A DNA stretch of 61,198 nt, filler included, from Sphacelaria rigidula (taxonomy: Eukaryota), in assembly GCA_964200075.2 (NCBI GenBank). It is 5 parts of 5 records of this genome, joined end to end, with 100 filler letters (N's around TTAATTAATTAA, not from the genome) between each part and the next. Parts side by side here need not be neighbours in the genome. Positions count along the whole stretch, not along the records: positions 1 to 12,160 come from CAXNAA020004065.1; 4 more parts are not named here. One strand, given 5' to 3'. The translations under genes were made by a program, and so were the position numbers. Below, in pieces: positions 1 to 61,198 of the stretch; within the stretch, counting starts at the first letter, position 1, and each line of letters starts with the position of its first letter. The notes beneath the pieces were generated by a model, which saw only the letters and a list, made by a program, of their open reading frames with translations, was not told where the DNA came from and searched no databases.

Positions 1-131
1 TGGGCTGACCGGTTACCAACACCAAGGGCGGGGCGTACGAGGAGCCAAACGCGCGAGGCCATGGGGTCGGCACACGCACGAGGTGAAACGCTGGTGACTA
101 GCGGAGTGGAGGAGAAAAAAAGAAAGCGGAG

Positions 132-1850
132 ATGGCGCTGGCGGGAATGGCGGAGGACAGATGCTCAACCATGGAAATGATCACCGCGGCAGCAGGGCAG
201 GTGGCCGGACAAGACGCAATCGCTTCGACTCAATACGAGTTAGCTGAAAACGAGTTTTTTTGTTTTGTTGTTGAGGAAAACAGGATAGGGAAGCCTGAAT
301 TCGGTTTGCATTCACCGGTTGGCCTACGCGTAAGCGAAATAGAGGCAGCACCAACCAGTATGGATGACATTGCCAAGTCAGAATTTCGAGAGGCATGGTT
401 AGGCGCGATGCAGGCCGAGCTAGGAGATCACGAGAAGGCCGGAACACTTTCGACTGGCCCTGTACCGCAAGCAGCAAACGTGGTTTCAGCGAAGTGGGTT
501 TTTAGTTGGAAGACCGACGCAGATGGTACTGTAACGAAGGCAAAGGCAAGCTTGGTGGCGCGAGGTTTTCGACAACGTTTTGCAGTCGACTATTTCGAGA
601 CTTTCGTGGCAACGCCCTCCATGTCCTCCATCAAACTGGTCATGGCAGTGACACAGGCTTTTGTTCAAGCAGAAATGGATACTGACGTGTATATGAGGTT
701 GCCTGAAGGATGCTCGTTTTTGACAGACGTGACCGTGAAGCTTGAAAAATCTATTCACGGGATCAAGCAAGCGGGTAGGCAGTGGTCCCGTCTTCTGTGT
801 CAAACTTTGCTGGAGGATGTCGGGATGGTGCAGTGTGAGGCTGACCCATGTGTATTCAAGATGGGGGATGCAGGAGACGCACGTGTGATTTTAGTTGTCC
901 GTGTGGACGACATCCTTACCAGTGGTTCTGAGGAATACGTAGGAAAGGTGCGCCAAATCCTTAACACAAAGTTCCCCACGAACAATCTCGGAGAGGTCAC
1001 CTGGTACATGGGGTGCGCAGTGGATAGAGACTGGGATAGAGGCACGCTGTCTGTGACGCAAACCACATTCACGGACACGCTCCTGTAGCGTTTTGAGGTG
1101 AGGGGGTACTCGGAAATCCCTGCCTCTGTTTCTGTAAAGTTGGGGCCGACAACGGGCGAAGACAAAAAGGTGAATCGCCCATACCGTAACGCAGTGGGGG
1201 GGTTGATGTTGCTGGCAACAGTCACCAGGCCCGACATCGCGAATTCGGTACGAGCGCTTGCTCGCCAATTGCATGACCCATGCGAGAGGCACTGGGAAGC
1301 TGTTGTGAAGATTCTGATGTATCTCAATGAGATGAAGGAGTTTGAACTTACGTTCAAGAAAGGTCATGATAGGCTCTCAGTCTACTGCGATGCAGATTAC
1401 GCTAAGAAGGAAACGGATAGGCGTTTGGTATCAGGGGGTAGCCGTGATGTACGGTGGTGTGGTAGTGTCGGCAACGAGCCGCACGCAACACTGCGTAACT
1501 CTGTCAACTACGGAGGCAGAGTATGTTGTAATGGCCGAGGGGGCAAAGGAGGGATTGTTTGTGAAGGCAGTGTTGACGTTCCTGCGACCGCAGACTGTGT
1601 CGGGATGCGGGGAGGACCAAGGTATTCTTTTGTGAGAACAGCAAGGGAGCAAAAGCTCTGGCCGAGAATCCTCTCAGTTGCGAAAGGAGTAAGCACATAG
1701 ACGTGAGATATCACTTCATTCGAGAGCTGGTGGCGACGGGAAAGGTCAGGGTTGTACATGTAGGCTCAGGATGGCAGCATGCAGATATTTTGACGAAGCC
1801 TCTCTCGATCAGCCTGTTTACGAGGCACAGACGTTTTATGAACTTGGAAG
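132..1850 (+). mobile_element. Ty1/copia retrotransposon pol remnant (reverse transcriptase + RNase H), pseudogenised, 5'-truncated by contig start
   Basis: Copia RT motifs KWVFSWKTD..KAKASLVARGF, KSIHGIKQAGRQW and VRVDD (YVDD-type, ~900-911). RNase H motifs VYCDADYA, TLSTTEAEY, SKHIDVRYHFIRE and QHADILTKPL. In-frame TAG at 1086-1088, frameshifts near 1440 and 1630, and a small deletion in RT. Confidence 0.95.
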
Positions 1851-2146
1851 GTGACAAGTGGGTACGTTTTTTGGTGTGTGCCATTGTGCTCGTGCCGGGT
1901 ATTTTTAGATATTCAAGTGATGCATTTATGCGCATTTTGGGTCAGTCCATCCACGCTACTTTGAGGGGCATGGGCTTTGTAGGGCGTTTCCTGACATGTT
2001 GTGTATCTGCCTTGACCGGCGTTCATGGGTTATCTAGATGGAGCACAAGCTGTTGAGGGGAGGGGGGTGTTGCCCGGATGGCCGGGTTTCCCCCTTGAAA
2101 CTTTGTTTTTTGAGAGAGAAAGTCACGACGACTGATGTACCGGTTC

Positions 2147-2298
2147 AGAGGGGGTGTTCATGTGAACAGGTACACTGAGTGAACATGCACATGTGCGGAT
2201 AGGTTAATGCGGACGTGCGGGTACTGGTAGTCGAGTGTGTGTTACTACAGTACCACACCCGGGCTGGCAACCACGCTACCACCTGGGCCCACTCAACA
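2147..2298 (+). repeat. Polypurine tract plus candidate 144-bp 3' LTR of the copia element
   Basis: AGAGGGGG (2147-2154) is directly followed by TGTTCA (2155), and the segment ends TCAACA (2298), giving TG..CA inverted termini. The 5' LTR is not in the contig for comparison. Confidence 0.65.
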
Positions 2299-2561
2299 TC
2301 TGATCCCCCTGTCATAGGGTCGACTCAGCCTAGGCACTCTCCAATAATACAAAAGATAAAACTATCCATCCTTCGCCACGGGCCACGGAATACAGTTGGT
2401 CACGACCACGTCACCCGTGCTGGCAGTTCCAAGGACAACTCCCAGCACAGCTTGAATTCATCGCGCGTTCTTACACGCCCGAAGAATGTCGCTCATGGTT
2501 GCACATATGGCGGTAGTTCACGACACGTCCAAGTCATCGCGCGCTTCGAAGCGCCCGGTGA

Positions 2562-5500
2562 ATGCCGACCGTGACCGTACTCACGAGGATGATTCGCGGC
2601 ACAGATCAGGTCCATCGCGCGTTCACTCGCGCTCGAAGAACGCCGATCATGCAACCGCGCGCTCCTCTCCTGCTGCGCATCCGTCATGCCGCCGTTATTT
2701 ACGCAATGATAATACTGTACATGCTGACGACATCCGAAATATATTCGGACATGTCACCAGCTCTCAAATCCTCAATTGAGGGATTAAGCCGCAACTCATC
2801 GCACAACCGACGACCCCGCAATGACCGCGAACCCCCGTCCCGTTCTGATGCTGTGACTATCCGCTCCGTAAAACAACGACTGACAGATCTCGAGCGAGAA
2901 CTGATAAGATCCAGAATGGAGAACAAGGAAGTAATCACCGCCAAGACCGCCAAGACGGCTAAGGAACATACAGGAGTTGCCGCCACTGCTGCTGCCGCCA
3001 CCACTGCCGCTGCCGCCCCTGCTGCCATGGTCGCTGCGCCTCCTGCCACGACCACTGCAGCCACGGCCCCCACGACTATTGCCGCCCGGTCTGCCGTCGA
3101 TACAGATGCTTATAGTGGCCCAACCATCGGTCCTGTCACGGATGCCCCTGTGCCCCCGCCCCATTCTGTGGAGGATCTCCCTCCGTTCGGCGACGAGCAC
3201 TGCCTGACCGGCCTCCTCTCGAGGTTGTTCAGAAATCGCCCCCGTGCGGAACAGTTGGGGCTCATAGAAGATTATGCCTCGCAAGCGCCAGCGCTGGCCA
3301 AGGACATAATCGAGCAACAACGGGAGGCCTACGTCGCTGCTGCACGCCTCCTAGCCGAAGAACACGCGGACAAGCATCGAGACCTTCAGCAGCAGGCTTC
3401 ACGCGCCCAGACCACGACTCCGCGTCTCAACGCGCCCTGGAGGAGGATCGCACTGCTGTTCTGGCGGCCCAGAGGCGCGTGAAGGACCTCGAGGGCCATG
3501 TCCGACGGACTGCCCACGAAGCGGCCACGTCGGTGGCCCGCCTAACTAACCATCAAGCCTCTCCGCCGTCCACCGGCAACCCGTTCGGTGGTTGCTCTTC
3601 CCGGCAGCCCACGACCGATACGTCGACTTACGTTATTCCACGTGAGTCCGACAACCCGCCGTATGCTGCGGCCGCTGCCGTCCCCAAGACGGCCCCAACA
3701 CCCGCGCCTCGTGCAGCTAGCTCGGCGGCCAATGCCAGCCCGATACCAGGCCTGCAACTCGCGCCTCACGAACGAACGTGGCTTTTCCGTTCCGCGGCCG
3801 ATTTTACCGGCCCGTTCGCCAGGAACAATCACCTACGCTGCTCCTGCCAAGCTTGGGACTTGGTGTCACAACGCCTTCACCACGTTATTGGTCTTTACGT
3901 GGACCAGGAGGGATTCTTCCCCAATCACGGCGTACCGTCCCTCACCTTGGGTCAACTTGTTCTGCATATGACTATCGGCGACAACCCCGCTCACCAGCAT
4001 TACATCGACACTGTAATCGGTCTTTTTGCGGCACTACGTGCCGCTTACCCTTCGAATTTCGGCGCCACCACCGCCGACGATGACGAGGATGACGATGGTT
4101 GGACTCCTACGAGTGCCAACGGCAGAGGCAAGAGCAAGAACCGCCGGTGGAATGACGACGACAACGATGGAGGAGGCTCACGCCGCCGCCATGGCGGCAG
4201 AGGATCCTCGGGCGGTTCCGGATCCAACCGCCCGGTCCACAATAGCCGCAGCTCGACTGGGAAGAAAACTGAAGGCAGTTCTTCCGCATCTTCCTCTCCA
4301 GGTTGGAACCGGTCTAGCACAGACCTGCCCCCCTCGGGTTCGGTGACACCCAGGCAAGTGGTACCTCAGTTGGCCGATGTTTTTTTGACACACATCCTCG
4401 ACGGCTTCCTCGCCGAAATGGATCCGGATCGTGCCCAGGGGAAGACAGGCCCGGTATAGCTCTCTGGTCTGAAAAGGCATCTGATAGGTTATTTTGACAA
4501 AAGTGACCAAGTAAGCGCCATCCAGAGGCTGAGTTCTTTTGCTGTCGCATCGGATGTCCCCTTCGCGGATTATCTCCGCGAATATAAGCTTTTGGTATCT
4601 GGTACTACGGGTGTCGGACGCCAAAACGGGCCGAGCGATGCAATGTGTCAGACTTACGTTTGCAATAGCGTTGCTCAACAGCATCCGGGTCTGATGTCGT
4701 CGTTGTTTCCGGGTGTCTTGGCTCATCGCGAGGTGCCTTACGCCTCTGTTGATGTTATGTGGTCTGCTTTTGTTCACCAAGAAGGTAATCTACCGCCCGC
4801 TATACGTGGCAAACCTTCTACGCCTCTGCGTTCACAACCTACGGTTGTGTCCTCCGCTCACGCCCAAAGATCTCGCGGCAGGAATTCGAGTTCATCTCGC
4901 GCTTCATGGACCCCCGACTCGTTCGCCGGTTCAGTTATGCATGTTCAAAGTAACATAGATCCATTCAGTGCGAGTGTTAATGGTTGGCCCATTTCCGAGG
5001 AAACTTGAGATGATGTTTATTTGACCTCTAGAACGGCATTCATTACAGATGATCCCCATTTGTGGAACCCAATTCTTTCGTCTCCTGCTAGACGCAATGC
5101 CTTCAAGAGTCATGCCAACAGTTGCATCAACTTTAGTGTTCAAGGCCACAGTATGCGCGACTGGGACAGTCCATTCATCAATGCCTTTGATCTCATGAAC
5201 CCGGAATTGCAGGACAATGAACCCGCGTGGCGCCAATGGCAAAAACGCATGCGGAACTATCGCCCACCGAACCGAAAGTATCGAAATAATTCGAATCCAC
5301 GTGGCTCAAGAGCTCTTCTCGCGGCCGCAGACAGAACAACAATAATTCAACCCCTCGCCAGAACGATCATCATTCTCGCGACAACAAACGATTCCCTCAA
5401 AGACATCAGCGGACGGGGCCGACACACAACTCGAACCCCAATACCAGAAACCCTGGTACCTTCACTACGGATCGCGTAGACCCATTACGTGCCGACGCCG

Positions 5501-6490
5501 GCGTTCTACGGTCTTCCGCGCCGCCGACAGCAGTAGCGAAGATTCTTTCATCACAGTCCGCGGAGTCCGTAACTGAAATTGTTCACCCGGCTCCCCCGGC
5601 AATATGCAGGAGCGTTACAGACGGCTGTTCAAACCGACCTCCGTCTTCAACCTCCACAAACTTTTCAATACAGCCCGCAGAGCCTGCTACTAGGATTGTC
5701 CACCCGGCACCCCCGGCGCTATGCAGGAACGCAACTGATGGCCGTTCATATTGACCCCTGCCTCCACCCCTCCACGCACCGCGCAACAGTTGTGTTACCG
5801 CGCGACTCAGACCGGCCATGAACTTGGCCCTTCAGTGCCGAGTATAAGTCTGAGGTGTGGGAGGACCAACCGCCAGTTCCTGAGGCAAAGGCTTCCCTCA
5901 GCGACCGCACGCACAGGTAGTAGCAAGCTTTTTTCAGCTGACCCAAGTGTGCTGATTTGAACTTGACCACATCGGATCATTTAATTCCCAATCAGTTAGA
6001 TCGAGCTCCGTCCCTGCGATTTTCAACACTCACGGACCTACCTTCGGCCGTTTCGAATAACAACCGCCCCAGCATACCTTCGGCTATGACCCACCAGCCA
6101 AGCTTGTCTACGGAAAGCAGCCCACAAGTTTCGCTCCGTCATGCCCCAAATGCTGACTCCATCCACCCGACTGGACGCAGTTGTGGTTTCATCCCAAAAT
6201 GGTTTGAAAGTTCCCCGACCTTTGTCATGGCGAAAGAGAAAGCCCCGTAAGCATGCCCCGAAGGACGCGCGCGCATCATCACGTACACCTCTTTGGAGCG
6301 GAAATCCTCGACCTCAATATCTCCAAAATGCGACGACTTTGAGCTCGACGGCTCTGTCAAGTATCACGGAAGAAACTAAATCAAATATTTCTGACGTCAC
6401 TACTTCTTCAATTCACGACGCCAGCCCCGCACAACCTGGATCCCCCTCGGACGGCGATCGCTCAACCAAAAACGATAATTTACGAAATCG
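2562..6490 (+). pseudogene. Gag-like / N-terminal region of the gypsy element, broken into ORFs 2562-3482, 3479-4459, 4592-5008, 5021-5479 etc.
   Basis: Abutting ORFs linked by frameshifts and stops lie upstream of the protease. They include coiled-coil-like and Ala/Pro/Gly-rich stretches and a ~117-bp tandem duplication at 5584-5757. No clear CCHC knuckle. Confidence 0.6.
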
Positions 6491-6493
6491 CTA

Positions 6494-9400
6494 ATGTTCA
6501 CTCTGGCAATGCCACACCTGGAAATAATATACCATCCACCCCCTCCTCTGGTGAGAAATCTGACCCACCGGCGGATCACCCGCCATGCGTCTTTGCCGTC
6601 AGCCCCGCTGATCCTGACCTATTTACTTTGCCGGAACATGGTCCGGATCTTGTCAGCGGTTAAGTGTCTGTGGATCCATCCGGCCAATTCCACTACACGC
6701 GTTGCGATTCACTCTGGTCCAAACGCTACCACGCCTACGAAATGCGTATCTTTGTTGGACAGCGGCAGTCTGCAAACATTTGTTCGACAATCAACATGGA
6801 AACACATTAAACAGACTGGTGCCGCTACTGCAGCTTGCGAAACCACCACCCAACCTCGAGTATGGGGCGGTTTTGATGATTCTGCCGCACCCCTGACAAC
6901 ACGTAAATCCGTACGTCTCAGTGTGCAATTTTTTCACAATACCACTCGTTCTGCCAGCCTGGCAGTGTTGGCATACATTGTCCCCGACAGCACAATGCAC
7001 CACGCCATATTATTGGGCAGAGATAGCTACATGCGGTTTGATAAACGCATCTACCGCACGCTTCCACCACTATCGTCATATTCCACGCCTCGTGTAGAAT
7101 TCAACCTCGAGCGCTTTGGTACTCTCCACGGCGCCCTGGCCTACCAGAAGAATACTCAAGCAACCGGAGCTGCTCACCACCTACGATACAACGGCAGCGT
7201 TGGTATTACACTCTCCGACGATCCTCAACTTTTAGAAGTTGCACTAGTTCGCCGAAATGGTATGCCAGCACTTACGGGACATTATCTTGCCGAAATGTTA
7301 CCCCGTATTGGGGCACCAGCCGACACAGAAGATTTTGTCTCGGCGGAACAACAACTCCTCCCTCTTACAGGTCATGCTAACTTGGAACCCGGCGATATTT
7401 CAGGAATCGCCGCTGCTCCCAGGATGCACATCCCACTCGAGACGTGCGTAACAGAACCTGCCGCGTCAAACGCCACATCTGCGGCGGAGTCAGTCCATTA
7501 CGTCGATGAACCTTATATGGACCTCGCCTCAGTGACTCCACCCCAGGTCCACACCGTGGTTCCTGGCCACTCAAATTCCGATCCTCCTGCTGAAGTGCTT
7601 CAACGCTCATCACCAGATCCTCGGAATATTTTCTTGCACATGTGGAACCAACTGCCGCCGCACATGCGTGACATCAATTTTGACCTTCATGGGCCCGGCT
7701 GGGAGGCGGCAGTCATCCGAGAACTCAGTGATGTCCTGCTACAGTACCAAGACCGGTTTTCCCGATCCAAGACCGATTTCGGGCATTGCAAAACGCTGCC
7801 CTTTGAGGTTACCCTCCAACCCGGCGTCTCGCCGATTTCTTCTCGGCCATATATTTACCGGACAAACCCAATCCTTACCAAGGAGGTTAACGCCACCTTG
7901 GCTGCATACTTGGGAGCGGGATTAATACAACATTCCTCCTCTCCTTGGGCCTCGCCCCTTGTGGTCGTTCCCAAAAAGGATGGGAACATACGCAAAACCA
8001 TGAATTACCAACGGTTGAACCGCTTCACTGTGGTCCGAAAACTCCCAATTCCCCGCATTGATGAAGTCTTCGACGCCTTAGGCGAAGGAAAACGTTTCAG
8101 CACCTTCGACCTCGCTTCTGGATTTTTTCAGAATTCTCTACACTCTGACACAGTTCCACTGACGGTTTTTTGTACCTCGTCCGGACTCTACGAATGGCTT
8201 CGAATGACACAAGGCGCCGCCACTGCTCCGGGATGCTTTCAACGCCTAATGCAACGCGTCACCGAGGGCCTCGAGCACATCATCATGTACCTGGATGACG
8301 CTATCGCTTCCAATGCCTCACCTATTGCACATATCCGCACTCTACAAGAATTTCTCTCTTTCCTACGCACGCACGATTTGAAACTGTTTCCATCCAAAGC
8401 TCGTCTTGGTGCGACTGACTTGGATTTCTTGGGGCATTCCATTTCGGCAGCAGTCCTGCATCCGGATACAAACAAAGTCAAGGCGATGACTGACTTACCG
8501 ATGCCAACTGACATTCCTCAACTTCGCTCGTTGTTGGGCGGGCTTTCCTACTACCGCCATCTTTTGCCGAATTCATCTGAACGGACTCGCCCCCTTACTG
8601 AGTTACTCAAGAAAGGAGCCGTGTTTCCCTTCACGACCAAAATGGAGAATATCACCCGCGAATTACTCAAGGCGCTCATCGAAAAGCCGGTACTCTGCTT
8701 TCCTGATTGGGAGGTAGTACGAGATGGCTCCCGCCTTTTCCAACTCCACACTGACGCCAGCAAAAACGGATTTGGAGGGGTTTTGAATCAACCTTAGATT
8801 GATGGCTTCATCCGGCCCATCCTCTATATCAATCGCGCTACACTGCTCAACGAGACCAATTGGAGCCCGCTAGAACTGGAAGTCGGAGTAATCACTTGGG
8901 CCATTAAGTGCCTTCGACAATAAACAGGGCATTCTATAAAATGAGGTTGATCAATGAAATAAAGTTTGAGGGGGCTAGCCAGTATGCGACAAAAACCCGA
9001 GGGGCGTGGTCAATGATCAAATGACTAAGGCAAGCCACAAATGAGTACGCCCCACCCCCCCCGAAAATGATCGAAGGCACTTGCGGAGGGTACTTCCCTC
9101 GGGTTTTTGTCGCATACTGGCCAGCCTCCTCAAACCTCATTTCATTGATCAACCTCATTTTATAGAATCCCCTGTTCATATCTGTTTCACGTGCCCTTTG
9201 AGATCTATACGGATCACGGAGCACACGAACAACTCGCCAAGGTTGGCGAACACAATCCGCCTGTACAACGAGGGTCGGAGTTTCTAACAGCATACCAGTA
9301 TACCATTAAGCACCGTCCAGGCAAAACTAACGGGAACGCTGATCTTCTTTCTTGCTTACCCCTGCCGCCTACGGCCGCAAATTCCAGCCCGGCTTGTCGT
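6494..9400 (+). pseudogene. Gypsy pol: aspartic protease, reverse transcriptase, RNase H (interrupted by a MITE)
   Basis: Protease LLDSGS (~6752-6770). RT SSSPWASPLVVVPKKDG, FDLASGFFQ and YLDD (8288-8299). RNase H LHTDASKNGFGGVL, then TAG at 8795-8797. The frame resumes LRQ|YLFHVPFEIYTDH and HRPGKTNGNADLLS after the MITE. Confidence 0.95.
8921..9180. mobile_element. MITE with ~80-bp terminal inverted repeats inserted in gypsy RNase H
   Basis: AACAGGGCATTCTATAAAATGAGGTTGATCAATGAAAT...CCCGAGGG (8923-9003) is the near reverse complement of 9096-9176. TA/ATA is duplicated at the junctions, and removal restores CAA TAT CTG (Q-Y-L). Confidence 0.9.
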
Positions 9401-9958
9401 TTAACGGAACCCGATGAACCTGGAATTTACGCGATTAGACGTTTTTCAACACCCGTTTACGCCCTCGACCTCCAGTGCCCGGAAACCAGTATGCATATGG
9501 AAGGACCTCGCCCTCTACCATATGACGCCGTCTTGGGTGGGTTAAAACTCACTACCTCCGATTTTGGCGATTTCCGCACTTTCGGTACTCGCGCGAAGCT
9601 CTTCGCGGAGACAACTCCAGTCACCCACCTAATCTCCGACAACACGCGCTCCCGGTCTGCCGACCGCACCACCCCGAGTGCCCCGCCGCCAACGATAACA
9701 CCTACAAACCCCACGAGCCACGCAGCACAATTTCCACGGACCAGCGCGCAACGCTCCGCGAAAACTTCTGCAAGGTGCACCACGCGCCACTGACAACCTT
9801 CGACGCGCACTGATACAGTCCCGCCGCCCATAAGGGCGCCGCCAACATCTACCGCTCCCGAGCACGGAGCTGACGACGTAGCTCCTGCTTCCGGGACAGA
9901 TATTGACGTCGGCATTTCTGCCCCGTCGCCTATTCCCCCGCCGCCTGCCCCACCATCT

Positions 9959-11912
9959 TTGGTCGGCTCGCCAGCGGAAGGTCAACCACGAGAGTTTCTC
10001 GCCAGCTACTCTCACCATGATTGGGCTCGGGAACAACGCGCAGAACCGCTATATCGCGCAGCCATCCGGTACTTACAACTCGACTGTCCAGTCCCTTTTC
10101 CATCCACACTTCTGGCCCCAGTTGGCACACTGCCACCACCAGCTATTTCTGACGTATACGAGCTCGTGCGTAAAGGCACCCTGTTTACTACGGATGAAGG
10201 TGTGCAACTACCCGTGCGCCGGCCCACGCCTTTGACAGGCGCAATTTCCGCCTCAACCACGGGACGTCACGCACGACTACTCGATGACGAACCGACGCAC
10301 ACATATATCCCATTATTAAGGCGCCCCTGGGTCATGAAAGGCTGCCACACAGACTTGTCATGTCTCCTTGGCGTCACCCGCAGCCTAGCGCTCTTGGAAC
10401 GCTACTGCTGGTCGATTGGCTTGGAAATTTCTACCTTCTTCTGGATTCGGCGATGCTTCAAATGCCAAGCCCGAAAGACTTCACGACAGACAGTACGCTG
10501 ACCCGTCATCTCTATGGGACTCCCCAACGAGCCTGGCCACCTTGTGTCCTTTGACTACTTTAGCCCTCTACCGACCACAGGTCGCGGCAACACCTACATC
10601 TTACTCTTCACTGACCGCTTCAGCCGCCACGCATCCATGTACGCGGTAACCGCCGCAGGTTTCACTGCCGCCGGAACGGCCGACATATCGGTCCACGATT
10701 ACAGTAAGCACTACGGTTGCCCAAAGCGACTCCTTTCAGTCAATGACCAGAGATTTTGCTCCGATCTCTCTGATGAGCTTCACAAGCTCCTGGGCATCCG
10801 CAAATTTGCCACGAGCGCCTACCACCCGAACGGTAACGGTGTTACCGAAAGAGTTGATCACACCATGGCTCAAATGCTCTCTATGGTTGTCAATGACCGC
10901 CAAAATGACTGGGACCTACATCTCTCGCACATCATGTTGTCCTACAACAACTCGCTTAACGCCGGCACAGGCCGTTCTCCGAACGAACTCCATCTTGGAC
11001 AAAATTGTCCCTCAATTGGACAGGACCATTCAAAATCTTGACAGTCGGACCATCGTCATCATCACCGGATGATAAACCCGTTGGTGACAAACTGCTCTAT
11101 CTCGACTTGCCTCGCGACTTCCAGGGCAAGGACACCAAACCCCGCGTCTCCGTGCACAGATGCAAACCCTGCACGAACCCGCATGATACAAGCGACATGC
11201 CCAAGTACCTGCCTGCCTGACGGACTCACACAGTATGTTCTCAACAGCTACTCGACCAAGTCCCCGCCCTACCACGTTACAACCGACGACGTGACGGAAC
11301 AGCCCCTCCGATTGACAGTGTCCACCATCTCCGACCACCAGATAACCCGTGATCGAGGTGGTAAAATCGCTGTCATGTATAAGACACTGGCACGGTCTCC
11401 GGAGCGCGTCTTGGGAACGCGAATCCGACCTTCAAATGCACCGCCGTGCAATCCTCCTGTACTGGACGCAATCCCAACATCAGTATCTTGCTCACAACAA
11501 GAAATATCGCAACATGCGTCGTGGCGCAGCAGCCCGCGAACTTCACCGCGATTAGGGACAACGCTTTGTCGCCGATGGTTACGAGGGTGTACCCACCGAG
11601 ACTTGTAAGACGAAGTTCTTCGCAAACCAGCGAATACTACCCAAGTGCCGCTACCTTTGGTTCGAAGGCAGCGACAACCTTTAGTGGTTGGGTCAGACCC
11701 ACTCCGCTTACCTGGTTTCGGCCGACACATACACCGTGCGCTTCATCGATGACCGTGGACCCATACAGCTCAAGCTCCGGCCAGCACTATACACCACCAG
11801 CCCATCTGCACCACGCGGATCTTGGTGCCTCCAGCGCCTCAAGTCCAAGGGACTTCGCCGCGGCCTCCAGCGCAACATCGACCACACCCACGACGTCCAC
11901 GTCCCGCTTTGA
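9959..11912 (+). pseudogene. Gypsy integrase with Zn-binding region, DDE core, GPF motif, chromodomain and C-terminal Tudor-like module
   Basis: H..CFKC Zn region, core SFDYFSP..FTDRFSR..NGVTERV, WTGPFKI (~11017-11037), and chromodomain VSTISDHQ..MYKT/HWHGLRSASWERESDL (11312-11433, frameshift near 11385). A further domain YLWFEGSDNL*WLGQ..YTVRFIDDRGP follows. Confidence 0.88.
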
Positions 11913-12160
11913 ACCACGCTCTTTCGTCGCAACTGTTGCCCCTCCCCCATTTTTCCTGTAGCATTGTTTGCCCTCCCTTCTCCACCAAGACCCTCTTCTA
12001 CGATATCACAAGAGGGCGATCTACATCGGACGACGATCGAAAAATTACGGAAGACGACCACCATCTACGACTGTTGGAGCTATAGTATCCCCTTGAGTGA
12101 TGCTACGGTAGGGGTACAGAAATAATTTCTGAGGTTAGAATTGTTAGGAGCCCCTTATCT

Positions 12161-12260
12161 NNNNNNNNNNNNNNNNNNNNNNNNNNNNNNNNNNNNNNNN
12201 NNNNTTAATTAATTAANNNNNNNNNNNNNNNNNNNNNNNNNNNNNNNNNNNNNNNNNNNN
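12161..12260. other. Artificial contig linker (N44-TTAATTAATTAA-N44)
   Basis: Six-frame stop spacer within Ns. Identical linkers occur at 24421, 36681 and 48940. Confidence 0.98.
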
Positions 12261-12790
12261 TTCATTCTTTACCATCGCCACTTCCAGAGAGAGCAACGGC
12301 TTTTACACTGCCTCATGGGTGTCTCACCATCTAAACACTACGTAGTACGATCATCCCCTTTGTGCGGAGTTGAGGTGCTTCCACGCTGCACAACATGATC
12401 TAGCTCGACTACAATCACGGTTACCGCAACAAAAACGCAAGCGCGCAATGAAAGCGGTAACCTGGTTGCCTAGCTTACACACCCTGGACGAAATGTGGTC
12501 AATACTTGCAATACACGATAAACGTACTGCATAAAGTATAAGCATATTGCGACTTTTGTCGGCCGACAAAGGTCGCAATAGGTCTGTACTTTATGCAGTA
12601 CGTTTATTGTGTATTGCAAGTATTGACCACATTTCGTCCAGGGTGTGCTAGCTTACGCAGTGAGTGGCGTCTTTTACAGGGTCATCGCCAACCGACGCCA
12701 ACCCCATTGGGGGTCCGCCCCTACAAAGCCAGGACAGAGCACACCGGGTTCTCGCCGAACCAGGCTGATGGGGGAGGGGGGTGGTGGTGG
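12261..12790 (-). mobile_element. Rearranged fragment of non-LTR retroposon family B
   Basis: Matches 56680-56940 and 53060-53100. The minus strand reads IARLRFCCG, and the fragment ends in a G-rich tract at 12770-12790. Confidence 0.7.
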
Positions 12791-12897
12791 AAGGAACGGG
12801 ACGAACGGTAGAAATGATATGGATTCCGGTAGCCAATGTTGAACACCGATGAAACAACAAAAACACCCAGGGCAAAAATCGAAAACAACCGACGTAC

Positions 12898-15800
12898 CGA
12901 TAATCCCGGCCAGTGTGAGACACAGGCTCGACACGGCGGACCCAAGATACGTTCCCGTGGAGTAGATCCCGTTCGCCGTTGCTCGCTGGGACTTGGGGAA
13001 ATAGAGCGTGATGAGGCCGTAACACGCAGGAGCGTTAAACGCCTCCCCGATGCCGATGATGACACGAGCCACCTGTTCGTTCGGCCGTACGATACACGGA
13101 CAACGTAAAAAAAAAAAACTATAATACCACGCGTACTTTTTTTCTTGTCGCACTTTCATAGTTTTTTCCGTAGATACCCGAGACCTCTCGCCTTCCTCTG
13201 GACGAGTCCATGGTCTCGAGCGATGAATTAATCCATCTCTCTCCCGGTACACGCCTTGCATTGTGGTCTCGCGGATTGGGTCATGACTATCAGCACTCCC
13301 GCACCCCGTCGACTCACATTAAATAAACTTAGTCAACTACTTTGTTTGCTCACGTTTTCACGCTCCCCACAGTGGAAATCAGATATGACCAAGGAAAAAA
13401 TCCAGTGCATCGGGAATCGAACCCTCGTCCTCTCCACCCTGATGGCGACAGTCGGACCATTTCACCCCACCGGGACGCGGCGTCTAGTTACATTCAACGA
13501 CGATGACTCATGGAAAATAACCGAATGATCGTGTGCTACCGCGCGTACGACGTACAACAAACGGCGATGACACGTGGACAATAATCGAATGGCTGCATCA
13601 TTACGCGTACCACATGCAGTAAACGGCGGATGACGCACGGAAAATAATCAAATAACAGCGTCACCACGCGTACTATGGTACTTAATAATGAATGGAAAAT
13701 GAGAAAAACCGCGTTACCCACTCGCGTACCACAGTAAACGGTGATGACACACACGGAAAAATAACCAAAACAGCTACGAACAGTAGACAACTCTGATGAC
13801 TATCTAGAAAATGACCAAATAGCCGCGCCCCCCCCTGTGGCCTAATTCCTACCTCATTAATCAGTTACTACTGTGGGGGTTCGAATTTTAGCACATGCAA
13901 TCTTACCCCTTTTTTTCTGTAGTACTCGTGCGTGATTTCCGCCGTCAAAAAGGTATGGACGTGTGCAACATTTTTTTTCACGAAAGTCGACGCGGTGCGG
14001 GAGTGTTAAGTCATGATCCAATCCGCAATGATGACCAAAAAGAGCGACGTTTACTAGGGGAGGACTACGGGCTCGCCCCGAGGAAGGGGAGGGGTGTAAA
14101 TAAAAAGCATGAACAGAACAAATCGAGAGCTGTGTAATGATATCGAAATGAAAGACGTTCACTGGGGGAGGACTACGGGCTCATCCCGAGGAAGGGGAGG
14201 GGTGTAAAGAAAAAGCATGAACAAAACAAATTAAGAGCTGTGTACCAGGTGCCGCCTCACTAATGGCCATGGTGCATGGAAAATAATGATCAATATATAT
14301 TTATATATGCATGACCTACATTTATAAACACGCACGTGTATATAAATACCGTAACGCCACCAGTGAAGGGGGAATGAGAAGTAGACGTGCGTTGAGTTAG
14401 GGCCTCTGGCTGACGATAGCAGCAGAAATTCAACACCAATGAAAAGACCAACGGACTCCGTCGGGCGACAGTCCATTTTCGGAACAATCATCACAGGTCA
14501 CCCTTCAATGCCGCCGATAACCTTGGGGCCATATGTAGCTGAGCAGCTCCTCTCTGATTGAGTTCTTTCTCATATATTTCAACGTTTGTTACACTGTTTC
14601 TTCTCCGTTTAGTTTGGTCCGGTTTGGCTCCCTTTCCTTACACTCTTTTCCTTTCCCATTTCTGCTGCTTCCTCGTTCTTCAGCCAAATATTCACCTTTT
14701 TATTTTTCATCTCTCGTCTTTCTCGAAATGACACCCCTCAGCGAGTGTTTCCGTTTGACGGCCTCGGGTATCTACGGAGATCCTGTGGCTGACTATTAGG
14801 TTTCTCGGAGATCAGTCTACGAAGATCCTGTGACTGATGGCTAGATTTCTCGGAGATCAGACCAAGGTCAACAATCAATCTAGGGATATCCTGTGACTGA
14901 CGGCTAGATTCTCCGGAGATCAGACCAGGGCGGGCAATCAATCTAGGGGGATCCTGTAACCGATGGATGGTACCCGACGCAAGAACTCCTCTTAACAAGA
15001 CGGAAGGGTAGTGATTTCGAGAGAAGCGATAAGACCTCACCGAGCACAAATCATCATAAATCTTCCAAGGAAAGAGGCTTCATGAGGTCATGGTACAGCT
15101 CGTACTAGGAGCCCATAACTTGACGGTCCTCATTTATGTGATCGTTGTACCGTATCATGACATTGAATCCGGTATGAATGCCTTTCTGAGTTGCACGTTC
15201 ATTTTTCAAGTGAAAAAAAATACCAATCCAAGAGTTTACCCACCGCCCTGGCGATCACAGGCTTAAAAAATCAACACAACATGGTCTACCTACCTACCTA
15301 CCCCCCTTCCCCTGTATCAAGACCCCAGGTGTAGTTCAAGGTAAGATTTCTGCTCCTAATTTTCAGCGCGAGGGTATTGTCTTGCAGGCGCAGGCTGTTG
15401 TTCAAGTCACCTTGTTCCGTGTAACTTTTTAGTGTGTTGTTCTTGAGTCGTCGTTCTGGACGCCAGTCTACACCTTATCGGTATGTGTGGGTGCATCAGC
15501 CGGGATCACACGACAGGACGGTCAACGCATCACATTTTTTCTCGCGCTTTGTGTCAGCAATCGCTTTCAGCAATCCCCGTTCCTCCTGCGGTACTTACCT
15601 CCCTCGCTATCACGAGAGGGGTTGTGCGATCCCTTTCCGTCGTCGGCCGCGAAGTCGATTTTTGTTTTTGTTGTGTACCCACGACATTGTAGCTCTCCAC
15701 AGTCGGGCATGGTGTGAGAAAAAATCCCAGACTGTAACAACGTTCTCGTGAGATTAAGAGTAGAGCGCTGATTGAGAGTGACTTTGATCATTCGCTTAGC

Positions 15801-18800
15801 CAATTTTTCGTTCCGTGTGTGCTTACAGCTACACGTCTATATCCTACTCGGATATATCAAGGGCCTCAGTGGCACGCTACTACAGTACAGTACAGAGAGT
15901 ATACCGGGCCTCGTGGAGGGACATTTCGGAACTGAAACGATTCGTTCATTGATTGTACGATTTTCACTCTTAATCTCACGAAGGCGTTGTTTCGTGTGAA
16001 TTCACCACGATTCGAACTCTCGTCCCAACCGTCAGGAGGTTTCAACGTAACCAACTGAGCCATCGGGGCGACACGATTGTGGTACAATACTGCACTATAC
16101 TGTGTCATACTTTCTTGTGTGTTCGTGAAATCTTGCACCAAGTAGTCGCCACACACAAATCACAAACAGCGAACGGGGATAGAAGCTCTCCAGCACTCTT
16201 GCCAACCGTCTGTGTCCATGCAGCGTGTACTCACGCCTACAAAAGTCATCCTCCGAAGCTCGCGGAACTGTCAGCCGATAGTTACCACGGGCGGTCAACG
16301 GGTCCACCTCCAGTTTCGTAGGATACGAGTACTAACGTCCCTCCGCCCCCTCTGGGGTAAATGTGGTAAGTAAGCGAAGGTAGCATGACCTCGTTTGATA
16401 GGTTCGACAGTAGCGAGAAAAAGATCGCTACACGAGACTATAAACGGTGGCCACAGACTGCGAAATAGGGAGCGGATAAGATACGCCAACAGGTTATTGT
16501 GTGTCATGTATGGAAATAAGTGTAATGAGCGCCAGGCGATTTGGAGGTGTTTCCATTATTAGGAGCAGGAAGGGTGCTCCGTCTCGCAAAGGATGCGTAG
16601 TCATTGGTCAAATGACCAAGGCAAGCAATGAATGAGTACGCCCCCCTCTCCTCCCCTGCTTTCCCATTCCATCGACCACCCCCGAGCGCTTGCTTACCAA
16701 GAGGCAGTTGAAACTTGTGCAAGTGCCATGCCCGGCCGCGGCCAGGCTCCATACCAAGACGGCCCCCGTGTGCAGGAATCTCCGGTCGAGCGTATCTGTC
16801 AGTCTGCCCGCTATCAGCGTGGCCAATGCGAACATGATCGTGAATCCCGGTCCCGCTAGCGTTCCGTACTGGGTCGTGCTTACGCATGCTCCGTCCTGTG
16901 TTTGTGTGTACGTTGGTTGATATGATACGATACGATATGATTGTTGGACTCGGGGGAGCTACTTCGCACCGGTTTTCGTAGCGTCTCTCGTCTTCTTTTT
17001 ATTTTTAGTGATATGTCTCGTAAGCAATAGCAGGGACGGTATTGGAAAGGCGAGGCTATGTTTGTGACCACGGGTTCGCGAGATCGGACTAATGTGAAAA
17101 AATAATAATCAAAATCATAATAATAATAATAATGATAACAACAACAACAACAACAATAACAATAAATGATACGATACAATAGGATGATCTGATGTAATGA
17201 TATAATACTTGATGTCATGAGTGTGTGGCTGTCGCACACTCACTGATCCGCAACGAGCCGTGCTTCTTCGCGGTTACAAGAAGAGACAGGCCTATGTAGT
17301 CAGAGTGAAAGAACATATGTATATATATATATAAATATGTATAAACGGTAAGACTCTCTGAAGCGACCGATGCTCAAGAAGAGAAGGGAACCACACGGGA
17401 ACGAAGAGTAAGGGCAGAGAAAAAAAGCAAACGGAAGTAAGAAAAATGAAATGAAATGAAAGGATGAAGTACAGTAAGTTGGGAGAAAATCGACGTTAAA
17501 AAAAGAAGGGCTCGACATCCGTAGTAATGCATTCGTACTGTATCAACCAGCTCTGAGAGCAAGAAAAAAAAACGATAAAAAAAAAAAACACACGAATAAC
17601 ACAACGGTAGGCCTCTGGCGCATGACTTCAGAGAAGGAGGAGGGCTGCAGAAGTGTTTTGCAACCTTATCTAGACCGGATATCTCAACATTACACGGCGT
17701 CTGCTTTTTGCCCCAAAAAGTACTGTACCTTGAGGTTGTAAAAGCCGGTATCGTAGGCCTGTCGGCATGCCAAGCACCTCAGCTCATCTTCGTCGGTTTC
17801 CTGAGAGCAAAAAAGCGACGGGCACCGGGCATGTTCCCGCATTTTCAACTATTTTCTCATGTGAGTGTGTGTAGCGACCGGGAAAAAACTCCTTGATGCG
17901 TGATTAAACGATTGATTAGATTAGGTAATACAAGATATTATATTCAATGAGATTAGAATAGATTCGCTACAAATCCAGGTGTAACCGCACTACAGAATGA
18001 AACACACAGAAGCACGGCAGATGGAATACTTCGATCGGAATCGACCCGTCTTTTTTTCACTTTCTTCTGTCATCGTTCTTACTGGTTTCATTAGGATTGT
18101 CCGTTCGTGCTCCTATTCTCCTTTCCTTTTTCTTTCCCCAGCCCTTCCTCTCCTGCTTGTTTTTTTGTCATCTATTTCATGTACCTCTCGGTTGTTCAGT
18201 TCACCTCTATTCTTTTGCCTTTTTCCAAAAAACAAAAATCAAACCCAATAACCCCAACAGATACTCTCAACCAACAAACAGATGAAATAAAGTTTCATTA
18301 CCTTTACATTATTTGCAGCATTGGCTGTATCGGCATAAAGTGTACAATCATAAATCATGTTCGACAACATCCTTCTCCTCTGGTTCAATTTGACTCTGTA
18401 CCAGAAAAGCTTTCGGACAACTCTTGTCGAAACCGTCTCACCAGGCGCAGGGTGGCTAGACATGTTCCTCAATTTTTCCTTTAGCGAGTACGTGCTTCGC
18501 ACTCTGGACGATGACGAATACATATGGTCAATATTCGCAATAAACAGAAAAAAATGTACTGCCTGAAGTATATGCCTACTGCAACCATGGTCGGTTGCAG
18601 TAGGCACTAACCATAGTCGGAACATACTTTTTGAAAAAACACTAACCACAAGCCCAACCCGAGGCATACCGAGAACCCTCGGGCGAGGCGGGGTGAACCG
18701 TTGCCGAGGCAAAGTGTGGCGTCGGCAGACCTCAAAACGACGCCGCAGGCGCCAATCTTGACGCAAACGCGTTCTGCGCACGCGAAGGGCAGTTGGGGAT

Positions 18801-20373
18801 GTCAGCCCCATTAAAGATCCGAATATCGGTATTTACACTCGAATCGAGTAATAAAATTCCGGGAAGGTTCTAACCGACCGAGTGGTGAAGTGGTAGACAC
18901 TACTGGAACAGAACCCAAACGGTTGTTTCGCAGTTTGTTGAGCCATTTGCCAAAGGTCGTGCGGTGTGTGAATCTCTCCACAGAGGTCTCGAGTCTCTAA
19001 GCGGTGGAAACGAGTAAAAATAATGGTTGGAGACGTTCTTCGTCCACTTGGTTTTGTACCGTGCCGTGGGTTGGACTGTGGCTGTGTGTGTATATATATA
19101 TACGTTTGTGTTGTTGTTCCATTTATCTTGGACGCCGGTCTACACTTTTCGGTACATGCGGGCACACCAGCCGGGGTCACACAGGAGGAAGGTCAACACA
19201 GGAGTTCTTTTCTTGTTTGTTTCAGTTCTCCAACTTCCTTCTGCGATGCTTGCCTTTATTTTTTATCGCAAGAGGGGCTCAGTAGCTCCTTTCCTTCGTC
19301 GACCATTGACTCGAATTTCATGTACCCACGACATGATCGCTCTACACTGGTGGGTGAAGAGAGAAAAAATCTCTGATCGCTCCGAGATTTCAAACCCACA
19401 ACTCAAACGCCAGAGGGTTTCTTTGCTACCAACTGAGCCACCGGAGCGACCGGCTACGGAAGGCCCATATTGGTCATATAAAGATACACTTTGAACATTA
19501 TGTGAGACAGCGTGAGACAAAATGAGGTATAAGATAAACCCAGTAGTTTCTGCTGGGCACGCCTACCCCATTGGCGGACAAAACAGGGTACTCTGCGAGG
19601 CCCTTGTTTCCGGTGGCGTTGTTCGGCCGTAAAACCGCGCTCTTTTTCGCGAAAGTTGTACATGCTCTGCATGGGCCGTGAGCACCTTACCTTCGCGTGG
19701 GGTTGATTCTTGAGTGGTTCGGGTCTAGCACGGACAGCTCCAACTCGCGCGGTTACCTGTACCTACGTTTGGGCTGAAATTGGTCGGAATGTACCCGCTT
19801 TTGTCTGTTGCCCCCAAAAAACACAGTAGGAACCCCCCCGGACTCGCAAGATGTTCACGAGTATACAAGGGTCGGACGAAAAATTATTCGTTTGAAAATT
19901 ACTTGGTTTTAGTATGATGAGTCCACTCGTGACGAATCGATTCCTAGGCTTTATTTCAGGGTTGCAACCCAATTTCACGCAGCCCAGACACGTGGAATGG
20001 CGATCAACTTTTTTCTCCTTTTTGGGCAATCAGGACGAAGAAATCATGAAATTGGTGATTTTGAGTCGTGATGATTTGTCCTACCCGTGCAAGTATATTA
20101 GATGGACACCCTAAATTCCATTTCATGGAGATTGTACTGTGTAAGTTCATGTTCACGCTACGCGACTAATCTTCACTGTTGTGGTGACATTCCCCCTGCA
20201 CGATAACAAAGCTCCTTCGAGATGAGACATTCACCCTGATATGTCGGAGTATATTTCTGCTGTTTGTATTGTTCGTTTCTTTCCCTCACCTCGTTCATGT
20301 AGCAAAGAGGCTCGAACGAGACACCATCGCACTCGTCATCGCAATGCTCAACCGACACGGCCGCGAGATTGTA
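12898..20373 (-). CDS. Major facilitator superfamily transporter (Spinster-like / MFS_1), partial; exons 20290-20373, 17729-17800, 16698-16895, 12898-13072
   Basis: GT-AG introns join in phase to YNLAAVSVEHCDDECDGVSFEPLCYMNE|ETDEDELRCLACRQAYDTGFYNLK|DGACVSTTQYGTLAGPGFTIMF..GRLTDTLDRR..|VARVIIGIGEAFNAPAC..QRATANGIYSTGTYLGSA. This contains MFS motif A, the TM4 R..G..E motif and motif C. The first and later exons were not found. Confidence 0.9.
13180..13492 (-). mobile_element. tRNA-derived SINE, family 1
   Basis: The minus-strand head GCCGCGTCCCGGTGGGGTGAAATGG..GGTTCGATTCCC has Pol III A and B boxes. Homologous copies occur at 24361-24420, 49040-49165 and 55274-55530, with more diverged or partial ones at 13870-14100, 50600-50790 and 57410-57740. 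Confidence 0.75.
13505..13820. repeat. Degenerate ~60-bp minisatellite (about 5 units)
   Basis: Recurrent GGAAAATAA..CGCGTAC..AAACGGCGATGAC units. Confidence 0.6.
14057..14243. repeat. Direct duplication of a ~78-bp SINE tail segment
   Basis: GGGGAGGACTACGGGCTC..GAGGAAGGGGAGGGGTGTAAA..AAGCATGAACA..GAGCTGTGTA occurs twice. Confidence 0.85.
14775..14965. repeat. Tandem 45-63-bp repeats (about 3.5 units)
   Basis: Repeated ATCCTGTGACTGA..TAGATTTCTCGGAGATCAG. Confidence 0.75.
15440..16072 (-). mobile_element. tRNA-derived SINE, family 2 (interrupted)
   Basis: Minus-strand head GTCGCCCCGATGGCTCAGTTGG..GTTCGAATC. The body matches the copy at 19129-19453. Confidence 0.65.
16345..16657 (+). mobile_element. 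5'-truncated LINE 3' end, family A
   Basis: Homologous to 52080-52356 and 53571-53877. It ends GATGCGTAGTCATTGGTCAAATGACCAAGGCAAGCAATGAATGAGTACGCCCCCC and is C-rich on both flanks. Confidence 0.8.
19129..19453 (-). mobile_element. tRNA-derived SINE, family 2
   Basis: A box TGGCTCAGTTGG on the minus strand near 19430-19441. The body is homologous to 15457-15730. Confidence 0.65.
19865..20085. repeat. Dispersed MITE-like repeat
   Basis: GGGTCGGAC..AATTACTTGGTTTTA..CTCGTGACGAATC..GGTGATTTTGAGTCGTGATGATTTGTCCTA. Related copies at 31580-31762, and inverted at 40818-41075 and 32750-33160. Confidence 0.7.
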
Positions 20374-20461
20374 CTGGCATTCCCACGAGTCGAACCAAGT
20401 GAAGTCATACATTCAAGCACACGCGCATGCACACACGGGAGGGGGGGGGGACGAAGGTCAG

Positions 20462-20577
20462 GGGACGTGGGGTGGTGGGGTAAGCATGATCTTGCATGCC
20501 GTAGTCAATGATCACTGACCTCGCATCCCTACAAAGCCGGGACGGACCATGCTGGGTTTCGCCGAAACAGGCTCGTA
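20462..20577 (-). mobile_element. 3' end of non-LTR retroposon family B
   Basis: Matches 24541-24637, 53005-53104 and 56458-56545, with a G-rich tail on the plus strand. Confidence 0.75.
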
Positions 20578-21911
20578 ACGACCAAGGACGTGTGAAAAAG
20601 TTCTGTCGGTTACGACTTCGAATCCCGACACATTCTCTTTTTTTACTGCTTTTCTGTCTTCAAGGTTATATATTATGTGATACTTTTTTTTTTTTGCGGC
20701 AAAACGTGCATGACCAGGTTGGCCTGCAGTTCACAGCGATATGCTTGAATAGTGTTGATTCGGGACACTTGGGAAGTTCTTGTGTGATATGCATTCGTAC
20801 GTTCGCATCTGGCTCAGTTCGTGGCTGCGTGACAACACAGGAGATGCAATAGCAGGGACTGCTCAAAAAGGGTGAAACAAAAGACATCATTTCTCCTGTG
20901 CGCTTTGATTGCTGGAGTGGTCAGTGCCCAAGTGGTCTTATACGGCTAAGATGTGGAGCAGGCGTTCCGTAAGCAAAGGTAATGACGGCACGCAAATGTG
21001 CAAATCTCCAGTCTAGGACCGTTTTGTACGGCCGTCACAAAAACGGATCTGTACGCATATCGGGGGACCTCAAATCAGGAAACGCATCGTATTGACTCCA
21101 TTTTAGCCCGAATCGGGAAAGCTCAGATGCGTTTGTCACGATTTGAGAAACATTCTACACGCATCTGGGCGCAGACCCGTGGAAAATCGAGGTCCCCGGA
21201 ATCCGTAGCAACTGACGTACGTATGTTGACGTACAATGATAGGGCAACAGGCGTTCGATATTTTTGCAACAACAGCAGCAGACAGTCTCGTGACTGCACA
21301 GAGTCTGCGAGCGCCCGCTGCCGGAGCAGCTCCGCACGGGGTTTGAGAAAGGGATAAGAAGTGTTGACGCCGTAACCTGCGGCGATGGCAATATTTCATG
21401 CTGCACTGTACTGCTGCATGTATCATCACAAAAAACGGTACTGTACGATCCTACACTCTGCTGTCGCTGTACTTGCAAGTGATTAATGACACTGCACTCG
21501 TGAACTCTTATCGCACACTGTACTGTGCACTGTTCTCGCAGTACCGACCGCACCATCATGTATTGCTACACGGCATCTTCATGTACTGCTGTTGTTGTTG
21601 TTGTTGTTGTTGTTGTTGTCCCATTTATTCTGGTTCTGTGATCGTGTTGTGTACTACACTGCATTATACCCGAGGGTACCACGGTACGATGCTGTTCTTG
21701 AAGGATGATTCCCTGCCTGCCTGTTCTTCGGCTTCACTGTGATACCACAACCGCCCAGAAAATGACCGTTCGTGTACAGAACAACTTCAACAAATCCGTG
21801 GAGCCATACAGGGGTACAAACGAATCTGAGTTTCACGAATCTGGGTCCCCCCGATTTGGCACAGATTCGGGTCCCACCAGATTCGGGATTGGCTTCTATA
21901 CAAATCGGTAC

Positions 21912-22092
21912 AAGGCCCTGTCTTAGTGCATGAGTTGTCGATCGAAGTTGTGCGGTGGAAAGCAAAAATCCCGATCTCATAGGTCGTGATTTCAACCATC
22001 GTCATTAATTTTGAAGATGGTTAATATAATGACTTATCAGATCAGGATTCTTGTTTTCCGATCGAAAACTCATGTGCGAAGACAGGCCCTAA
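21912..22092. mobile_element. Tourist/Harbinger-like MITE
   Basis: TIRs GGCCCTGTCTTAG..CATGAGTT / AACTCATGTGCGAAGACAGGCCCT. Same family at 27121-27680 and 32130-32323. Confidence 0.75.
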
Positions 22093-22534
22093 CTCGAAGA
22101 ATCAGCCTGAGCATTTGGCGATGCGTGAATTTCGGAACATATATACCTTAACCCTTTTGGAACCTTCCCCTCCTGTCCCCTGACCAAACGCCTTATTATG
22201 CGAAGCCCTGACGAAGAGGAGAACATGGAACAGAATAGGCCGACGGCAACCATTTTTATAATGGAAGCCCTGTTCGTCTGTTCACTGCGGTCAGTACGAT
22301 ACCATGTATGCGACTATTGGGTGCGTATTGCGGAAGGCATTTGCTGATGACAGTTTTTTTCTTTTTCGTGAACCAGCCTGTAGAGGCATCTCAAACTCGA
22401 GTTTCCGGATATTTTCATCCGTAAGACCAGCTCTAACGAGAATCGATCAAACTTCCTCTTGAAAATTGTCTCGTGGGCCCTTCTCCGTAGTTTTACCCGC
22501 CCGAAAACAGAGCTAGGCGGATGATGGCGCCTTG

Positions 22535-22790
22535 GGATGACTTGCTCTACTCGTTGAGACCGTTCCAGGGCAACTTTGCGTTTCCCGCTCGCAGCAGTTT
22601 TGTTTTTGGTCGAACTTGCATTTTCAACAACAAACCTCAAAGTGATCAAAATACTGGCGGCTTCCTCTCTGTTTTTGCATCACCTGGCCGTTCGCTATCG
22701 AAAATGCAGGTTTGACCAAAGATAACACTGCAGCCAGTAGGAAGCGCAAAGTTGCCCTGGAGCGGCTTCAACGAGTAGAGCAAGTCATTC
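22535..22790. repeat. Fold-back MITE-like inverted repeat
   Basis: ATGACTTGCTCTACTCGTTGAGACCGTTCCAGGGCAACTTTGCG pairs with CGCAAAGTTGCCCTGGAGCGGCTTCAACGAGTAGAGCAAGTCAT. Related copy at 31766-32018. Confidence 0.8.
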
Positions 22791-24420
22791 CGAGGCGTTG
22801 ACATCCGCCAAACCCTCTTTCCGGGCGTATAACGACAGAGGAGGACCCATGAGGCAGTTTTCGACAGGATTTTGAACGGCTCCCATTAGAGTTGGGTGGT
22901 CGCAGCTTGGTTTTATGGTATCACTTGCGTTCAGTATAGCGTTCCCGAGATTTCCCGGGGGGGTTCGGGATCGCAAGTCTATATTAAAACGTAGTGATTA
23001 CACCAACACAGGGTGGAGCGGAAAAAAACGGGAAGGAGTGTACATGCTATAATGTGGTCATTTTCACGAGGTACTGAACCCAGCTGGGCCGTGGAAAGAC
23101 AAAAGGAGTTACCATCATGTATTCTGCTTATTTCTCTGCCGATGACTTGCAGTGTGCGGTTAACATGTACGGTAGTGGGCGGGGATGAAGAACCGGTATA
23201 TAGGCAATTGAACTCGGTAGCTGAGAACAACCCATAATGTGTAATTGAGTATGCAGCGGCAGCTGCTGCTGCAGTCGGAGAGGCGTACTGCATTGTACTG
23301 TACTATACTGTATGCGTGAGCGCCGCAACGCTGACATACCCTTCGAAGAGAATTTGCCGCATGTAACAAAGAGGGAAATGGCGGCCCACACTGACCACAA
23401 AGGGCTGTGTGGCAAGGTGATGAGGACAATGATATCATCCAAAGCCACAAGTGGCGGGCGGCCCGTCGGTCGCCGCATCCTGCCGGCAGCTCTCTACCGC
23501 GACCCATCAGATATACATTACCTAATGCGCACCGTGCACCTGGAAATAGATTGGATGAAACCTCCGGTCTTCCTCATAACCCTGCGGCTACATACGCGGA
23601 TTTTCAGCAACACGTTACTGTTTCGTGCAGACGCCAGACACGTCATTCTTAACGAGACTCATTGGTCGTTCTGGAGGCCCGGTCTCAAAGGGTTCAAGTT
23701 CGTTTTTAGCCTGGCACAGCTCATACTCGTTTCGTTCAATGTAAAGTACTGCAGATTTTGCAGTGGGCAGCTGGTACAAGCCTAGTACGTGCTAAGCACG
23801 TGTTTCTTCACTTGATTCTAAGCCAATAAATTGTTCTTATATCCCGCGAAAAATCTGGCCTCCGGCGCTACCCCCCCCCCCAGGCTGCCACACACACGGT
23901 CTGCGGTCGATCAGAAGCACTAGCGCAGAGACCTTACAACGATTCACATGACACACATACGCAGTTGGGTTGAGGATTAGGGTTGACATTATATATTATG
24001 TCTTCCCCTTGTTTAAAAAAGCCCCAAATGACCAGAATCCCCCTCGCCCCACATATATAGGACCAACTCTAATGGCAACGACTCTCGATTTTTTTAGACT
24101 CAAATTCGCAAACTCGAAATCGGGGGGATCTTTTTATGGTACAGAGAGTACCGTATCACAGATGTGTGAAACAGTTTTGTACAAAAGCGGTTATTTTCTG
24201 CATCAGAGTGGTACTGGGTACTCGTGCATGAAGCCGAAGAGCAGGCAGGCGGTGACTAATCCTTAGGGTACAGCGTCGCACCGCGGTACCCTAGGGTAAT
24301 ACAGTGCATGGCATTCCATCAGTACTGTACATGATGGCACAGTCGGTATTGCGACAAGAGGCCGCCGCGCCCCGGTGGTGTAATGGTCCGACTGTCGCCA
24401 TTAGGGTGGAGAGAACGGGG

Positions 24421-24520
24421 NNNNNNNNNNNNNNNNNNNNNNNNNNNNNNNNNNNNNNNNNNNNTTAATTAATTAANNNNNNNNNNNNNNNNNNNNNNNN
24501 NNNNNNNNNNNNNNNNNNNN
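24421..24520. other. Artificial contig linker
   Basis: N44-TTAATTAATTAA-N44. Confidence 0.98.
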
Positions 24521-24760
24521 TAGGGTGGGGCGGGGCGAGATGTTCTCATGATCTTGCATACCGTAGTCATATGACCATTGACCTCAAATCGCAAAGCCGG
24601 GACGGAGGACGCCGGGTTTTCGACGGACAAGACTCGGGGGGTGGGTGAGGGGGCGCGGGGCGTACTCAGTTGTTGCTTGCCTTAGTCGTGTGACCATTGA
24701 CCACGCATCCCTTTCGAGACGGGGCGCGGGGCGCGGGGCGGGGGGCGGGGGGGGGGGGGA
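24521..24760 (-). mobile_element. Tandem 3' ends of retroposon family B (24541-24637) and family A (24650-24722) separated by G tracts
   Basis: Both terminal motifs are recognisable on the minus strand, and each is bounded by poly-G. Confidence 0.75.
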
Positions 24761-24868
24761 GTTCAAGTGTGACGTTACTACATTAATAACAAGAAAGGAA
24801 AAGAAAAATACACGGAATTTTCCTTTTGTGATATGCTTGTATTTTTTGTTCCTCTTGTGGTCCATCAC

Positions 24869-27800
24869 CTGTCGGTACCACTCTTTGATGGAGTTAAGGG
24901 TGTTCTTCCTAGACAGGTCGAACATGAAGAATATCGCCACCGCGTCGTTGCATACCTGAGAACAACACAACGAAACAGGGTGGGGGGGGGAAGGGGAAGA
25001 GAAATGAATAAAAAAAGAGACATAGATGAGCGAACAAGCGTACTGTCAGCATAAAACGAACACGCCATCGTGTCACACAATACACATACAAGTGAATGGA
25101 ACAACACGAGCACCGCACTTCACCTACTCACGTCAACTTTGTCCCCTGAGCACAGCACCAAGCTTCGTTGGTGTCAGCACGATCTCCCACTGACAGCCCC
25201 CGCCGAACAACCAAGGGTTAGGGGTAACTCCTAGACCGCGAGTGCAGGTTAGATGCTGAATCGGCATCAATATTAACTTGAAAAAAGTATGCGTGATCTA
25301 GATGGACTACCCTCGCGATTCAAGGGTTTAACCCTTACCCATACTTGTAGACCGCGAGGGTAGTTCATCTGTAGATTTGATGGATTGATTGTCGCACTTT
25401 AACTGACCCTCCAGGGGTCCATCCGTGGTCTCATGATAGACGTACCCGAGAAAAACGAAAATGAAACACGCTCTGAGAAAAAATCGACACAAATTTCACT
25501 TGAATAAAAGTATGCATGATCCGGATGGACTACCCTCGTGGTCTAAGGGTGAAGCCGGGGCTTCACCCTTTCAGCGTCAGGGTAGTTGACGATACGTGGA
25601 ATTGGGATCTTTTCACACCCTAGATGATGACAATAGCTTACATCGTCAGAAATTATACTGCTTACGGTGTCAACTATTGCGTCTATTGTAATAGAAATAT
25701 AATCCATACCGTACGCAGTACATTTTTTTACAATGCAATCCACTGTCCTCATCCAGGGTGTGAATGTTTCACTCTACTTTTCAGGTGCAAATGATGCTGA
25801 TTCCGCAAATCGCCCAACCCTGGCTGTCAGAAGGTTGACCAAAGAGAAAATTGAGGACGGCATTGTGACAATGACATTGATAACCAGAGTGACGAGCAGC
25901 CCATGCGTGGCAACCATTTTACATTCCCTTTCGCGTTCTCAGTTGAATAAATTGCACGTGTGGGCTGTTCGTTTTTGCTGACAGCATGCTTTCTTCAAAT
26001 GAAGGTGATGCCGATTCGACGGATGACCTACTCTCGCCGTCTAAGGGTTAGCCCTGAGCCTGCGAGGGTAGCCTGTCCATCTGGATCATGCATGCTTTCT
26101 TCAAGTGAAAATGATTCGGATGTAACAGATAACCTACTCTCGCCGTCCAAGGGTTGACCCCTTTGACCGCCGAGGTATATCATCTGTTGAATCGGCACCC
26201 CCAGATTTCGCTTGAAAAACTTAATACACGACCCAGATAGACAGGCCACCCTCGCTATCAACGGGTTGAACCCAAAGACTCCTGGTCTTTCATGCGAGCC
26301 AACGCGAGCGAGTGTGAGCTCAATTTTTCAACTGCAAAAAATGCCCGTAGTGCCGCACTGCAGTAACTCATCCCCCTTTACCACGCCCTCGACAATCGAA
26401 AACATTATCCAGAAGTGTTCTGCGCACAGTATCGAACATACTTGCCTATAGCAGTAGACAAAAGATTCGGGAATAAGAAATTAATTATTTGAATCGGGAT
26501 CGTCTTCGTTGGGAACGTTATAATAGTGAGTCAACAATGTTTTCGTGGAATTGAGAGCAGAGGATACGATTCATAGTGACAAGCCGTCAATAACGGAATT
26601 AAAAGTTCAAGTTCCGGAATGCCCCTCCACGAGGCCCGATACGCTCCCTGTAGTATCTTTCCACTGAAGCTCTTGATATCCGTTGAGTAGGGTATCGACG
26701 TGCAGGTGGAAAAACACGCCCGTGTTACAGGCAAAGAGCACACACAGAATGAAAAACTGGTCAAGTGTAAGCACATGATAAAATCCACTTTCCTCTCTAT
26801 CTCACACAAAAAAATTGTTGAGCCCCCGATGACCCACCGCGCACTTCAGCACCCAAGCAAGGAAGGGGCTAACGCTTTCACCGCCGTGGCGGGGCCATCA
26901 ACTGAATCGGCATGCATCACTTGACTTGAAAAATGAGTGCAACGAGGGCCGTGTCTGATCGAAACAATAAAATAAAAAAAAGCGGGAAGGGGAACGAGCG
27001 TCGCCGCAGCCATGGACCTGCCTGGCCATCAATCAACATGCTGCTTTTCGACGCTTGTTCTTTTCCTACTTATTTATATATTAATTTATTTTTGGTCTCG
27101 GTAAGACACGGTCTAGATTCAGGTCGTGTCTTAGACATTAGTTTTCGATCGAAAATGTGCGGTGGGAAGCAAAAATCTCGATCTGAGGCCATTTCTTCCG
27201 GTTCGTATTTCGTTTGGCTCGTATTTTCCACTTTTAGGACATTTGACAAGGTTTTTGACCCCCGAACAGGGAAAATCGCCACCACACGTCTTGGACACTT
27301 TGTATCACCTCACCGAGAGGAGCCTAGCCCACTTCTCCGATTCGCTCGGGTCGTAGATTTCGAGAGCGGCCTCTGGACAAAAATACGAGGAAAACATATA
27401 TTGCACAGTCTGTAGGTATTTTCACCCGTGTCCAAGACGTGTAGTGGCGATTTTCCCTGTTTGGGGGTCAAAAACCTTGTCAAATGTCCTACAAGTGGAA
27501 AATACGAGCCAAACAAAATACGAACCGGAAGAAACGACCTGATAGGTCGTAATTTCAACTATTGTCGAAACATTTCAAACGCAATTTTCGACGATGGTTA
27601 AAATTACGATATGTCAAACCGGGATTTTCGTTTTCCACCGCACATTTTCGATCGAAAACTGATGTGCTAAGACACGCCCTTTCACGGTCTACTGTAGACC
27701 ACGAATCAACTCGTGTTGAAAGGGTTAACCCCTTCACCCCGAGGGGTGGGTAGCGTATCTGCGTCATGCGTAAAATTTGAACAGCGAATATTGATTTCGA

Positions 27801-28896
27801 TTCAACCGATTTTTACCTACGCTGGCGGTCAACGGGTTGAGGTTGGTCGATTGATTGATTGTGGAACTTTCACTCAGCGCCTAGGGATCCAGGGGCTTAC
27901 CAAGTATACGTATATAAATACAGATGTAGATATCAAGATTGATACGGAGAAAGGAAAAACGGCAGCTTGATGCTTTCACACCAAGGACAAAAAAAAGAGT
28001 GCAAGCCTCCCCAACAGCGACACATACACATACACATACACACAACACTGTTATGGAGCAATATTTGACTTGCGGAATATTCACCCTATTGGTAACAATA
28101 ATGGAAGAGTGCTGATTTCAAGGTGCTGTTTTTTTACAACATATGGTTGATTGCAGCTTCGGAGGACCACTGTTTAGCGTGTTTTTCAGACCCGCGACCG
28201 CTTCCAACTGGCGGTGAATCGTGTATATACTGTACCGCACCTCAACCCTTGCACGTGTGGCGAGGGGATTTGTGTGTACTCGGCCACACTACCTCGTTAG
28301 TGTTAATGTGGCTTAGCACGCTCGCCAAGTGTTGGGCGGGTACGACCTGCGGATTGCAGCACAGCAATACTCAGGTGGGGTGCTCACCTATATGAATGTG
28401 TGTCGCAGTGCCACACGGGACTAGATATATAGAAAATATAGAGGTGGTGCTGATTTTTGTTGTATGAAATTCGGAGGCCGCGGTGCTGCTTTTTGCTGTA
28501 TGGACAAAGTTGAACATACTTGACCCGTTGCGTCCCCTTCTGATCCGACCGCACCGGGACGACATTTCTGGTGCGAGCATGACGTATGTCGGTGGATTCT
28601 TCTGTGGCCTTCCGCCGTAAAAATGGTTTGCTCTTGGTATTCTCTTTTCCCACCTGTTCTTCTTCGTTGGCGCTTGAAATAATGAGGCGTCTGGAGGGAC
28701 GGGAGGGAAGGGTTCCCCAAGGGTTCAATACACAAAACACCGAAACACAGATGGAGAAAATCCAACCTCCTTCTTCGCCTCACCAGCGGAAGCATGCTGA
28801 GGAATTCTCTTTGGCCCCCCAGATCCCAAATGCTGAACGTGATCTCCGTATTCCTCAGAGTGATCGTTTTCTCCATGAAGTTTACCCCTGCGGTTC

Positions 28897-28936
<40 letters not shown>

Positions 28937-31900
28937 GCAACAACATAAAACGAAAACGACGGAAGGCAACGACGACGACAGCAGTTCATATTTCGACATA
29001 TGAACACAAATGAACATGTCCACACGTCGAAGAGCTCATGAACTACATATTAATAAATATTACTTTTTTTTAACTATTATGGTGTACTGATCCGGATCAT
29101 GACCTGAAAAAACAGCTGATCTGGCCGCCTTTTCTTCATAATTGACTCTCCACAGCGCTGGGCGCCGTGCGCACCGAGTATCGCAAAGGTATTACAATAG
29201 CGCTTTGACTTCTCGGACCCCGCTGTCAAATATCTTGTGTCGTTGGACAACGGATCTGAGAGTCCTCTTCGACTACTTATTTTCAGGTAGCTCATCCGCT
29301 GTTCGACGTGTTGAAGTGAAGATCTGTGCAGTATACATCCCAAACTCTTGGTGCTATCAGAGGGCTGACATACAGTCAAGTACTGCTACGTGCACGATAC
29401 GCAAAATATCAAGCTTGTGTTCTGTAGGGTATGATATACCGACCGAAATTATTAATAGGGTATTTACACAAGTACAAAAAGAGGCGTTTTATATCGGCAA
29501 TGAGCATTCAACATAGATCTCGTGACATTGAGAGCCAAGTATTAAGTTGAGGGGGAAAACACAAGAAGAGACGAAGAAGCCCTGAAATTCAATTCATCGA
29601 CTGGGTTGCAACGCTGGAAACAAAGGCCAAGGATTGATTCGTACGGTACGAATCAATCACACCAAAATCAAGCGATTTCCAAACAAATTATTCATTCGTC
29701 CGACCCGTGCAATCGCTCCTCTCAATCTCCGAAAAAAGTGTTACTCATGGTTAATATCCCCATTCTGTTGGATGGTACGCACAGCTACGAGCTGGGCCGC
29801 CCAAGAAGCCACCAGGGATGTTGAAACGCATGTTATTCGCTCAATTTTGGATCGTTATCGACAAAATTTTGACACGATGTACAGGACGTATGTGCGAATA
29901 CCAAACCTTCCATGCCCTGTTCTTGTTATTCTTTCTTCGTGGCAATTTTGTTCTGAAAAATGTTCTGAAATGTTCCGTCAACAACTCACGGAGGAAACAA
30001 AATAAAAACAGGGGATGGAAGGTTTGGTACTCGCACATACGTCCTGTACATCGTGTCAAAATTTCATCAAAAATGATGCAAAATTGAGCGAAGAATATGC
30101 GTCATTCTGTCGTTACCCGGTTTCCATAGTATTTGGAGGTGGACCAGTTACGAAACATTTAAACGCATTTATGCTGTTCAATTTCAAGCTGTGTTCGATG
30201 AAAATTTCACACGATGTACAGGACGTATGTGCGAGTACCGAACCTTTCCTTCTATGTTTTTTGTTTTCGTTTTTTTGCGTGAGTTATTGTAAATTCTGTT
30301 CCGAAAAACTGTTGTGAAATGTTCTGTCGCCAGTAATTCACGGAGAAAAAAAACTCACGGGAGGAACGAAGGGGTGTTTGCACATGCGTCCTGTACATCA
30401 TGTCAAAATTTCATCGAAAACGACAGAGTTTTGAGCTCGGGAATTGCGCTACAGCTCGTGTGGCAACACGCGGCACCAAACTGCCTGTAACCGAAAATCC
30501 AATCTCAGCCGTTTTCTTTTGGCTAATTCCGCCGCACATAGTACCCTCGACTCTCTACACTTTTGCACTTGACTGCCGTACAGTTTGGTATTTCGTTTGA
30601 TGGGGCCTTGTCGGATCGCAGTGCTACATGGATTTGAAGACGCGCGCTGATTTGCCGATTACCACGATGTGTCATAGTAGGCACAACACGCGATACATTG
30701 TCAATTATAACGGGCTGAAGGATGTTAGGTTCTTTGGCGGCCCAGCCTGTACAGTATTATAGCCCATCGACCGCTCCTCATAGATGTCTCCATCTTTTCA
30801 ACAGGCAAAGTCTTCACTTCAAAAACAACTGGAAACAAAAACGAGCTCGCCACCTTTCCCCCCCACCATACTCTTGATACATTCGGCCCCCGGAATGTAA
30901 CCCTTCCGAGACCGTTTATGGAAAAGTGACGGTTTACAAGCGCTCTCCTATGCGACTTTTCGTCACCGGGAAAAACGCCACTTCGAGTACGGCGCAGAAA
31001 TCTGTCAAATTTGTGTACTTGAACTGAGAGCAGTGCACCGTTTGGGTGGGCTGCATCACCAACACTTGTAGAAAAAACAAGCAAATATTGCCCAAAACAA
31101 CGTCAATTGTAAATCGTGACTCTTCCATGAACGGTTTCAAAAGGGTCGAAATAAAATGAACAAATGTTTTTCTTTCTTTTTGAACTCTTGTGTTACGTCA
31201 ACCCGAGCGAAACACAGCATCCCCTTTGAACCGCGATCTGCAACGAAATCCTGCGACTCCTAGTAGACAAACACAAAAAACGAAGAAAAAAGTCCGCCTC
31301 ACCTCATGCCGTCATGTATTTATTTCATCCCCGAACTTTACAACACGAAATACACATCAGATCAATGGTACATACGTCAAAACGTGAAAAAACATTTATA
31401 TATTCAAGTGCTATTATAGGGTCGTCCAAAAACAAAAGAAAAAACGGTGGCTCAGGCAGCTAGCTCCCTGTAGCAAACAAATAAAAACGCCCCGTAAGAA
31501 ATACCTTTGTGATCATTTTTCTTCGTTTTACCCCCTCAAAGAGAGCTTGGCAAAGCTTTACACCTTGGAATCACTTCGAGGGTCGGACAAATAATGATTC
31601 GTCTGGGAATTACTTGGTTTTAATATCATGAGTCGACTCGTGACGAATCAATCCCTAGGCGTCATTTCAGCGTCGCAACCCAGGNNNNNNNNNNCCTTTT
31701 GGGCAATCAGGCCGAAAAGATCGTGAATTTGGTGATTTTGAGTCGTGATGATTTGTCCTAACCGTGAATGACTTGCTCTACTCGTTGAGGCGGTTGCAGG
31801 ACATCTCCGCGTTGTCCGGGGGCCGCAGTTTTTACTTTGGCCAACGTTGCATCTCCGTCCAGAGACGATCAGGTCCAGAGAAACGTGACGGTTTTTCAAT

Positions 31901-33454
31901 ATTTGACCGCTTTTTACCATCAATGGACAAAAATACAAGTTTGACCGCCATAAAAACTGCGGCCAGCGGACAACGCGAAGATGTCCGGGAACTGTTTCAA
32001 CGAGTAGAAAAAATCATTTTAAGGTTTCAAACACCGCCAAGCTCTTTTGTAGGGCGTAAAACGACGAAAGAAGACAGAAAAAACGTTTCTCGCACGACGT
32101 TTTTGCTTGTTTGCTACAAGAAGCGGCCTTAGGGCCTGTCTCAGCACATGAGTTTTCGATCGAAAAAGTTCAGTGGAAAACAAAAATCCTAATCTGATAG
32201 GTGATGATTTCGACCGTCTTCGAAATACACGACGATGGATGAAATTACGACCTATCAGATCAGGACTTTTGCTTTCCACTGAACTTTTTGAATCGAAAAC
32301 CCATGTGCTAAAACAGGGCCTTAGGGTTCAAGGCAACAAATACATAATCTGACTTTTTTTTTTTCCCAACATTTTCTTCAACTTTTTTGCTTGGTTTCAG
32401 AATCTCTCGGAGTACGCACATGTGGACAGAATATCCAAGGTTTGTGTTATGTAGGGCATACGGACTGAAAGTATATTAGTGTATTCGCACGAGGGAAAAA
32501 ACGGGACATTTCGTCGGTGTATATCTACCCTGTCAAATTATACCGAATTGTTCGGAACGGGGCTCGAAGTATGGTATTTACAGAGGTATGCGTGTGAGAA
32601 GGATATTTTATCGGGAACCATTCTGGATTGTTCGGAACTGGTCCCCATACCCTGCCGGACCGACCACACCGAAATGCGTACCCCCAACATTCCAGTATGG
32701 TTTGGTACGCAAACCACAAACCCCCCACTTCCGGGTATAACCTACCAAGGTTCGGACAAATCATCGCCTGTTCGAATCACCAAATCTACGACTTTTTAGG
32801 GCTGGTGGATCGAAAGAGAGGACAAAGTTGCACACCCCGGACAAAAGATTACATTGTCAAAAAATGTACTGCGTACAGTATGATTGACCATTGCGATAGA
32901 TGCAACAGATGCAACAGTCGATACTATAGGCAGTGCCTATTTTGACAATGTGATCAATCACCATTGTCCGGGATGTGCAAAGTTGATCGTGAGACGACAG
33001 AGTCTCTACACAAATTTTGCGCCGTTCCACGTGCTTGGGGTGCGCGTACCTGGGCTGCAACGCTGACAACAACGCCCAAGGATTGCTTGATGCAGCACGA
33101 ATCAATTGCACTAGCATCAAGTAGTAATTTCTAGACGAATCATTATTCGTCCAACCCGAACACAACCTTGACAAAATAAAAAAAAAAAAAACGGACACCC
33201 TTGATATTCACTCTCAATCATAGGTTATTCCTTGCCTCAGATGACATACTGCATGAGCTTGAAACCACGTGACGCAGAAATGTTGATGCCGAGAACAAAA
33301 CAAGAAAAAACAGAAGATGAGAAAAAATCAGAAACGACAGTCCGTTTTATCACCTCTCACCTAGTGTCATGATGTATTCCTCGTCGAATTTATTTTCCAC
33401 GTATTTCACCATCAAAGTGGTTTTACCTACTTGGGCATCACCCACCATCCCAAC
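24869..33454 (-). CDS. SPG1: SPG1/TEM1-family small GTPase (septation initiation / mitotic exit network), partial; exons 33361-33454, 28784-28887, 24869-24955
   Basis: In-phase GT-AG splicing gives [95 protein letters not shown]. This has the P-loop, the TLGVNFMEK effector loop and the WDLGGQ..MLPLVCNDA signature of Spg1/Tem1. Confidence 0.95.
25210..26275. mobile_element. Cluster of short piggyBac-like MITEs
   Basis: Units of ~105-210 bp are bounded by CCCTT(A/G)GACCGCGAG / CTCGCG..AAGGG with TTAA-like junctions (25327, 26047, 26154). Related units at 47365-47686. Confidence 0.6.
27121..27680. mobile_element. Tourist-like MITE carrying a nested second MITE (27187-27539, ~110-bp TIRs, TGA duplication)
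   Basis: The outer element matches 21912-22092 when 27187-27542 is removed. TGA occurs at 27184-27186 and 27540-27542. Confidence 0.85.
28897..28943. repeat. (CAA)n microsatellite in the intron next to the SPG1 exon acceptor
   Basis: About 15 CAA units with one CAG. Confidence 0.95.
29835..30422. repeat. Two tandem long hairpin units (29835-30092, 30195-30422)
   Basis: GACACGATGTACAGGACGTATGTGCGAATACCAAACCTTCCAT pairs with ATGGAAGGTTTGGTACTCGCACATACGTCCTGTACATCGTGTC. The second unit is a diverged copy. Confidence 0.85.
32130..32323. mobile_element. Tourist/Harbinger-like MITE with TTA flanks
   Basis: TTA-GGGCCTGTCTCAGCACATG ... CATGTGCTAAAACAGGGCC-TTA. Confidence 0.8.
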
Positions 33455-33600
33455 CTGCACAACGATTTTTTTCCAAGGGAAGCGAGGAGGGGAGATGGAG
33501 AAAAAAAGTTGAAAAACACCTGCATGTATCAGTCATCATCTAGTCGTCGTGGCGCAACACATTCTTCCCTGTTTGGCCACCGAGACAGGTGGTGTCAAAT

Positions 33601-33900
33601 CAAAGGTTATGACATATATACATAGGTAGAATGCACTCGCTGGGATATTCGTCATCATTTGTGACACACAGATGGTGCAGTTGGGATTATTTGCATATAT
33701 ATTTTAGTATGGGACACAATCGGAACAGAAACAAGTCACGACCTATGTATACATGTCGTATATATATATATACATATATCCAACTGCACCGTCTGTGGGT
33801 CACAGACGACCTATTTTTTCTATTATTTTTATATATATTTTAGTATGGGACAATCGGAATATAAACAAGTGCACTACCTATGTATGTGTCATAACCTTTG
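33601..33900. mobile_element. hAT-type MITE, 8-bp TSD TGTCAAAT
   Basis: TIR CAAAGGTTATGACA..ACATAGGTAG / CTACCTATGT..TGTCATAACCTTTG. TSD at 33593-33600 and 33901-33908. Confidence 0.9.
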
Positions 33901-34166
33901 TGTCAAATCTGCACACCCTGAATAACGACAATATTTTACGTTTTTTCAGAGTGCCTGATTAGACGCCACACCTCATCTCGGAACACAATGACACCGGCTG
34001 ACCATCAACCATGGTAACCCCCCACTGCTAAGAACAAGCATTATATCTCCTCCCTAGTTACAAGCACCGATCTTCATGACAGCGCACACATAAAATTCCG
34101 CCTTCCCTCACCCCTGATGATGCATGCAAGTGTTTCTCCAGCGTAGCAGACGTGTTCACATATTTT

Positions 34167-34377
34167 CGAGGGCAGGTCGGGTCGGGTATACCCCATATTG
34201 TGGTCCTTTGATACGTTGCACATCACCTGCCCAAGTCAGTGACGATTTGTATGGGCTCTATTATAGAGAGAGGAACAAAAGCGCTGGGCCGGCTGCTGCA
34301 GCGGGCATGGGTCGGATCTCTGCATGTCAAAATACCAACAATATCGGGTATACCCTACCCTACCCGGCCTGCCCTTG
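34167..34377. mobile_element. hAT-type MITE, 8-bp TSD CATATTTT
   Basis: TIR CGAGGGCAGGTCGGGT / ACCCGGCCTGCCCTTG. TSD at 34159-34166 and 34378-34385. Confidence 0.88.
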
Positions 34378-34469
34378 CATATTTTAGATCACCGCGGGTA
34401 CATATGAGGGGGTTTGCGGTTGTTCTCAGGGGTACACCCAATATCTTGCACGCTGTATTCATGTAACCA

Positions 34470-34960
34470 TTCGCCTTGTTCTACAGGGGGAGGGGGTTTA
34501 TTTTTCAACTTTGGGACATTCGACACGGTTTATGACCCCCCGCAAACATAGAATATCGCCATCACATGTCTTGGACAGTTCGCATTACCTCACTGAGAGG
34601 AGTCTAGCCTACTTTTCCGATTCGCTTGGCTCTGAGATTTTCGAGAATGGCCTTCGGCGGACAAAAATTCAACAGGACACGTAATAATGTGAGCACGATA
34701 TGGGAAACATTGAAAGTTCACTACAGACACCGCATTTTTTCGTGCCCAGCGGGATTTTTGCTCAGGGCCATTCTCAAAACCTCAGAGTCAAGCGAATCAG
34801 AGAGTTAGACTAGACTCCTCTCTTCAAGGTGGTGCGAAATGTCCAAGACATGTAATGGCAATATTCCTTGTGTGGAGGACAAAAACCGTGTCAAATGCCC
34901 CAAAACTGAAAAATACCCCTTCCCCCCCCAGAAAAAAAAAATACAACCGTACAAAACGGT
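34470..34960. mobile_element. Long-TIR MITE related to 27187-27539
   Basis: Shared GACACGGTTT..CATGTCTTGGACA..GAGAGGAGTCTAG arms in inverted orientation. Confidence 0.7.
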
Positions 34961-35440
34961 CTGAGGCGCCAGACCTCTTCTTGGAATAAAATCACCGACT
35001 GATCTTCCAACGCCGGTGTAACCCCTGCTAAATAGCCGGGCAGCTCTGTTCTGTTTGCGATCACCCTTGCTGCAAAGATCAACCTACCTTGTGTACATCC
35101 TGTGGTCTCTAACCCCTTGCTTGTTGTCAAGCAATTTTTGAGATTCAACTAGACGTTTTTGACATATCCACCGACGGGGTCGGCGCTGAAGGGTCCAGGG
35201 GTTACATGGGGTTCAGATCGTGGCTTGCCGGGGCGAGATGCAAAAAAACTTCGAAAGAAGACTTGTACACACACGTATTATACACTTATTAACGCTGCTC
35301 ACAACGAGAAGTCCCCGCCCATGGAGACGATCGAATCACGATTTTTCACACCCGTAAGGGTCAGACCATCATTCACCATCACCCTTGGCCCTAGTTGCCG
35401 CTGCACAGCTATTTACGCGAAATTTTGAGGCGAAAGTTTT

Positions 35441-35741
35441 CACACGTCAGACGAGCGCGAGTGTGACTCGTGGCACTCGCATTCGTTGGGCTGCTCGTTG
35501 GGCATAAAAACTAATAGAGCGAGCACTCGAGTCATTGCTCGTTGGCCGTAAAAATTCATAGAGCGAGCACGCGAGTCATTGCTTGTTGTAAAAAAAAATA
35601 AAAGAAATGACTCGGGCACACGAGTGATTGCTCGTTTGAAAAAAAAGTAATGACTCGCGCACACGAGTCATGCTCGGTGTGTTTTCAAAAAACATCCACG
35701 AGTGCACTTGTTTCGACGAGTCATGACTCGTCCGACGTGTG
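35441..35741. mobile_element. hAT-type MITE, 8-bp TSD AAAGTTTT, with internal CGAGTCATTGCT repeats
   Basis: 15-bp TIR CACACGTC(A/G)GACGAG. TSD at 35433-35440 and 35742-35749. Confidence 0.9.
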
Positions 35742-36680
35742 AAAGTTTTCTACAAGGAACTATTACAGTTGCAACGGTTCCCCATCTGACATTTGTCCAC
35801 CTAGAGGCAACTGCAGTAGTTGCACAGAAAATCATACAATAGTTGTTAACCAGCAACCAGGTACTCAGGTTCCCCATCCAGTGGTTGTCTACAGGCAACT
35901 GGTTGCGTTTCCCCCACAACTGACTACACAACTGCTAGTAGACATTGGCCATTTTATAGAAACGACGAAATCGAACCCCCAAATCATATCACTCTGTGAT
36001 CAACTAGTCGCGGTGATATCACCCTCCTCCCAAAAATCAGATGGGAATGTGAGTGATGGCCGGGTTCTTACCGACTTTGCCCTCACCAAATTTTCCAGTG
36101 CCACGAGCTGGGACAGTCGGCAGTGATTCTTAAATGTTTCGGGGCCCGGCTGTGGTAAATTCGAGGAGTAAGGCGTTGAAATTTTGACACAAAATTTTCA
36201 TCAACACGCGAAAGGATGCCAAGAAAAAACACTCGAAAAGTTAGAGCGGCTAAAAATTCAGCAAGAGCTGGAAAAGCGCGATAACTCCGTGAAAATAAAG
36301 GGAAAACGGTGGCATCCCTACAAATGTTGGGCGTACTTGCGTGAAGGAGATCCTGGTGAAATTTCTGCCAAAGAATCCTGAAATTGGGCGCAGCCGGGCA
36401 CTTTCCGTGTGACACGGCTGCGCCGCGGTGGTCAAACTGATACAACGGCGTCTAATTACGCAGGATGCGAGTTCGAATCCCGACACGACCCTTTTTCTTC
36501 TTGCACAATTACGTCGTGCATGATCTCTGCTTCCTCCCGAGTTGAAAAAGGTCTCGATATTTCGGTGACGGTCTTGCATTGGGGGGGGGGGGGGGGGGGG
36601 GCCACGCCGGTTTTAAAAGTAACCCCCCCCCTTCTTGGGGTAAAACACCCCCCCCGCCGAGACCCTCCTCCCCCATGGGG

Positions 36681-36780
36681 NNNNNNNNNNNNNNNNNNNN
36701 NNNNNNNNNNNNNNNNNNNNNNNNTTAATTAATTAANNNNNNNNNNNNNNNNNNNNNNNNNNNNNNNNNNNNNNNNNNNN
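36681..36780. other. Artificial contig linker
   Basis: N44-TTAATTAATTAA-N44. Confidence 0.98.
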
Positions 36781-39700
36781 ATTTCGATTTACGTGAAGAT
36801 TTTGCCTCCCAAAACCATGCACTTTTTTGGGGGGGGCTATCGTAGCAAGTGTCAAAAGGGATAATCACTTCTGATAAGACCCCGCCTAACTGAGCTGGTG
36901 AATGGCCTGCGAAATACTGCTCCGAATTTTGACGGGCCCTGGTTTTACGTCAAAAGTCAATTTCGGGGAAATTTGGCGATCTCCAAATCGGAGCGCCGAA
37001 ATTCCCCGAAATTGGCTTTTCACCTAGGACCCCCAACATTTCGGCCATCGAAATCCAAATTTGTATTACGCGTAACAGTAGCAGTTATCAAAAGTTATGA
37101 GTAGGCGAAGAAATGGAACCATGTTATGAAAATGGGGGGTGGAGACGAAGATTTCAATTTTCCGGGTGCTCGTCCTCAATGAAAAGCTCCATACTTAATT
37201 TCGATGATCGTCTGTTCAGTATACAACGGATCGCCGGGCAACAAACACTAATGGTGTACAGATGGGCAAGGGCTAGCGTGAGGCGGGACGTGCTTGTGCT
37301 GTGTGTGTCTGTGTGTGTTTACTCAGGCCCGCTTGGGTAGGTCTCACGTGTTTCATACACGTGCTTCTGTCACGCCCGTTCACATACTTCCAGATCTGTT
37401 TCTGACTGCGTCCAATGCCGAAAGAATCGTCGCTTTTCGAAGGAAATCCGTTTTGTTTCCCCATGACCCAAAGTGGGCCGGCAAGCTACCGTGCTCGTTT
37501 TTTTTTCGCTTTTCCTTGTCTCGTGAGCCACGGCGTAATTGTCGTACAGTAGTGATAGTAGTGAGTACAGTGGTGATTGTAGTGAGTAGAGAAGTAGTAA
37601 TGATAGTAGTGGTGCTATCCAGACGGCATTCGGAGGGCGCACGCGCGCGCCAGGGAATACCTTGTACAGAGCATAAATTTACAGCTGCTGACTACTCCTC
37701 GCACGCCGAGCGCTTGTACTGCTTTCTCCACCCTCTTCGCTGTGGTATGTTGAACACTGCAAGTTCGCAGTATAGGGAACCCTGAAATGACACAGAACCC
37801 TTCGCTCAAGGCGTTAGTTACTACTGCACTGTCAAGTATAGAACAGCGATCCACATTGTAGCGTAGCAATGTGTAAATCCTAAATTCACGGCTTCAAGTG
37901 GCACAGAAGTCGATCAAACCTGGCTCTTGCTGTGTTACGCACTGAATTCTGTTCGCGAAGAGCCCAGGCGATAGTACAACAACAGTGCAATGTAGGACCC
38001 AGCTGTGTTGGGCGTTGCACAATGCATTTGTTGCTGCCGATGCCGCAGGTCAGATCTTGCGGTACATTTGTAGGACGTCCTGACTTCAAGGCGAACCTAC
38101 CGAACGGTGGCGAGGGGAAACAGCGCACCCTACTTGTTTGGTTAGAATCTCCACATATTTAGCCGCCGAACAACAGCCTGTCCCCCGTTCTATTCGGCGG
38201 CGGTAACAACCGACTCACCGGTTGTTCTATCCCCACACCATTACGGTATACACTGCGGATAACCCGATTCACTCACCCCAAAACGCCGCCCTTGCTCCTG
38301 CCGTCTCCCAACACGAATCAATTCGTAGAGTGCGTAATCAACAACGCTATTTCGCTCCCCCTGCATGGAGCATCATTACTCGGTGTGACTGGAGAACAGA
38401 ACTTGCCGCACACTCGCGTTATTTTTCTGCGGTGGGTTTATTCCTTTTTGTAGGATTGCTACAAGCAGCAGCACGCGGCAATTCGCCTGTGGCAGCGACA
38501 ACTCCTTGCGGCTCCGTGCTCAGTCAGCGGGCTTTGATTCGTTTTCTTAACGCAGTATGAAGACCTTCCGACTACCCATCAAAGCTGCGAGCACCTCAGG
38601 AATTGCTGCTGGCCGTGTGGTTGTATTGGTGGGTGAATTTTTTTGTGGCATTTCGCGTACACTTTTTTGGTTGCATTTCGTGCACTTGAAAGTGTATCCC
38701 CGTACGCATGTACCATTACTTCTTCATTGCTTGTACTGAAGTTGTACGTAATGTCATGGCAATAATTGATCATGGTTGACGAGCTCGTCAAGGTGAAGCC
38801 GTAAACAGTTCTGTAGTATGAGACCAATGAGAGAAACACGAGAGGAGAAGGCATGTGTTGCTCGACGCAGAGGTACGCAGATCAGGTAGCGCTGCATACA
38901 CACACGGACCAATCGGGGGATTACTGGTTGATTACACCGCGTGCTGGGGCGAATGACTGTTGTACTGTGTCACAGATATCAGAATGCGTAGTAGTACTGT
39001 CAGAGGTGGACCGACCGGGCAAAAGATGGGACGAATTCTTGCCAGCTGTTGGTCCCATCCTCTCGACCCTACTATGAGTAGCAAAAGGGAATGCAATGGT
39101 AGCGATGTTGCGCTGGTTGGTGGCGATGCTTCTCTGTTCTGTGCGAGCAGGTGGCGATGAAAACGGAGGGCTCTCAGTAACTCATTCCTCGAAGTTTCTA
39201 TGGGTCCAACCAAGGCTCAACGGCACGAAATATTTACGTCAAGGTGATCGTTCATAACAAACCTCTATCCCGAAGGTTTCTTGCCGCAGTCTTTAACGCT
39301 GCGAGGTAGGTAAAGGCATCGCCTACTTTCAATTCAGAGAGTTGCAAAGCTCAATCCAAGAGATGCACACGGACAGACATTGAGCAACAGTCAATATGCA
39401 CACGACCAGCATTAAGAAATACAAGTACCAGTAGTATATAGATTGAGCATTCAAGTCAAGGTCATATGCATACCTCTGCACTGAGAGACCCTGGTATTAC
39501 GCCAAAAGGCTTTTTGGAGTACAGGGCACAAGGGAAATTGCAGTGTGAAGATTTTGAAGTTTTGTTAGTGATCGAAAACTGCTTAAAAACTGGCTCTAAC
39601 TGGATCTACTACGCAGAACTATAGGTAAGAAGACTTATTCGTTGTCTGCCATTTTGTTTCTCGATCGGAAACTAAATTCATCCAATAATTCAGTTTTCGG

Positions 39701-42143
39701 CCCTTTTTGGAGTGTCTGCCATTCACTGAGAAAGTCGATGTGCTCGCCGACAGGAACAACGCCCCGACAGAATTTATTCACATTTATCTACTGAATGGTT
39801 CAAGAATGAAGACTGATATTTGGGTCTTCAATGGGGGTTTTCAATGGGGCTGGCAGTCCCATGCAAGTGCTCCCAGCTCGCTCAAAACACGTTTTTGTCC
39901 AGATTGGCGCCGACTTGAGGTCTGCCAACGCACGCTCTATCCAGGGCATCGTCGGCATCCCCCGAGCCCGAGGGTTCTCTTACACCTCTAATCAGGGTCA
40001 GGGTTTCAGGGTTGGCTGCAGTAATTAATTTGTGGTACCAACCATAATACTTTCCGACCATCGGTGAACAACAACGCTCGGAAGAGCGCGCGCCAATTTC
40101 CCGCAACGCTCTTATTCGCACGAGTCCCGAGTCGTCCCGGCGGCGTAACCTCGACACCTTTTGGCGGTTCGAGTCTCGGTGCAGTCTCACACTATCTGGG
40201 ATTTTGATCACACCATGCTCAACAACAATGGAGAGCGACTATGTCGCGGTTACACAACATTCGACTTCACTGTCGAGGAGGAAAAAGAACCGCTGAATGA
40301 ACCCCTCCCGCGATGAAAATAAGGGGAAACAATGCGGAGGAATGGAGGTGGGGTGTTGAAACAGAAAAAACAACTCCTTGTTGGCCTCTCCTGGGTGACC
40401 CCGGCTGACGCACTCACATACTTCATACTTCGTATTAATTTCTACATTCAAACGGCCATGCGGGGTCTTATCGGAAGTGATTGTCAATTTTGAAATATTC
40501 ACGTTTGAAAAAAACGAACGATGATTGGTTGCTGCGTCACACACACGCACACCAACAGTGCAAAAAGACAGACGATTCTATAATAATATTACTTCCAGAA
40601 CAGCCGCATTTATGTACCTGTTCAGTGCAGATCTGGGTTTCGATCTGAAAAAAACTGTTTGTCGAGGAGACTCAGCACTGGTCGTTGTTGTGGCAATCAC
40701 TTCTCCAAAATTGGTTTTTTGAATGAAGAGTGACAAATCACACTTCCGGCGAGACCAAGAAAGGGAAGGCCCCACCTCAGGGCAAAAAGGGTAGATAGTT
40801 TTCCAGGATATTTTCATGGTTAGGACAAATCATCACGGGTTCGAATGACCAAATCCACGATTTCTTCGGCCTGATTGCCCAAAAGGGAGAAAAGAGTTAA
40901 TCGCTCGTCCACGGGGTATCCACGCAAGTTTTGCGCCATTCCACGTGTCTGGGCCACGTGTACCTGGGTTGCAACTAACGCTGAAAACAAAGCCTAGGGA
41001 TTGATTCGTACGATTCGAATCAAGTATACTAAAACCAAGTAATTTCCAGACGAATCATTGAATTGTCCGACCCTTGGATATTTTTGTTTGTCCACCATCA
41101 AAAGGCCACTTCTCATGTGTGAAGGAACGAAATACTTGTTGTGTCTTTTTCGGTCCTGCATCGCTTCAGTACGCCCAAAACGAGGGCTAGGCGGATGATG
41201 ACACCTTGGAATGATGACTTTCTATATGAGGCAAACGAATGAATAAGGGTGAAGTTGGTAAGGGATCGAAAGAAGGCAAAACGACAACGTGAACCGGGAT
41301 GAGAGAGATCAAGAAATCGGAAAGCGGGGGGGAAAGCCCGCCTTCACCTCTGCCAGTAAAGAAGCGAGATTGAAGGAGGTAAAACGCGTGGTAAGATTCA
41401 TGACCAACTGGAGACACTGCCGCCTCTCCCGCCCCCGCTTATTATGTTGATGTGGGTAGTTCATTTATGGCATTCCCGTTATTTTGACCCTTCCCCTCCT
41501 CGCCTTTTTTTCTTCCTGCCTTGGTTCTTTTGTTCATCTTTCTTTGGAGGCTCGTGTGTTGTAGTTGAATCCTACAAAATTCAACCTGTTCGTGCGCCTT
41601 CTTCTCATCACGTCTTGTTTTTCAGCCATGCCAAGGGTCTGTCGGGAGAAGAATATCGGACACGGAGGTCCCCCTCCCCCTCCCCCTCTCGGGGGGCAAT
41701 TTTTCGAATGCTATCATGATTTCGTTCATTTTTTTGTCAACATTATTGAAGAAATTCATCACAGAACACGAACGAAAACTTCGGCGGACATTCAAGATTC
41801 GTATATTTCCTTCTGCTCCTTGCCCGCTCTACTGCCCCGATGATCGCGGATGCCGGCCACCCTCACACACACACATACACACGAGCGCACGGTAGCGACA
41901 GCCTGTAGCCGAAGCAGAAACTTTATCTCACGCCTCGCCAAACTTGCCCGGAATGCTGGAAGGTACTCGGGGCCCCCTACACGGAACATGATCCCATCAA
42001 CGTCATCATGGCAAGTGATGGGCTCGGGGGGGGCGGCATGTCCACCATCTCATCGGCCTTCATGCCAAGGATCTCTGTACACGGTAGCTGACCGCACCCG
42101 CCAACGCCTCGGCAATAAACTAGGGGACATCAAGCTGGGGGTT

Positions 42144-42181
<38 letters not shown>

Positions 42182-43046
42182 ACCCCCCCTCTTCCCCTCG
42201 CTCCCCCCTCCCCCCCCACCCCTCTCTCCGACCCCCCCTATTTCCTCNNNNNNNNNCCCGCCAACGCCTCGGCAATAAACTAGGGGACATCAAGCTGGGG
42301 GTTTCCCCCCCCCCGCCGCCTCCTCCCCCCCCCCCTCAACTACTCGAATTTTCGATCTCGGGGCCTACGTGTCCAGAAATATTTTGGCGCCATTCCCTTT
42401 TTCGCTCACGTGGTTAAAGAAGCCCGTCGTACGGGGCGCTGTGTTCGTCATGTTTCTCTGGGGTTTTTTTTGCGACATGGATTTGTCCTAACGGGCCCTA
42501 GATTTCTGGTCATGTCCACGGCAATCAGAATTATATCATGAACGCGATAATTGGGTGCGTACTGCGATGTTCTTTGCTGGTTCATAATTTTTGGGTCAAA
42601 AACGTGGACCACTCTGTACGACACACTAACTTCACGTGCTAACCCTCAACACAGCTGAAACATCCACGGCTCGGCACCACACAGAAGAAAAGCGGGGTCT
42701 TCAAATGTATGCAAATGTTACGCACCCATCCAACCACGCTCACGGGTACTCCACAATAGACACCCGACCCCCCTCTCACTTCCGTCCTACCAGCTGCTCG
42801 AGTGGGCAGAGCTTGTACTCGTACACAAGCAGGAAAAAAACAAAAAAAACAGCAGAAACAAGTTAGAGACTGACGGAACAACACGACAAGAAAAACATTC
42901 AAGGTTTGCCCGCAAAGTTTCGCATCGACTGTGACGGCACACGGCACTACACGGTTCCGTGTGGAATACACTCGCTCTCAAAATGTTGAGAATACACAAC
43001 CGACGAGCCGTCCTAATGCAACCTTCAACAGCGATGTTGAAAACAA

Positions 43047-44297
43047 TCACAACAAGTCGTCGTCACTGAAGCACTGATCCTCCAACATCTTCACCTCTTC
43101 ATCTTTCTCATCATCCACCATCGCCTCCACCACCCCCGCCGGTTTCTTGCCTATTACCCCCCCGAGCGCGCGTTGTACACAACCTGAAGCAACATCGTTT
43201 TCAATCGACGACCCATCCCTTTTGACATCGCTCGCTTCTAATTGCTCTGCAGCCTCCTGCTTCACATGGTGCGACTCCGCAGCATCATCATTGTTCCCCT
43301 TGCTCACGCTCAGCAACGAGAATAGCTGAGGTGTTTCCTCTCCCTTGGGCGCCGGCTCCTCCTTAGGCACGAGCTCTTCCTGAGACATTGTCTCTTTACT
43401 GGTCGCAGGCTGTCCAGTAACATCTTGCGTACTACCCAACCTCCCATCAACAATAGGCGGAACCTTTGATGAACCTTCCTTCGCTACTGCTCCCGCCCGC
43501 CCTGCATCTCCTGCCTCCTCACAGATGCTCTTGTACAGTTCTCCGTTCCCCTCGTCCTCATCCTCCACCACACCACTTTTCGACTTCAAAGGAACACCCT
43601 CGGAACTCATGGAAGGACTCGCTTCGGTTCTCCCGCCGTCAAAATCAACGCCAACATCACCAGCACTTTCACGGCTTGTTTTGTTCCCACCCTGCTCGCC
43701 CTCACCATCATCTTCGTTGCTGATCTCGTCATCTCCGACACCACGCGGTGACATGGCCTGACTCGAGGTTTCGCTCAACAACTCCTCGAAGTACGCACGG
43801 CGATCCCTGCTTGCACCACCCTCACCAATCGCAGCATCATCGCTGTCATCCAAGTTTTCGTTCAACGCAAAGCCAAAACCTCTTCCACCGTTACCGCGGC
43901 AACCCCGCCGACGAATCTTCTTGTCCTTGAGGAGCGGATCACCGCCGGTAGATTTTCCGAATGTGTTCGTGTAAGCCGGCATGTCTGAATCTGAATCGGA
44001 TAAGCCATTTTCTACATCGGACATGAATATGTTGTTGTTGTTGCTGCTGCTGCTGTTGTTGTTGTCGTCGGAATCGGAATCTGAAGCGTAGTAGCCTACC
44101 GGTTGCCAACGCCTGGCAGTTGCTGTCGGTGATCTGCTGTGCATGACACACCAATGACGAGAGAAATCAAACATAGCATAAACGTACACACGAGCGAAAA
44201 ACACAATGTGAGGATACACCAGTAGACCACCGACGTAACAGATATTCAAAGCTACAGATAGCAGTGCATTAATGACTTTCCATGTGAAACACACCAT
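43047..44297 (-). CDS. Hypothetical intronless acidic, low-complexity protein (start uncertain: ATG 44297 or 44024)
   Basis: A ~1.3-kb stop-free frame in an otherwise exon-fragmented genome. It is D/E/S/G-rich with a basic patch KDKKIRRRGCRGNGGRG and a hydrophobic N-terminus if the upstream ATG is used. No recognised domain. Confidence 0.55.
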   Translation of the reverse strand: MVCFTWKVINALLSVALNICYVGGLLVYPHIVFFARVYVYAMFDFSRHWCVMHSRSPTATARRWQPVGYYASDSDSDDNNNSSSSNNNNIFMSDVENGLSDSDSDMPAYTNTFGKSTGGDPLLKDKKIRRRGCRGNGGRGFGFALNENLDDSDDAAIGEGGASRDRRAYFEELLSETSSQAMSPRGVGDDEISNEDDGEGEQGGNKTSRESAGDVGVDFDGGRTEASPSMSSEGVPLKSKSGVVEDEDEGNGELYKSICEEAGDAGRAGAVAKEGSSKVPPIVDGRLGSTQDVTGQPATSKETMSQEELVPKEEPAPKGEETPQLFSLLSVSKGNNDDAAESHHVKQEAAEQLEASDVKRDGSSIENDVASGCVQRALGGVIGKKPAGVVEAMVDDEKDEEVKMLEDQCFSDDDLL

Positions 44298-45339
44298 ATC
44301 CCACAACACGGGGCCTACAGCACGAGATGGGCCGATCGGCACAAGTCACCCCACGTCAAAATCCCGAGGAAAAACTATTATGTGACGGTCCACGCCGAAG
44401 GACTGTAGCTCGGCGTCCTATCCGGCAAAACGAACCCACGCCGAAGGCAATAATATCAAAATCTCAATAAAAATTACGCAACATAAGTAGACGGACCCAT
44501 CTATGGGTAGACACACACAAACCGCCTGTGGGGCCGGGTGTGCTCCAGGCGGGCGACCCGATTCGAAACAACAGCGCCGTGAGATAGGCTGCCCCGACCG
44601 ACCTGAAAATCATAACAATGGTGCGGCAGCCTGTCTTTCGACGCCGACGGGTACAAATGCTGGCAAACGGCACGCTGGGCCTGCCGCTGCGGTAGCAGAG
44701 TCGACATCCCGTGAGGTTTGGCAGCGCCGTTCTCGCGTGGGTAAGGACCAGATTCGATCAGGATGGAGACAGATGGCTCGGCGGGCAGAGAAAGGACCGA
44801 ACCCGGGCGAGAGGTTCAAGGCAAGTACAGGGATACAAGGGGCAAACTACACGATAACCTCGAACCGCCAAAACAGTAGAATGCTAGCAAAGCTCGGGGG
44901 AGGGGGAGGAAGCGGGGAGGGCGGGGAGGGGGAGGAAGCGGCGGAGGAAACCAAAAGATGGGGCTCGAGCAAAAGGGGTAGTAGCCGTGAGGAAGGCTCG
45001 ATCGCAAAAGTTTAGAGGGGCGCCTGGAACGTGCACACTGTGACCGTTGATGGAGTGATTTGGGTTGGCCATCGATAAACCATTGAACGCGGAGGCCGGT
45101 ACTATCGCCCCCAGCACCGTGATGCAGATCCCGCAGCCCCCAGCCCGGACGTCGATCGTGCCGACGCGGACTATCGGACAAACCAAAGACTCCCTGGGAG
45201 TGCCCCAAGAACGGCATGGCAACCAGACCCGGTAATCTGCCTGCACAACTGATGCAACTAGGTATACGGAAGAACCACAACACCCTGCAGGAGAAGTTTC
45301 ACCAAATTGTCGAGGGGTGGAAAGAGGCGGCATCGTCCC

Positions 45340-46290
45340 TGGGCGATGGAAGAGCGCTGTTATATCAGGATTGTACACAGGGACCGAACTGAGAGGGGCA
45401 ACTACAGAGGCATTCCACCGGTAACACAAGCGAACCAGCTCAGCGCACATCCGAAGCGAAACGTACCCCTCCCGAAAAAACAGTGTGGGTTCCGCCGCCC
45501 CGTGATGCGCGTACTACAGGAGCTCGCTTGAGCCAGGCACAGCTCGCTGTGCATGTGCTTCATAGGCCTCGCCAAAGCGTGTGGTGCAGCCGACCGCACC
45601 CGTCTCTGGACCGTGTGCCCCGCTAAGATGATTGCAAGTGTTCGCCAATTCCACGGCGGAATGCGGGAGTATGTACGGATGAACAACAGTGAGTCACCGG
45701 GCTGGTTCGGAATCAGACAGGGACTCCGCCAGGGGTGCGTGCTGGCCCCGGTGCCATTCAACATACTTTTGTCACCACCGCCTTGGAACACGGCGAAGGA
45801 AAAGTTCCTACGAGACGAAACAGTGTGTTCGGTGACATGGTGCAAATCACGGACCAGGAAAAGAAGGGGGAAGTCAAGGACAGGCCACAAGGAAGGGAAC
45901 AGCGCCGGGCCTAGACTGCAAAGAGAAGATAGGTGGCTGACTAGCCCGGCAAGACGAAGGTTAGAGGCACGAGGCACTTCAGCAACAACTATGGGCTATG
46001 ATGTACGCCGATGACGCTGACGTTGTGCCGAGGTCTCATGAAGGCCTCGCCACTAGGATGACCGAGAATGCGAAGAATTGGGCTGTCCGTGTCTGCAAAA
46101 ACGATGGACACCGTGTGCATGCCTGCGCCACACGAACAAGCCGTGATGGATATCACGGCAGCGGGGCAACGGTATGCTCAGACAGAGAACTAACTTTGTT
46201 GATCTAAGAACCTCCAACCTCCATCAACGGAGAGGCTGATGCGACTCCCAATATCGACACCCGGACCCGGCTCGCGTGGTGGAAATACAG
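45340..46290 (+). mobile_element. RTE-clade LINE reverse transcriptase remnant
   Basis: GNYRGI, QCGFR, LQELA, MCFIGLAKA, RQFHGGM, QGLRQGCVLAP and MYADD (~46001-46015), with many frameshifts and deletions. Confidence 0.9.
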
Positions 46291-48939
46291 TGTTTGGACG
46301 CGTGCGCTTGCTTGTTTGTTCATGTGAAAGCCTTGTGCTCTCCTTGCCTTCTTCTCGATTCCTTGCTGGAACTGTCGGCTAGTTTTCGTCCTCTTTCTGG
46401 CTTGCTGCCTTTGTTTTCGTCGATACATGTTCCTACTCGACTTTCGTCTCGGTTGGCCCTTTCGTAATTTGCCTGTTGCATCTTTTTTTTTCGACTCTTC
46501 ATTTCCTTCACCCTCTCTTATCTTCTTCGATCACCTCGGCGCTTGTAGATTATCAAATACATGAATAGCGTACCGTCTCTCCGCCCCGGTATTGAATCAC
46601 GTGAAGGGTGAAGCTTCTTCATACATTTTCCGGTATAAGAATGGTCCATCGGCCCTATTTTTCGCTACACGCTCTGTCTGCATATAAACCACGTGGTGCT
46701 CTGAAGCATTGCGTTCTGTTTTGCTGCGTACCCCTAAAATCTGCGTGCCACGATTGCGAGTGCCTGTCAAGGTACCCGCGACAGAAAAACTACTACATCC
46801 ACACAATACGAAGGTGGTGCAGTTCCGCAAGCATCAACTTCTCGCGCACGGCCGCTTCGCGTCCGTCCCTCACCTCGCACCGTACGCATCAACGCTCACC
46901 GACTCGACGCAGATTTCTTTTTCGGTCAAGGATGGTGTTGAGAAAACACCAGGGCTTCATGTTTTTTTTCAGTATGAATTGAGTCATGCTCAGCCAAAAC
47001 AGGCGCTCGTGTCCTCGCCCACGTCACCGCCCCCGCTTGTACGAGGAGGCGGGGATGGTGATGATAGCGAGGCTGTCCTGCTCGCGAGGGTATGGGCGAC
47101 GAGGGTGAGCTCGTGCCGTCAGACAGTCCAGCAGAAGGACCACAGGCGGGGGCGTCGGAGTGTAACAGGCTGGGAACCCAAGCTCTTCCCGCACCTTTTC
47201 CTCGGCCATCCGGGGCGTCACTTGAACTTTGATGCAGACAAGCTCCGCCTCCTGAATCGTGAGCTTCAAGTCTTCATGCCCCCACTGGAGTGCCACCGCT
47301 GAAGTTGTGGACTACAGGCCGTAGGGCAATGTCAAATCGCCTGCGAGAAAATCCCGATTGACCACTTGGCCGCGAGGGTAGTTCATCTGGATGATGTCTT
47401 ACTTTTCTCCAGTGGCTTCCTTTCTTCTCTTTCTAGCGTTTTATTCTGTTCACCATGTCGTTCTGTTCGACTTTTTTTTTTTTGTTCCTTGTCTTCTTGA
47501 GCGAGTGTTTCAGTCTCGCTTTCGGTCACGTCCAACCAATCAATCTATCAAAGTGGAATTGATGCCGACTCAACACATGACCTACTCTCGCCGTCCAAGG
47601 AGTAGGGCATACATGGAGTCGGCATTACTTTCCCTGAAAAAAAGTATGCGTGATCCAGATGGCCTATCCTCGAGGTTCAAAGGTTGAGTGAACGCAGGAT
47701 CTAAATGGCAGTTCTATAGTACCAGTTATTACAGTGCAGTAGAGGAGCAGGCGGGGGCGAAAACGATAACGGGAAGGTTCATGCTTTGGCCGCTGCCGTC
47801 CAACCCGCAACCAGAAGTGGGGTTCAACTCTGTGTGGTTGCAACAAAATGTGGGACATATTTTTTCAGAGACGACCTGCTTCTTGTACCAAATGCCTACT
47901 GACTCCGTAATTTCCGGGCGGATATGGCAAATCGTCTGAAAAAAATCTCGGCCAACTAGATGCAGTATTAGGCCGTTTCTTCCGGTTGGTTATTTTCCCT
48001 CGTATTTCGCAACATTTCATGAGAAAAAAATACCGCTGGGAAAATACTATGAGAGATGTTGACCCTAGCTTACGGTTGCAGATATATTTTTGAGGGGGGT
48101 GGGTACCAAAAGGGTGTGGGGATACCAAAAGAAAATGGTCAGCGGAAACCGAAGGGATCTGCAGGCCAAGGTGAGATACAAAGAACCAAGACTTTGCCAT
48201 GCCAAGCTCCCTGTGTTTATGTAAAAAGACCTAAAGCGTAGACCTCCCCTGATCGCTGCTGGCCCAGCTCGCACTGTATGCAACCTGCCATCTTCAATCT
48301 ATACTGCCATATTACGTACGCAGCATTACAGACCAAAGTACTGTACTGTCTAGTACTGTCTGTACTGCACTCCTCCACATCAATTCTAGTGCAGCCGTTG
48401 TATACTGCTTGGTTCTGTCTGTACTGCACGTTTCCCACATCATATTCATTGCAGCCGTTGTACTACTGGCAAACTAACTTTTTTATCCTACTGTACTGTT
48501 GTACTGTTGGATGCGGCAGTACAACCCACGTAGTGTCTGCACTGCACGTCGCCCAAATAATTTTCGGCAGCCGTTGGGTGCAGCATGGCATGTGGATCCT
48601 ACTGTTCAATCGGCAGTACAGACAGTACAGTACTGCCTGCTATTGTCTGTATTGCACGTTGTCCACATATCTCACGCTGTATGCATCATTTTTTCTACAG
48701 CCGTGCGTACTACTGTTGTGTGCAAGCTGACACCTACGACTCACTGCATGAAACAGCACAGACAACGGCATCCTGTAATCTCTGGGCTGGGTACTCTCTG
48801 TGCTGCAGGTTTTCGAGATAACGATCGATGCCAATAGACCATCAGCCCCTTACGACATCTCGCGTGCGCCTGAATGGCGAAGCAAAGTTTGGTCCAGTGT
48901 ATAAATGGCGCTGGGGGTGTTCGACATTGCTATCAGGAG

Positions 48940-49039
48940 NNNNNNNNNNNNNNNNNNNNNNNNNNNNNNNNNNNNNNNNNNNNTTAATTAATTAANNNNN
49001 NNNNNNNNNNNNNNNNNNNNNNNNNNNNNNNNNNNNNNN
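48940..49039. other. Artificial contig linker
   Basis: N44-TTAATTAATTAA-N44. Confidence 0.98.
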
Positions 49040-49423
49040 CGTTCTCACGCTTTCCACGGTGGAAATCATACATTACGAAGAAAAACCCAACGCATGGGGA
49101 ATCGAACCCCCGTCCTCTCCACCCTCATGGCGACAATCGGACCATTATACCACCGGGGCGCGGCATGCATGTATGTATTCATTGTATCTCTTTTTGTTAT
49201 GGTTTCCGCTTTTCTGTCGTCTTGAGCGAGCGTTTCCGTTTTGTTTACCTTGGGCACGTACGTGTTCCCTGTGGATAACGACCTCGGTGATCAGTTCATG
49301 TGCGCCAATCAAGCAATCAACACGTGCACCATCTTCATTTTCAGATGTCTGACCTCTGACCCCTGACCACGTATGGTGACCGAACTGCTGGGTTTTAGAG
49401 CAACCCCCCCTCCCCCCTCCACC

Positions 49424-49900
49424 CATCTTTTGATGGAGATTCATTGTTGTCAGTCACCAATATGTCTGAAATTGGTGACACTTGAGCATATCGTAACAGT
49501 AGTTTATTACGTGTGAATTGTTCATGTTACGGCTGCTGAACTTGTCTACCGCGATAGAACTTACCCTACTAAGCAATGTTGAAGGTGTTGAAGGCTCTTG
49601 GACCCTGGGGTACGCCATATCTGTGGACTATATATGCATTGAGCGGGCGATGTCTTTCTTGGGCTTGATTGATGCCTTGAGCGAACTTACACTACTGCTT
49701 TCCACAATCAAACGGTCCGATCAATATCTGGAGCTGTACTTCTGGCTATCGCTCCCGCACAGTCCACACACCACGTGTATTCACTGGGGATCATGACAGA
49801 CATCCTCCCCCCACACCCAATGGTCTGATGACTATGGCAAGCATGATCATGAGTACACCCCCACACCCCCCACACCCCCCTCCTCCAGCCCCCCCAGCCC
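49424..49900 (+). mobile_element. Candidate third LINE 3' end (family C)
   Basis: Begins after a C tract (49404-49423) and encodes a degenerate CCQSPICLKLVTLEHIVTVVYY (Zn-knuckle-like). It ends CAATGGTCTGATGACTATGGCAAGCATGATCATGAGTAAC-like motif followed by poly-C at 49817-49895. Confidence 0.55.
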
Positions 49901-50262
49901 TCTGCCAAGGGCCTGCCCTAATTTTTTTTTGTGAATTTATTTTGTAATTACATGTTACCGCTTGAGCTATACATAAACACATATCCGATCAAATGAAATA
50001 AGACTGCCACAACAGTCTGTGGAATTTTCTATCTCTTCACAGATGGAATTATTCAACCCCCGTACGTACTGGATACGTATATATTTGGCATGCAGATCAT
50101 TCAGACAACAACAACAACAACCACAACAGTGCAGATCATTCAGATGGGGACGAGCCCTTTGAGATTGTTATCTTGTGAGCTATCAGCTGAGGAGGGTGTG
50201 CTTGCTGACTCCACCATCATTTCCGACTGAACACATTCTCACCTTGGACCCCGAACCGGCAG

Positions 50263-53200
50263 GTCATTGCTGGTGCTTGCAAGGACTTCAAGCTGGACAG
50301 TAACGTTCCCGCAAAGGTTTCGCCGCAGCAGGGAACGGCCTGGATCTCGTCAGTGTGAGAGAGAGCTCTCATGTTTGATCACTTGCCTGTTCGCCGGTCA
50401 TAACCTAAAATATTGCATGGTTTAATTTCTCTTACTGTGGTGAATGGCAGGAAGTCTATGCTTGCGATCACGCTCGTTCAAATGTTGAAATGCTGTGCCT
50501 ACTGATGGATAATTCAACCATCTATGGCACAGGCTGTTGGATCTTTTATCTTCAACGGATCTTCATGTCTGTCGTTGAAAGCATGAGGACGTGAGTAACG
50601 CCGGAAAAATAAAATAAAGAAGAATGTTGGACTGAGATTGTTTGACGAAAGTCGACGCGTTGCGAGAGCACTGGTCATAATGTGATCCTCGATATCAAAA
50701 CGCATGGCGTGCACCGGGGGAGGAACAGATGGGTTGATCCCTTGAAAGCACGGACTCGTCCCGAGGAGAAGGGGGGGGTTCAAAGTGTGGCGATAAGGAA
50801 GAAACGGCAGCAATTTGCGAGATTAAAATTCTACCAATCTGATATTTGGACACATTGGGGTAGTTCGGAGGGTTAACCGTTCAGATTTGCGATCGCGTGA
50901 TTGGGAAGAATATGACCAGATGCCCCTCTAATGCCGACAAGACCCCCGACGCTGTTGCTGATCAGCCCTTCCTGTTTTGGAGTTCAGCCCCCGATGAAGA
51001 TGTACCCTGTAGTTCGAGGTCTCCGATACATGGCTCATGAACTGTAGCGTTGTGATCAACGGCAAGGCACTTTTTTTGGTGAGATATAATAATGGATCGA
51101 TCCACGGTGTATCTGTTGCTTTTCGGGTACAAGTATTCGTACAAGTGATCGAGTTAGCAGCGGGATGATATGCCGATGGATGCAAGTGTGCCGTTCGTCT
51201 TAAATCCTGCCTCTTGTGGTTAACGTTTTCAGCTTTTCACATAAGAGTAAGCAAATTAAAAAATAGCCCGAAAAATTAAAGCCCCCTTGCTTGTTTCGGA
51301 CCCCTGGTAGGGTTGGCGTCTTTATATGCTTTGCAAAATCATCCTTGGTCACGTAGTAGGTAATTTATATATATGTATACACCGTCAGGCTGACGAAATC
51401 TCTCTGAAGAATGCGCATCCAGGCAACATTGGCTAGATGTTATGTTCGATGTACAGCATCATGATCCCGACGTCATCAGTGTATCCAAGTAATACCCTCT
51501 ATTATCCTGATGCGTGTTTACTTGACATCAGAGAGCATCGACAGAACATTGATACAGAGAGATTTGGGTCTTGTGCATCATCTTTGAATAATACGCCGTG
51601 TTTCGTGATTTTCTCTCGCTTTTTTCTCGTGCAATTCGACGGCTTCACGCGTCGGTCCGCTCCTTCCATATACAGCCGTGACGCGAAACCGCTGACAAAC
51701 GCCCAGCTGAGCATTTATGAGGACTACTTACGACAAGGTAATTTGTATTAGTTGCATTGGCATTAGTTTAACCCCCCCCCCTCCCCCTCCCTCCCCCAAC
51801 GAAGACGAGGAAGATCACTTGAAGATATTGAACAAGAGGATAGGGATAGAGATGAAAACATATGTGCGCGACCCAATGGACTCCGCGAAGTAGTTTAAAC
51901 TTCGATTTCGGGTGGGGGACCTGGACCTGCCAAAAAAAACAGAAGAGGTATACCAGTAGTCGAGTCGAGGAGGGAGTAGATGCACAGAAGTGGCCTGTGG
52001 CGAAGCGATAGAAATTAGAGCTCATGTAGTTGCAGAATGTGAACTATACGAGGAGGAACGGGATGTGTTGCAAGGGAAAATGTGAGAAGTAAACGAAGGG
52101 GATCTAAGATCGTTTGGTACGGTACACAGGAGGGAGGAAACGATGGCTATACTAGGAGATGAATTGTGGTCACAGACGGCGAAACAGGACGGGGATAAGA
52201 TGGGGAAAAGGTTGTTGTATGATGTATGAAAAGACGTTACGAGTGGCCAAAATGTTGGAGGTGTCTCTGCTAGGAGTAGGAACGGCGCGTTGTCTCGAAA
52301 GGGATGCGTGATCAATGATCAAATGACTAAGGCAACAAGTGAGTACCCCCGCCCCCTGAGAAAATGATTGATGTAGTCAGTCACACAGGCATACGCGTTT
52401 TGGGGGGAGTGGGAGTGTATTCGGCGGGGCACCTGGCCAAAAACATAATGCTTTCTCCGAGCAGTTTTACATGGTCAGTGATTTATGGGAGACCGCGAAA
52501 TACATGAGACTGTCTGGTCACTAGGGGTGCTAGGTAGTGCGTACAAAGAAGAGGAGTTGCTTGGCTACAGCTTCGTCGTCAGCCAATGTAATGCTACTCC
52601 GAGCACCCTACGTCTCGCCCGAGGACTTGATGTACGATTCAATCTTAGCGAAGGACCGACTTTTGGTCGGTAAACACGCCTTGCCTTTCGCGTCTTTTGC
52701 TGATCTCTTTCAGTGCTGGCACCCATGCATGCCTATTGCCTATTGTCTTCAGTCATGTTTGTTGTTGTTGAGGCTATTTCTATGCTCTCATGGTTCGGGG
52801 GCGGGGGGGCGAAGCAGGCCACTTAACCCTGGAGGAAGTGGGCGCCTCGCGCGCTCGTTCCATTGCCCTGTCTACCGCAAGCAGCTACATGGCGGCGTGC
52901 ATGGAAGCCGGAAAGACTTTCCCGTGGGATCGCCGGAGGCTTGCAATCGATCCGGCTCTAGAAACTCAGGTATGATCAGATAATATAGCGGGGGGGGCGG
53001 GGGGGTGCTCATGACCTTGCATGCCGTAGTCATATATAACCAATGACTTCGCATCCTCACAAAGCTAGGACGGAGCTCGCCGGGTTGTCGCCGGACCAGG
53101 CTCGCTATCAATCCCCAAGCGCGAAGCACCGTAATGTGTTCGACGAGTCGCATGAAGGGTGAGTTGCATCCTGCTAAGATTGTTCGGCGCGACGCGTACT

Positions 53201-56200
53201 GACTATCTTGCGGTTGGATGACAACCTCGAACGAGTTGCTTCATTTTCTGGTATCGCCATTTCAAGAGACAGCCACGGGTTACGCGCAGCCTAATGGGTG
53301 TCTCACAATTTAGAGGGGGGCGGAGGGAGGGAGGGAGAAAATGTTTCGCATTCTTGGGATGATGCATGAAGCGAATCACATGTATGAGCCATGATTTGTG
53401 CGATTGTGTACGAGCATCGGTAAGCATCAAGGATATGATATATGTCGGCAGATTGGCGCAGCTGATATTTCAATATTATTGCGATGTGTTGCAGAAGCAA
53501 ATATCGGTGGTTGTGCCCTTAGGCGCCAAGCTAGGACGCAGCCACAACCCAACCCCCCCCCCGCGCGCGCGCTTAGAGGAGGAAATGTCGGAAATAAATG
53601 CAGGTGGCATGAAATCATTTGGTGCATTAGCTTGTAGCGAGAAAACGGTATTTATGCTAGGAGATAAATGGTGGTCAAAAGCGGCGAAACAAGTAGGGGA
53701 TGAAATATGTTGAAACAAAATTGTGCAGTGTATGGAAGAAACGTAATGAGCGCCGGGATGTTGAAGGTGTCTCTATCGGGAGTAGGAACGGTGCTCCGTC
53801 TCGAAAGAGATGTATCAATAGTCAAATGACTAAGGCAAGCAACAAAGGAGTAGCCCCGCCGCCCCCCGCCCCTCCCGGCTCGTGAGGGGGGCTCGCTGGC
53901 AGCATCACCTGAGGCAGAAAAGTCCGCGAGTTGGCTTCGTGTCCCTTAGATCGAAGTTCAGGCTGAGTGTCACTGGTGGAGTGGAAATCGAGCGACAGAA
54001 CTGGGGTTCATTCATTGGCCCCTATATATTACTATGTATTTAGACGTAAGATAATCATACTTCGGGCGAGGCTAAGAAAAACACGGGGGGTTCAATAATA
54101 TCATGGATGACGGGGTGTCACGGCATTCCGGTGGCGCCGAAATTTCGTCTTTTGTCAAGCTCGCTTTCCTTTTGCCTTTTTTCCCTTTTTTTTATTCCCT
54201 GTTCGGGTATTGCTTGGCAAGCTGTTTACCGTTTATGTGCCTTCACTAGACGTGCTTCATTTTTTTTTTCCAGCACGGTCGTATCCGGGAAAACACTCAA
54301 TTCGTCAACTCGCCGTTTTCATTGTAGCCGCGCTTGTCGCTTTTGTAGGGAAGCGCAAATCTCCAATATGCTTCTGATGGTGAAGTTTTACGAAAAAAAA
54401 AGAAGGGCATAGTATGTCTGGCGGTTGACGCTTCACTCCTGTATACTGTACCGTCTTGTACCGATTAGGTGCGAAGATTAGTGGTACCAAGTGACGTCGT
54501 TTTAGCTGAATACGCTTTTTTACCTCTTGGACGATCTCAAGGTTTCGTTCCATACTACTGTTACGTTTGTATCCCCGATCATTTCTTGCTGCACGCTTGA
54601 TTGACATTTTGCCGCTTTTAATTATTTATCGGGGTTTGGTCGAAACTGTTCGGAAAAGGACGCATTGAAAGTGTTTCGCAAGAAGCATCGTTTAAGCAGC
54701 GTTTTTGAGTGAGGGTTCCAAAAGGGAACATTATCTGCTCCCAAGAAAGACAGCCTACTGTGGTCGCTATGTCTTGGCTCTTGTTGTGGAGTCTACATTT
54801 CGTGCATGTGCAGGAATGTGACGTCCACACAGGTAGCCAATCCTCGTCAGCGTGAGTCTCTCGGCATCGATCCTACAGACAACTAGCAATTTCTTGTTTA
54901 TGGGAGATGGTCTCTCATAGATGTCCTGTAGGCACCCGAAATTACGAAACTCTAGGGGAATGAGGAACGTGCGGTATACAATGTTGGACTTTACACTATG
55001 AGCGACGTTATCTCCCCAATGACGCAAGTTTAGTGGTGACACGGGTTGATATCTTGCCTTCTCTCTCTGGATGAGCGAGTTGGGATGATTTGTTGTCCAT
55101 ATTCGTGATCTGCTACGAATCCAGTCTTGGTGATGAGCTGGACGCACCCAGTGGATATGGCTCTGAGTTAAGGAAGCTCGAGAAGATGTTCACGACGAGA
55201 GAAGGAGAAAGAGAAGAACAAGTACCGGTCCGGAAAACAAACCCGATATGATGCTGCAATCCTGCGGGTTAAGACCGCCGCACCCCGGTGGTGTAATGGT
55301 CCGACTGTCACCATGAGATGCGTTGGATTTTTTCTTCGTAGTATCTGATTTCCACCGTGGCGAGCGTGAGAACGTGAGTAAACAAGTAGTTGAGTGAGTT
55401 CGTTTGGCGTGAGTTGACGCGGTGCGGGAATGATGACCCGATCCGCGAGACCGAAATGCGTGTACCGGGGAGAGATGAATTGATGCCTCGAGAACACGGA
55501 CTCGTCCTGAGGAAGGGGAGGGGTTCAAAGTGCGGTAAACAAATGAATGAATGGTGATAATGAACAGATATGTGGTGTATACTGAGCTAAGTATGCATGC
55601 CCTGTGCTGCACTGTACTGTGCAGTATTATGCTGTGGCGTCCTCTGCCATTGACAGCATCCGTGACTTACGACCTGTACGGATGTGCACACGCAACGCCT
55701 TTCACCAGACACTTGGCGGGCATGAAGGCACAGATCCCACCAAAAAGCATCCGACATGTGAACGATGAGATGCGAAGGCGAGGGTGCATGTCATCGCATG
55801 AGTCACGTGTCGACTCGCCGCGGGGGTATCAGTTGATTTCTGATTGTCGTACATGAACTTATATCCTGGGAAACCATCCACGGCCACGAGATGGTAGACG
55901 TACCCGAGGTGGCTCAGACGGAATCACTCGTTGAAAAAAAGTCGAGAAAGAGGGAGAACGGAAGAACAAAAATACAGGGGACGAGAACACAAGATACTGA
56001 AAGACGGAAGAATAAAAGATAAAAAAAAGGAAAGAGTAGAAGCAGGGCGAATAAAACAAGAAAAACGATATATTTTGGATGTAAGAGCGGATCCTAGAGC
56101 TCCAGGCAAGGAGGCTGTAAACGATGCGTTGCCGCATTTTGTAGAGAAGATTGAGACTCAACTGTATGGAGAGATGCGCCATTTTCTTTTTGAATACAGT

Positions 56201-58922
56201 GTGTGTGTGCGTGATGCGCGCTCCTCTGTCACGACCGTAGCAGGGAGGAACCGCTGTTAAATATTTGTTTTTTCTTGTGCTCTATGCTCCAGGTTCTGGG
56301 TGTTCTAGCGCACCTGAAGGCGGAAGGTCATGATCCGCTGGCGCTTGGATTTTCCCTTAAAACAGTGTTTGAGGAGCTGCCGCCCGATACCGACAAGGCG
56401 GCCTACGGCGTCATAAAGTGAGGATCCATCACATGGTACGGGTAAGGGGGGTGGGTAGATCTTACATGCCACAGTCAAATGACCGCTGACCTCGCATCTC
56501 TACAAAGCCGAATGGAGCACGCCGGGTTTTCGCCAGACCAGGCTCACAATCAATCACCAAGCGCGAAGCGCCGTGATGTGTTCGGCGAGTCGGATGAAGG
56601 GTGAGCTGCATCCTGCAAATATTGTTCGGGCCGAGACGTACTGAATATCTTGCGTTTGGATGACAGCGTCCAGTGAGTTGCTTCATTTTCTGGTATCGCC
56701 TTTCAGAGACAGCCACGGGTTACACAATATCTCATGGGTGTCTCACCATGTAAACACCACGTGGTACGATCATCCCCATGGGCGCAGTTGAGGTTCTCCA
56801 CGCCGCGCAACACGATCTGTCTCGACCACCATCATGGTTACCGCAATGAAAGCGCAAGCGAGAAAATAGATGGTAACCTGGTTGCCTAGCTTACGTAGTG
56901 AGTGGCGTGTTCTATAGCGTCATTGCCAACTGACGCCAACCTTCAGAGGATGGGGGGGAGGGGGGGGGGGGCTGCCATGTGACTTGTGACTTGTGCAACT
57001 TTGATTGCAGATCTCAAGATAGAAGCTGGCACCCATGTTTAATTTCACTGGTAGTTCAAAAGTTCATTACACAGCACAGTTACATTTTCACACAAACGTT
57101 ATTCTCCGGCATGAATACTACGGTGACTTCATCAACACCTCCCTCACGACACTGTCATACGCACCCTGGTTGGTCTGTTTTGCCCCTGTCGTACGTAACC
57201 CTTGGTCTGTACAGTGGGGAGGGGGAGGGGATGGGGGGTGTACATCTGTTTCCCGAACGAACAAGGTTCGTTGATGTGATGGAAAATGACACAAACCAGT
57301 TCTGTACGTGAATTTTCGCCGGGATACACCTGTGAGGCGTCGTCAAGCTACAGGCATGTGTAATGAAGAACGTCAACATCATCAAGACCATTATAAGTTC
57401 TATTTCACCGCCGCGCGCCGTGCGATCTAAACTAAAATTGTACCTCTGACACCATCAGGGCGAGGAAAACGCGAGTTCGATTCCCATCAGATGCGTCTAC
57501 TCTGACTTTTCCCCCTCAGGAGTGACCCGATCTCCGTCGTTAAAGGCTTGAGGGCTCGAGTAGCAAAAATCAGTGTATTTGGCTGAGTGTTGTTGGACGA
57601 TTGTCAACGTAATGCGTGAGTGTTCGGTCATGATCCAATCCGCCATCACAAATTGTAGGGCGTGTACTGGGGAGGGGATGAGTTGATTTCTCGAGACCGC
57701 GGATGCGTCCCGGGGGAGACGGGGTGTTGGGAGTGAGAACAACATAATCAATCTTGTTGAAACGCACCTCCCCTCTACTGCGGTAAAGTGGCTTCAAGTC
57801 GCCCCTGAGAGAAGTGTACGGTAAAGGTATCGGGGGGTGCCGGGGAAAGCGCGTGACTGCTCTGTGTTCTCCTTGTAGAGGGCGTGACATTATGTACAGT
57901 ATAGTAGTGCTGCTTCCACCTCTGCCACGTGTATTACTGTGTTTGGGCACTATCATGATGCTCGCCTGGGAGAAATAGAACCCGACTATAGCACCCTAAC
58001 TCGCAAGCTTTCAAAGGGCTTTCATTCTCCGCTTCAAGAAGAGTTCTGTGCTGACGGCGGAAGCGATTGGCTCGTGACGGAATTTTTTGTTTAAAATATA
58101 GTCTCGCCCCTCGTAAAGTGTTTTATTAGTAGCACATAATCATCTGACCGGCCTCTCAATCAAACCTGCTGTTTGGTCTTCTGTACTCCACATGGTATAC
58201 GGAGTATCCGCACCAGGGACCCCCGCGCTGTCGTGTGCTAAGCCCCCGTGGCCGAAACGTTTCACGACGCACAACACGTGACCTTTTTTTTCGCCGTACT
58301 TGTGACCCCCTACATTATCTCGAGGCGAGTCTGTAGTCAAGGGTCAGCCCATCTTTCCTCCAATACCTGCTTGACGTTATTCTAACTGAAAGCATTGGAT
58401 CTCGTCGAATTGTCGCCACGGGATCACTTTCTCCTTCTCCGTTCTGTCGTTTTCTATTTTCCTTTTCTTTTTTTTCTTTCTAACACTGACAGATTGCCTT
58501 CACTCATTAACAATGTCGGGGTTTGTCCAGCAGCTGTTGAGTCGCCATTGTTTCTAGGTGATGGCAAAATGACTCCCCAGAAGAGATGAAATCGTCCCAT
58601 TTATGGGGGCACTCCAAGCGCCAAATCCTTTCGATGATATAGGTGATTCCATCCCTCGAATCGGTATTATTTCAACTTGATAACGCAGTGACTACCGAGA
58701 GATAGCGGTGTCCCATCTGTAGTGGCGCTCACAGCGCAAAAGTTTGTTCGGGGTAACTTTACCCGCCAGGTTGTGAGTTGTCCCATATTTTTTGACCGCT
58801 CAAAGCGCCAACGGTTGTTCAGGCGTAACCTATGCTTGACAGTTATGATACGTCCCATTTTTCCAGGCGCTCAGAGTATTGATGATTATTCTACGGGGCA
58901 TGGTCTGGTACACTCTCACCAG
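50263..58922 (+). CDS. Multi-exon gene of unknown function, partial; best-supported exons 50263-50354, 51423-51488, 51676-51737, 52571-52669, 52818-52969, 53462-53506, 53950-54045, 56107-56200, 56293-56417, 57011-57122, probably more up to ~59871
   Basis: AG/GT-bounded exons join in phase without stops from 50263 to 54045 and from 56107 to 57122. Peptide excerpts: ..HWLDVMFDVQHHDPDVISVSNRDAKPLTNAQLSIYEDYLRQ..LLRAPYVSPEDLMYDSILAKDRLLVGHLTLEEV.. No recognised domain, and intermediate and terminal exons are uncertain. Confidence 0.6.
51797..52356 (+). mobile_element. 5'-truncated LINE 3' end, family A (longest copy)
   Basis: Decayed ORF2 C-terminus KLRFRVGDLDLP..CGEAIEIRAHVVAECELYEEER (LINE C-terminal Cys/His domain), followed by the shared terminal motif. 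Poly-C on both sides. Confidence 0.85.
52990..53337 (-). mobile_element. Non-LTR retroposon family B copy
   Basis: Homologous to 56445-56750, with G tracts at 52990-53005 and 53313-53336. Confidence 0.8.
53571..53877 (+). mobile_element. 5'-truncated LINE 3' end, family A
   Basis: Homologous to 52065-52356. It is preceded by a C tract at 53553-53562 and followed by CCCCGCCGCCCCCCGCCC. Confidence 0.82.
55274..55530 (+). mobile_element. tRNA-derived SINE, family 1
   Basis: Head CCGCCGCACCCCGGTGGTGTAATGGTCCGACTGTC. The body is the reverse complement homologue of 13180-13400. Confidence 0.75.
56445..56973 (-). mobile_element. Non-LTR retroposon family B (longest copy)
   Basis: The minus strand reads FSRLRFHCGN and then the shared terminal motif. 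G tracts at 56446-56455 and 56951-56972. Confidence 0.8.
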
Positions 58923-61198
58923 GTTGGTGCTGGCGAGGCTACGTCTCGAGAAGTCCGGCGGTCGTTTGCCCGGCTCGGAAGACGAGGTGCTGGTTCTCAA
59001 AACAAGCTCATCAGTACCATCAGCAGCGGCGGCCGGGAAAAAACGAGCTCTCCCGATCTGGGGAGACACCGCCGCCTCCAGATTTCCTGTAAAGAAGTTG
59101 CCCCTACCAGCATCATCGAAGCCTCAGCCGACAGCCGCGGGAGGTCTGTACAAGCCTTCTTACACACCACCTCCAACAAGTGGCGGGACGGGAGAGGTTG
59201 AGGCCGTTGCTGTGGTGAAAGAGAGCAAACGAAATGGTGCTACAGGGATCTTTACTCCTTCATACGCAGCCTCACCCCGTGCAGGGACGGAGAAGAAGAC
59301 GAACAACGACCGAGCGAGCTCATGTGAGCGGACGAAGGCGGGGAAGGGACCTAGATGGGAACACGATTCGCGTATTCGCGCGGACTAACGTCAGCTGTCG
59401 AATAATCGTTGATACTTGGATCGTCTCAACATTGAACAACGACTCTCCCCCCTGCTGTTCTTTGTTTTCAGGAGGAGGGACACTATGTGACCGATAGCGG
59501 CTTTGCGGGAGAATCACACCTGAAACCGGTTCTTACGTACAGCTTGCATTCTTTCATGCGATGTGGAAGATGTAAAAGCAGGTTTATATAGCTATTTCGC
59601 GCAGGTTTTCTCCTAAACAATCATCAACTCAAATCTAAAAAAGCGGGCTGTCACCCGATCAGTACGTAACGAGCAGCTGATGACGATGCAGCATATCCGA
59701 CAGTTCGAAAATCACTCCAAAAACGTGCTGTATATCCCCCTCCCCCGCCCCTTCCCATCGCGCGCACGCGCCTCCGCCTACAATGGCCTAGTGAGACAGG
59801 GAAAACCATGGACGGACGATCTTGTGCTGCAGATAATAAAGGAAGCGGGACCAAGCGGAGCGTCTATGAAGGTGCGTATCCGCTCTGCAGTGTTTTCAGA
59901 AATCTGCCGCAAGAGTGCGAACACATATCTCGATTTGTAAGCTTATCGCCCCGGCCCCCAGCATACTGATGACAACCGAACGCACAAGAGTGTATATAAA
60001 TATATATATAGAAGTGTGTTTCGAAAACCTTGAAGAAGTGAAGCCGCGAGATGTCCGATGTTTGAAACATCGAAAAGTTTTTTCCCCTCGAATGTCAGCT
60101 GGGATCATTGAGTTTAGGTCTGAGACGACGGGTTCACCAATAACCATATACGAGAAATCTAGGCTTGGAAAGATAAATACATATCTTCGCGAACAACTGA
60201 GACCTGTCACAGTGGGAGATCGCGGGCTCGAAAGTCGGCAGCTAACGGGGCTCTCTCTGGAAGTATATGATCGCCGTCGTTTGAAGATGTGACGGTGTGA
60301 GTGGCGGAGGAACTTTGACGAGGTTCGACCTGGTGTCGGGAGTGTTGATTCCAATCTGCGGTACCATAATATCACGCGTGCGCGGTACCGGGAGAGGATG
60401 AGGTAGAAATACCTTGGGACTGCGAACTCTCCGCAAGGAAGGAGAGGGGTTGGAGCTGTGACGGGCAGCGGGGGCTCCATCTTTTCTTGTTGCTGTGAAT
60501 GATGTTTCTGACGGATCGCAGCGACTGACGCCGGCGCTGTCTTTGTGCGTGCGCGCGTCCGCATCTAGCAGAACTCTGCTCGAGAAAATCGTGTCTTGCT
60601 CCACCGGTGAAGACATGTGGTGACGTCAGAGCGAGTCACACCAACAAGAAAACGTCGAGGCTCTGTACATATGTAGCACGCACTGCCAACGACAGTCGAC
60701 ACGGTTTCAGCGTTGCAGTTGACGTATTTGCGGCACCATGAGCATTTCGGTCGATTGTCATCGAAGTCTTGCTCTCTATTTTCTCTCGCGCTGCTTCTTC
60801 CAGGTATATTTCTTCCGCAAGTGCGTGATCGTGTCACGCTCCAAGCTCTTGGGCGCGAGATGGGTGCAGATCGACCCTGCATCCATCACTAGAAATGCGT
60901 GGAAAAATAACAAAGAATGACGGGTTAGTTGGATTTGAACAATTTGGCATGAGTCACGGGACGCGAAACGACGGGATACACAGGACGTTGTTCGTCGTTT
61001 GAGGATAGTGCTCGCAGAAAATAGGAAAGCGACTGCTCGTCTCAAGCGTGAGGTTTCCGACGGTTGAAGGCCAGGCGCTGATATTCTTTAAAAGGGTCCG
61101 GCACTTGAAGAAGTGACGGCGACATCGTCTGAAGAGCATAACGCCGTAATATTTTACATGCGTGCCTGTGTGTGCGCATGTGTGTTTATTCCAGCCCC

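Follow-up and report, generated by a model that had tools for sequence, protein, structure and literature searches.

The window studied here, the whole 61,198-nucleotide stretch of Sphacelaria rigidula DNA, contains at positions 6683-11912 what are, by their sequence, the dead remains of an LTR retrotransposon of Ty3/Gypsy type, belonging to a family found in brown algae. We consider it fairly probable that this decayed Gypsy copy has intact kin equipped with a chromodomain-helix-Tudor-like cassette, which may bias insertion through chromatin tethering. The Pfam models RVT_1, RT_RNaseH, Integrase_H2C2 and rve were recovered, in that order, in the proteins P0013, P0177 and P0198, and it is by this Pol order of RT - RNase H - integrase that the element classifies as Ty3/Gypsy (Metaviridae). 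Intact polyproteins are colinear with the window over 6683-11894 in tblastn searches, and the parts of the element are as follows:

6683..8920, plus strand: N-terminal part of Pol (protease region, reverse transcriptase, start of RNase H) in a single frame; tblastn with P0177 and P0198 at 47-48% identity, E 0.0
8920..9179, no strand: 260-bp MITE-like insertion with 84-nt inverted arms, interrupting the RNase H coding region; recognized by arm complementarity and the tblastn break
9179..11002, plus strand: continuation of Pol (remainder of RNase H, spacer, integrase zinc-binding region and catalytic core); tblastn with P0177 at 42% identity, E 2.5e-121
10999..11235, plus strand: integrase GPF module in a different frame, with ~100 aa missing just upstream; LNWTGPFKIL and the P0013 alignment
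11315..11471, plus strand: predicted chromodomain, split by the frameshift at ~11384-11387; sub-threshold Pfam Chromo, Swi6/MPP8 profiles, model and Foldseek
11499..11552, plus strand: predicted long linker helix, followed by TAG 11553; modelled as helical at residues 90-107 (model 1) and 34-51 (model 2), with identity averaging 0.50 across six lineages
11652..11840, plus strand: predicted Tudor-like five-strand barrel with TAG 11682 inside; YLWFEG..., WLG, YTVRFIDD, PIQLKL, SWCLQ
11841..11912, plus strand: poorly conserved C-terminal end and TGA stop; mean identity 0.36, pLDDT <50

In the window RVT_1 was detected at ~7967-8443 (E 7.6e-20) along with a sub-threshold RT_RNaseH_2 match, while Integrase_H2C2 (~10319-10483, E 2.5e-4) and rve (~10526-10828, E 2.7e-4) both fall under the Pfam cut-offs in this decayed copy. 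The ORFs upstream of Pol (3000-5008) gave no Pfam match, and no direct-repeat (LTR) pair was found flanking 4400-12160; with an assembly gap (N at 12161-12260) lying 250 bases beyond the stop, the assembly may lack the 3' LTR. We call the copy dead on account of its extra frameshifts, the loss of ~100 aa of integrase and the 260-bp insertion. The first-pass annotation had overlooked these lesions, namely an additional frame change at ~11213-11235, the absence of ~100 aa of integrase at ~11002, where P0013 residues 1271-1370 are without a window counterpart, and the insertion with inverted-repeat ends at 8920-9179, the arms of which (8920-9003 and 9096-9179) are 93% complementary and match the break in the tblastn alignment exactly. 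No clear target-site duplication was seen for this insertion when the sequence was inspected. Sequencing-run contigs of other copies diverge from the window at 10998/11000, and the runs point to a family of very high copy number, with sense codons at both TAG sites in other copies; among the runs listed for the family there is none of RNA. Assembly error as the source of the stops and frameshift, a matter that multi-copy contigs cannot settle, was set aside, as decay is evident in any case from the other frame changes, the ~100-aa deletion and the insertion.

The integrase tail proper (P0003) comprises 225 residues from window positions 11234-11912 on the plus strand, read through with an X at the ~11384 frameshift and at the TAG codons 11553 and 11682. 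Upstream of it, a third frame contains the GPF motif (LNWTGPFKIL); frame 2 contains LTVSTISDHQITRDRGGKIAVMYKTL, and frame 3 reads RHWHGLRSASWERESDLQ, ~75 residues, and YLWFEGSDNL*WLGQTHSAYLVSADTYTVRFIDDRGPIQLKLRPALYTTSPSAPRGSWCLQ, ending with the TGA at 11910-11912. All of the strings quoted in the first-pass annotation were present in the window translations, and its description of the damage to the tail was likewise accurate: both in-frame stops, at 11553 and 11682, are TAG, the frameshift that it placed near 11385 corresponds to a frame change at ~11384-11387, and the tail is split into three stop-to-stop ORFs (11346-11555, 11556-11684 and 11685-11912). The tryptophan that it expected to be restored at the stop at 11682 is matched by an aligned W in 10 of 10 relatives in alignment A1, which consists of 11 sequences, 10 of them relatives.

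A search of 5.8 billion sequences with P0003 recovered intact proteins with a best E of 3e-59; judging from these matches and from the colinear tblastn alignment over 6683-11894, the coding signal of the tail is far beyond chance. Some of the longer proteins among the matches (n=21, 38-50% identity) are Gypsy polyproteins, with lengths reaching 1660 aa, and one relative comes from the brown alga Nemacystus decipiens. Intact relatives conserve the tail: 20 of the 21 have all of it, the remaining record ends within it, and a stop directly behind the chromodomain was seen in none. The barrel-bearing tail is in frame in polyproteins of 1621-2184 aa. With the tail alone as query, a set of 1.84 billion representatives yielded 393 matches at E<=1e-3; many database matches of the tail are short, decayed fragments. 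P0177, which has the same tail, additionally carries a NADAR (YbiA-family) domain at residues 205-354 (Pfam, E 3.6e-48), and tblastn detected no NADAR anywhere in the window, whose alignment with P0177 begins only at residue 449 of that protein.

Conservation by region was measured as protein identity among six divergent lineages, giving means of 0.64 for the chromodomain, 0.54 for the barrel, 0.67 for the integrase core and 0.33-0.36 for the flanking linkers. At the sequence level these values show the cassette to be conserved in intact polyproteins to an extent nearly equal to the catalytic core. That the tail might be non-functional, and owe its conservation to recent common ancestry or to an overlapping cis-acting signal near the 3' LTR, would sit well with the broken window copy and with the decayed fragments in the databases, but is extremely improbable when lineages that are 38-50% identical retain the invariant W, G, D, P and SWCLQ, when the barrel outscores its flanks in conservation and folds confidently, and when the tail is in frame in polyproteins of 1621-2184 aa.

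AlphaFold model 1, which spans the chromodomain fold, the helical linker and the barrel (pLDDT 73.2), places strands at residues 29-39, 45-53 and 60-63 and a helix at 64-80, with pLDDT of 81-92 in this region, and the predicted three-strand sheet is packed on the C-terminal helix as in chromodomains. Foldseek matched it to MPP8, HP1, cpSRP43 CD3 and Oxpecker at target TM of 0.64-0.78 and probability 1.0, and more weakly to Swi6 (TM 0.43, probability 0.97), with E-values all >0.001; Swi6 and MPP8 were also its profile matches. The cut-off of 25.1 bits for Pfam Chromo (PF00385) was reached neither by P0003 (14.2 bits, E 0.043) nor by P0004 (16.7 bits), and sub-threshold matches below E 1 were obtained for 7 of 11 relatives (best E 7.6e-4). 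The methyl-lysine cage of HP1 is described as consisting of Y24, W45 and Y48 in the available part of PMC3350952. When aligned to the Swi6/MPP8 profiles, the cage W is kept in all 11 A1 sequences, whereas position 1 is V, L or I and position 3 is I or L throughout (11/11 each), leaving one of the three cage aromatics in these 11 sequences, a point that had escaped the first reading. By these residues the chromodomain is of the 'shadow/group II' kind, with the central cage W alone retained.

The further prediction of an SH3-like/Tudor barrel was upheld by AlphaFold model 2 (pLDDT 84.3, pTM 0.75; >90 across the barrel), in which five strands are seen at residues 83-87, 93-101, 108-113, 119-123 and 140-145 and for which the best solved neighbours are Tudor domains. 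The modelled five-strand barrel of ~60 residues superposes on solved Tudor domains: Tudor or Spindlin chains make up 31 of the 37 PDB neighbours among the Foldseek matches listed, mostly at rmsd 1.8-2.4 Å over 44-47 columns with 16-27% identity, and the target TM reaches 0.5-0.67 against single-domain Tudor/Spindlin chains. The best of these neighbours were PHF1/PHF19, PHF20, the SMN Tudors and Spindlin, with E-values of 0.01-0.09 and none <=0.001 in the Foldseek PDB search. A barrel profile run against the PDB found the PHF19 Tudor as the best match (E 0.015), with only PHF19 Tudor chains below 0.1, and an atlas search gave the PTM/DIR17 Tudor and Spin-Ssty as leads, with scores of ~0.8 and recognition under the tool's guide value. 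Among 52 barrel sequences no Pfam family, Tudor, Agenet and PWWP included, reached its cut-off, the single score given lying under it; the sub-threshold matches were mostly to barrels of the SH3-like and Royal-family kinds, with SH3_VIII-1_N (8), Agenet (5), PWWP (3), Tudor_5 (1) and Tudor_2 (1), the best E-value being 0.0018 (Agenet), with none of the five Royal-family/SH3 families better than E 0.001. Within A1 the weak Pfam matches were to Agenet in 3 and PWWP in 1 of the 11 sequences. Against viral predicted structures, Foldseek gave scores of similar size for small uncharacterised barrels of phages, and no retroelement or phaeovirus protein was found among the barrel matches. Since the phage barrels score alike, the choice of 'Tudor' over a generic SH3-like barrel depends on the ranking of neighbours and one weak profile match. 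The fold neighbours agree with the earlier Tudor/Royal-family assignment, which the Pfam cut-offs and the Foldseek E-values (all >0.001) do not support.

The invariant residues of the barrel in A1 are W, D, W-L-G, Y, R, D, G-P and SWCLQ, and the alignment reveals a conserved aromatic and acidic cluster of W, Y/F, D, WW, Y, F and DD. We take the PHF19 cage to be formed by three residues: W in CRW, the second Y in YY and F in VTF. In the alignment this Y is matched by an invariant W and the F by a near-invariant F; the CRW tryptophan falls on a non-aromatic position, with a conserved W-Y/F pair located 2-3 residues earlier in the same strand. The C-terminal domain of retroviral integrases is SH3-like, and we regard as unlikely, though deserving consideration, the alternative that the barrel is an SH3-like extension binding nucleic acid or nucleosomes, which would aid intasome assembly or non-specific DNA binding and read no mark. 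An SH3 model is indeed the commonest sub-threshold Pfam match (8/52), yet Tudor/Spindlin chains account for 31 of 37 PDB neighbours among the matches listed even though the PDB is rich in SH3 chains; generic small barrels in the viral library score alike, but no PDB chains other than PHF19 Tudors gave a profile match below 0.1. Likewise, the alignment leaves the canonical Tudor cage incomplete, whereas the WW/Y/F/DD cluster suits a ligand pocket more than a basic DNA-binding face, and the element already has a GPF module upstream.

In intact members of the family the GPF module of the integrase is followed by a single conserved cassette of ~200 residues, arranged in the order chromodomain fold, long helix and Tudor-like five-strand barrel; the models predict with good confidence that it adopts chromodomain and Tudor-like folds. 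In the reading that we prefer, this cassette would tether the integration complex to chromatin by way of a histone tail, a mark or some other nucleosome-bound partner, comparable to the MAGGY chromodomain, and would thereby bias the landing sites of new copies. Mark reading by the cassette is something that we only infer, since the canonical aromatic cages are incomplete. Of the dual chromatin reader proposed in the first-pass annotation, the two folds are indeed predicted; the reading of marks by both is not borne out, with one of three cage aromatics in the chromodomain and a non-aromatic residue at the first PHF19 cage position.

The same barrel was also encountered on the non-integrase proteins P0057, P0061 and P0074, together with coiled-coil and S/R-rich regions. 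Pfam returned nothing meaningful for these three proteins, and a search of the protein collection with the N-terminal part of P0061 gave a self-match only, low-complexity words having crowded the candidates. Tethering through an adaptor is known from Ty5 integrase, which is tethered to Sir4, and from lentiviral integrase, which is tethered to LEDGF, and SMN-type Tudors bind methyl-arginine-bearing RNP proteins. A cassette that serves as a protein-protein adaptor, recruiting a host chromatin protein or a methyl-arginine-bearing RNP protein with no direct histone binding, appears rather improbable to us because its nearest sequence-profile neighbours are histone-reading Tudors, although nothing direct speaks against it, and the SMN Tudor among the structural neighbours of the barrel, the occurrence of the barrel on the above non-integrase proteins and the degenerate cage, described as typical of protein-binding 'shadow' chromodomains (PMC3350952), would all agree with it. 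We hold as quite doubtful a more elaborate form of the tethering that we favor, namely that the cassette is a combinatorial reader that steers integration to brown-algal repressive chromatin, replaces H3K9me targeting and has been passed to non-integrase proteins. This would entail H3K79me2- or H4K20me3-marked TE-rich chromatin as candidate targets, a host lineage from which 5mC and PRC2, and in Ectocarpus also H3K9 methylation, have been lost, and an exchange of the cassette between integrases and P0057, P0061 and P0074.

Integrase-fused readers are the clearest natural examples of chromatin-guided insertion, and the combination of a cage-poor chromodomain with a conserved Tudor-like barrel presents a testable candidate for rewired targeting, the two small domains being possible probes of brown-algal chromatin states. 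The chromatin context invoked at the outset agrees with the published accounts, so far as the available parts of these describe it: 5mC is negligible and H3K27me3 absent in Ectocarpus (PMC12477816, PMC13076208), H3K9 methylation is absent there too (PMC12477816), and H3K9me1 or me3 is reported in only a few other brown algae (PMC13076208). With brown algae lacking 5mC and H3K27me3, and Ectocarpus also H3K9 methylation, the ligand of a retrotransposon chromodomain is puzzling (PMC12477816, PMC13076208).

Among the known elements close to the present family is Gypsy-10_Ec32 of Ectocarpus, likewise a brown-algal Ty3/Gypsy with a C-terminal Tudor on Pol; according to its authors no TE with a Tudor domain had been reported before it, and it has a homologue in Tribonema minus (PMC12477816, Genome Biol 2025). 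Compared by description only, Gypsy-10_Ec32 is a separate lineage portrayed, in the available text, without a chromodomain, whereas the present family has the chromodomain and barrel in tandem. The Gypsy-12_Ec32/NADAR-bearing lineage and ECR-1 share with the present family an integrase-fused chromodomain at the C-terminus in a brown-algal Gypsy (PMC12477816, PMC11541908, bioRxiv 10.64898/2025.12.07.692804); in what these sources make available, two of which never use the word 'Tudor', they are described with a chromodomain only, to which the present family adds the barrel, and ECR-1 has three of the three cage aromatics versus one of three here. No description of a chromodomain and a Tudor in one integrase was found in the literature consulted, and the novelty is lowered by the Tudor-carrying Gypsy already reported (PMC12477816). 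The same 2025 paper describes Ectocarpus Gypsy lineages as bearing either a chromodomain or a Tudor (PMC12477816); our results suggest that this split may be incomplete, as neither domain here passes routine Pfam cut-offs.

The chromoviruses (MAGGY, Tf1 and plant group II) resemble the present family in their chromodomain-extended integrase, the MAGGY chromodomain binding H3K9me2/3 and targeting heterochromatin, and in group II chromodomains the first aromatic is similarly missing, as is usually the third; unlike the present family, the chromoviruses are described in the accessible part of the source with a single domain and no barrel behind it (PMC3350952). The chromovirus label of the first-pass annotation is nevertheless doubtful, as the chromodomain Gypsy lineages of Ectocarpus are reported to be related neither to chromoviruses nor to Chronos (PMC12477816). 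The barrel is akin to the PHF1/PHF19/MTF2, PHF20 and SMN Tudors and to Spindlin in its five strands, which superpose at ~2 Å rmsd over 44-47 residues, and with PHF19 the motifs D-G-x-(aromatic)-(aromatic)-L-G-K-I and x-V-x-F-x-D align. It differs from solved Tudors in that its first cage position is shifted or absent, the loop leading into the last strand is longer, and an extra helix and strand are packed in front. A functional parallel is offered by LEDGF/p75, the PWWP of which is a Royal-family reader that tethers the lentiviral integration machinery to marked chromatin; there the reader is a host factor acting in trans, whereas in the present family it would lie within the integrase itself.

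The strings that the first-pass annotation had quoted from the integrase tail (11234–11912) of the Gypsy retrotransposon copy at 6683–11912 (+) are all present at their positions in the window. Frame 2 contains QPLRLTVSTISDHQITRDRGGKIAVMYKTL, and frame 3 contains IRHWHGLRSASWERESDLQ followed, about 75 residues on, by YLWFEGSDNL, a TAG codon and then WLGQTHSAYLVSADTYTVRFIDDRGPIQLKLRPALYTTSPSAPRGSWCLQ, with the frame terminating at the TGA at 11910–11912. Both proposed stops, at 11553 and 11682, are in-frame TAG codons, and the described split of the tail into three pieces is seen as three stop-to-stop ORFs. The tail was read through its breaks as a 225-residue protein, P0003, with an X at each TAG and at the four-letter step near 11384, and no residues supplied at the breaks. 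In an alignment of P0003 with 10 database relatives (A1), the 11553 stop falls in a variable column and the frameshift appears as one X where the relatives have two residues, while the second stop does hide a tryptophan as suggested, its column being W in 10/10 relatives.

The polyproteins P0013, P0177 and P0198 are colinear with the window in tblastn searches, in the five blocks listed here with the other features:

Features of the window copy and its surroundings, in window coordinates
6683–8920 (+): tblastn block 1, one frame
8920–9179: 260-bp insertion within the coding sequence for RNase H, its ends inverted repeats of 84 nt, 93% complementary and 92 nt apart
9179–11002 (+): tblastn block 2, same frame as 6683–8920
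10999–11235 (+): tblastn block 3, another frame
11213–11386 (+): tblastn block 4
11385–11894 (+): tblastn block 5
22493–22832: inverted repeat, arms 162 nt, 77% complementary, spacer 16 nt
27186–27540: inverted repeat, arms 113 nt, 95% complementary, spacer 129 nt

About 100 integrase residues (P0013 1271–1370) are without counterpart at window 11002. Pfam searches of the window ORFs recovered RVT_1 (E 7.6e-20), together with sub-threshold matches to RT_RNaseH_2, Integrase_H2C2 and rve. The copy is a decayed Gypsy-type element: its frame changes at least three times, two stops interrupt it, one stretch is deleted and one insertion is nested within it. The nested insertion looks like a MITE, with no clear target-site duplication seen in its sequence. 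The two inverted repeats downstream are probably further MITE-like elements, suggesting a TE-rich neighbourhood. No LTR pair was found for the window copy, and an N run starts 250 bases past the tail stop. This run (12161–12260) removes any sequence 3' of the copy. Paired 44-N runs flanking the 12-base TTAATTAATTAA occur at intervals of about 12.3 kb (12161–12260, 24421–24520, 36681–36780 and 48940–49039), TTAATTAATTAA having been read at the first place and extended to the other three from the equal N-run spacing; the pattern suggests a linker from assembly or scaffolding, not biology.

Thirteen sequencing runs were considered, of which 11 contain part of the stretch, and none is on record as RNA. 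Four runs were compared at 90% likeness over 953 bases, on which each run placed 482 to 1896 short contigs, numbers indicating that the tail family is highly repeated in those runs. At both stop places another letter, giving a sense codon, is read by contigs making up ≥98% of the summed depth in every run, and two extra letters are found at the frameshift place in 3–6 contigs per run. Many contigs continue at 10998/11000 into sequence unlike the window, which fits other copies keeping the stretch missing from this one.

A search with P0003 gave 1196 candidates, of which 21, all longer proteins, matched at E≤0.001 (identity 38–50%, query coverage 68–98%). Inspection of all their C-terminal ends revealed a tail complete to the SWCLQ strand and beyond in 20; in the remaining one, P0020, the record itself terminates within the barrel. 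None of the 21 is an intact protein ending right after the chromodomain, the contrary case that the first-pass annotation had raised. Polyproteins among them span 1229–1660 aa, and one 90% cluster (197 members) includes proteins of up to 2184 aa. The tail of relative P0004 alone (159 residues), compared with 1.84 billion representatives, yielded 393 matches at E≤1e-3, of which 167 reach E≤1e-10 and 12 reach E≤1e-30; the majority are short fragments. P0005 carries the EukProt label of the brown alga Nemacystus decipiens and is a chimeric gene model whose N-terminal part is unrelated. In P0005 and P0035, host-looking N-terminal parts (by eye, membrane-transporter-like and cysteine-rich WSC-like) are joined to integrase-tail fragments, and these chimeras indicate that brown-algal proteomes hold this tail within chimeric predictions.

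Other architectures were also encountered. P0074 (626 aa) has an unrelated N-terminal part followed by the entire chromodomain-helix-barrel cassette, without an integrase, which points either to a chimeric gene model or to transfer of the cassette as one unit. P0057 (612 aa) and P0061 (828 aa) are non-Pol, full-length homologues (29% identity over 672 columns, E 5e-59). In both, the N-terminal part is rich in coiled coils, an S/R-rich linker follows, and the C-terminus bears the same Tudor-like barrel as the tail, far more conserved than the remainder. Both lack an integrase, a chromodomain and any Pfam match, and they could represent domestication by the host or the gag/ORF1-like product of some other element.

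For region-wise comparison 10 proteins were aligned over their last 700 residues, and six, one per divergent group (P0004, P0005, P0007, P0203, P0009 and P0013), were compared; P0011, P0015, P0017 and P0198, each close to one of the six, were omitted from the means.

Mean pairwise identity by region (6 proteins)
Integrase zinc domain: 0.72
Integrase core: 0.67
GPF module: 0.69
Chromodomain: 0.64
Linker helix: 0.50
Stretch before barrel: 0.33
Barrel: 0.54
C-terminal end: 0.36

As a protein-level proxy, these values place the constraint on the barrel well above that on its flanks (0.54 versus 0.33–0.36) and somewhat below that on the catalytic core. Invariant columns of A1 include W, E and D in the chromodomain and, in the barrel, W141, D146, W150-L-G, Y165, R168, D171, G174-P and S-W-C-L-Q. 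The alignments thus demonstrate both the existence of the cassette and the conservation anticipated for it in relatives; that the tail has no function is the least likely of the rival explanations, and a very improbable one.

Structures were predicted for the P0004 tail on A1 (model 1; 11 rows) and for P0025, a natural 166-residue fragment, on a barrel alignment, A2 (model 2; 52 rows). A2 comprises P0025, P0003 and 50 database proteins no longer than 276 aa drawn from 95 barrel-covering rows, longer polyproteins being omitted to limit the width of the alignment. Model 1 (mean pLDDT 73.2, pTM 0.56) shows three strands and a helix (29–80), a helix at 90–107 and five strands within 139–201. Model 2 reached a mean pLDDT of 84.3 and a pTM of 0.75, with block means of 90–97 over residues 51–150. 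Foldseek against the PDB returned nothing at E≤0.001 for either model. Among the matches listed for model 2, 31 of 37 are Tudor-type chains (Spindlin 11, PHF1/PHF19/MTF2 11, PHF20/PHF20L1 8, SMN 1), typically at an rmsd of 1.8–2.4 Å over 44–48 columns with 16–27% identity; the other six are a plasmid relaxosome chain at 12.7–15.4 Å. The chromodomain of model 1 matched MPP8, HP1, cpSRP43 CD3 and Oxpecker at target TM 0.64–0.78, and Swi6 more weakly (0.43).

Of the 10 matches of the A2 profile at E≤10 among all PDB chains, nine are PHF19 (E 0.015–0.023) or PHF1 (0.8–1.6) Tudor domains and the tenth is an SH3 domain. The A1 profile matched the Swi6 and MPP8 chromodomains at E 0.017–0.036 and PHF19 at about 0.3. 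Pfam Chromo was matched at E <1 by 7/11 A1 members, the scores given, 14.2 and 16.7 bits, both lying under the 25.1-bit cut-off. For the barrel, the best Pfam match among the 52 A2 members was E 0.0018, and the weak matches were divided between SH3_VIII-1_N (8), Agenet (5), PWWP (3), Tudor_5 (1) and Tudor_2 (1). A viral structure library returned only uncharacterised small barrels for model 2, at E-values similar to those of the PDB matches, so scores alone fail to separate Tudor from other SH3-like barrels. An SH3-like barrel binding DNA or nucleosomes is accordingly a reading to be weighed, although we consider it unlikely. The PDB ranking, the PHF19 profile match and the correspondence of motifs together favor a Tudor-like barrel as the predicted fold; the Tudor-like beta-barrel first proposed for it is supported by the predicted five strands and the Tudor-type neighbors, with structural E-values all >0.001 and Pfam matches weak.

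In the profile alignment, D-G-L-Y-Y-L-G-K-I of PHF19 pairs with D-g-l-w-W-l-g-k-i of the barrel and L-V-T-F-E-D with l-v-R-F-L-d, whereas the W of PHF19 C-R-W, which like residues of the other two segments belongs to the PHF19 aromatic cage, lies opposite a non-aromatic residue. A conserved W-Y/F pair occurs 2–3 residues earlier in the same barrel strand (HFWYK, strand 83–87 of P0025). Judging from these residues, a ligand pocket in the barrel is plausible. Cage positions of the chromodomain were transferred to A1 from the Swi6 and MPP8 profile alignments: the central W is present in 11/11 sequences, the first position is V, L or I and the third I or L, likewise in 11/11. Of the proposed dual reader, the two reader-like folds are predicted, and the chromodomain keeps only the W of its cage. 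PMC3350952 describes this pattern in 'shadow' chromodomains and, among plant retrotransposons, in group II chromodomains, for which no ligand is known.

Our best reading, which we hold to be rather probable, is a two-fold Royal-family cassette on the integrase that would tether integration to chromatin, a role for which the MAGGY chromodomain (as cited in PMC3350952) provides the analogy. According to PMC12477816 and PMC13076208, 5mC is negligible and there is no PRC2 or H3K27 methylation; H3K9 methylation, detected in only a few brown algae, is missing from Ectocarpus; and the repression- and repeat-associated marks are H3K79me2 and H4K20me3. What the first-pass annotation stated about 5mC and H3K27me3 in Ectocarpus therefore holds. 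With the chromodomain cage degenerate and H3K9/H3K27 marks missing in the host group, the barrel is perhaps the mark-reading part of the pair. Alternatively, both folds together may bind a protein partner; the cassette acting as an adaptor for a host factor seems to us a shade less likely than the DNA- or nucleosome-binding barrel. For the tethering cassette, the original interpretation is supported at the levels of conservation and predicted fold, and its functional role is a proposal by analogy.

PMC12477816 (Genome Biol 2025) distinguishes four lineages of Gypsy elements in Ectocarpus. A C-terminal chromodomain is present in three, including ECR-1; one of these also has an N-terminal NADAR (e.g. 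Gypsy-12_Ec32). A Tudor-carrying lineage, with a homologue in Tribonema minus, is also reported. These lineages are stated there not to be chromoviruses, which makes a chromovirus label for the present element doubtful. In the parts seen, PMC11541908 and bioRxiv 10.64898/2025.12.07.692804 cover chromodomains only, with 0 occurrences of 'Tudor'. Among the papers listed by our literature searches, none was found to describe a chromodomain together with a Tudor within a single integrase, though Fig. 1C or the supplements of PMC12477816 could show one. The report of separate Tudor-carrying and chromodomain-carrying lineages lowers the novelty of our finding; what is new is the tandem chromodomain-Tudor-like arrangement, both domains of which are missed at routine Pfam cut-offs. 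P0177 (2184 aa), which bears the same tail, has a NADAR domain at residues 205–354 (E 3.6e-48), and tblastn found none in the window copy. In its NADAR domain P0177 matches the NADAR-bearing Gypsy lineage of Ectocarpus described in PMC12477816, which ties the tail to the NADAR/chromodomain lineage type and not to the Tudor-only one.
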